Below, piece after piece: positions 1 to 64,000 of a stretch of DNA of 64,000 nucleotides. Where the stretch lies: NCBI GenBank assembly GCA_964016885.1, contig OZ024740.1:368404001-368468000 (forward strand), given 5' to 3'. Numbering within the stretch: the first letter of the stretch is position 1; each line of letters begins with the position of its first letter. Source of the DNA: Eledone cirrhosa (lineage: Eukaryota). The translations under genes and the position numbers were made by a program. The notes below the pieces were generated by a model that made no database searches, had not been told where the DNA came from, and was given only the letters and a program-made list of their open reading frames with translations.

Positions 1-104
1 ATTTTTTCAGTAAAATCGGTTCTCTTAATAGAACATCAAAAATCTTAACAATAAAAGGTGTGAAATGATATTCACTACATATATATACACATACATATAT
101 TCAC

Positions 105-164
<60 letters not shown>

Positions 165-450
165 TTTTTCTGTGTTGCACCATAGAGCATGTGTGTTTCC
201 GTATGTCATTGTGTTTATATGTGGGTGGAGATGTGTGCTGATGTAGGTATGTATGTTAACGTGTGTATGTTGTGGGTTCGTCTTAGGGAGAAGTGTTTAG
301 ACGGGGTCCGTATTTGTTAATGAAGTACGTACACACGTTAACATACATACCTACATCAGCACACATCTCCACCCACATATAAACACAATGACATACGTAA
401 ACACACATGCTCTATGGTGCAACACAGAAAAATATATGTGTATATATATG

Positions 451-488
<38 letters not shown>

Positions 489-592
489 CTGAATATATGT
501 ATGTGTATATATATGTAGTGAATATTATTTCACACCTTTTATTGTTAAGATTTTTGATGTTCTATTAAGAGAACCGATTTTACTGAAAAAAT
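1..592. repeat. Long inverted repeat (arms ~1-268 and ~327-592, ~58 bp spacer); may extend left of the window
   Basis: attttttcagtaaaatcggttctcttaatagaac... at 1 is the reverse complement of ...gttctattaagagaaccgattttactgaaaaaat ending at 592; both arms carry the same internal TA tract. Confidence 0.93.
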
Positions 593-710
593 CGAATAAT
601 GTACACCATTTTACCAGGGGGAAAAATATACTGGTCCACCCCCCCCCCCCCACACACACACATATATACACACACACATACACACGCGTACATTAACATA
701 CAAAGCGACT

Positions 711-747
<37 letters not shown>

Positions 748-856
748 TTCTCCGTATAAGACAAAAGCTGAAAAATATCTTTTGACATGCTAAAATACCC
801 CCATTGCTTTCAGACACATTCTTACTGACCATCCCTGCTACCACGAATTACTCTGC

Positions 857-919
<63 letters not shown>

Positions 920-1038
920 ATCTTAATAGCCATTTGACACACATCCCTGCTAACCATTATCACAACATCGAACACCTTACTACTACTACACACACACTCA
1001 GACACACACATATTTGTTGTGAAAGAGTCATTTCTCAA

Positions 1039-1283
1039 TCTTGGCGCAAAACCAATTTTTTATTCACATGACCTCTACCGACCAATCAAAATTGTTTTGA
1101 CCACAAGAATTTTTGCAAACACCAAATAGCGCTGGAGCCACTTTTTTAACAGAAAAACAGTCTTGGCGCAAAATCAATTTTTTACATTCACATGACCTCT
1201 GCCGACCAATCAAAATTGTTTTGACCACAATAATTTTTGCAACACCAAAGTAACGCTGGAGCCACTTTTTTAACATAAAAACA
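1039..1283. repeat. Direct tandem duplication, two copies of a ~120 bp unit
   Basis: tcttggcgcaaaa...ttcacatgacctct.ccgaccaatcaaaattgttttgaccacaa...cgctggagccacttttttaaca occurs at ~1039 and ~1161. Confidence 0.9.
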
Positions 1284-2185
1284 GGTAGAATTCCCAAAAC
1301 TAATCAGATCAGAGCAAACAACACGGACACTCTATCTCAAAATTATTTTTGAAAAGCATTTAGAAATGCGCAACCGGTAAAAACTTAAAAACTTAAAACA
1401 CAACTGAATACTAACTGATACAATCACTAATACTCTTTTATTCCTAATTAAACCATTTTTCAACTGTGAACAATTTGTCAGCATTTTCTATTCCGTTTAC
1501 TAATATATATATATATATATACATATATATATTCATGTTGCTCTCAGCTATTGAATATTGAGGGAGACACGTATGCATGCGCGAAAGTTATTACAAAGTT
1601 AAAATTAAAGATTTAAATATGCACATCTGAAATGTATGTAGAGAATTATGTAGGGAATTATATAATTGCCACGTCTTTACAGAATTAACGTAATGTGTTT
1701 ATATTTTATCTTAGTCTGAAGAGAAGAGTTGGAAACACAGGCATAAAAAAGAGCTAATATAATCAAATATATATTTGGAAATATAAGCTTTTACATCGTG
1801 TTTAATTGCTTAATACTGCTCTACGATTTGCGTATCACACGTGTATGTTCATTGTTACATTCGCAATTCCAGTCAAATTTCTTTGATTTTAGAAGCATCC
1901 ACATCTTGTAGCTTCAATAAAAGGATATATATAGAAAGAACAACGTATACAATATAAAATACAACGTAATATATTTACCTACGCAGTGACATCCATTGGT
2001 TTTAGAAAGTTAAAATGATGAAAGATCCAGCATTTATATCAGGACAGTCTTATGTATTCATAAATCATTATTTTAAGCAATTCAATCACATCTGAGACCA
2101 CTGAAAATATTACCGTAGTAAACATATCAGTATCGTTATGTGGATATTAAATACACCTTACCAAGTATATAATTGTTTCTACTTT

Positions 2186-2280
2186 AGGCACAAGGCCAGC
2201 AATTACCCAGTGCATTACTGGTACTTTATTTTATCGACCTCGTAAGGATGAAAGGCAAAGTCAACCTCGGCGTATTCAAC
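2186..2280 (-). mobile_element. tRNA-derived SINE fragment (MetaSINE-like core, octopus-type)
   Basis: ggcacaaggccagcaatt...ggtactttattttatcgacc.cgtaaggatgaaaggcaaagtcaacctcgg; other copies at 9876 and 20265. Confidence 0.8.
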
Positions 2281-2544
2281 TAAGTTTAATAAACTGAGTT
2301 TGACAGTAAGCTGAAAGCGTATATTTACAGATTTCATACTTGTACTTTTAAGGCTAAATATTAATATCTGTTCATTCAATATTTTGGAAAATAGACTTTG
2401 CATTTGGAAGTTGATCATTCTCCATATGCTAGTTCATGAGGAAAAAAGAGGCCTGCTATTCGTGTTACACCTCCTAAACGAAATCTATCCCGCTCTGTTG
2501 ACAAGATATAGAAACGGTTTGTTTAAATAAAAATAGAGGACATG

Positions 2545-2880
2545 TCTTCTTCTTCTTCTTCTTCTTCTTCTTCTTCTTCTTCTTCTGCTTCTTCTTCTTT
2601 TTTTCTTTTTTTTTTTTTCTTCTTCTTCTTCTTCTTCTTCTTCTTCTTCTTCTTCTTCTTCTTCTTCTTGAGAGGGTCATGAGGGAAGCACCTTCAAAAA
2701 CTTCATCCAGCTGGATCACCAAACCCATGAATATTATCCAACCATCCTTTTCGGTGTCTATCTCGGGGCCTCCTATCTGTTGGTTTCGCCCGTAAAATCT
2801 TTTCAGCGATTCTTTGTGAGACATACTAACCACATACCCATAGTATCGGATCATATATCTTCCGAGAAATTTATCAGCGG
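2545..2880 (-). mobile_element. RTE-type LINE 3' fragment with (GAA)n tail
   Basis: Minus-strand IRYYGYV motif resembles LRYYGHV in the RTE copy at 19410-20195; (TTC)n tract at 2545-2668. Confidence 0.55.
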
Positions 2881-3851
2881 CATTTCCTGTAAATTATATA
2901 TAGTAATTTTACGGAGATAATAAATTGCGAGAAACAATTTCCAGTAAGTTGCTAACATATTTTCATCTTTCAAACATGAAAGTATATCCACAAATTTGTA
3001 GTTCAAATATCACAAGAAACATTTATACTTTACATTTATTTAATATTGGATGAGTAGAGTTCCGAGTGTTTTTATAATAAGACGGATGATAATACTGGTG
3101 AAAGATCGATTCCATCGGCACATTCCTATAACCTTTTGTTTTAAAATTTAATTGGTTACTGAAATGGTCTCCAGAGGAATATATAAAACATATAATTTTT
3201 TCCACCACCGTACAATTCACCGATGAAATATTAAATTATTTCATTTCCTAATTTCTGTAATTTTGAAGGAAAGCCCGATAAATTGTTTACCGCCTTAATA
3301 ATTTCTATTCTGTTTAGATTTTCGTAATTGAAAGGTGATCCAATATTTATTACATGCATTTATCTGCCCATTTAGAGGAGTTAATTTCCGAAAGTTGAAC
3401 GAATATATTGATTAGCAATATTTCACCGCACATTAAATGTAATTTCGTAAACATACGCTAAATAAAATCACGTAGCAGCTTCATTAAGAAGAAGCAATTG
3501 GATTACTCTTCTTTGCAACGAACGTTTATCATCGCGACTTAAAGGGAATATATACTCAGCATTCATATGAAGGGTACCAAATAATACATACGAAAATTAA
3601 CGACAACAAATAACATACAATCATATTTCCACTCCTGCAAAATGGGACAACAAATATGTTCTTGACGGCAACTTAATCAAATAATCAATAACAGAATGAA
3701 TTTTATATATATATATATGTATGTGTGTGTGCGTGTGTGTATGTATATATCTATATATACAGTAGTACAAATTTAGTATAAATATCCCAATGAATAGAGC
3801 ACTCAGTCTATAGGACGAGTAAACTATAATTAGTTACAACAGTGTTATATC

Positions 3852-3899
3852 CAGATACTTAAGTTTCGTGGGGTTGTTTGCTCTAAATCATTCAGCCTG
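3852..3899 (-). ncRNA. Degenerate minimal hammerhead ribozyme motif
   Basis: Minus strand cagg-CTGAATGA-...-GAAAC-TTAA-GTA-tctg (one extra nt in core, weak stem II); related decayed copy at 61428-61472. Confidence 0.5.
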
Positions 3900-4762
3900 A
3901 CATAAAAGAGAAAATGCATTCTCACCGTGGATATTTTAGAAATCATACGATAATCCTCAGTGTAGGTACTCCATACATAATCTCTCTCTCTATATATATA
4001 CACACATGATTTAAATAATGTAAGTGAACATGGGATAGGTATCAAACCTTGGGTTTCTTTAGCAGTTATCTCCGTTTTCACTTACATTATTTAAGGTATG
4101 TATCTATTTATGGTTAGTTTCGACATCACCTACCATTAGAAATCTCCTATGTTTCTAAAATCTCTAGGATAGGAAGCCATTTTCCTTTTTATTGCAGGCT
4201 GAATATGTCAGGGTAAACAACTCAACGAAATGTAAGTACCTGTTCATTCTATATAGATATCGAAGACCGCAGGATCATCACACTCGCCCAAAATTTGAGA
4301 TGACCGAATATTCAAAAAAGAAAGAAACAAGTAGATCATTCGACTTGAAAGTGGGCTGATTCAACAGAGCGGGCATTTACGATTTACACAGATCTGGGTT
4401 AAATTCACATATTTATCAGTCGAATATGCGCGTTTAGCTGGTGTGCTTTTTTATTTTAGGAGCTCCTCTGTTCGACATTCATCACAAAGATACAAAAGTG
4501 AGAGGCTTGCTAAAATAATCTCCCCAGAGAAACGAATGTATTCGACGAATGAAAATATGCATTTAACTTAAACTTGTCCGATACAACTTGTCCCTCGGAC
4601 TGATTACTCTGCCAAGTACGTATATAAATATATTTTACGAAATTCACTACAATATGCATATATATATATATATAGTGAAAAATTGAACGGGAACAAAACA
4701 GAGAGGCAGTACGAACAAAGGTTTATTAATTTCACGCTCTTGAGAGTGGGGTGGTGGTGGGG

Positions 4763-4796
4763 AACGACGTTTCGGGCATAAGCCCTTCCTCAGGTG
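4763..4796 (-). ncRNA. Minimal type I hammerhead ribozyme in the PLE 3' end (pLTR)
   Basis: Minus strand cac-CTGAGGA-a-GGGC-ttat-GCCC-GAAAC-GTC-gt; palindromic ACGT in place of stem III, as in minimal/dimeric HHRs. Confidence 0.85.
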
Positions 4797-6044
4797 AAAA
4801 GTGTGTGGGAAGAGAGTTCAAAGGGTGTGTAGGGGAGTGGTGGAGAGACATATAGCAAAAACGGGGTGAGAGGAAACGGTGCAAATGAAATTAAAAATGA
4901 AATTAAAAATAAAGGCATGATCAAAATAAAATTAAAATGGGGTAAAACAGGTGGTGGAAGGGTGTGGAACATGTAGGGGTGGTGGCGGGTGAAGTGGGGA
5001 GAGGGAGATAGGAGTGTCCGAGCGGGGAGGGCTGAAGGTGGTGTGTGTGTGTAGGTGTACGTGTGTGTGTGTGTGTGTGTGTGAAAGCAAGGGTTGGGGG
5101 AAGAACGGGGTTGCATGTTCAGGAAGAAGAGTGTGTGGGATGGGGTGTAGGTCGGAGTGTGCGTGCGTGTGTGGATAGAGGGGTAGGGGAGAGGATTCCG
5201 GAGGCTGAATGTGTAAATATGTGGTGGTACGCACGTGTGTGTGTGGTGTTTATGCGTGCTGTGGATGTAAGTGGGGTGTGGGAAAACATTTTCTTTTGCT
5301 TGTATGTCTGGGGTGAGTCGTAAAGGTAATTCCGTAAAAAGATGTGGTGGAATACTGAGTAAAATACTTGGGATGCGGTAGATTCTCGGGATCAAGGTTC
5401 ACATATGTGTAATCCGTGAAGAGATTGGTCGGAAGAGGGGAGATGTAGGTGTGCGCGCAACAGGAAGTGGTCAGAGGGTCAAGGAAGGAGGAGGGTTGTG
5501 TGTCTGTGTGTGCGGGGAGGTGGTCAGAGAGGCATAGCAGCAGTAGGGTAGAATGGTAAGTGAAGAAAGTCGGTGTGTCAGTGTGTGCGGAGGTGCGGTG
5601 GACAGGGGAGAGGATGGGTAGGTGTGAAAGTTGGAGTAGGGAGGGGGTGTGTGTATATTAGTAGAGGTGTTAGTGGGATGTGTGAGTGTTTGAGAAAGGG
5701 TGTGGGTGGATTGGGGAGAGAAGGATGTGGGGCCCGATGGAGGGAGTGTAGTGTCCTGGTGTGTGTGTGTGGTGAAGGGGGTGTTAGTGGGTGTTCGTAT
5801 ACTGGAGGTGGAGAAAGGGTTGAATGCGGGTGAGAGTGGGGGTCAGTGATGTCAGTTGCGTGTAGAGTGGGTGGTGTAAGTGGGTGTGTCTGTTCGTGTG
5901 CTTGGGGTCACGGGGTGTTAGTGATGTTATTTGCGGGGTGGTGGGGTGGAGGTGTTAGTATTGTTAGTTGTGGGTTGGGCGGTGAAAAGGAGGGGTGTGT
6001 TAGTGGGGTTAGTGGGGGATATGTGTGGGGACGGGGGCGGTCGA

Positions 6045-7690
6045 AGGCTAAAGGAATAAGGGTGGGGAGTTCAGGCCGGGGGGAGTGTGGGTCTGTAGGG
6101 TGAAGATGGTTCGTTGTTCGACCCTTAGGAGATTGGCGGGTGTTCCGTGGCATTGGAGTAGGCGACAGACTGAGGTGGTGTGCGGAATGTCGAGGGGCAC
6201 CAAAGTGGCGGGCGATGGGGGAACTACCACCGAGACAAATATCCCGGAGGTGCTCAGTAAATCTGTCCGCCAGGCGACGTCTAGTCTGTCCGACCTAAGT
6301 CGCGCTGCACTCGGTGCAACGAAGTCCGTAGACTAAGTTGGAGGAGGTGCAGCGGAAGGCATGCGGGACAGAGAGAGAGTGGCCGTTGGGACCCTGGAAG
6401 GTGGTGGTGTTGGTGATGTGGGGACAGGTGTTGCAGCGGGGTCTAGAACAGGGAAGGGAACCGGGGGAAGAGAGCGTGTGTTGGGGGGTAGGGAGCTGTG
6501 AACGAGGAGGGTGCGGAGATTGCGTGCGCGTTTGAAGGAGGGGAGTGGTGGGGCTGGGAAGATGTGGGAGGTGGAGAGGTCGGAATGGAGGCGGAGGGAG
6601 AGGCGGAGGATGGTGCGGTGGAGGGGTATGGTGGAGGTGTGGTAGGTGATGGGGAAGGGGAGACGGTGGGTGGGTGTGCGGTCGCGTGGGGTGAGGGTGT
6701 TGGAGCGGTGGACAGCACGGGCGCGGGTGAGAGCGGTGTGGACGAGAGAGGGGGATAACCTCTGCGGATGAAATGGCTGACTAGGAAAAGGGCCTGGGAC
6801 TCAAAGTCATCATCTCGGCTACAGAGGCGGCGGATCCTTAGGAGTTGGGAGTAGGTAATAGAGTGTTTAGTGTGTGTGGGGTGGGAAGAGGTGAAGTTGA
6901 GGTAGGAGTGGGTGTCGGTGGGTTTGAAGAAGGCGGAGGTGACGAGGGAGTGGTGGGAGGGGTCGAAGGCGACGGAGATGTCTAAGAGGTGGACGTGGGT
7001 GGTGGAGATAGAGGTGGTGAAGTGGAGGGAGGGGTGGAAGGAGCAGAAGAAGGAGAGAAAGGAGTCGAGCTGTTCTTGGGTGAGGGTCGTGGCTCCGATA
7101 CAGTCGTAGATGTAACAACCGTACAGTTCGTGCGTGGGGCCGGTGTACTGGTCAAAGATTTGGGCATCAACATGGCCAACAAAAAGGTTGGCATAGTTTG
7201 GACCAATTCTTGTACCCATGGCTACTCCCGTGACTTGTTGGTAAAACTCACCCGAGAAGGAGAAACAGTTGAGGGTGAGGACCAGCTCGGCGAGGCGAAG
7301 GAGGGTGGGGTGGAGGGGATGGGGGAGGGGCGAATGTCGAGGTAGTGTTTAGGACGCGTAGGCCATCGGCATGGGGGATGACGGTATAGAGGGACTTGAT
7401 GTCTAGGGTGAAGAGAAGGGCTGTGGGCCGGGTGGGTAGGTGAAGGACTCGAAAAAGCGCAGGGCGTGGTTGGTGTCGGAGATGTGGGAGGGGAGGGTGG
7501 TGACAAGGGGGGCGATGATGGAGTCGAGAAAGGTGGAGATGAGTTCGGTGGGGCAGTTGCAAGCGGAGACGATGGGGCGGCCGGGGTTGTAGAGTTTGAG
7601 GAGGAAGTAGATGGTGCGGCTGCAGGGGTGTGGGGTGGGGGCTGCGGACAATGAGGTTGTAAGCGGTGGGGGAGAGGAGGGAGTAGACAA
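6045..7690 (-). pseudogene. Frameshifted PLE reverse transcriptase + GIY-YIG endonuclease
   Basis: PGRPIVSACNCPTELIS, LFTLDIKSLYTVIPH, MGTRIGPNYANLFVG, YIYDC (YIDD), LLDISV, KPTDTHSYLNFTSSHP, RCNTCPH, CTSSNLVYGLRCTECSAT*VGQTRRRLADRFTEH, EQRTIFTLQTHTPPGLN. Confidence 0.93.
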
Positions 7691-7716
7691 CGTCTTGGAT
7701 ATATATATATATATAT

Positions 7717-7905
7717 AACGAAGGAGTTGTGGTAAGGAACCAGATGGACTATAACGCACCAGAGTACTCAATACTTAGGGTAGTAGAGTGGGTAATAGGA
7801 AAATGTATGACCCCGACGTCAGAGCTCAAGCCGTTTCGACGGCTATTTCAGTCCAGAAATAGCCGTCGAAACGGCTTGAGCTCTGCCGTCGGGGTCATAC
7901 ATTTT

Positions 7906-7910
<5 letters not shown>
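7717..7910. mobile_element. TA-embedded fold-back element, family H, copy A (hairpin 7795-7910)
   Basis: ~55 bp near-perfect arms around loop 7850-7855; similar to 28220, 39229 and 60909. Confidence 0.88.
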
Positions 7911-7963
<53 letters not shown>

Positions 7964-8129
7964 TGTGTGTGTGTGTGTGTGTGGTTGTGTGCGTGTGTGT
8001 GTATATAGGGGCAGGTGCCAGAGGGAGGGGATTGACACCGTCAAAACAGTAGTCAATATTCAATACACTATAAGTATAGGATCTCTGTTTCATATAAAAA
8101 TCACTTTTACGGGACAAACATTTATCATT

Positions 8130-8172
8130 CCGAGCAGGGAGGGCTGAAGGTGGTGTATATGTGTAGGTGCAC

Positions 8173-8203
<31 letters not shown>

Positions 8204-9645
8204 AATGTGAAAGTTGGGGGAAGAACGAGGTTCCATGTTCAGGAAAAGGTGTGTTTGGAGTGGGGTATAGGTCGGTGTGTGTGCGTGTGGATGTGGAGGG
8301 GTCAGAGGGGGGTAGGGGCTGTGGTAGAGGATTCCGGAGGTTGAGTGTGTATATATGTGGGGCTACGCACGTGTGTGTTGGTGTTTATAAGTTTTGTGGA
8401 TGTAGGTGGCGTGTTTCGAAAAAAGTGTTTGTGAGTGTATGTCCGTGGGTAAGTTCCTAAGGTAGTTCCGTAGAGGGTGTAAAGAGTTGCCGGATATTTT
8501 CCACATTATGGTGTGGATAGTGGGAATGAGGGCCAATGGTGTGTGATCCGTGGTTGTGGCAGTCGGTAGAAGGGAGATGTGGGGTGCGCGCGCAACAAGA
8601 AGTGGTCAGATGGTCAAGGCATGATGAGGGTAGTGGAGAATGAGAGGTGTGCGGAATGGTGGTCAGAGGGTCAAGGCAGGAGAAGGTATAGCAGCAGTAG
8701 AGGAGAATGGCAGGTGGAGAAAGTCAGGGTGTCATTGTGTGCGGAGGGGCGGTGGACAGGGGATGTGATGAAAGGTGGAGTGGGAAGGGGGATATGCGGG
8801 GGGATGGGGTGTGCATTAGTAGAGGTGTCAGTGGGATGTGTGTGTGGGGAAGGGGTGTGGGTGGAGCGGGGAGAGGGAGATAAAAGGTGTGGGGGTCGAT
8901 GGAGGGAGTGTAGTGTACTGTTGTGTGTGCGTGTTTGGATGGGTGTGTGTGGTGAAGGGGGTGTTAGTGGGTGTTAGTATACAGGTGGTGGGGAAAGGGT
9001 TGAATGCGGGTGTTAGTGGGGGTTAGTGGGGGTCAGTGGTGGCAGGGTGTGTAGATTGGGTGGTGTAAGTGGGTGTGGGTGGGTGCGTGTGTTCGTGTAC
9101 GTGGGGTCGAGTGCATGTTAGTGGTATTAGTTGTGGGGTGGTTGGAGTGGATGTGTGGGTGAAGGTTACTGGTGGTAGTAGGGTGTGTGGATAGTGTGAG
9201 TGCGTGTATATATGTACGGTGGGTGTGTGCGTAAGAGGGGGGGTAGTATTGTTAGTTGGGGGAGGGTGGTCGGTGGTAGGGTGGGGGCGTTTGTATGTTT
9301 AGTTGTGGAGTGGGCCAAGGAGGTGGGTGGTGAAAAGGAGCAGGGTGTTAGTGGTGTTAGTGGGGGATATGTGTGTGTGTGTGGGGGGAAGGAACAGGGC
9401 GGTCGAAGGCTAAATGAAAAGGGGTGGGGAGTTCAGGCCGGGGGTAGTGTGGGTCTGTAGGATGAAAATGGTGCGTTGTTCGACCCTCAGGCGGGTGTCG
9501 GGTGTTCCGTGGCATTGGAACAGGCCGCAGACTGTGAGGTGGTGCGCGGAATGTCCAGGGGCGCCAAAGTGGCGGGCGATGGGGGAAATCCCGGCGAGAC
9601 GAATATCCCGGAGGTGTTCGGTGAAACGTTCCGCCAGATATTCAC
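8130..9645 (-). mobile_element. Second, diverged copy of the Neptune-type PLE 3' region (end of GIY-YIG + 3' UTR)
   Basis: Colinear similarity to ~5020-6270 (e.g. gggtgttccgtggcattgga, ccaaagtggcgggcgatggggg, aatatcccggaggtg). Confidence 0.88.
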
Positions 9646-9875
9646 GGAGAGAGAGAGAGAGACAGAGAGAGAGACAGAGAGAGAGAGAGTGTGTGTGTGT
9701 CTGTATGTGAGATGTTAAAAGGGTGAGAGTGAATATATATATATATTATGTGTGTAAGATAGGTTAAGCAATCTGTGATAAATAATCTCTCATATAAGCA
9801 CTTAAGCACTCGACGTTTTTATACCATTTCTCCTATGTGTATGACTGGGAATATGTATAATGATTGTTTCTTCCT

Positions 9876-9985
9876 TAGGCACAAGGCCAACAGTTTTGTG
9901 GGGAGGGGAGGGTCGATTAAATAGACCCCCGTGCATTATTGGTATTTTATTTTATCAACCCGTAAGAATGAAAGTCAAAGGTAAC
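9876..9985 (-). mobile_element. SINE fragment (same family as 2186 and 20265)
   Basis: ggcacaaggccaaca...ggtattttattttatcaacccgtaagaatgaaagtcaaag. Confidence 0.75.
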
Positions 9986-10584
9986 TAATAAATAGACAAA
10001 TGATTCACGAGAATTTATTTTGTTACGATATAGCTGTTACACGATATCTGTGGTACTACAGAGGATCAACCCTTAAAACAACTTGCTCAATATATCAAGA
10101 GATTACGTGATTCATATTTATAGAGATGCACTCTCTCCCTAATGAAAGTCTATCTGAAAGTCCTTATGGAAGAGGGGAGAACTTGTGGCTTCTGATTACC
10201 AGTTAGATAAGGTGTGATAACCTTTAATTATACAGGTGCAAAGAGGACAGAAGGGGTTGTGTTTAAGGTTGGGAAAACTATTAATCGGAGTGGAACGAAA
10301 TTGTAACATATTTTCCTAAACAATGTATTGGGTGCTATATAGGTTAGAGCTTCGTAGAAGCAATTTGCCGTTTTGTTCCTTTTGGGGTGTTAGAAACATA
10401 TTATAGCAAGAAACGTTTTATAATGAGGGGCTGGGGATGAGCCCAGAGGATAAGTTTGTTGATTTCAGTTCTCTAGATGTTTTACAATTCATTATATCAA
10501 GTTCATGAAACTAGGGATAAAATTGGTAGGTATGTGTTGCTTCACTCTGTGTGTGTGTGAACACGTTGTGTCTCGGAATCTTAT

Positions 10585-10666
<82 letters not shown>

Positions 10667-11371
10667 TGTGTCTGTGTGTGTGTGTCTGTGTGTTCTTTGT
10701 TTTTCTTGTATATATGTGTGCATGTGATTGTGTATGCGTGTGTGTATGGAGCTTTTTTCGCTTTATGTCTATGGTTGGTATGTGTGTATTTTCTCGTGTG
10801 TCTACTCGCGTATGTGTGGAATTGACTTTTTCTATCGTTTCTATGTATGTGAGTGTGTACGTTTGTGTGTGTTTATATATTTTAACAAGTGTGGCTGCCC
10901 GGGTAATTGTGACTGAATTATCTGTAGAGGGAAGATTGTGTATGCGACTTTGTGTTTATGTTTAGGTATATCTGTGAATGTGGGTGTGGGTGTCTGCGTG
11001 TATGTTACTTCTTTCTATTGTTTCTATGTATGTGAGGGTCTATTTACACGTGTGTTTCTGATGAGTGAGTGTATGCGCACGCGCGTATGTATTTTTACAT
11101 GACTGTGTTTATGTGTATGGTCAGTAGCGGAAACATTTCTGTGCAAATGTGTGAAAGTGAATATGTGTATGTTTATGTATGGATATGTATGTGTGCGTGT
11201 ATCGGAATATTCATATGTAATCCAATCTAGAGAAAGGTGATCGATTAGGAGTTGTACGATATATATATATGACCATCTTCCTGCTATATCAAGCGTTAAC
11301 CTAATATATACCTCCCATATACTGTAACGATTGTGTTGTTATTTCATACATACATACATACACACACACAC

Positions 11372-11435
<64 letters not shown>

Positions 11436-11475
11436 TTATTTTTTATTTTTTTTTTATTTTTTATTTCATAGAAGG

Positions 11476-11526
11476 AGCTTCTACAGGACTAGTACTGTTT
11501 CATTCAGATGAAATCTTCAGGAAGCT
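11476..11526 (-). ncRNA. Type I hammerhead ribozyme in the inverted pLTR
   Basis: Reverse complement of 14942-14992. Confidence 0.85.
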
Positions 11527-11743
11527 GGGTGTCATATTAAGTTCTGGTATTTATACATTTAGGTAGTGGTAAGGGAGGGGTGGTGGAAGGGGGGAGGTAT
11601 TTAGATACACGGGACCACTTCATGGCACAGGCCGTTTTTTCTTTGGGGAGTGGTCAATTAGCCAGAGTGCTTTTTTGAAATAAATAAATGAGTAAATAAA
11701 TAAATAAATGAATAAATAGATAAAAGAATAGATAGATAAAATA

Positions 11744-12636
11744 GACGTTAATTCTAACCACCCCAAAAATATATTAGACAACCTAGTAAAAAGTGTCTCC
11801 ATTAGGATATCTAGCCTCGCCGCCAATGAAGATATCTTTAGAGCAGCAGCCCCCTATTACAACGAGGCCTTGGCCCGCAGCGGCTTTAGAGATAAGATCA
11901 CCTACCTTACTATAGCCCCATGCCCACCCAGGAAGAATAGGCGAAGGCACATTAGCTGGTACAACCCCCCCTTCAACCGAGAAGTTTCAACACCTGTAGC
12001 TAAACTTTTCTTCACTCTCTTACAAAAACACTTCCCCACCCAACATAGGTACTATACTATCCTTAATAAGAATACCATTAGACTCTCTTACTCTACCACA
12101 CCTAATCTAGCTAGAAACTTAGCCAACAACAACACCAAGAAGCTAAATAAGTCTACTTTTTCCGAAGCCCATCCAGCAACCGATAGCAACTGCAATTGCC
12201 CTGATAAGACGACCTGCCCTCTCAACAACAACTGTCTATAAAAAAAGATCTCGTGTATATATGCGATGTACTCTCAGGCCCCGATGAAAAAAGAAACTCG
12301 TACATCGGGATGACTTCTAATAGTTTTAAGACTCGCTGGTACGCCCACACACATTCGTTCCGGCGCCCAGACAAATCTAACCAAACTACACTCGCCGCCC
12401 ACATCTGGCACCTAAAAATGAACTCCATCCCATTCAAGACCCAATGGAGACTACTCCAGAGAGCGCGATCATACACGGGAGGCCATAATTGCTGTGACCT
12501 CTGTATCTCCGAGAGCTATGAGATTCTATTCGCCAAAGGCCCTCTCCTAAACAAGATCTCGGAACACTCCCCTAATTGCATGCACATGAACTATGCAAAT
12601 TACAAAACCTACAGACGCCCCCGGCCCCCTGACTGA
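11744..12636 (+). pseudogene. PLE RT thumb/C-terminus + GIY-YIG endonuclease with one frameshift near 12240
   Basis: NSNHPKNIL, RRRHISWYNPPF, IRLSYSTTPNL, CNCPDKTTCPLNNNCL, VYICDV...SYIGMTSNSFKTRW, LAAHIW, CDLCISE; this Cys pattern resembles Naiad-clade PLEs. Confidence 0.9.
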
Positions 12637-13329
12637 CCCCCCCCCCCATATCACCACCCCACCCGCGCCCCCATCCCATTTCCGTCCCCCCATCTCTCAT
12701 TATTACCCACTTTCCTCCCCTCTATCTCTCATTATTACCCTCTTTCCTCCCCTCCAGGTCTTATATATTGTGTTGTATGCCTCTGAGTAAAGTTCCGTGG
12801 CCGCACACACAAATTCACGTATATACCTGCTCATGTTTGCATACGCGCAGTTATGAACTGCTGCACGCACACGTTCATGATTTATTTATCTATTTAACTG
12901 TATATTTATTTATTTATTTATTTATTTATTTAGTTACTTTATTTACTTATTTATCCATTTATTTATTTATTTGTTTATTTATTTACTTATTTACTGGTTT
13001 ATTTGTTTATCTGTTTGTTTGTTTGTTTGTTTGTTTGTTAGTTAACTCATTCATTTATTTATTAATTTATGAGTGAATGATTAGGTAATGAATAAATAAG
13101 GGATAAAAGATGGGTAACGAATAGTGAATGGTAAATAGTAAGTAATAAATAATAAATAGTAATTAATTACTTGATGATAATATTAATAACTTAATAGTGA
13201 CATTAATTATTTATCCTCTATCAGGCCCAGTTTAAAATTTTAAATTTTAAAATTTAAAATTAAAATTTGTCCCACTACCTTTATACATGTGTCTATAGTA
13301 ATAGACACATGTATGAGTGCGAACGAGTG

Positions 13330-14490
<1,161 letters not shown>

Positions 14491-14941
14491 TGTATGTTGT
14501 TGTGAGTATGTAAATATATTTTTTCTTTCCATCCTACAAAAACACTCTGGCCACCTGTGGCTTGTATGTTAACTTGACCACTCACCCCAGTCTGTGCCAT
14601 GATTCAGTCTTGTTAAATGTTTAATTTCTATTACCATCCCACCTAAATTCCCCTACTATATATCTGTTGAATTACTATTCTTGGGGTTTTTATTTATTTA
14701 TTTTTATTTATTCTTTAATTTATTTTATCTATTTATTCTTTTATCTATTTAATCATTTATTTATTTATTTACTCATTTATTTATTTCAAAAAAGCACTCT
14801 GGTTAATTGACCACTCCCCAAAGAAAAAACGGCCTGTGCCATGAAGTGGTCCCGTGTATCTAAATAACCCCCCCCCCCCCTCCACCACCCCTCCCTTACC
14901 ACTACCTAAATGTATAAATACCAGAACTTAATATGACACCC

Positions 14942-14992
14942 AGCTTCCTGAAGATTTCATCTGAATGAAACAGTACTAGTCCTGTAGAAGCT
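14942..14992 (+). ncRNA. Complete type I hammerhead ribozyme in the pLTR
   Basis: AGCTTC-CTGAAGA-t-TTCA-tc-TGAA-t-GAA-ACAG-tactagtc-CTGT-A|GAAGCT; stems I-III pair; AATAAA ~10 nt downstream. Confidence 0.88.
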
Positions 14993-15914
14993 CCTTCTAT
15001 AAAATAAACAATTTTACTCTGCCATGTATTGAGTACCTTACTTACTGTGGTTATCCCCGACTCAACCCGGGACCTACGTATATATATATATATATATAAT
15101 ATATATATTATTTCCTCTCGTTTTGAGTTAATTCAATAATTCTCTATTGAGAATAGAATATAAATATTTTATGATGCACTAAAAACACATGTCTTTTTTG
15201 CGGTATTGTGGAATCTCTTTCAAAACTGTAATACCATATAACTAACAGAACACTAAAATCACACACAAATTTAAAGCTTCGGAATTGTTTTCGTCGGAAC
15301 TAATCGTTATGCCCCCGATAACGTTTACGGAGGAAGAAAGTAAAAAAAATAAATGTAAAGAAGAACGGGCACAACTCGTCCATTGCGAATCAGATGCGTT
15401 CGTTGTTATTAGTGTTTTATTGTCAAAGAGTATTGACAATAAGTGCGTAATAGCTCTTAGGATGTACAGTATGTTTTAAAAGATCAAATTGACATTTTGA
15501 ATCTATTTTCAAATCGATGTAAATACACCAGAATATTTACATAATCACATTAAGATTCTAGTTGTAAGCAATGCAGACAATCCGTGCATTAATATACTTA
15601 CACTGCTATACAAAAAGATGTATATTATTTGTATATCCCCATAAAAATGTACGTTGTACATATATAGATATACACTGGTCATACGCACACATACATACAC
15701 AATTACATATACACACGTACATTTACACACTTTCTCTCTCTCACACACACATATATACATGTACATCTATCTATCTATCCCCCCTTGTCTCTCTCTCTTT
15801 ATATATCACCTTGATCACCTTGACCGACCAGTCTGTCGGGCGTCATCCGGCGCCGCTGTTCACAGCCGTGCGGTTTTAGCCGTACGATGACGCCATCCCA
15901 CTGGTTGGTCGGGA

Positions 15915-16181
15915 AGGCCGTAAGTCTAAAGCCTGTCTTAGGCCAGAAGGCTCATTTGGCCGGTGCTTATCCCGGTTTCATGGCGTGAAGCGACTGAGAG
16001 TACAAGACTCCCCCTGGACAGGACGCCAGTCCATCGCAGGATTAAACCTCCAGGTATTGCTGGTACTCATTTTTAGCTGAGTAAACTGGAGCAACGTGAA
16101 ATAAAGTGTTTGCTCAAGGAAACAAGACATCACCCGGTCCGAGAATTGAACTCATAACCTTTCGATTGCAAGCCTACTGCT

Positions 16182-16187
<6 letters not shown>
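15915..16187 (-). mobile_element. tRNA-derived SINE with V-domain-like core
   Basis: Minus strand B-box-like gagttcaattctc, then ccttgagcaaacact, then ctgcgatggactggcgtcctgtccagggg. Confidence 0.8.
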
Positions 16188-16260
<73 letters not shown>

Positions 16261-16261
16261 C

Positions 16262-16640
16262 ATACAAGTTCCTGGTTGGGTTGTTGTTTCATTGAGGAAC
16301 TGGAATCATATGATTCCAGTGATTCCAGTTCCTCAATGAAACAACAACCCAACCAAGAACTAGGCATATCTGAGTATTGACAAAGTTATACACCTCAACA
16401 ACATGTAAACTCGTCTCTACCACACTAATTCGGACTGCCTGAAGAAGTCACAGCCAAAGATGGCTGTCACTGAAATATATATAGCAGTAATAAACGAAGC
16501 CAAATTTTAATCATTTGACTTATTTATTTTATTTTATTTTACATTACTCCGGAATAACCAAACCAACCTGCGCACTTCGTCGAGTGCTCCAATCTGCATA
16601 CTGAGGTGTTGGTACACAACCAACATATACCCAAAATGTA
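16262..16640 (+). mobile_element. Non-coding HHR cassette in a TA tract with a 5' fold-back hairpin (16267-16361)
   Basis: gttcctggttgggttgttgtttcattgaggaactggaatca pairs with tgattccagttcctcaatgaaacaacaacccaaccaagaac; HHR and AATAAA downstream. Confidence 0.75.
16434..16488 (+). ncRNA. Type I hammerhead ribozyme
   Basis: ACTGC-CTGAAGA-agt.ACAGCCA-aaga-TGGCTGT.act-GAAA-tatat-ATA|GCAGT-aataaa. Confidence 0.88.
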
Positions 16641-16856
16641 TGTATATATATATAGTATTAGTTATACTATTTATGGTTATGTAAATACAAAACCTTAAGC
16701 AGTTGTAAGTATTTTACACACACCCTAAATAGTGGTAGGCAGTATTGTATTACTACCTTATTACCAGTAAGTTAAGTAGCTCAATGTAAAAATATCAGAT
16801 GATTTACAGAGCAGTTATATGAAATATAAGAATCAAAGAACAGTTCAAAACATTAT

Positions 16857-16906
16857 TGTGCTTACAGCTGTTTCCTCCAAACCGAGGTTTGGATTCTTCG
16901 GAACAA
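16857..16906 (-). ncRNA. Hammerhead motif with one core substitution (CCGAAGA)
   Basis: Minus strand tgtt-CCGAAGA-a-TCCAAAC-ctcg-GTTTGGA-g-GAAAC-AGCT-GTA|agca; probably the 3' end of a decayed PLE at ~16700-17520. Confidence 0.72.
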
Positions 16907-17521
16907 TTTATTAATGCATGGACAGTTATATGACCTCCTTTTCAGCCGAGAGACATACCAATACATATTCAAACATTGATACATATTCAAACCTTATGGG
17001 TCAACATTCATTACAGAATTTGGAGTGGCAGTACACACTTCGAGATTACATTTATATTAATAGGTACAATCAAAAATCAAAAATATAGGTTAAAATACAA
17101 CATGAAGATAAGCGGTTATATAGTGCAAATGTTATATGTGTGGCACGCATGTGCGTCTTGTTTATATAGTGTGGCAGAGAGATATGTGTGGTAGAGGCAC
17201 TTAGGTAGGTAAATAAGAGTGTTAGGTTGGTAGATCTGGTGGCAAATTCTTTATATGATTGATATAGTCTGTGTGTGGAGAAATATTATAAGCATTAAAG
17301 ATAGTGCAAGCATTAAAAGTGTTATAAGTAATGGAGATGCACAGCGCAGGGATGTCAAGTATTTCATGTACTTCGGCATTTTCATGGTCAGGAGAGTGTA
17401 TTTTTCGATTATATGCCCTTCACATAATCCACGACAATTCAGTTAGAGATCGTAGTCTGCTGTTCTTTAGTTCGATACAGGAGGTTGTTACGTTTCTAGA
17501 AACGCCATTGAATACCGCCCG

Positions 17522-17595
<74 letters not shown>

Positions 17596-17809
17596 AACTA
17601 TTGTCATCTTGACTGACGGTTTGAACTTTACAACACCACCTGCCTCTTTCAGGTCAACTACCAAACCTACTACCATCTACAACTGACCAATGAGAATCAA
17701 GACTATTCCTGCTGACAACATTAAATTATTCCTAACAAGCTCATATGTCCCAAGGCTCTGATACCATCAATACTATAAACACAGAGCTGGCATATCTAAG
17801 AACTGACTA

Positions 17810-17865
17810 ACTGCCTGATGATGTCATAGCCATTCAGTGGCTATCATCGAAATATATATAGCAGT
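17810..17865 (+). ncRNA. Type I hammerhead ribozyme (relative of 16434) in a TA-flanked cassette at ~17592-17910
   Basis: ACTGC-CTGATGA-tgtc-ATAGCCA-ttcag-TGGCTAT-catc-GAAA-tatat-ATA|GCAGT-aaataaa; stem II covaries with the 16434 copy (ACAGCCA/TGGCTGT vs ATAGCCA/TGGCTAT). Confidence 0.88.
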
Positions 17866-18028
17866 AAATAAAGGATTATGAGTTCATGCAATTCACTTAT
17901 TTTTCGTCACTATATATATATATATATAATTCTGGGGCATGAGAGTGAGATCCATCATCTCGACAGTAGTAGACAAATGATGATAATGATGATATATATA
18001 TGGATATGGATATCAATGGACATGAAGA

Positions 18029-18080
<52 letters not shown>

Positions 18081-18106
18081 TCGTATATATACATATATAT
18101 ATACTC

Positions 18107-18147
<41 letters not shown>

Positions 18148-19409
18148 TATATATTACGTTGATTCTCATGTGAAACGAAAAAGGTTGCATAATCGATTCA
18201 TGATATCATTTTTCCAACTTAGAAGGGAAACCTTAATATGTGATATATTTAGGTGTTTATATATTTAATATGTAAATTTATAACATTTATTTGTTCAATG
18301 TTTAAGATCTAATTTTTAAATGATTTGTAATTCATTGCTTTCTTTTTTTTTTTCTTTTTGTCACATAAATGTGTAGCTATTTAATTATAGCAATCACTAT
18401 CTATATTTGATCCAAACCAAACATTTGTCATCTTAATTCATTATTCTAAATACGATATCGCAATAAACATTAAAGGGCCATTGTTAGATATTTAATAGAG
18501 AAAGTAAATTTCATATACAATTCATAGGATAATATCATCAGAATAATATATATTGTTTCGAATGCTATGTTATTTATTTGTTGTTTTCAATCAACAAGCG
18601 AACAACGTTTTATTTAGATATGCTCTTTTGAAATGCTCTTATCTTGTGATGTATATTCAATATATCAATAAAATGGCCTTACCCCACCGGAAAACATTTA
18701 ATATCGCATTTGTTTCGTAGTAATATATTTAAATCCAATAAGTATTTATCTGTAAGACATACATTTCTGATGCAATAATACTATGCGTATCTCGTCGTAT
18801 TTGTTGATTGAAACAAAATCAATTAGCTAAAATTAATTTGGATTTCAAAACTAAAGTGGTTTGCTAAGTCTCAACACAGCATTCACCAATTGACATTGCG
18901 GATTTAGACTAGGATATAATGACGAAGCGTACCAAATTATCGATAGGGTACATTTTGTAAATTCTGTATTTGTGTTATGTACATTATTTATTACGCCACT
19001 GACTGGAAGATTTCTTCATTGGAGGCGGTAATTATTTATGAAACCGTAACATATGGCAAAAATAATGTTATCTCAGATTACAGACATCATGCAATGCGGG
19101 AGTTTACATATGAAGAAATATTCTAAACCTATATGTAGGAGACATATTCTACTAACAGGTAGTCCAGCTTAAATGTCTTATTCCTTAGAATGGGATAAGA
19201 AATGAAATTTATTTTTAAAAAAAGACATATAACATTACACGATTCAATATTTTACACAAATATGGTCTGTTTAAATGATGAAATATTATCTCTTAAAGAA
19301 ATACGTGGATTTGTTAGAATAGCTGTAGTAACGTTTAATTCTATAATGAACTTTTAATCCAAAAATTGTTCAATTTAATGTCTTTAACTAATAAGTAATT
19401 GCCGTATGT

Positions 19410-20195
19410 CTTCTTATTCTCCCACTTATTCCTGAGAAGGCCGTGAAGACAGAGTCCTCAAACACTCCTAACAGCGGAGACAGTCAGAAGCATCCGTCTC
19501 CAACTGATCCGGCTTGAGCACCAGGCGAGACCAGCCAAACTCATGAATGTTATCCAGCCATCTTGCTCGCGGTTTAGGTTTGAGTCTCTTGTCGGTTGGT
19601 TTTGCTCAGAAAATCAGTCCAGTGCTTCTTTCCTGATATATTCTAAACACATGTCCATAGTATCGGAGCTCTGATCCCTGAATTCGAAGAATTAGCGGCT
19701 TTACCTTGAGTGAATCACTGATCTCTGAGCTACTTACTCTATCGAGTAATGTTATTCCAAAGACTCTCCGGAGGGACCCCATTGTGGCTACTTTTATACA
19801 CGATCGTATTCTTTCAATCATGACACAAGATCCATGACCATAGTTAAGGGTTGGCCCGAATACTGAATTGAAGATAGCGAGTTGGCCTTTACACTTACAT
19901 CCCTTCTGGTTACCGAATGCTGCAATTATTGCACTTAATTAAGCCTCCTGCATTCCCTTACTCTTGAATTACGGGTCCGAGATGATTGAACTTCTCCACT
20001 TGCTTCAGTGGTAACCCATTCACATGTAGAGTGCACTGTGCAGGCATCCTTGAGAGGACGCGTATCTCAGTATTCGCAGCACTGATTTGCATTCCAACCA
20101 TGCAGCACTCGGCATCACACCTATCAATTGGCTGTCGGAGATCACCTTCTGTCAAGATAAATAACACATTCCAACCTACTGATTTCACACCCGCC
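19410..20195 (-). mobile_element. RTE-type LINE 3' RT fragment, decayed
   Basis: GMQISAANTE, LHVNGLPLKQVEKFNHLG, MGSLRRVFGITLLDRVSSSEI, LRYYGHV. Confidence 0.85.
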
Positions 20196-20264
20196 AGTCG
20201 ATACACCGCCTACAATCCTGCTGCGCATTTCAGTCCTCTTCATGAAAATAATTGTTTCTATTTT

Positions 20265-20438
20265 TGGCACAAGGCCAGCAATTACCCAGTGCATTACGGG
20301 TACTTTATTTTATCGACCCCGTAAGGATGAAAAGCAAAGTTAACCTCGGTGGGATTTGAACTCAGATCATAAAGGCACGTAACTATGCTTCAAAGCATGG
20401 TGTCCGACTCTCTACCGATACTGCCAATCCACCGCCCA
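20265..20438 (-). mobile_element. Near full-length tRNA-derived SINE (MetaSINE-like)
   Basis: Minus strand ggcggattggcagtatcggtag (A-box-like)...gagttcaaatccc (B-box)...gcttttcatccttacggggtcgataaa. Confidence 0.85.
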
Positions 20439-22621
20439 AAATAATGAGCATTAGATGTTTGTTATACATACAACACGCACACTTGGCAGTGTCTAACTCC
20501 TACATTAAATAGTTTCGATTTAGCATAATTTATCCTAACACATACACTCAAACATCGGTGCAACAAGCAGCTGACAATTTTAAATTAACAAAAACATAAA
20601 ATATTCATGAATAAGTATTAACGGAAAAGCAACATATTGTAACTATAAGAATAAATCTTTTATCGTATACAACAGGACAACTATATTTGTTACGGGTAAA
20701 CAGATATTTAAATATATTGGGATAACTGGTGTTTAACAATTAAGCATGGCCTGAATAAATTACTATTGAAAGTATGTATAACTTTAATATTTTCATGATT
20801 GCACTGAAACGTAAAGGGGTACGGTGGGAGCTAAACAGAATATTCCTTGAAGTGTTCAAATTGTAATGACTCAAGAATACAAATAGTTTATCATATGCAA
20901 AAAGAAAGAACAAAGGGAGCTGAGGCATCGTGGCGAAATAACAGTTAATTGATCCCGGGAATCGATTATTAAAAGTGACACGTGTAAATACTATAAATTT
21001 AATTTTAATAGAATGCAAATGAAAACGGAATCTTCAGACATTTCAAAAATGAATGACCGAATAAGAGAAATTTGAATTGAAAAATAAACATTTCATAATA
21101 TAACAAATGTTTGAGAGAAGTGACATAACCAGTGAGTTACGGTTTTGAGAAAAGGATCAAAATAATATAGGTTTAATTCCATTAGGAAATAAAAGGTATT
21201 AAGAAGGAGTGATATATATGAACGCAATAATAATAATGGAAATCATTTGGAGATAGGAAAGACAGACAGATACAGGGATAGGTAGAGAGAGAAAATGATT
21301 TGAAAAAATATTGGCTTATAAAGACACAAGTGAAACTGAAAGATTAAACTGGTATCAAGGAGTGAAACTGAGAAGGTGAAAATATATTTTTATAATGACA
21401 TATATACACTAATAGAGGGTATGCAAATCACAAGTAAAAGAAAATGCCTACTTTTACTTGATTGTTGACAGCACATGAAGATTCAATTTGTAAGTTTATG
21501 CATAACAATGCCAAAGTTGAAACGTTCACGAAGTATTAAATTTGATATGAACATTTTCCGACAGCGTAAAGATTATCGAATATATTTATTGAATACTTAC
21601 CGATGAAGTTTTGTAGCGAAACAGACATGTTTAATGTTACAGGAAGATAGAGAATAGCGTGCAAACTTTTTTCAGAACATGCGTGCCCGATGAGAAGAAG
21701 GTAGGAATGTTATTCTCAGATCTAAGATCTCGTTTACATGCCTGCAACTGATTAGACTGTGTTCAGAATGATATTCTTAAATTATGCGACCGATATATTT
21801 AAAGTCCAAGAGAAAGAGTAGTCTATCCAAAGGCTTTCATGCCGCACCAGTAATACAATCTTCGTAGAAAATATCGGTCTAACCCAGGATATGGTAGAGA
21901 AAATTAGCCTAAATGGATTCCATTAGTTAAAGAGAATCCAAGTAATAGCAACAAAAATCTCGTATAAAGAACGACTATGCACGAGTAATATTTTCTTATA
22001 TTTTATACTAATTAACGTGATACATATATATATAGATTAAGTTAAAGAAAAATAGGAATATATTAAAGTAGCCCCAAACAGTAACATGAATTTATTTCAT
22101 AAAATAAACTAATCACAAGAAAAGTTCATTAATCCATTTATAACGCAATGTCGTTGAGTAAAATTCAATATGACCCAACCGACTATATCTTCAGTTATTT
22201 CAATGCACATTATACGCAGATTCCTATATTGAAGCGATACAAAATGAAAGCGACAGTTTGCATAAGTTGTGTTTATTGAGAATTTGAAATAAAATCTCCA
22301 AATTATATTTTTAATGAATATTGAAATGAGCCTCATGTGTGCAATGATCTGAAAATCAATAATTTGGCACGCAATTTCAAGGATCCATTGAATGATATTT
22401 CCATTAGGTTTGGAAATTAATAATATTGGAGAATAAAGAATAACTCAAATTTGATTGTACAGCAGATATAATATCTGTGTTATATTTGATGGTGATGTGT
22501 TGACAGCTCAAGGCCATTCTTAACACAAACACCCATAAGAGAATTGAAGAGATCAGATACAATAACAAAATCAATTATTGATATCTGTCCCTGATTCCTT
22601 TACACCAAGTGTATTTATGTT

Positions 22622-24689
<2,068 letters not shown>

Positions 24690-24710
24690 GTGAAAGATTG
24701 AAGGATAACA

Positions 24711-25292
24711 TGGTCGGCTGTACAACAATGGGCTTTTTTTAAAGTATTAACAATGTTTCATTGATCAGGTGAGTTTAGAGGCCGCTAATCACTCTTTATT
24801 ATTTTTTTCTTTTATCTGTCATTTGTTACTACCTCCTATTCGCTACACGTATCTATGTATGTATCGAATACTGCTTTTCATGTTAGTACTACCTCCATCC
24901 TACATCCTTATACAGACAGTTACTCACCACCACCACTATTATCAACTATCGTATTCTGTACTTATATACTTTTACTTATTTATTATTTTCTTTATTATAA
25001 TTTTTTTTTATTTTCTTACTTTTTAATTTTCTTACTTTTTACATCTGTAACTTCTTTACCTATTTATCATATTTTATTATTGATGTTATTGTTTTGATTC
25101 TACGCTGTATCTTTGTATATACATGTCATGCCATATGTGAGTTCTTTCGTATTCATATGATTTGATTAGAGGTAAACACTGTATTGAAGGTAGAGTGACG
25201 CAACTTCGAGCGATTAGCGACATCTAGACTCACCTGATCAATGGAACAATTGTTAATACTAGAAATTAAGCCCCTTGTTGTATAGCCGACCA
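24711..25292. repeat. Diverged inverted repeat (arms ~24711-24795 and ~25208-25292)
   Basis: tggtcggctgtacaacaa...ttgatcaggtgagtttaga pairs with tctagactcacctgatcaa...ttgttgtatagccgacca. Confidence 0.8.
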
Positions 25293-25479
25293 ATATATTA
25301 GTTTAACGCTGATGGACCTGTGGTAGACAGGCGAGCGCGGGACATTTTACAGAACAGGTCAGCAGCTACACACTTTTCAACAGTGGTAAAGGGAAGTTCT
25401 ATAAGAAATAGAGGTCATCATGTGGGACCCCATTTGCTCACCATACAGGGAGATCTGGAGGGCGAGAGAGATGGAGACG

Positions 25480-26520
25480 ATGACTGGGAGTCGGCTCTTC
25501 CACGTTCGGACCATATCCTTGTGGTTGTGTTCATTACGCAGTTAATGAGTTTGATTATGTATAGACATAGCTGACCAGTTAAAATGATATAGAAAGAGAT
25601 TACTGTGGCTTTCGTATTGGAAACGAATCTTGTATCGTGGCTGGAAGAACTAACTCGTGGAATTAATGAGTGACTTATGTATGAGTGTCTTCCATTAGAG
25701 AATAATAGAAATTCAACCCTTGCTGACATTTATGCTCCCATTATGTCTGCTCACGAAGAAGAACGTATTTCATTCTCATAACTCCGAAAGAGTTTCGTCG
25801 AAAGGCTTTTAGAACTGACATACTTATCATGCTTCGGGACTTAAATGTATGGGTGGGTACATATTCCGAACATGGGACGATCGAGGCAAACGGGATATGG
25901 CCAGATGCAATATCAATGGGATGCGTCTGCTTCAAATATGCGCGGAATTTGATCTATGTTATACGATACTAAGTTCTAAATGAATGCAACGTGGCTCCAA
26001 GCATTGGCATAATACGTAGCAGGTATTACACTCAGAATGTGTGCAACATTTGTCTGATATGTGGGAATGAATCCGTGATTGGTGGAAAACTGGTCAGGGG
26101 AAGAATTAATTTCCTTATAAAGAAAAGAGTTAGTTTCAAGAGTGCAATACTCCAAAAGGAACTGGATGTTATCCACCTGAAATACCCTAATATTTGCCCA
26201 GAACCTGGATTATATGGTATGTGAAAATAACAGGAAATGTGTGAAAAAGTCAGAAAATAACTATACAATTATGCTTGGTTTTGCAAACCGCATGCATTAG
26301 GACTGGATTCACGAAAATGAAAAAGATATTTAAGTCACTATCGTTAAACATTGTCAAATCTTGAGACCGGAAACGGATGAGGACCGACAAGAGATATGGT
26401 GGAGTACCAAGGCTAACGAAATTCAGTCTGCCTCCCATATTAATAGCATCAAATTCTTGCACAATTCCCTTCATTAGGTCTATAAGATTTCATCCTTCAT
26501 CTGTTGCGCCATTTCATATG
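25480..26520 (+). mobile_element. Decayed RTE-type LINE fragment with AP-endonuclease region
   Basis: Across frames: GINE*LM, IYAP, TDILIMLRDLNVWVG (GDFNARVG-like), CNINGMRLLQICAEFDL, PSIG/SKHW region, WWSTKANEIQ. Confidence 0.72.
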
Positions 26521-26564
26521 TTTAAATTAAACTGATCGCTATATTCTAATACGAAGAGGCTGTA

Positions 26565-26611
<47 letters not shown>

Positions 26612-28219
26612 CGTTGGCTGAAAGTCAGTTCGGAGTTTTAATAAAAAATAAGTCACTGGTTTTAAAGATAATGTGATTCATTCAATCAATGGCATAAATA
26701 CCGTTTTGTTCTAATATCTTCTGCTTCACGCCTGTTTAGCAAATCAGAGGTGGAAATCCGTTGAGTGAATTTAGACATATTCCATTGATTTGGGACCCGA
26801 TTCTGAAGTCTGATGACGTGAAAAATGTGATGCACATGATTATCAACACTCAGCCTGAGTTCATATAAAAGGGATTGTTGTCAATCAATGTGTTCATTTA
26901 TCACTTTTAATCTAATTTGGCCGGCCAGAGCGAGGTACATATTTAACCGAAAAAATTCGCGAACGGCATCTTGACTTCATGTTTGGCACACACGTTCCGA
27001 AACATCATCTCCGTATAACCATGTATTTATCCTACAGATTTGTACCACTTTCTTGCATTTTTTTAAACAAAAAAAGGAGGTTGTGCATTTTCGTTTTCCA
27101 ATTCCATTGTGATATAAATTACACAAAATGTATTCTCGTTGCAAGACTGAAATATCAAGTATCCAAATAGTGTGCATGCGCAAATGGTACATAGATGATA
27201 CGTACAATTGGTACAAACTTATCACCTGTCGATAGACGTTGGCATTACTTAAAGAGAGAAAATCATGCGTCACGAATACAAATTTCATACACCTATGATG
27301 ACGATCTCTAAAATAATTTAGAACGTGGTATTGTGCCAAATTTTAATTCTCAGGTAATATAAACATCACATACAGAAGAGGACTTGGATACACGCATTCA
27401 CATAATATTGTAGCACTTATACCATATTTGATATGTCTGTTTAATTAAGTATGTGATGTTTCGGATGAATTTGGGTGAGCTCATAATATCTATATACGAG
27501 CTGGACTCTTACACAATATATATTATATTTCAACAGCTTTTCAGTAGACTGGATACAAAACTATTACTTTTATTTTGAAAACTGGCAATATAGAACCTCC
27601 GATTTGAACAATCCTACACAGAAAAATAAGTACCATGTCTGTATAAAACTAAAATGAATCACATACATCAGAGTAAAAGCAGACGTCATATGATATCTTA
27701 CAAAATAAGAGTACTATCATCTTGAAAGTAATTTTACTGATTCAAGAAATTATGCCAATGGCATCTTTAATAATCTTGTTTTACCATCAAAGCTTTCACT
27801 ACATTTATGATTAATCGAGAAATTGTTTAAAGTTCCCCACATTATATTATCTGTAATAAATAATGAAACTTTCAAAATGCTCTTTAGATCGTTTTGGAAT
27901 TTTATTATTTTAGCGATATGATTCGTTTAAAGTTTACACATTTAGCCTTAAAGGCGATATAACACATTATATTAAAGTATATTCCCTCTATTCCTGTGGT
28001 TTCAATGACAAACCATTATACAATAGGCATAGACAAGTGTATCAATATACTATATTCGGAGAGTAGTTTTGTGCTTTCATCAAACTATCTTCGCATATTT
28101 ATGCACACACACACCGAAACCCGTAATATAAACATGATTGTGTGTCTGTGGGGGTGAGCCTATGCATGTAAGTATATATATATATATATACATAAATATA
28201 TATATATATATATATATAT

Positions 28220-28405
28220 AACGAAGGAAATGTGGTAAGGAACCAAGTGGACCATAACGCACCAAAGTACTCAATACTTAGGCTAGTAGAGTGGGTAATA
28301 GGAACGAGTAGGACCCCGACGGCTGAGCTCAAGCCGTCTCGACGGCTAATTCTCTAGAGAATTAGCCGTCGAAACGGCTTGAGCTCAGCCGTCGGGGTCC
28401 TACTC

Positions 28406-28410
<5 letters not shown>
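28220..28410. mobile_element. TA-embedded fold-back element, family H, copy B
   Basis: Hairpin centred on tctctagaga (28351-28360); same unpaired 5' extension as 7717. Confidence 0.88.
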
Positions 28411-28478
<68 letters not shown>

Positions 28479-29693
28479 ATATTGTCCAATATTTACTCCA
28501 AATCCATCTCTTCCCGGCTATCACTCCTCCTACGCATGCAATCACACTATATTATATAGTTCAGCTGTATGAGGTCGTAACGGATGTTAGATGTTTTCCC
28601 TTCGGCCAAACCCATGAAATAAAAGAGAACCACCATTATGTCAGCCACTGGCTACTTTCTCTACAACTTGTGAGTAATTCTATATGTGGATGTGTCAGAA
28701 TTTTTACGCAGAATTTCATATACGTCGGAATATCCCACTGCGTTAATCAGCTCATGCTCATTTAGATTAACACCTATAATTTCTCATCATCTGGGTTTAT
28801 TATGGTCTAACGTACAACGCTTCACAGTGCGGTACAGATAAATAAACAAATGAATACAAATAAGCACACACATGACGACGCGATGCATACAACTATTATC
28901 TCCCTATCAAAACTTTCTAATATATAAAATACAATCAGAACAATATTTCCTCAAAACGCCTGTCTGAATACATACGTGCTTTTTCTCAAACATGCCGTGT
29001 TTTCGTTTAATCACCCTCCTCTCTCTTTTTATTATTTTATTTCTCATTCTATATTCTAAAGCTGGACCAGCGTTCAAACGTTGGGATTTTTTCCCTAATA
29101 TATCAAGCGTTAAACTAATATGTATCTTCATTTTGAGGTATTGTTTACTCTATTGTTCTCAGTTAAATTTTAACACACACACACACACGCGCGCACACAT
29201 GTATGTATATATATATATATATATAATATGCGCGTGTGCGTGTGTGGGTGTGTGTGTGTGTGGCGCGTCAGCTCACTGTGATCGGGCTGGCTTCCAGGGG
29301 ACAATCTGACACCAATACTCCCTAGATCTAATGCATATTCTCTTTTAATCTGAACTAGGCTTCACACAAATCTAGATACCGCAAACTACAACGAAGTACT
29401 CTAACACACTTATGAATAAACAACACATACAAACGGTCGCATGACACGCACACATCAGCATATACACACAGTTAATGTTGTTATTTGACGACTCTAACCA
29501 ACTTTCTTTCATTGCAAAATTAGCTTCGACCTACGTTACATGTCCTTTTAACAATGTTATTTTTTTCTCTATCTTGAATCTGTATCTCCTGACAAAGGGC
29601 TAAAACCTTTGAACATTTTTCAGATGATCCAGATTAAAGCGTAAACATTAATTATTTTGTATATGCGTGATTGTCTCGTTTTGATATAAGTAT

Positions 29694-29751
<58 letters not shown>

Positions 29752-30013
29752 GAGTGAAAACCTACACGAATCAGCTGTACAGGAGGTTTTATTCCAAGTA
29801 TCAACAAATATTACATTAGTCCGGTGAGTCTATAAACCGCTATCCGCTGAATGACGTGGCACTCGATTTGAGTTGACACCCAAACAAATTCTCAAAATAC
29901 TGATTTGGTGATACAGTGCGTTAGTGTTTATAGTTACATGAACGTTAGAATTATCCTCGACAAAAAGTACTCATAACTTCTACTCGGTTTGCCTTAAACA
30001 ATACCTCGTTCAG

Positions 30014-30066
<53 letters not shown>

Positions 30067-30067
<1 letters not shown>

Positions 30068-30627
30068 TTTCTGAATTTGTTTAGCAAGATTCTTTATCTG
30101 AAATCGTGTGTTGAAACTGATATTGTTATACTTTGGGAGGGTCATGTTGCCAATAAGAAACACACGCACCAGTTACTTTCACTTCAATTTAATATAATAA
30201 ATTTATAAATTTAGGAATTTATAAATTTATAAAGTTCTGGTTGGTTGGTTGGTTCCACAACCAGATAGTTGTTTATATATTGTCAAAGTTCTTTCGTCAC
30301 ACATTATGTGACCTCTTCAGTGACTGGGGATTCTTTTCTTTGTTTTTGTGCCTCTTCTTTGTTCTGCCCTACGCCATTTTGTTTCTGAAACAAAATGGCG
30401 TAGGACAGAACAAAGGAGAGGCACAAAAACAAAGAAAAGAGGTCACATAATGTGTGACGAAAGAACTTTGACAATATATATAAACAACTATCTGGTTGTG
30501 GAACCAACCAACCAACCAGAAATTTATAAATTTATAAATTCCTAAATTTATAAATTTATTATAATAAATTGAAATGAAAGCACTGGTGCGTGTGTTTCTT
30601 ATTGGCAACATGACTCTCCCAAAGTAT

Positions 30628-30636
<9 letters not shown>
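30067..30636. mobile_element. TA-flanked palindromic HHR element (arms ~30120-30385 and 30387-30636)
   Basis: Apex ccattttgtttc-t-gaaacaaaatgg; relatives at 59971-60210 and 61641-61822. Confidence 0.88.
30282..30324 (-). ncRNA. Minimal hammerhead ribozyme
   Basis: Minus strand GTCA-CTGAAGA-g-GTCACA-taatg-TGTGAC-GAAA-gaa-CTT|TGAC; the mirror arm has lost the CTGA-containing segment by deletion. Confidence 0.8.
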
Positions 30637-30714
<78 letters not shown>

Positions 30715-31194
30715 AACAAATCTTAGATATAATCAATACATATAAAATATATATTGGTAATATTTGTCAGTTCAAAGCTTGATAAACTCCTGTTTAGCGC
30801 ATGTGTAATATAAAGAATATATAAGTGGATATATCAATCGAGAAACACACCATAATTTAGTACATATATATAGAAAACATATTTAAATTTATATACAAAA
30901 TTCAATGCACACTCCCAGAGGTATAGCACAAATTTAACACCTAGGAGTATGTATTTAGTTACGTATATAAATTCAAATAATATTTGCTCTATATAAACAG
31001 GGGGTATGGTGCCTGGGCATGCTCCCATTTCCTAATAGATTATACTTTTTCTCCGCAAACAACCAAAATATCTATTTGTATATGAGGTGGAATGTATGTA
31101 CATGCTATGTTTACCGTATATCGAATTTTTTTTATATCTTTGATATTTTTTTTTTATATTTCGATATTTGATAATATATTATGTTAACTTTCAT

Positions 31195-32805
31195 GAGTGT
31201 CTTGTATGAGAGATTATGTATAGAGAGTTTTGTATGGTATATATGGAGAGGGTTGTTGAGAGAGAGTTGTGTGTAATAGACATTGAGAGAGGGGAGTATA
31301 CTGGTGACTGGTTTAGAGAGGGGATAATGAGTGTTGTAAAGTAGATATAGAGAGGGGAAAGTCTGGAGGTAATAGATTGAGTGAGAGGGATTGGAAGAGT
31401 ATGTTGTATATTAGATATAGAGGGAAGGAGAATTGAATGGTGATGGATAAAGTGAGATGATTTAAGAGAGAGTGTCGTATGGTAGATATAGACAGAGGGG
31501 GACTTTGGTGGCAATTGATATAGAGAAGGAACGTCTGAGATGAGACTTATATTAGATATACAGAAGAGTAGAGATTAATGTTTATTGATATAGAGAATTA
31601 TTTGTATTTGATATTGAGAAGAGGAGAGTTTGGTGTTAATTGATAAAGAAAGGGAGAATTGGAAGAGATGTCCGTCTTGTAGATATAGAGAAGGGGAGAG
31701 TTTGGTGTTAATTTCTATAGAGAGGTGAGTTGTAAGAGAGTTCCGGGTACTAGATAAATAGAGAGGGACAGTATAGTGATAATTGATGTAGAGAGGGTTA
31801 TTGAAAGAGTGTTGTATGGTAGATATAGAGAGGGGGAGAGTACGTTGGTAATGCGTATACAGAGGAAGATTCAGAGTGTTTTGTATGGTGAGAGTTGGAT
31901 AGTGTAGTGGTAATTAATATAGGGAGGAGGGATTGGGTGTGTGCGGCGTGGGTTGTAGATATATTTAGAGGGGAGATGTAGTATTGAATGATATAGAGAG
32001 TGTGTTGTATATTAGATATAGGGAGAGGGGGAGTTTGATGGTTGTAGATATAGGGGAGGCGGTTATAAGAGAGTGTCGTGTAGAGAGGAGGAGAATTTGG
32101 TAGTTATTGATAGAGAGAGATGGATTGGGAGAGATACGTGTAGATAGATATAGAGAGGAGAGTTTACTGGTGATATATTTAGTGATTGTGAGAGATAGGT
32201 GCATACCGATAGAGAGAAGGGGAGATATTGGTGGTAATAGTTATAGATAGGGGGATTATAAGACAGTTTTGTATCATAGATATAGATAGGGGGAGAGATT
32301 GGTATTAATGGATATCGAGAGAGGGATAATGAGGGTGTGCTGTGTGATAAATATAGAGAGGGGGAGCGATTGGTGGTAATTGATATAGAGAGAGAATTGG
32401 GAGATATTGTGGTATGGTAGATATAGAGAGTGGGACAGGGTAATGTTTATTTATATAGAGAGTGAGAATTGGAAGATATAGATATAAATACAGAGAGGGG
32501 GATTGCGAGAGAATGGAATCGATGTACGGAGGGGGATGTTTTGGTGGTAATAAATTGAGAGGGGGTATTGCGAATGAGTATTGTATATTAGATATAGATA
32601 GGAGGATAGTTGACTGCTGAAATATAGAGTTAGATGGATTGAGAGAGAGTGTCGCATGGTATATACAGAGAGGGCGAATTTGGTGGTAATTGATATAGAG
32701 AGGGGTGTTTGTGAGAGTGTGTTGTATATTAGATATATAGAGGGGGATAGTTTGATGTTCATTGATATATAGAGAGGGATTAAAGGAGAGTTCCTGTAGT
32801 AGATA
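31195..32805. repeat. Degenerate purine-rich minisatellite (roughly 60 bp unit)
   Basis: Recurrent gagagtgtcgtatggtagatatagagagggggagagtttggtggtaattgatatagagag-like units, C-depleted on the + strand. Confidence 0.85.
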
Positions 32806-33649
32806 TCAATATCAATAACTTACAATAAAATGTTGTTGCATGATACTTGGAGTTATGGCAATGCTAAGAATGGAGCCGAACAGGGCACCGTGATGGAAAA
32901 CGTTAGGCACTTAACTCAACGGATCACAGAGGGAAGGATTTGGTAAAGATGCTAGCAGAGAGTTGGAGTTTTTCTTAGGTTTTGTAGTCGGATATATATG
33001 TGCATGAGGGTATGTGTGTCTACACATGTATGCGTACATATGTGTATGCATGCATGTGTCTGTGCCTGCCCGTGTGTGTGTATATGTGTGTGTGTGTATG
33101 TGTAGGTACATACCCTGGAGTGTGAACAGACGTGTGAGATACCGAACCCAGCATGACTCCATTGAAGTGTGTCCGACGGGATATGGCTGATGACCCGTGT
33201 GGCAGTAAATAGTGACCGGAAATTAAGATGACGTAGAATAACAACAGCCAATGGCATGACGAGAGTGGAAGATGTTTTTTGAATGTGTTTTTTGACAATA
33301 ACACCCCAGTGAGAAAATTTGCTCCGAACGAACTGCCCGTGTTCGAAAGAACCTGCAGCAGTAGAATCAGTCAGATCCATACAGTGATCATGTCTCAAGC
33401 TACCTGCCGGCGAAACAATTGTAACACTGAATAAACTGAGTCAAGATGCATCACTGATTTTTCGTTTTTTTAAACTATATATATATATTTTACTAAATTT
33501 CCAATTATATTATTCTCCTAGATTTAATAATTAACTAATTAATTTAATTAGACAATTCTGTAGATTGGTTAATTATTTGTGTCTGTTTTATAACATCTAG
33601 TTGAGAGCTTATCATGATGATTAGCGGAAATTAAAATATTTCCTTTGTC

Positions 33650-33930
33650 TAATATTTGGAATGACCCAGCAAAAACCGGGGGTTATTTCCCTTGCTGGAA
33701 TTAACACGTGACAGCTATAGATACGATACGCCGCATTTAGTTCTATCGTTACTTTGGTAGAGTATTGTGTGTTAGATTTGCCTACCACAATGTTCGACTT
33801 GTCAAGCAATTTAAACGTATGTTATTACTCTATGGCCCTAACTTATCGAGTGCTTTGCTAACTCATCATGTCATATAAGTAGGCCTAATTTACTTGCAAA
33901 CCGCCAGAGTTTCGATTTTACTAAATTTCC

Positions 33931-33935
<5 letters not shown>
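33650..33935 (+). mobile_element. Dispersed TA-terminated repeat, same family as 40860-41075
   Basis: cgttactttggta...ccacaatgttcgacttgtcaagcaatttaaacgtatgttatta...tcgagtgctttgctaactcat matches 40860-41075 in reverse. Confidence 0.75.
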
Positions 33936-33982
<47 letters not shown>

Positions 33983-34829
33983 ATGTGTGTGCGCGTATGT
34001 TTATGTGTGTGTGAGTGTCATAGTATGTTTTTTTTCACGAGTGTATTCGTCCATGATTCTGCAATCATGTATGTGGATATATGTTAGTATACTAGATTTT
34101 ATGTATGTATCTTACAGATTTATGTGTTCTTAAAATAGTTTAACTGATGTAGGAGCTATAAACCTATTATTAACTTGTACTCGATCGTTTACGCTGGCCA
34201 GTTCCACTTTATATTAAGAAGCGAAAATCGAATCAATGCAAGTTAATTGAGTAACTATAAACACTGTTAATAATCACTTCGGCGTTAAACTATTTCAGCC
34301 TCAACAGTTTGATGACCTGCAGGTGAGATTTCATTTCATTAATCTTCCAAAAATATTTTTCTCCAATGCTGTAGCGTTTTGTGAAACCAAGTGCTTTAAT
34401 GGAGATTTAGTGCAGGACATTTGACATATAATCATACGATTCGATAATGCAACAACCAGTATACAATAGAAGAGAGCAACATCATAATTTATTTTCTTTC
34501 TGTCCCTTTCATAAACTCTATTAACCATAACATTATGTAAAGCTACTTGAATTTAAAGGCAGTGTTTAGTTACTTATGTCTCTGTTAGTAATTTTATGAT
34601 TTCAGTTGAATTATTTTTATTGTTTACATTTACTAAGTAACTGATAGCAAATATATAAGCGTTAGGAAAATAGAGTGGTTTATTTTGTTTTTGGTTTTGT
34701 GTTTTATGATTTTATGGAAAGTAATCTAGATAATACCTAAGCTTTGATTACTTTCTGTATGTCTTTTATATGTATATTGATTCCTGGTTGTGTAATTCAG
34801 TTTTGTCCTATTTTCATTGAAATGATTTA

Positions 34830-35722
34830 TGTTAGACGCAACCGACTGCAATTGATCCGGTTGGATTCCCATGCAAGACCCGTCGATTTCATTGATCTTA
34901 TTCAACCACATTGCCAGGTTTCTACCGCTGAGTCACCTGCCGGCTGGCTTTGCCCAATAAAACATGTGCAGCGATTCTTTCTTCAGAGATTTTAACCCCC
35001 TGTTCATATTATCGGTTTATGATCATTCAATTCGAAGTAGCAGTTCTATATGGAGTGAGAATCTAAGCTCCGAGATACGTACTCGATTGAGAAATATTTC
35101 TGCAAAGACCCTTTTGAGGAACCCCATTTCGACCGCTTTTATTCAAGGTCGTATTATTTCGTTCGTTACACAAGACAGTACCATAGGTTTGGCCTTATAC
35201 GAATACCGACTTGAAAACAGTGCGTTTGGATTTTACACCTACACATATCTCTTCTTCTGACGACCGAAACTTGTGACTTACTGCACCGGCTCCGGCAATT
35301 TTTGCACATACCTCAACGTCCTTTCTTCCATCACTTGCGAATACGACCGCAAAAATATCTTATTGCCCTGATGTCTATACAAATGCCATAGTATTCGTGT
35401 TTAGGTATATGGGTGTTTGACATCGCCATGCGTGTGTACTGACCCTTCTACTGTTCATATTCTTCATGGACAAAGTAACTTGCGCGGCTGGGTTGGAAGT
35501 AGCATCGAGACTGGTGGGTTTAGGATCAGTTGTATTTTGGGAAGACATGGTACTACTTAACTCGGCAGAGGTGATGTCCGTCAAGAATTTGATAGGTCTG
35601 CTGCCGGGTGATGCACGTCTGAAATGTGAATCAGTGCTGCCGCCGTCGTCTCATGGAAGATTGCGACAATCATTCTACATGTGAACGAAATTCCCCTTAA
35701 ATTAGGTCGATAAGTTCAAGTA
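34830..35722 (-). mobile_element. RTE-type LINE fragment with inverted 5' part (35365-35722 on +, 34830-35362 on -)
   Basis: + part: CVLTLLLFIFFMDKV, VFWEDMVLL, LHVNEIPL...KFKY; - part: AVVFASDGR, EMGFLKRVF; similar to 19410-20195 and 52050-52750. Confidence 0.75.
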
Positions 35723-36171
35723 TAATATTTATTATTTGTGTAAATGATAATTTTTTAAATACTGTTGGAAAACCTTTATATAGTCAGCCTCTAAAACTCT
35801 ACATTGAAGAGTCGGACTGATTCGAAAATCATAACAAGTAGAGAAAATCAGAGTAATATCGTCTAGTAGAGCAGTTCTGTAATATTACAGAGAAATATGC
35901 GTTTCAATGAAAGAATATATATATAGGTCAAATCTAAATCTATAATTAATAAACATATTTCTAATCTATACACATATAGACGACGTTAGTACATTAATGA
36001 ATTAATGTAAATAAGTGGGGTTTGATCGCTTCTACGGAGGCCTAGTTCTCGGCCCAATCTTCCGAGTTGTTTTTACAGGGCTTAAAGAGGTTTGTGAATC
36101 TGAGATGGGATTGCGTTGAATAAAATCATAATTAATTGATTATCCTTTATTTCATTTTACCATATATATTG

Positions 36172-36390
36172 GTGAAGGTGCCTGGCCGAGTGGTTAGAGA
36201 TGTGGATTCGCAAACGTGAGGTTGTGAGTTCGATTGCTGGACCGGGTGATGTTTTATGTCCTTGAGCAATACAATTTATTTCACGTTTCTCCTTCTACCT
36301 CGAGTTGCGACTGATAGAGAGAATTAGCAATTGAAAAGACCAACGGAAACATTGTTTCCTCGGTCCGATTTGACGAAAGTCGACCGAAAA
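36172..36390 (+). mobile_element. tRNA-derived SINE
   Basis: A-box tggccgagtgg, B-box-like gagttcgattgc, tgtccttgagcaa; sister copy at 43880. Confidence 0.82.
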
Positions 36391-36409
36391 GAAATATATA
36401 AATATACAA

Positions 36410-36972
36410 TCTATATATATAAAACTGTGGTTGTCTGTCTGTCTCTTAGAATCTCTCACGGAATTGCACCGAAATTGCTATACTTGTACATTGAGCCCTA
36501 GCGAAGACATCGGAAAAAAAATATTTCAAATTGACCCGCCCTATCTGACGAAATCGAATATAATGTATCGATTTTTGAGCGTAAGTGATCAGTTATTTCC
36601 CTTTGTTCTGTTTACATTGAGCGTCTGCGTGCAAAAATTAAAAAAATTACGCTGGCTTTCTCAGCGTTTAAAATGACATTAACACACTGCAAAATTCATC
36701 AGTTCGAACACTAAGCTTCCGTTTTGCTTCATTTCCATTTAAAAGCCTTTTAAAACAATATTTTTACTTGAAAACAAGTTTATTTAAAGACTACGTAAAA
36801 CAAGCAAATATTTCGTAAAAAAAAGCAAAAATTATATAAGTTTATTTAAAATATATGTATCTGTAAATTTCGTTAGGCGTGCAGACAGACTTTAAGCCAA
36901 AAAAGAAACTTAACATTGTAACTTTAACACAGCTACTGAGCGACCCCGAGCAACGCCGGGCTTTACTGCTAG
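36410..36972 (+). mobile_element. Non-autonomous Helitron
   Basis: A|TCTATATATATAAAA 5' end with (CTGT)n; subterminal hairpin cccg-agcaacgc-cggg; 3' CTAG|T; no TSD. Confidence 0.82.
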
Positions 36973-37037
36973 TATATTAATAAATGGAAACTATATTTAT
37001 AAAACTATATTTATTTCATAACTGATCTATATTATAT

Positions 37038-37098
37038 TTTAATCTGATGAAAGAGCACCATAATTTGCTATGGTGTCCTTGAAATATGTATAATGAAA
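37038..37098 (+). ncRNA. Hammerhead ribozyme inside a small palindrome (arms 36973-37020 and 37091-37140)
   Basis: CTGATGA-aag..CACCATA-atttgc-TATGGTG..ctt-GAAA-tatgt-ATA|atgaaataaa. Confidence 0.78.
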
Positions 37099-38536
37099 TA
37101 AATATGGTTTTATAAATATAGTTTCCATTTATTAATATATTGTATTTTTACTCCAAAAATGTGTTGAGTGCTTTATATCAGTTATTTGCTTGTTGTATCC
37201 CAACAAATTAAATATAACTTTTACATATATATAAATATATATATACATATATGTGTGTGTGCGTGGGTATGTGTGTATATACATACATATTGATATATGT
37301 AAACATACATTCATAAACATACACAAAATCACACCCAGAGTGATATACATTATGAGGTTATATTTAATATATTACTTTGAACTCATATAGTATGCATAAC
37401 ATAAAAAATTATACCTTTTAACTGTTATGTATAAACTCACATGTATTGTACAATAGATATCTGGATATGTTGCTTTAATCTACCTTGATTATTTTGCATC
37501 TGTGTTGATGAATATGTTACTTCATTCTTTTTGTTATTAGTCCGCTAACCTATTTGAGTAAGGTATATTTACTAAATTTTGTTTCATTGGAAATTTAAAG
37601 CATCTTTACTTAATAGTGTGAAAATGGATTTAGTTTCATTAGTGTCGTACGTGCAAAGACATATTCCCTGTCTTGTTAGTTGGTGTGTATACGGAGTTGT
37701 TTTATTACTGTCATAATATCAAATAATCTGGTACTGATGTCGGAGAAATTTATATCGATGATGGGACAATGGTGAAGTATAACGCGTTTTGATCGCTAAA
37801 CTTATCGAACATAGATGTAGTTGCTTAACGGTTCTAAGAGTAACTGTATTGATTCAGGTGTAATTAGTTTCAAAATTAATCCTGAAGTAATAGTAAAAAT
37901 ATATTTGAAGAACATTTTCCCATCACCAGGATACATCAAAAATAGAATCTGCAAAACATACATCAATTAGACAACGCAATATTTAGATGACAAAGTAAGT
38001 ATGAAAGAAGTAACTTTCCAGGCGGAATATGTTGTAGCCGACAAAAATATAGAATTCGTAACTCGTGAATCTACAATGCAGAAACATTTCAAGATAATAC
38101 AGTCCATGAATCAAAATTAATTGATATCATAATCATCTTATACTCACCTCTACAATAAGTGAGATGAAATATAGAGACATTTTCGATTTCAAATCAAATA
38201 ACTTGAATTATGACAGAGATGGCACATTGGGATTAAACCGTAGAATGTAGTAAGAATTTTGTACTTTAAGAATGTTCAATTAGATGATGTGAGTCGATCT
38301 TATTAGGGATTAAAATATTCTTATGAAGAATGTGCTAATTATAGCTAATTATACACGCCAACATTTGTCTCAATTTTTTCAGATTATAAAACCGATTTTG
38401 AAAGAAATTAGGAACATTAGTGTCTCAAATTTAACAAACGACTGGTACGGAAATATGAAATCTTTCACATAAATATTTCTGCTTTGAAATATACACTTCT
38501 ATAACCTTAAAAATTACATGAAATGAATGTGTATAT

Positions 38537-38570
<34 letters not shown>

Positions 38571-39170
38571 TTTCCGCCTTCTATAACTCTCTGTCTTTCT
38601 ACTCTCTCTCTCTCTATCTCTCTATCTCTCTCTCTTTCTACCCCCCCCCCCTCTCTCTCTTTACACTTCTGCCCTACATAAAAACACTCCATCTAGCTCA
38701 TTCTCATGATTTTGTAAATTTACAGCTGATTTTTTCTGTTCACTGTTCTTTGTAAATTTCGACTATTATCCTTATTAGTTCCAAAGCGCTAGCTCAAACT
38801 ATCAAATAATAATTTCAATATTCCTCTTATGGTGACCCACGAGCATATCTGTGTCGCATTAGATTATGGCAGTTATGCTGTCCCGATTGAGTATATATAT
38901 ATACGTCGCCTTGTTTTCCCGATATATGCTGCTGTTTTCATGTCCAGTGAATGATGTGTTTTCATCCCGAATAGCTATTTTTCTTTACATACTATTTATA
39001 CACTGCAAAGAAGAATCCTTTCTTTAAATCACCCGAAACTCTGATGAATCCCGCAAAGCAGCCGAAGAACGCGAACTATCATATGTTCACCTTCCCTGAG
39101 ATTTCTGTGTCCTTTGTTAATCACAAGTATTTGATAATTTCAAATAAAAATGATAAGTATGTATATATAT

Positions 39171-39228
<58 letters not shown>

Positions 39229-39230
<2 letters not shown>

Positions 39231-39419
39231 CAAATAGGGAGTGGAAGATACCAGGTCGACCATAACACACGGGTGTACTCAATACACAGTATTAGATTGG
39301 GCAATAAGAAAAGAGTCAAGAACCCGAGGGCTGAGCTTCGGCCGTTTCGACAGCTAGATTTTAACGATTCGGATCTAGGTGTCAAGACGAGGTCAGCCGT
39401 CGGGCTCCTGACACTGTTC

Positions 39420-39421
<2 letters not shown>
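39229..39421. mobile_element. TA-embedded fold-back element, family H, copy C (diverged)
   Basis: gaccataacac...gtactcaatac...cccgagggctgagcttcggccgtttcgacagctagat-loop-atctaggtgtc...cagccgtcggg. Confidence 0.75.
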
Positions 39422-39481
<60 letters not shown>

Positions 39482-39667
39482 TGATATATATTTATGGAAC
39501 TAAAAAGAAATTACTTCAAGCAGCCTACTTGTATTTAACTTTTACAAATCCTGCACGAATCTACCCTCATATATTATTCTAAACAGATTACTATTGTATT
39601 CATGAAATTAAGAATTATTATTGTTTCAGACAGAAAATGCACATTGTGTATATGTAAATATAAAATT

Positions 39668-39725
<58 letters not shown>

Positions 39726-39728
<3 letters not shown>

Positions 39729-40324
39729 ACAACTATAAATTGATTAACATATAAATAAACATGAATAATCACAGGAGAAAATGTTTACAAGTGTGTAAGC
39801 ACACATAGCTAGGTAGGTACCTAGAACTTCAAAAAATAGATACCTTATAATATGATTAATCTTCCCTGTATATATTCCATTGGATATAGATATATCAATA
39901 CGGCTCCTTAATTGTAAAGCTAACTCTGTTGAAAGGACTTGACTGTTGCTTCTAGTTGTCGATAACCCTATTCACGCCACTGGGACGAAGCTGGTATGAT
40001 GTGTGTATTTCTAGTAGATACAGTACGTGTTACTGGCCAGTCGCTGATTTGAACATAATGCGTAAACATAGATCGCTGGACTTCTTCGTTGTTGAAAATC
40101 CAAGTACCGGCATATGCCGTTTACCATTCGATTAATTGGTGAAATATATTTCTTTAATGGAATATATACAGGAAATATTAATCATATTATAAGGTATCTA
40201 TTTTTGAAGTTATAGTTAACTTTATTTAATTACCTACCTAGCTATGTGTGCTTACACACTTGTAAAAATTATCTCCTGTGATTATTTATGTTTATTTATA
40301 TGTTAATCAATTTCTAGTTGTTAT
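39726..40324. repeat. Inverted repeat (arms ~39726-39880 and ~40156-40324) next to a TA tract
   Basis: caagtgtgtaagcacacatagctaggtaggta pairs with tacctacctagctatgtgtgcttacacacttg; possible decayed HHR at ~40090-40152. Confidence 0.88.
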
Positions 40325-40449
40325 AAAATGCTCGGACCTATTCATTAGAATCTTAGAGATTATTTTGCGGGTGATATGGCGCATGCTTTTCTGGCATGAC
40401 ACCCACAATTCTGATTTAGATTAAATTCATTTTGATTTATCTTAATTTT

Positions 40450-40515
<66 letters not shown>

Positions 40516-40578
40516 TATATATACTATTATATATATAATATTAATATATATACATATATACATATATACATATATACA

Positions 40579-40725
<147 letters not shown>

Positions 40726-40956
40726 AAATGAAGTGATTCCGTCGGAGAGGTCCAGGAAAAAAGAGTGCTGTAAGTAGGTGACAAAGCTTAATAGTTATGT
40801 AATAAACAATATAAGATAAATATTATGTTGTTTATTACATAACTATATATATATATATAATTGGAGGCTTAGTAAAATCGAATGTTTGGCGGTGTGCAAG
40901 CAAATTCGACCAACGATATGAATGAGTTAGCAAAGCACTCGACAAGGGTAGGTCCT

Positions 40957-41072
40957 TAGAATAATAACATACGTTTAAATAGCTTGACAAATTCAACATT
41001 GTGGCAGGCGGAATCTAACAAATATTACCAAAGTAACGAAAGAACTAACAGGTTGAAAAAATTAAGTGGTTG

Positions 41073-41122
<50 letters not shown>

Positions 41123-41239
41123 CAACCGCTTAATTTTTTCAACCTGTTAGTTCTTCCGTTACTTTGGTAATATTTGTTAGATTCTGCCTGCCACAATGTT
41201 GAATTTGTCAAGCTATTTAAACGTATGTTATTATTCTAA
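40957..41239. repeat. Palindrome centred on a (TA)n tract
   Basis: ~118 bp arms 40957-41075 and 41120-41239 with few mismatches. Confidence 0.92.
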
Positions 41240-41244
41240 ATATA

Positions 41245-42447
41245 CACGAGTGTGTATGATTGTGTATAGAAGATTATATTAATAAGAGGAATTCCAACTT
41301 TGTCTGATTTACTCGTTTTATTTACAATCCTTAAAATATATATATAATGGTATTATAATGAAATAGTATGATAGAATATTAAATTCTAAGTGTTAATTGA
41401 ACAAGTACTTTCATGCTTTCGCAATTTTCAGGTTCATGATATGTGGTGACAGTCGAGTTTGCAATTTTCAACTGTAATGAGATGGGTAAATTTCCTACCT
41501 TTTATACATTTTATACAGAGAAAAGTGGCTCCAGAATACAAAGCCTTGTAAACTGTATTTCGACCAATCAGTGTGTAGTTTCACTGAATTACTACAGCTG
41601 ATTGGTTTAAGTGTCACGGCTGGTTGAGCATGCTAACGACCAATAGTCATACCCAACGTATCAAATGTTTTGCTTTTTGAAATGATGAAAATAGCATTTT
41701 CTATTAATCATCACCATCAACATCACTTTTATTATTATTATTATTGTTGTTGTTGTTGTTGTTAGTGGTCGTGGTCATAGTGGTAGTAGAAATAATACCC
41801 CTAGGCGTTATTATTGTTCATTTAGCTTGGGTTTGAATTTATCAATAAAATTCTTTTCTTTGATTTTTCTCTTGATTTCACTTGGGCTGTGTAATTTGTA
41901 GAATGGGAATATTATAAATATTCCCTGACCACATGTTGCCAGGTGGCCGCTTAGGGGTATCTGACGGACATTTGGGTCTCTGATTTGTTGACGGTGTACC
42001 CGTGCACGTTCCCATAGTGCATTTCCAGTTTGACCGACATATAGTTCTTCACAATTCGGGCATTTAATGCAGTAAATTAGATTTCTGTTTTTGCAGTTCA
42101 TATTTGCATTTGGGAATATTTTTCCAGTTTTTGTTTTCATATATTGACCGGCGTGTATGGATTGACATGTGCCGCATCGATTATCATTGCATTTAGATAC
42201 AGTGAATGATTGGTCTTTGTTGTTAAGGTCAAACTTTGCTTTTGTTAGCAATTGCTTCAAATTTTTTGGCTGTCTTTTACTAAGAGTCAAAGATCGATCT
42301 GTGATTAAGCCTTTTAATTCATTACTTTGAGCAATCATCGGTAGGTTTGCTTTGGCAGTGTTGAATATATTCTGGTGACATGGGTTGTGTGTCATTATAA
42401 ATGGTATGACCAGTTCTTGGTTTCTTCTTCCTTGGGTTGTTCTAAGT
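41245..42447 (-). mobile_element. Neptune-type PLE 3' fragment (GIY-YIG + 3' UTR + HHR)
   Basis: Coding remnant plus an HHR motif at 41398-41436 (TGAAC-CTGAAAA-tTGC-gaaa-GCA-t-GAAAGTACTT-GTTCA). Confidence 0.88.
41811..42395 (-). pseudogene. Open C-terminal part of a PLE ORF: Cys-rich linker + GIY-YIG endonuclease
   Basis: KRQPKNLKQLL, CNDNRCGTC, CKNRNLIYCIKCPNCEELYVGQTG, RARVH, KEKNFIDKFKPKLN; 5'-truncated at a TA tract. Confidence 0.92.
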
Positions 42448-42746
42448 TATATATATATATATATATATTTATTTATTAAAATAACAGATTAAAGTTTAAG
42501 CAAAGAATCGCTGCTTTCACCCTTAACGGGATCTTCTGAAACAAACAAAGTCAATCTGTAAACGCAGAAGTCGATATTTCAAAAAACGTTGCAACCGGGG
42601 GAAGACAGGAAGACGATACTTTGGTTCGTGGAAACGTTCCCTGGCAAAGAACGGGAAAAAAGGAATAATACGTCATTAATAGGATCGGTGAAAAACAATT
42701 ACGCGCAAAGACAGAACCACGTTTATGGTATAAAAGAGGTCGTAGA

Positions 42747-42787
<41 letters not shown>

Positions 42788-42841
42788 CATGTGCATATAT
42801 ATGTATAATATATATATATATATATGTCTTAGTATATATGT

Positions 42842-42878
<37 letters not shown>

Positions 42879-43541
42879 CTATATGTCTGTATGTATATAC
42901 ACATGTGTCCGCGAGTGTACATACGTGTGTGTTTGTGTGTAGTTATGTATATATCTATGTGTATTCACCTCATAAAGAAAGTCTGACGAATGAATCATTG
43001 AATTCTCATTTATAGCTGAGTGGATATTATTTCTATCTATAATCGAAGGAAGAAGTACATCACTTTCTCATCAATTACGTATGTGCGTCAGTTTTCTACT
43101 ATAGAATGATATACGAAGTTAACAATAAAATGTTACTAGAAGATAGATTGATAGGCAACAGCTGTGTTGGATATTTTCCTTGGATTTGCCATCGCAAATT
43201 GTCAGCCATGTGTTACATTATAGGATTTTATTCAGAGCGTTCACAATGTACATGTGTGTCGCCTTTTGAGGCAGCAGGAAACTTATCTTGGCTATTCATG
43301 CACATAAATGTGTAGACAACTACTAGTGAGTGTCATCTGTATAGATTTCCTATAAATTGAGTTATATATTGAATCTGATGCATAGAAAAGCATGTATACA
43401 AATCAGATGAACAGTCTTTGGCCTCGCATAATATAGACTGACATCAGACATATATATGCACTCATATATACCTACGTGATGGGCATGTGTTCACGTATAC
43501 ACAGACGCATACTATATATATATATATTTTTTTTTTTATAG

Positions 43542-43673
<132 letters not shown>

Positions 43674-43879
43674 TAGTGTGTGTGTGTATATATACACGTG
43701 ATGACCGCTTAACTACAACAATTGCACATAGAATCGTACAAACACATCAATATACAAAGCAGAAATGAATATAGCTGGAGACTACGACAGAATGCATGTA
43801 TATATAAACATATAATACATACATGTATATATATGTGTGTGCGTGTGTGAGTGGGTGTGTGTATGCTTGTATAAATAAA

Positions 43880-44070
43880 TGTGGCTTAGTAGTTAGAGAA
43901 TTGGACTCTCAATCGGGAGGTTGTGAGTTCGATTCCAGGACTGGGCGATGCGTTATATCCTTGGGCAAGACACTTTATTTCACGTTGCTCTTTCTACCTC
44001 GAGTTGCGACCGTTAGAAAGTATTATCAATTGGAAAGACCAGTGGACGCATTGATTCCTCGGTCCGACCC
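43880..44070 (+). mobile_element. tRNA-derived SINE (sister of 36172)
   Basis: tggcttagtagttag, gagttcgattcc, ccttgggcaagacactttatttcacg. Confidence 0.82.
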
Positions 44071-44071
44071 A

Positions 44072-44600
44072 CTGATCAGCATGTCAGCAGATAGGCCAGT
44101 CACTTATTTGAATTTGGCAAATTCAGCCATTAATCGCTAGGATACATGAGAGTGACTAGCATATCTGCTGACATACAGATCTGGCTGCTCAATGGGTCTG
44201 CTAATATGCAAATCAGGCCGATCAGACAGTGTATATTTTAGAAAATATCATATATTTTCAGTAGCCCTGACTGTTGGCAGGTAGCCATTATACTGCACTG
44301 ATGAAGGGTAATCACCCACAAACATTTGTGTCTGCAGTTCTGTTTACGTGCCAACACAAGAGCGAGGATGATGTGTTCATTCTACTGACATGGATTAAAA
44401 GTGGCTGTTTGCATGATTGCAAACGAATCGAATATTATCATCAATATTCGAAAAACTCAGATTACATTTATTGTATTCAGCCATGTACAGCGTTAAGCTA
44501 TTTGATATATATACATATATATATATATGTATATATAACAAATAGCTTAACGCTGTACATGGCTGAATACAATAAATGTAATCTGAGTTTTTCGAATATA
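44072..44600 (+). mobile_element. HHR cassette ending in a TA-centred palindrome (44445-44600); family copy at 53447-53920
   Basis: HHR at 44292-44338: ACTGCA-CTGATGA-a-GGGT-aatc-ACCC-a-cAAAC-atttgt-GTC|TGCAGT (GAAA mutated to CAAA). Confidence 0.8.
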
Positions 44601-44612
44601 TATATATATATT

Positions 44613-44704
<92 letters not shown>

Positions 44705-44764
44705 GAGAGAGGGAGAGAGAGAGAGAGAGAGAGCAGCGGCAACACACCAGTTAGTTCACCATAC

Positions 44765-44802
44765 CAAGAACAATTGTTTCACCTTAGCGGATCTTCAGCT
44801 CG
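44765..44802 (-). ncRNA. Minimal hammerhead ribozyme
   Basis: Minus strand CGAG-CTGAAGA-t-CC-gctaa-GG-t-GAAAC-AATT-GTT|CTTG. Confidence 0.72.
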
Positions 44803-45993
44803 TAATGGACATGGTTATACGGAACAGGAAGGACAACCGTATGAATACGCATGCGCAGAAACGGTCACTTCACCAAGACAATACAAAACCTCGTGCGAGA
44901 GGTGTAAGGGAGATAACTGCGAAAGTCCGAAAGGTTCTAGTAGATAAGAACATTTGGATGTTTCTGTTATTCAATCCGGAGCTTTAGTTATGTGGAGGTG
45001 TTTCCAGACATGGAGACAACGTAGAGTTTGTAGCTTAGAGATCAGAATGTCGCTCTAGTTAGAGGCGCTACTTGACCGATTTGAGATATCACAGCTCCAA
45101 TATTGCGGACATGTTAGAATGACAAGCACTTCTTAAGGAGTGACTGAACATACAGCTCGCACACTCGTTACACTATGAATAGATTAGTCTCGAAAACAGG
45201 CCATGCACACCACGTTATATGCACACTTTCTGACAAAATATAAAAAACATTTTGATGTATGCTACCATTGAAATATTGACGTTAACCTAGAGACGACGGA
45301 GAGAAATGTGGGGAATATAGTGATTAAAGAACTCGTAATTCTCAACACAGGGAAATCACTACTGAACAATTGAACGGCGCTACGTGGGGCAGAGTGACTC
45401 ATATGACAGCTATACGAATGCGCAATCCACAAGTATAACATAGGAAAAGTTCTTTAAAGTAAGAAACCTCGTTCTTGCGTTATTCATTTATAAAGATGGT
45501 ATTTCCATCGCAATATGATCATCAAATTTACATTAATTCGCTTTCCTTTCGTACTCGTATTTTTTACTCTATTACCACATTTATATATTCCGCCTTGTAT
45601 TGGCTCTCTGAACGTCTTACTATGCATTGCATATCTAACAATACCACACATTAACTAAAACTCGGAAGATCCAAGCGCATGTACAATTCCCACCTATTGG
45701 CTGTCTTCTGGGTATCATTATTGTATTATTTTTCTAAAGAAGTGGCATCACTAGTATCTAAAGGAAGATAAGTATTCAGAATGAAAACAAAATGGACGTT
45801 GGACAAAAACATATAATCATACGGATATGGGACAGGATAATCTCTACAATGCAACTCATAAATAAATAAATTAATACAGTTCAGTTCCAGTCATCGTCCT
45901 GGAAATAAGACGTAGCTAAGTGGACTGACAAGTTCAGTAGTCGAATAGAAAAAAATGAGAGACTTGATGGACCGGAAGTTGAGAACTAAGTGT

Positions 45994-46053
<60 letters not shown>

Positions 46054-47468
46054 GAGAGAGAGAGAGAGAGAGAGGAGGAGAGAGAGAGAGAGAGAGAGAA
46101 AGCATATAGGTAGGTGGATATAAAGGGAGAAATAAATGATGATACCATTTAAATCACAATTGGGACATATACTGGAAAGAGAAAACTCAGTGGAAGCAAG
46201 CACATAGACAATTTCGGCTCGTCCTTTGTCTTCTCGAGAATACAGTATTATACTTTCGGATAAGTGTTTGAAATTTAAAATCGTGAGAATCCCAAACCGA
46301 GAAAATATTTGTAATAACAGACAACTAGTATAGATATGATATCTTATCAACGCATAACTTTAAATCTGGAAATTCATAAGAATGCCGTTAAAGGTAATTT
46401 TACAAAAATACATTCGGAAAGATCTACTAAATATACAAATATACTATTCGATATTCATACATTCGACCGCTATAAAAACGTACACACAAGCAACATCAAT
46501 AGGTGAACTACACACGTCTATATTTTTTTGTTTTTTTATAGGAATTATGATGCTTTTACACTTTAAAATATTTTTACACTATTTCGATATTTTATTCAAA
46601 TTAAACTCCCATAAATATGAACAAGATCAGAAGAAAATTAAATAATGAGGAAAAGCGGAAGCGATAAAAAAAAGGACACACCAAGCAGTAATGGAAGCCT
46701 ATTTTAATAAGATTGCTGAAATCTACGAAGAACGTGTTACACAACACAAACCTTATTAAGCATGCTAAAACCATTTAAGTAACATTGATAAAAAGATATG
46801 TATTGCACAATAACTTTTGCTCCTCATCTGAAATATATTATTTGTATACTGTGGAAATTATGTTCAGCAATGCTCGAGCTCAGAAATAAACCCTTCAATG
46901 TAGACCTTCACAAGGATATACCGTAATTAATGTATTAGATGAATGTTAAATATCGAAATAGTACATTAAGAGGTAGACCAATCTTCAGACAGAACATTTA
47001 AGTTTGCAATGTACATTACCTAATTACGTTTGGCTTCTATTGATACCACTATTTTCATTATCTCATTTTAATCAAGTAATATCAATTAAAGATAAATATG
47101 GTATTGTTACCACATTTGACCCACTTATGCGATTTATAATGTAGAAAAGAAAGAAGGGATGTTTTCAATTTCATATATTTTATATATTTGTGTTTGTCTC
47201 TGTGCAAATGGGTATGTATGCGTGTGCGCCTAAGTGCACATTATATATTTAAATAGAGGTACTGCATTCATGAGCAGTAATTGTTGTTATGATACATAGG
47301 AAAATAATGCGTTAAATATATTAACTGAATATATAGGTTTCGTAATTATACAAGATTAATTTAAACGACGAAGTAAAAAGAAACACCTTTTCAAAATGAA
47401 GGTTTCATACTTTCTGGTCTTGTTAGAAATGAATGTGTAATCATGATACACGATTAATGACATATATA

Positions 47469-47510
<42 letters not shown>

Positions 47511-48167
47511 ACAGACGCGCACACACACACAAACACACACACACATACACACACACACACACATATATATATATATGCGTGTGTGTCTGTGACTGTGTAT
47601 TTGTGTATTTAGCTGACAATTTCTGCCCGTGTTCAAACGCAGGCTGTTATGTTCGTTGATCAAAGTGAATATTTTTTGTTATAGCTTCATAATTTACACG
47701 GTTACTGATCAATATTCTCTTCCACAGTAAGGAATATTTATGATCTATACAATTTGGTGACCTATAACAAATTGTCTGCATTCATGAAAGAAATATCTTT
47801 GTGCATTAGATTCTGATTTTCTCTCTATGTATACTTACTAATTGATAAGTTACTGGTAATGCGATATAACTATTCAACCGTTAAGTATTCTCGTAAAAGC
47901 TCATACTGCATAGATTGCATAAATTAGCAATATTTGTTTAACTGTTGCGTGGTGATGTGTTTTGAAACAGTGTTCAATGGGATGTTATATAGTATTCATT
48001 AAATATATAATTCATTAAGAGTTCTCGGTTGTTTTTATCCCGTTAGTAAAGAAACCATATGCATTTTATCAGCACCTACATTTCCCTACACTCTAAATAT
48101 CTGTTGCATGGTTTATGCCTAAATAAACATACACACACACATACACACACACACATATATATGTATC

Positions 48168-48375
48168 TATCTAGGGCGGGTAAAATTCCCGAGATCCATG
48201 GACGAGTTCTCTCCAGCGGTCTCTGTCCCTCATTATCGCTGCCATGTCCTGCGTCTCCAACAGACCAGTGTCTGTCCTTAGGGCATCAACATACGTTACC
48301 CGTGGTTTTCCTCTTCCAGTGTGTCCATGTAGGGGCTCCCACAGGAGCACTGAGTGTAATGTCAACTCTGGATGT
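48168..48375 (-). mobile_element. RTE-type LINE extreme 3' fragment
   Basis: VLLWEPLHGHTGRGKPRVTYVDALRTDTG...MRDRDRWRELV. Confidence 0.82.
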
Positions 48376-48989
48376 CGGTATACATATATATTTAAACAAG
48401 TTCGAGTGAGTTGTTAGTACAAGGATATGAAGTTTCAGAAAATTTAAAGCTGGATATGATTTCATTGTGAACAAAAAACAGTTAATAAACAGTTTTAATT
48501 TTGATCGAATAGGTAAAATTCCATTCACAATAGTCTTGTAATTCTAAAGAGAATATATATATATATATAGAAGGAACATTTAGAAAATCAGTTACGCACG
48601 TTTCTCTAGACTAACATGTTTCAGTCCAGTGAGAATAATGCCTTCAGATTCAATTCAATACAAAACACTTACCTTTCATGTATTATTATATACTCGTGAG
48701 GAACGTTATATGTTAAAATCATACAAGGTAGATATTTGTATTTAATTGAATCTGATGAGCTATACATACTATAATCAAATCTTTTTTTCCTGTAAGTCCG
48801 TTAAATGATTTAATGATAATCCTTATCTAAACTATCGTTATTTACATACATATATATATATTAAGAAGAGCTGTAGCAGCTATGGTGTACACGATGCCTT
48901 CTGGCATGTTTTCATGCCTACATTAAATAAAAATGTGGATATTTATATACATATTGGTGCACTCATGTTTATACACTCTATATGTATAC

Positions 48990-49850
48990 CGATATAAATT
49001 TTACCAACAAACGCAAACACATTCCACCATCCAGATTCTTATGCAGAAGGCCAGAGGCTTGATATATGAACCAAGGTGCAACACACCAATGGTGATATAG
49101 GAAGCAGCACTCCACCAACGTGTACTACCTAACAAATAGCTGGGCTTTTGTCGGAATGTTTGAGAGCCGGTAGATAAGCCGTTTTCAATACCTCGAAAAG
49201 AGCTTCAAACTACCTAACATATAAACATACCGTTCAGCTCACAAATCCCGTGTGGAACCTCATAGGAGACGGCTCAGTGTTATCCATTAAGTAGAGGATA
49301 CTGGAATGATCCACAACCTACATCAATGTATCGACGTTTTGCCAATAATAAAGCTCTGAAAAGTGAAATGAAACTTCCAGAAGTGTCTTGGAAAATGTGC
49401 TGTTTAAATACGCAGCTGATTAACTCAGCGTATAGGATGGTGATGGATTTGTGATTATAGTATACTCGATAGGATTTTTCCATGTATGTTCTTAGATAGC
49501 TACTGCAACGAAAGATACTTTATAGCATTCCTGCTTTCGTTCATGAAATACCCCATCTTCATTTAGTATACGGGCATTGAATGTAGACATTAGAGAGTCG
49601 TTCAAGGAATACATTTCAATCCAGCATCGTGTTCTGCTGCCGGCATTACTCTTCTTGACGTTGTAGGAGATTCAGTAAAACGTTCGCCCTTGTGAGCGAG
49701 ATTTGTCTGCTATGTTGTTGTAATCGACTTGGATTTATGTTGGTACTTTAGCCCTTTAGGTTTCACCAAAGTCATGTTTGCTTGCTACATTTCTGTTCCT
49801 TCCCCTCTGCCAAGACTAGGAGGAGGAGTTGGACTTTGAAATGCAAGTGT
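48990..49850 (-). mobile_element. Possible decayed RLE-type (Hero/NeSL-like) non-LTR 3' fragment
   Basis: Minus strand FHERKQECY and IDVGCGSF resemble the HERK..KY and EVGCRGF motifs. Confidence 0.45.
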
Positions 49851-50208
49851 AACAGTTAGAAGTGTAACAGGCATACATTTTCTAAAAGAGCAGCAATAAC
49901 CAAACATTAGCCTTAAACGATTAATCCTTAAACGCGTTCTCATACCATACGAGGGATGTTTAACTTGATTTTCCGCAGGCGTCCATCTATCTTGTTCGTC
50001 AAATAAAATATAAATTCGTTAAATATTCTTATCATTACATGCATCGTTACGAATATATATCGGAACGTCCTAAAGCTACATAAATTAACCAAGTCATCTA
50101 TATATAGAATATATACTATATACACACTATATATATCTATATATATTATATATAAACATAGAGACACACACACGCACGCACACATACACAATACACACAT
50201 ACACACAT

Positions 50209-50240
<32 letters not shown>

Positions 50241-50264
50241 GTGTATATATATATATGTATGTAT

Positions 50265-50301
<37 letters not shown>

Positions 50302-50598
50302 TATGAGTGTATATATATTATATTTGTATATATATTTATGTGTGTATATATATATATATCAGTTTGACAAGCGCACCTCAGCGTGAAAGGTTGTTCTAAA
50401 AACGAAACAATACCTCCTACGTTAACCAAGAACTCCTAAAAAAAAAAAAAAATGTTTTTCTAATCCGGAAAAAAATTATTTTTGGATTTTGTGAAGAAAA
50501 TAGATTTGTTGAAAACACAAGTGAAGCCATTTTTTCTTCCCCCCTGTCTATATATATATATATATTATTATGTAATAAATAACATAAGGCAATTATTC

Positions 50599-50652
50599 CA
50601 TTTACCAGTGGTTTCTTAAAAGCAAAAGGTTTTGCATTCAATCCTCAGAATG
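50599..50652 (-). ncRNA. Type I hammerhead ribozyme in a TA-flanked cassette at ~50565-50790
   Basis: Minus strand CATT-CTGAGGA-ttgaa-t-GCAAAA-cc-TTTTGC-ttttaa-GAAAC-cactg-GTA|AATG; cassette end shared with 40728-40850. Confidence 0.82.
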
Positions 50653-50787
50653 AAAAAATCCTGGTTTGTTTATTGAATTTGTATTTTAAAACTAAAATGA
50701 TAATAATAATAATTAATAATAATTAAGCTCTGTTACCTACATAGAGCACTCTTTTTTCCTGGACTTTTCCGACGGAATTACTTCATT

Positions 50788-50841
<54 letters not shown>

Positions 50842-50857
50842 AATATATTTATGTGTG

Positions 50858-50920
<63 letters not shown>

Positions 50921-51249
50921 GTGTGTGTATGTATAAACGGATATTGACAGGATGTACTTACAATGCTTTGAGGGCACCTCCGAACGAAATCTTAGATTTT
51001 GTTTCCTTGCGTGTCTTCATTCTCTTAGCATACACGACGTTTAGTTACTGCACGCATCTTGTTGCTTAAAGTGATTCATTATGAGTCGTCTCTAACAAGT
51101 GTGGTAAATAGAATTTTCTCGCGCTGCGTTACTGCAATTCCAAACTTTATTGTGTTGACAGGCTGTTCAATTTCACTATAAGTTGTATATATGTAAAATC
51201 CAGGCACTTGAAGAAATACCTTTAAACTGCTTTGTTCAACTTTCTAAAC

Positions 51250-52780
51250 ACTTTTCACGGTCATATATAATTTTGGTTTTGCAAATTGTTAAGGCGAAAC
51301 GTAGAAGAAGGGCTGCAAATCTTGGCTAGTAAAGAAGTCATCCTTCTTGCACTTACGCTACATGCAGGCATGAACAAATCACAGCAGAGATAGTAAAGCG
51401 GTCCAAAGTTAAGGCATGGAAATAATTTGGGGTTTAGTTGGAATCCAACTTTAGATCAGCAAATAAAGTGTTGTGGCAGAGCATCAGCCTACTTCGTATC
51501 AGGAACGCCTCTGGGGTTCTTGTCTCTTCAGAAAGTGGATTCATTGCGATGTGGATAGAATAATATGTATTATTTTAAACCCGATCACAATAGCATCGTC
51601 TGGTGTACACGAGGTGCAACTGGGAGCAGTGACTAATCTCTCAGAGGCCGAGGTCCCAATAGCAGTTAAATAGCACGAAAGTGGCAAAGTCGCCCTGGAC
51701 AATGGAATCCGGCATGAGATGTTAAAAGCCTTAAATAGGAAAGATATTCCCTGGCTGACTTATGTGTGCAATGGAAATCATGAGTGATAATCCCAACTTC
51801 CAAAGAGGGAGACAAAAGAGATGTTTTTCAAATTACAGAGGAATCTCCTTGTTAAGCCTTCCGGTAAAGTCTGTTCGAGAAGGTGTATACATGTTTTGCA
51901 GACATCTAAAAGGCATATAAAGTGCCGTGGAAGGTTGTCCAGGAGTATGTGGTCGATAGTCAGATCCTTGCGACCCTGATGTCACTATAAGAATGCCCGA
52001 GTAAATAAATGGTGCTAAATCAAAACCTTTCAATGTGGGAGTCAGACTTCACTGAGGGTGCATACTGTCACCTCTCTTGTTCTTTATTTTCATGAGCAAG
52101 ACTGAGATGCGTAGTTAGGCTTCAAGTAGGAAAGAGACTGGCGGGTGTAATATCAGACAGATGAAATTTGCAGTTGACATGTTGTTGCTTGACTCGACAG
52201 AATGTGATCTCCGACTTACACTTGATAATGTTTGATGCCGAGAGCTGCCTGTTTGGAATGAAAATCAGTTCTGCGAAAAATGATGAACTTGGCCTCTCAA
52301 GGAACCCTGCGCAAAACATTCTACATGTGAATGGTGTTCCACTGAAACAAGTAAAAATGTTCAAGTATCTTGTAGCGTTCACGAGTGCTGGACGTCTCTA
52401 GGCTGAATTACGAGCAAAAACTGTAGGAGCTAGTGCAGTGATAAACCAGCTTCGGCGTGTGGTAATCAGAAGCAGGGAAGTGGGAGTATAAGTCCAAGTC
52501 GCTATCTTCAACTCCTTCCATCGGTGTTCCTTCCATCCATTAAGGATGGTTATGAATCTTGCGTAATGACCGAAAAAATACGATCGTGAATACAAGCGTC
52601 CGAAATGGGGTTTTTCAGAAGGGTCATTAGGGTAACGTTACTCGATAGAGTGCGTAGCTCGGAGATAATAGATTCACTCCCATTAAAGACGATAGTTTTC
52701 CGAATTAAAAGATCACAGCTCCGATATTATGCGCATATGGTTAACATATTTTGCGGGCAAAGCCAACCGGCATGAGACAC
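51250..52780 (+). mobile_element. RTE-type LINE RT region, decayed
   Basis: GIRHEMLKAL, NYRGISLLSLP, SKPFNVGVRLH*GCILSPLLF, GMKISSAK, LHVNGVPLKQVKMFKYL, EMGFFRRV. Confidence 0.88.
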
Positions 52781-53446
52781 AGATATACATCCTGAGCAAC
52801 ATTGTTAATATGCAATTGCTTATAAATCAAATATTTTTTTACCACAGGAATATGACTTATTTAAAATTTCCCTTTAATTATATCGCTGTATTTATATTTT
52901 TGATTAACTATGAGTGAAGACAATTAAGATTATCTATAGTCATGTGTATCACCCAGGGACAATATACAACAAAACACCCTGTGTTATTAGATATTGTAAA
53001 AATATAAGTAGAAGGTATAATTGGAGTATAGATCTCGGGAGTTAATTTTATATACAGAATTGAGATGATTCAAAAGTCAAACGTTTGCAGCATGCGTAAA
53101 AAAAAATGTATTATAGCTGGAGTATATCTAAGCTTTCTTCCTGAATACTATCTTTGGATTTTACGTGTAAACACCATTAACGCATGGATTACCTCACCTA
53201 CTAAACGAATGCATTAATCTTGGTGAAAACTATAGCATCGTTAATCATGCAAATATAACACTCAATACACATGAACAGTTTATGACATTTAATAACATTA
53301 TGATCACATTCAACTAAAAAGAATTGCGTAAAGGTTTCATGAAAATATCCATTGGTCAACGTTTCTTCTCAAAACAATATATCGACTGTCACTTAATTCC
53401 CCACCATAAGTAGAAAATGTGATATATTTTTTATTATTATCAATTT

Positions 53447-53920
53447 TATTATAAATGTAATCTGAGTTTTTCTAATATTAATATTAACATTCGATTCGTT
53501 TGAAATTATGCCTTAATTTTATAGCCATGTCAGTAGAATAAACCCTTCATTATTGCTCTTGAGTTGGCACGTGAACAGAACTGCAGACATTAATGTTTCT
53601 GGGTATCACCCTTCATCTACAGCCACTGTTCACATGCCAAACTGTCAGAGCAAGTGAAAATATATGTTATTTTCAAAAATACACAGTGACTGATCGGCCT
53701 GATTTGCATATTAGCAGACTGGCTGATCAGTCAGATCTTTATATTTGAATTTGGCAAAGCCGGCCATTTATCGCTCGTATACAGGAAACTGACTGGCCAG
53801 TCTGCTGATATGCAAATCTGGCTGATCAGTATATCTGCATAATTGCAAACGAATCGAATGTTATTATTAATATTCTAAAAACTCAGATTAGATTTATTGT
53901 ATTCAGTCATGTAGATCGTT
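53447..53920. mobile_element. Cassette with terminal inverted arms and a decayed HHR (53580-53622, minus strand)
   Basis: Arms ~53447-53510 and ~53835-53900; minus strand GATGA-a-GGGT-gat-ACCC-a-GAAAC-attaat-GTC|TGCAG; homologous to 44072-44500. Confidence 0.78.
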
Positions 53921-55339
53921 TTTTTTTTAAACATTTCTTTTAAAATGTTAAACCTTTTCTTTAAATTTTATTTTATAACTAACTTAAAAGCAAATGTTTC
54001 TAGTTAACTATACAAATTCATGCTTACAAACAATTGAATATCTGTTGTACATGCATTTCATCACGTTTTATTCGAAAACTTATTTCAAGACTACTAGAAA
54101 AATCAAAAATTATACTATTCTAGTAACCGAAAGTGAGCTGGTGCATTTTATAGAACAAGATTCTTGTCAAATATCATAAAGTATGATATTGATGCAATAT
54201 AAAAATATATATGCATTTTATTTGCACGGTTAACAAATGCATACTCTTATTTCAATGAAAAATATCAGTAATTGTATAAAGCCAAGAATCCTGTAATAAT
54301 TAACTACGAGGTTTGCATTTGTTTTGGCTTTGTTTTTTAGATAGCAGATACTATTGAAAGAATAGTTCTTGGCGAATTATCTTATTCCAAAATCAAAGAA
54401 AATAAATAATGAACATTATGGATTGAAATGATATTAAAGAAACAGACATCGTTTGTTTTGATGCCATAAAGTATTAGGTTTAGGAATTTATTTTTAAATT
54501 GATGAAGCACATTCTATGGAAACCCTATTAGGAGATCATGAGGAATCATTACATTTCTCTCGGTCGATTTCCAGGTGAGAGTGACCATCTATCTTATTAC
54601 TTCTTCCCATTTCCTATGCACTTCCATGTTTGCATCAAATCAGACGCGTGCAACTTAACAGGTCCAGCGGTACAACACCCCCATGACGTTGTCAGTTAGC
54701 ATGAACATACCCATCCGTGTGTCAACTTGCAATCCCACTGATTTGGTCGCTTCTAAATAATTGCCACCGCCTCAAACTAGCTTACACTGGTCCCGATCTC
54801 TTCGATATGCTTGTCGACCAACGATGTCGACCGCATTGATGAAGTAGATCCTTCGAATCCTAGTTCTCGAGGATGTCCGTCAATGTCCCTAGACTGCAAT
54901 AGTGGTTCCAGTTTCACTTAACATAGTAGTATTAAATGGAACAGTCTCAAGGACGGAATGCAGAATATGATACTTAATGTTTCCGATAAATGAATAGTTC
55001 CTCTGAATACAAAGCAGATGTTTCTTTACATTGCTCTCATCCAGCCACTGAAACCCGATGTACAGACGTTACGTACAAACGTTTTCTCATGTTCTTTCCT
55101 ATCAAAGACATTGCCTGATCGACGCTGATGCGGGATCAACTCGCCAGATTTCTTACACACACGATATACGGTGTAACGTGTTCTGTTGTAAATAGATCAT
55201 TTCATAATCGCATCTGGCTGTGCCGCACCAAAACAAGCACCACTCTCCTTGCAAACACAATGGCTAAAAATATTGAAATGTGTATTGAACTGAATGACGT
55301 TCTCCTAAAGCTAAAGGTATCGATGTTTTCTTTAAAACG

Positions 55340-56050
55340 TGTTAGAGGTACATGAAATTCCAATATATCCTTGCTAACAATATGACCAAAATATGGAAAT
55401 AACTGTTCACTTGAATTACGAGGTTTTCCCCCAAATTGAAGGTACTGTTGCTTTATTGAAATGTATATTAGATATGCATGAAATTGCATGTTATCTCCTT
55501 CAAATACCACTCATGGGAAGTAAAACTATGGTTCCAAAGTTTTTTTCTTCGGGTATTGTGAATTTATCCTGTGCTACTTCCCACTTTGACAGTTCGAGCA
55601 CCCAGGATTCATATCATGTCATCAATTCATCTGAGAAATGTTGCAGGATCTTGAGTCTTTCTAGGAAATCTTGACAAATGTCTAACTGGTTCGCTTTATT
55701 TGTATTGGGTCACTAGCTTTCGCACATGCAAATCGTATGATAAAATTATGTGAACTACATTTTTATCCAAGCTTTTTCTTCTACAATTATTCTAACATAT
55801 AGTCGGTCATATTTCGCTATCACTTCAACATTTTGTTCATTTGTTGACAATATTTGCTTTCCAAATTAGGTTCGTCTTCAACATATTCACGGCTTTCTTT
55901 GAAAGGTTTGTGTTACCTAAGAAGCAGACTTCTCGATAGAGTGGCTATTCATAATCTTGTGTTAAAGAATTACATACCTCTGGGGCAGATATATTGGGTT
56001 ACACACAGAATTTGATGATGTACCATTTTCCTTTATTTTCCTGCATCGCA
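55340..56050 (-). mobile_element. Decayed Tc1/mariner transposase remnant
   Basis: Minus strand ESREYVEDEP, STNEQNVEVI, LDICQDFLERL...LMT*YESWV (ITGDESWV-like). Confidence 0.6.
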
Positions 56051-59000
56051 ACATTAACAGGTTATAAACATATCTATACATAAACATCAAGAACTCACGA
56101 CTGACTCAATCTATATTGAAACAAGTTTGTACGTGTAGCCAGGGTCATAACTAATAAGGCTATATACATCAACAAGGTGCTTCTTTACAACATTATAAGT
56201 AGTAAAATTAGTACTCTTACGTTTGGGACAGGCATCGTCTGTGCCGGAAAGGATCGGCATTGCTCCACTTATTTAGATCATTTTCCAGCTACCACTTTTC
56301 TTTTCCCTGAACAGGGAAATTGACTTATTTGCTGCCAGTTTCATCAGAATATATCTCATGATATTGCAGAAGTTGTCTGACAGATAAACATAATGTCGTA
56401 GAGTCGATATTCAAGACCAGGCTAGTTGGCCCTTATGCAGTCCTCCATTACGTCTAGAAGAATTGACCGAACTGTCGCCATAAAACGGTCCATATCAGTT
56501 TGGAATTGAGTAGCATGCATTTATCTTGGTTCACTAAATCCCAAATGATAGGTTTGTTGTTATATTACGTCTCTGATGATTTGGCCCATCAAATGGTTTT
56601 CTTTCTACATGTCTTAAATAATTCATCTTAGCTCTCACAAACCAACCTTGGTGCCTCACTTTGAACAGGTGCACGAGAGCCAAACTCACACGTAAATCCC
56701 GTGTCCAAGCAGATCATCCGTATCATTAGATTCACATATTTCTCAAACAACACAGTGACTGGGCCTTCTGTTTCCCGCTGATATGTGCATACGTATAATT
56801 CGTAGATGATGAAGATAGGTGCGAATGATTGTGGATCAGAAATTATGGTCCTATTTATAGCGACAAAGTTTATGCGTATTTGTCTGAAGACGTTGATCAC
56901 GTAGCTGTGTTTCCAAGATAGCCCGTGGTCAATGAATTGAATCTATCATTGTAATTTAAGGACGTTAAGAAGGACTAATTACCATTATCTTGCGGAAGAG
57001 CTGGCGATCAAACATTTCGTTTCATTGTGTTTTTTTCCATGTGTATATTTTCATCAATTCCAAATTCCAATGGGATATTTGTTTGTGAGACTATTGTATT
57101 TGACTTTCTTTGTTTTGAGGATTTGTATGTGAGTTTTAAAGTTAAGTGTTGCTGGGATGTAAATGTTGTTTATTAATGTATACGAATCATACTTTTTGTT
57201 GTCTGAGTTTAAATATATTGTTCCATTCGCTTTGTTTATGGTGGTCAAGTAGCTGATGTTATTCTCGTTTATAGAGAGCGTATGTGTATGTGCAGTGCTT
57301 GTTTGCATTGGTTGTAGGTGAGTAGTACTGGATATGTGTTTGGTAATGTTATTAGTAATACTGAGTAGCTTGTTGGTTGGGTTTTCCCATTACTTCAAAT
57401 TGTCCAGCATTTTGTTTGGGCGAATGTTTTCGTTTCTTTCCCATCTAACGCGATGTTTTCTAGGATTGTGTCGCACTCCTCATGGAACATGTCTACGTGA
57501 TCTGACATGTGACATTCTCTTGTGTCGAAGGATTCACTTAATGATATTGGTATTGTTTTTTTTTTTCTTTCAGTAGGAGGCGGTTACGCTGGTGCAGTTG
57601 CTGTTGTTGATTTTGTTACCTCTTCTGTTAATGGCACTATGACTGCAACATATGCTGTTAATGACGTAGAGTTTTGGCTTTTGTCAAGACTAATCTTAGA
57701 CATCTATTGCTTGATGTGGAAGCAGAAATCTATCTGATGTATACTGGTAGCACATGTGCGACACCTTAACCCTCTGAACTCCTCTATAATCACAAAAGGC
57801 TGGGTGCAATTTGAGTAATAAGGTGGTGGATGTTTTGCAGGCGCTCTCCTTCTAGAACGCTTGTTACCAGGCAGGAAATGCATATTTGTAGAAGCAAATT
57901 AAATATTCATAATCCTGACATATATCTACTGAAGTACGTTGATATCAAAGTTAGAACTTCCAGAGCCTTATTTATAAAGTGCCAAATAATCTGCCAGGTG
58001 ATCTATTGTGTGATGCCGCAAATTGTTTTCAGGCGTCTATTAATGTGAGCCATAATGACGTATTGTAACCATTTGTATTTTACTGATATATAGTTGTAGA
58101 TGATTGAGCTCCTTTCCGTATCCCGCAGAACATACTACAACATCATTTACATAAGTTTGTTATATTTTGCGGGCTTTAAACTTGTATCCTTTGGTTGTGC
58201 ATGAGTGGCAAATGGATACACTTCACAAACTGTCCCCTCATTGTTAGTGCTGATACAGGTTTTCGAGTTCTGATTTGTACTTCCACTGTTGGTTACAGAC
58301 ACGGGAAGGAGAGTGGCAAAAATATAATTTGGGGTGTTTTCAAGCTCGTGGTGATGTTAGCGGCAGTAATGTTGTTACTATCATGGTCAGTTATGTAGAT
58401 AAGATGGTAATGAGGGTGCTTATCATTATATTTCTTATTGTTGGTTTCATTGTTATCGGTTAAGGTGGTGGGTTTTCTCATTCTGCTATTCTTGTCGTAG
58501 ATGTTGGTTTTGATATTTTCATATGATTTGGTGTTATTGATATCGACTGCTGTGCTTTGGCTGACAGCCACAGTGCAATGACGAATTTGCCATTTTTTAC
58601 TATCGAAAAATCCATCTGCGACGCCATTCTTTTAACTAAGAAGTAGGAGGATTTGTCCTACTTAAAATATAGATTTAGCCCAAAAGAGCTCAACATCAGG
58701 GCTGTACTTTTCACTATGCGAAGTAGGACACATTATTAACTTGTTAAATGCGTAACAATATCCGTGTTCTAAACAATTGAATATCACCTGCTGACACACA
58801 AAGTATAATAATCAAACGTAAACACGATAGGTTTTAAACTTAGAAAATAAAGAAAGAGAACTAAATATTACATGACATTTTCTCCTGCCAGCTTACTGCA
58901 ATTGTATGTCACACTATTTAAACATAAATATTTAACTATCTTTTTCTTTTTGTGTGTGATTTGCAGGGTTGTTATTCCAATAATAGGATTCAGCCTACAT

Positions 59001-59738
59001 TCGGTACGTTTTTGCAATGCACTTATTAATTACAAACGCAAAAGCATAATACAAATAAGTGATACTGAAAGCATCATCGATAACAACTATACCACCACCG
59101 CCAACACCAACAATAAAACAATACCAACTACAACAACAACAACAACATTAATAATAATTATAATGATGATAATGTAATAAATATAAAAAATAAATCAATA
59201 AAAATATAATAAATAAACAGAAAGTAATTAATGGGTGTTTTCAATCTGTCATCAATATCGCTTGCAGTAAATCGAAGTCGCTGACGAAAGAAATGTTAAG
59301 ATACATGTTTTCGTTATTTTTTTCCAAGAAACACTTGAATAATTCGATTGAATTAATGAGAAAACAGCGTGAACGCTGAATTCACTAGTTGATGTTTAAT
59401 AACAGAGATAAATTAACAGAAATAGCATAATACCTGTAAAATAGAGGTAAATATTGAATGGAACTAACAGGAGGGCAGTGGTATCGATCGATATAGATTT
59501 TCTCCGGTAAAGATACAGAGGAACTTTCGACGAGCATACTGTAGATTTTAGGTAAATTATGAAATGACTTCTCTGTTCCGATTATTAATATCTCCAGATT
59601 AACTACATGCAATGCACACACACACACACATACACGCACACAGACACACACACAACCACACACAAGCGTGCTCGCAGACCTACGTCCACACACGCCAATA
59701 CACGCTCACACCCACCCACACACATACATTGATATATA

Positions 59739-59955
59739 TATCACAGAAAAAAAAGAATCAGTGTTACGACGAAAGGAATTTATTGGACATATTACAAATG
59801 TTTCTCGGGCTAGAAACATTTGTAATATGTCCAATAAATTCATTTCGTCGCAACACTGATTCTCTTTTTTCTGTGATAACATACTTTGCTCTACGAGGGC
59901 ATTGAGTGGTCATACGGCATACCGCATACGGACGCTTTAAGCATCCAACACCAAT
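59739..59955 (+). mobile_element. Fold-back element: palindrome 59739-59878 with apex just 5' of GAAAC-ATTT-GTA, plus an unpaired 3' extension ending in (TA)n
   Basis: aatttattggacatattacaaatgtttct-cgggct-agaaacatttgtaatatgtccaataaatt. Confidence 0.85.
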
Positions 59956-59970
59956 TATATATATATATAT

Positions 59971-60210
59971 GGCGTAGGACAGAACAAAGGAGAGGCACAA
60001 AACAAAGAAAAGAATCCTCAGTCTCTGAAGGTGTCACAAAATTTGTGACGTAACAACTTTGATAATATATGAACAACCGTCCGTTGTGGAACCAACCAAC
60101 GGGAAATTCATAATTTTTTTAAATTCATAATTTAATTTATAATAAATTGGAGTGAAAGCGATGGTGCGTGTGTTTCTTATTGGCAACATGACCCTCCCAA
60201 ATATAACAAT
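59971..60210 (+). mobile_element. TA-flanked copy of the 30067 family with a decayed HHR (60021-60063)
   Basis: ggcgtaggacagaacaaaggagaggcac...ctgaaggtgtcacaaaatttgtgacgtaac...tggtgcgtgtgtttcttattggcaacatgaccctccc. Confidence 0.85.
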
Positions 60211-60824
60211 ATATATATATATATACATATTGGAAGTGCGTGGGGTGATACTGGGGAGACAATAAATCAGGGTAGTATTTTATACTCGGGAGGGAGCAGC
60301 GTGGGTGTAATAGAAGTTATAAACCCAACCGCAACGCTAAGTTATTTTGTCTAGTCTATCGCAAATCTTCCCTCTAATTTCTGTCGGATGCTAATTAGGA
60401 AAATGTGTGGAAATAGGTCGCTTGTTGAAGCTGGTTAAGTTCATTCAGCAACTGGTATTAGGAGGTTATTGGAGGAGTCATTTTGAAAAAATGAAGAAAA
60501 TATATCAGAGGGTATATGCTGAGAGGGAGATGTGTAAGGGAATTGAAAAAAAAAGTAGTTGAAAAGAAAAAAATGAAAATATAGCGGATGGGGTGTGTGG
60601 TAAGTGTGTCTGCACGTATACAAAATTAGGAATTACAGGGATATTTAAAACAAGCATATATCTACTATATATATTATATGATGTTATATTATATATATTA
60701 TGAATGTATTTACATACATGTTACACTATATATTCAGACCAAACCTACCTTTATCTCATATGTACATCACACACACACACACACACGCACACAAACACAC
60801 GCACACACACGCACACGCACACAA

Positions 60825-60893
<69 letters not shown>

Positions 60894-60908
60894 ATATATG
60901 ATATATAT

Positions 60909-61408
<500 letters not shown>

Positions 61409-61640
61409 GTTACAACAGTAACATATAGAGGTACTTAAGTTTCGTTGGGTTATGCAGCCCAACTTATTAAAATAATGGCATCTGGTGGTTGAATGAAATT
61501 TCTTTTAGGAAAATTATCCGAGAGCTCTTCAAAGGCAGGTAATTTCGAAAATACCCAAAATAGCTATAAATAACCCAAATTACTAGATAGATTGAAGGGG
61601 GATATTTATTGATATATGTACATATATATATTTATATATG

Positions 61641-61822
61641 TACAACCAACTAACCGGAAATTTATAAATTCTTAAATTTATAAATTTAATTTATAATAAA
61701 TTGGAGTGAAAGCAACTGGTGCGTGTGTTCTTATTGGCAACATGACCCTCCCAATGTATAACAATATCGGTTTCAACACACGTTTTCAGATAAATAATCT
61801 TGCTAAACAAATTCAGAAACCA
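61641..61822 (+). mobile_element. Partial copy of the 30067 family
   Basis: ctggtgcgtgtgttcttattggcaacatgaccctccc...gtttcaacacacg...aatcttgctaaacaaattcagaaa. Confidence 0.85.
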
Positions 61823-61823
61823 G

Positions 61824-61862
<39 letters not shown>

Positions 61863-62249
61863 TAGTTAGATAAATAGATAGATAGATAGATCATAGCAGG
61901 AACTTGTAGACACTGTTTTGAAACATATTTGCAAAACACCACGCGTCCAATATCTCTGGACTAAACTAAACGTAGAATCCGCCAAAATAGGAATTTAAAA
62001 AAAACCTATTAGTAGAAAATAAAAAAGAATAAACACAATCAACAAACCAAAATCCGGCCAGCTAACAGCAATACAATTCGACAGCTCTAACACTGCTTGA
62101 ATAAAAAAATATAATCTCCAACAAGGTACGAAAACTATAATCAATAATCACAAAGAACATTTGAGGAGGAATGGGCCAATCAGAGAATCAAACTCAATCC
62201 CCAAATATTCTTTTCATTTGCGAAATAACACAAAGTCCCTGCCCCCATA

Positions 62250-63930
62250 TTCGGCATGCTGAAGACAATTCTAAAGTCATGGATGCGATACTACACAAAC
62301 GATATTCTGTTTTCAGCAATTCTGATAGGGCTGATCTAGGCTGTATCAGTGATTAATTCGCATCTGACATTAGGTTTTGCAGCAATGAAGGGAATTAAAC
62401 ACTACTCAGCATTACGCCCGGATAGACTGTATAATCCAATTCTGAATGTGTTTCAAGGCCAGCTTGCTCCCCATCTATCTAATCTGAGGAGGAAGACACT
62501 GGGTGCAAGTTATATATCTGAAAAACTTCTGCCTTAGTCTGTTGTCACAATTTTTAAAACGGGAAAGAAGTCCCTTGTAGTGAATTGCCGTCTGATCTCA
62601 CTCATCTCTCATATCTTCAAAGTATTTGAGAGGGAGTTGTGAGAGAATAACTGACTTCTTTCAAAGCATCAATCTACTGAAATCCTGCCAGCATGGGTTC
62701 CTTTATAGAAGGAAAATTGATGACATATTAAGATATTTCGGAGAGGGCTCCAACAATGATGTCGTACACGTTGATTTCAGCAAGGTCTTTGACATATTGG
62801 ACCACCACATTCCAATGAAATCACTTTTCAGACCAGCATCGGCGTCTCTTGAATGTTACTGCAATAGACCAAGTGTTTGCTCAAAAACGGATCCCAGCAT
62901 TCTGTATTCGAAGCAGTACCATCATGCCTAACGAACGTAGAGACGTACCACAAGGCACTGTATTGGAGCGACATATCTTCAGTATGATATGCATGACATT
63001 ATTAACGTCATCAAGCACACCAACATGAGAAGCATTGCAAAACATTCTAAGCTCCAGACGGTTATCAATGGATTGGGGAATCGTAGATGCCTTAAATCAA
63101 ATGTACTTGGGTGGAACAATATATGCTGCTGAACGAGGATCAATTTGGAAAAGTCGATGCACTGAAACTATCATATTCCCTTCCCTCGTGTAAATCTCTT
63201 GTGTCATCCAACAACATCGAAAACCTGGGAGTAATTGTTGATAACAAGATAAGCTGCGCTACTTATCTAAACAGTAAAGCTGGCGTGGCTCGCAGGATGT
63301 GTTCCTGGGTCCTTAGAAATTTCCAGTCGAGAGATATCCAGAACAATATACTTTTTTTCTCTGCATTTGCCCGGCACACCACCTAGAATACTGTTGTCAA
63401 CTGTGGTCTTCCTACACGAAAAGATTATGAAAACTGAAGCACTGCAAAAGCCAATCACAACAAGACAGACGACTTGACAGGCCTTGAAAATTGGGGTCGA
63501 CTAGAAAATCTCCCACTCTACTCTATCCAACGCCGCTTTGAGCGCTATATTATCTTCATGATGTAGTAAATAATCCATCAGCATTGCTCACATGACGCTG
63601 GCATCATCTTTGAATCACAGATAAGGCTTGGTGCCCCATGCTATCCGTCCATAACAAAAATATAACTCGCAACTCAACAAAATTACGGCACAATTATTTC
63701 ACCTCCAGTGGTCCCATACTATCTAACATTAATCCAAAACACACAAAATCAGAAACGAACCTCATATCCGTGTATATGAGGTTTGTTTCTGATATGTCCT
63801 CATATCCGGGGATATGAGCTTTGACCTCATATCCCCGGATATGACTCCATAAGCAAGAACAATCTATTTAAGTGGACCATGGTCTCCAAATCCCGATTTA
63901 AAAGACTTCACCAGGTAGTATTTATATATA
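62250..63930 (+). mobile_element. Decayed CR1-like LINE RT region
   Basis: NCRLISLISHIFKVF, QHGF, VDFSKVFDILDH, VPQGTVL, NLGVIVDNKIS, WVLRNF, LEYCCQLWS, LYSIQRRFERY. Confidence 0.85.
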
Positions 63931-64000
63931 TGTGTGTATATCTATAACATTGATAAGATTTGATTGGTTTAGGCAAGTAGTAGACCATCGCCTGGTCTAA

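Follow-up and report, generated by a model that had tools for sequence, protein, structure and literature searches.

Short head-to-head ends of a (TA)n-targeting Penelope-like element in Eledone cirrhosa and their possible origin from two separately primed cDNAs

Four hairpins in the window analysed here, a 64,000-nucleotide stretch of the Eledone cirrhosa genome, are short head-to-head 5'-truncated ends of a Penelope-like element (PLE) that targets (TA)n. As judged from the sequence, such hairpins would arise when both strands of the target are primed separately, the two cDNAs run off at an initiator-like start and their ends are joined, a reading to which we assign a probability of about 0.6. 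The separate priming of the two arms is the part of it that we consider most probable.

RESULTS

Four related hairpins with unequal arms

An earlier note on this DNA had described four TA-embedded hairpins, and all four were found at their places (Table 1), mutually related and flanked by (TA)n or other simple repeats. The note called them palindromes; they are real hairpins, but asymmetric ones, usually with one arm of ~130 nt and one of ~60 nt. The complementarity of the inner arms is 94.5% in copy 1 and 98% in copy 2, and the arms of copy 4 match at only 80%. The half-hammerhead that had been read in the arms (GAAAC-GGC...GCC-GTC/GGGGTC) is intact on the plus strand in copies 1 and 2 and nearly intact there in copy 4 (GGGCTC), but not in copy 3, where an intact GAAAC was found on the minus strand only. 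Stem II and loop II of copy 3 differ from those of the main subfamily. The short arm of copy 1 extends inward beyond the long arm by 6 nt, so that neither contains the other. This copy is inserted in a GC-rich, strongly skewed stretch of the minus strand (about 4720-10000), which ends in a minimal hammerhead at 4793 and is probably another PLE.

Table 1. Hairpins of the palindrome family in the window and features of copy 1
Feature	Position	Strand	Description
Copy 1	7717-7909		133-nt arm on minus, 60-nt arm on plus
Copy 1, long arm	7717-7849	minus	PLE 3' end, from the distal (long) end at (TA)n to 1 nt into loop II
Copy 1, short arm	7850-7909	plus	Position read against the parent ribozyme; proximal (short) end precedes (TA)n
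Copy 1, first base of short arm	7850	plus	A of the initiator-like site (position -7)
Copy 1, stem II 3' strand	7857-7867	plus	
Copy 1, GAAA	7868-7871	plus	Followed by stem III
Copy 1, GUC triplet	7888-7890	plus	
Copy 1, stem I 3' strand	7891-7895	plus	
Copy 2	28220-28409		
Copy 2, long arm	28220-28353	minus	
Copy 2, short arm	28358-28409	plus	
Copy 2, junction	28352-28359		Filler giving a perfect 8-nt palindrome
Copy 3	39229-39420		Long arm on minus, degenerate short arm on plus; older, member of the sister subfamily
Copy 4	60909-61184		Two long arms
Copy 4, left arm	~60909-61037	minus	
Copy 4, right arm	61046-61184	plus	

Other fold-back elements occur in the window. A second PLE family (16267-16530, with a relative at about 17740-17900) has a CUGAAGA hammerhead whose TATATATA stem III is palindromic; its inverted junction lies ~125 nt upstream of this ribozyme. 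In a third PLE-like palindrome (30124-30631) the minus arm carries a CUGAAGA hammerhead (30320), a short deletion has removed the 5' half of the core from the plus arm, and the apex is ~57 nt upstream of the ribozyme. Further fold-backs were seen at 1-592, 22749-24564, 36973-37139, 39726-40324, 40956-41239, 44448-44595 and 59742-59875; in two of them (40956 and 44448) the arrangement is reversed, with an (AT)n run at the apex.

A 20-mer from the arm had 56,449 exact matches genome-wide (3.0 Gb) and its backwards control none, which places the family far beyond chance. Exact short palindromes, with stems at most 30 nt apart, numbered 11,246 genome-wide (backwards control, 0), and the motif of the sister subfamily had 5,239 exact matches. 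Palindromic stubs far outnumber long copies, and the sizes form a continuum from short palindromes up to full-length copies that code for a reverse transcriptase (RT).

The parent element and its hammerhead ribozyme

Complete ribozyme copies sit upstream of a probable RT-endonuclease ORF, and at locus L094 the order is pseudo-LTR (pLTR) with ribozyme, ORF, 3' UTR and pLTR; pLTRs with hammerhead that derive from partial tandems were seen at L094, L095 and L169. The ORF carries a YRDD motif, a four-Cys linker whose spacing differs from the CX2-5CxxC of PMC8557442, and the residues VIYQC...TYIGLT followed by R, H and CxxC, which are GIY-YIG-like by eye, with no profile or fold match. A structural model of the L091 ORF, built with a 120-sequence alignment as input, reached a pLDDT of 90.5, and its five best matches in the PDB were all telomerase RTs (TERT; E about 1e-8); a single-sequence model of the parent ORF (pLDDT 33) was set aside. 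No match was returned by a Pfam search with four pieces of the ORF or by a PDB sequence search with the ORF alignment, and a homologue search returned 727 proteins, with no informative names among the 120 matches listed. Taken together, the YRDD motif, the Cys-rich linker, the GIY-YIG-like motifs and the TERT-like model point to an endonuclease-type PLE encoding a telomerase-like RT; by its anatomy the element appears Neptune-like. The arrangement of an inverted 5'-truncated copy with a tail at one end is present in 54 of 58 short palindromes and also in long inverted pairs. Elsewhere in the genome (G000:C3:214146640-214147766), five tandem units ~273 nt apart carry the tail/ORF-start motif and are possibly a retrozyme-like array of the same PLE family.

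The note had traced the arm to a type I hammerhead of the kind found in PLE pLTRs, of which it is the 3' half; complete parents with a matching stem I support this. Non-palindromic copies read ACCCC-TTGANAA-G, stem II, a loop of ~33 nt, stem II, GAAA, stem III, GUC and GGGGT, and thus contain the core nucleotides and the three stems of a type I hammerhead. Two exact patterns gave 255 and 1,024 such parents genome-wide, counts that are a lower bound, as further variants exist. In the predicted fold of the parent region (z -2.37) the three hammerhead stems form and the core stays unpaired, and 90.5% of the cells in the hammerhead alignment are paired; the double changes, found in 4 of 21 pairs, lie in stem II between the two subfamilies and represent essentially one lineage split.

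The core of the parent is UUGANAA, the U3-A8 variant, and not CUGANGA. The earlier note had proposed a search for non-palindromic parents with a CTGANGA half: parents with a matching stem I do exist, but their 5' half is TTGANAA. The search with CTGANGA itself gave 50 matches, and the 30 examined by eye included no parent: they were fragments of other PLE families, mirror arms with mutations, or filler at junctions. Among 48 complete copies, obtained with a pattern that could not return G8, U3-A8 was present in 41, with all four bases at N7, and C3-A8 in 7. U3-A8 is a described variant of PLE hammerheads (PMC4209133). An Rfam scan of the window showed no hammerhead among the 150 listed of 174 matches (E up to 1); those listed were to microRNA, snoRNA and similar models, below the gathering score. 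The C3-A8 core mismatch marks a subfamily whose ribozymes are otherwise complete, some of them ORF-linked (L120, L190, L197, L199 and L201), and which are predicted to be weak or inactive. At L025, near 1500 on the minus strand, the inverted arm skips from the stem II 5' strand to stem III by a template jump within the ribozyme at a shared CGGCT.

Position of the apex in loop II

The apex had been equated with the parental stem II. It is in fact the junction of the two arms, which falls in loop II 0-14 nt before the stem II 3' strand, and the apparent stem is created by the inversion itself. In the 50 listed of the 11,246 palindromes, the left arm is a mirror of the 3' end of loop II, without the parental 5' strand and loop. 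The gap limit of that search pattern excludes a full parental loop II, and the real test was a separate pattern for the fold-back product, in which the mirrored GTTTCGA is joined to the parental 5' strand and loop in three of the loop variants. It returned two matches genome-wide, both with a mirrored loop, and none in the examined loci. Since a product of folding back on stem II would retain the parental loop of ~33 nt, and no true one was found, this route is not supported.

In a sample ordered by position, the end lies no more than 12 nt from the stem II 3' strand in 52 of 72 elements, and 15 of 89 arms carry the ribozyme 5' half, passing through the whole ribozyme. The clustering of inner ends is thus real, but RT stops before the stem II 5' strand. 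The palindromes lack a 5' half and have a mirrored inner end, and the half that is missing is TTGANAA, not the CUGANGA of the note. Cleavage by the ribozyme was rejected as the cause of the stop, since it would occur ~40 nt downstream of the apex; splicing at the AG dinucleotides of loop II was rejected too (no constant upstream exon among 58 junctions).

Outer ends and the relation between the arms

The outer ends of the palindromes fall at two fixed sites separated by about 70 nt. In a set of 58 clean short palindromes, 54 combine a long with a short outer end, three an intermediate with a short end, and one has two short ends; a looser parse, which counts long inverted pairs as two elements and in which three junctions were mis-parsed as 14 nt, gave one long and one short end in 43 of 53. 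Within the 54, the short-ended arm reached further inward (by at least 2 nt) in 24 and the long-ended arm in 19, and the two agreed within 1 nt in 11. In the first 24 of these, as in copy 1, neither arm contains the other, which excludes for them that one arm was copied from the other in cis after target priming. A long arm consisting of tail only, which barely overlaps the short arm, was seen at L115, L116, L138, L150 and L152, and in long copies (for example L096, L097, L099, L100 and L106) the inverted arm is the 3'-terminal 0.3-1 kb and not a mirror of the junction. In the 58 palindromes, 46 different junctions were counted, which have overlaps of 1-4 nt or fillers of up to 23 nt; one junction recurs seven times among the 58, and the commonest of the family is present in both main subfamilies. 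Both arms belonged to one subfamily in 32 of 34 pairs, compared with 7.6 on shuffling, and one RNA or one source locus would therefore usually serve both arms.

Exceptions to this rule point to two templates. The arms of copy 4, both long, score 190 and 218 against other loci and 149 against each other, and each carries linked diagnostic sites of a different subfamily. In 3 of 30 loci picked by an unrelated pattern (L031, L049 and L058), the palindrome family and a second PLE family meet head to head; each ends where it normally does on the inner side, and (TA)n lies outside. Copy 4 and these three chimeras would suit two separately primed cDNAs; against this, the two-family chimeras could reflect later deletion between neighbours. 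Simple self-priming in cis of a target-primed cDNA is not supported, as it fails to account for the 24 non-nested palindromes, copy 4 and the cross-family chimeras. At L033 and L034, the matched arm is preceded upstream by an apparent endonuclease-coding end of other PLE families, to which it is attached head to head; these are possible further two-family insertions.

The stop site and a predicted transcription start

Both arms stop in one window despite starts 70 nt apart, indicating that the stop is a property of template position. It falls on the A of TYAGT (TCAGT or TTAGT) inside loop II, and these pentamers resemble the animal initiator consensus. The sister subfamily, with a different loop II, has the same TTAGT stop 18 nt before GAAA, which 3 of 29 arms pass. 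The second PLE family, represented by few copies, mostly ends near CAGTT ~125 nt upstream of its own hammerhead, so the coincidence of stop and stem II is not general. The inner ends spread over 0-14 nt, a few reaching 19-26 nt; because half of the 58 palindromes had been selected for having an arm that extends to -7, the mode at 7-8 is inflated. At about -29 lies a TATA-like run that is not shared by the sister subfamily.

In the first 100 of 1,631 matches, counted by hand, the base before the stop A was a non-parental G in 71 and A in 29, compared with G in 7 of the first 100 of 4,126 matches one base further in. On inspection of 40 loci by an exact 7-nt test, 24 G and 10 A were unexplained by the other arm and 6 G were explained, while by eye a few more of the G are microhomology; in 5 of the 40, the partner arm also ends at -7 with a G. 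The excess of G at the stop A is modest after this inspection and could be non-templated addition by RT. An extra G from the cap marks complete L1 insertions (PMC11702581), and Drosophila Penelope has an internal promoter with its main start site in the 5' region (PMC2377424).

Among 30 loci in which the pLTR continues into the ORF, 9 are without the ribozyme 3' half; of the 21 that have it, 6 begin in loop II and 15 span the whole ribozyme, and long cDNAs therefore need a read-through RNA or a template jump. The features of the TYAGT stop suggest that it is probably the element's transcription start. Contigs from three of four sequencing runs had loose (AT)n ends at both outer ends and a ~11-16-fold step in depth at loop II; contig depth cannot rank the parts, the runs may be the assembly's own sample, and this pattern was not counted as evidence.

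DISCUSSION

In the reading that we prefer, a protein of the element would nick both strands of a (TA)n target, and two separate cDNAs would be primed, one per strand. The two outer ends would correspond to two RT start sites, by analogy with those of the anole PLE in vitro. Both cDNAs would usually be copied from one RNA or source locus and occasionally from two RNAs, and RT would stop on reaching the A of TYAGT, the capped 5' end of the RNA. An RNA starting there would lack the ribozyme 5' half and would not cleave itself in cis. The cDNA ends would be joined by microhomology-type repair, with trimming and filler, and the head-to-head products would be dead-end copies. The broader proposal that two RT start sites make PLE inversions by double target priming, with the inner end marking the capped 5' end of the RNA, is a tentative one, to which we give slightly less than even odds. 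If it is true, the element's transcription start is written into the genome in tens of thousands of copies, as a 'strong-stop'-like product, and a start inside the hammerhead leaves half a ribozyme in the mRNA and a whole one in the read-through RNA.

Alternatively, a longer cDNA, or an antisense RNA as proposed for rotifer PLEs, might snap back near its end, and the endonuclease might then cut the hairpin at two tail sites before integration. Self-priming has been proposed in PMC3846280 and the tail ascribed to resolution by the endonuclease in PMC8557442, and the scheme would explain why both arms share a subfamily (32 of 34) and permit long and short ends in either order. It cannot yield copy 4 or the cross-family chimeras, it is awkward for zero-spacer palindromes and for the loci in which both arms end at -7 plus G (5 of 40), and in long copies the snap-back would have to span 2-3 kb; we regard it as unlikely, though as the strongest competitor. 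The model of the earlier note, in which RT reads through stem II and this natural hairpin then serves the cDNA as the point of fold-back, has in its favour that the apex is near stem II and that the parental stem II strands are complementary. With no true product genome-wide for three of the loop variants against 11,246 palindromes with a mirrored loop, it is refuted as the main route and we give it almost no weight.

Separate priming could be combined with a structural or protein roadblock in loop II on an RNA that continues upstream, as the 15 of 89 position-ordered arms that traverse the whole ribozyme, the scatter of inner ends over about 14 nt and the identical distance from the stop to GAAA in both subfamilies might suggest. 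The stem II 3' strand has already been copied when RT stops, however, the second family stops ~125 nt from its ribozyme at a similar motif, and there is an excess of extra G at the stop A, so a roadblock seems improbable to us. The palindromes could also be non-autonomous elements that amplify themselves, copied whole from a few master hairpins in the manner of MITEs or SINEs. The very high copy number and the one junction that recurs 7 times in 58 speak for this; the 46 distinct junctions in 58, the occurrence of the commonest one in both main subfamilies, the asymmetric ends and the continuum to full-length RT-coding copies make it very improbable.

How inverted structures of PLEs form has been named as an open question (PMC8557442). 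The palindrome family offers cheap statistical tests of it, namely the long and short ends, the non-nested arms and the arms of mixed family, which favour two primings. It also predicts the transcription start to within a few bases, and if that start lies inside the ribozyme, this would explain why the mRNA of a PLE is not cut. Annotation will mistake such hairpins for MITEs or microRNA precursors, and the parent hammerhead is missed by searches for CUGANGA. MITEs are short, non-coding, hairpin-forming, TA-flanked and present in high copy number; the palindromes differ from them in having no symmetric fixed termini, a variable apex and a parent that codes for RT. The ordinary-MITE alternative raised in the earlier note is thus contradicted by the asymmetric ends and by an RT-coding parent, with no fixed symmetric terminal repeats shared with a transposase parent.

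Comparison with known systems

The note had considered its route from ribozyme to fold-back element undescribed. As regards the layout this does not hold: inverted pLTR palindromes, together with the hypothesis of self-priming, are already in PMC3846280, and the inverted 5'-truncated copy with a tail and the preference for (TA)n are in PMC8557442. The layout is thus of a known, published kind; population evidence on its formation was not found in the literature searched. For double priming or a start-site stop in PLEs, no description was found in that literature, mostly non-subscription papers without their supplements, and the accessible part of PMC13282606 does not mention palindromes or hammerheads.

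The closest known counterparts of the present insertions are those of the Adineta vaga Pen families (PMC3846280) and of endonuclease-bearing PLEs of all clades (PMC8557442), which share the inverted 5'-truncated copy at the 5' end, the junction palindrome, the extension at one end, the (TA)n target and the pLTR hammerhead. The extension is ~70 nt here and 30-40 nt there, stubs outnumber long copies here and the inner end is sharply fixed. The palindromes at inverted pLTR junctions were interpreted as products of self-priming (PMC3846280), whereas the arm statistics in E. cirrhosa argue against it. The Cercyon PLEs of Schistosoma (PMC4209133) resemble the parent in their type I pLTR hammerhead, U3-A8 replacing C3-G8 and a palindromic loop III; compared with their minimal form, the stem III of 4-5 bp and the loop II of ~33 nt make the hammerhead described here not minimal. 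Non-LTR retrozymes are built of tandem units that all carry a whole type I hammerhead (bioRxiv 10.64898/2026.07.22.740005); they were rejected as a match, the palindromes being single, inverted and without the hammerhead 5' half.

Two systems bear on the mechanism. For PAc, the Poseidon PLE of Anolis carolinensis, both strands were nicked and extended in vitro and a dimer was predicted (PMC11167929). Much as is proposed for the family described here, it has two RT start sites just downstream of the hammerhead that bound the tail, an AT-rich target and cutting and extension of both strands, and ribozyme cleavage is unnecessary for insertion; it belongs to another PLE lineage, and the accessible text offers no model for head-to-head inversions or for the end point of the cDNA. 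Twin priming of L1 (PMC11702581) likewise involves a second RT reaction primed from the reciprocal target end and an inverted junction with microhomology, and there an extra G indicates a complete 5' end. The cDNAs of L1 cover adjacent, largely non-overlapping parts of the RNA, whereas here the two overlap for the most part and extend to one and the same inner end, so that the product, unlike that of L1, is a palindrome.
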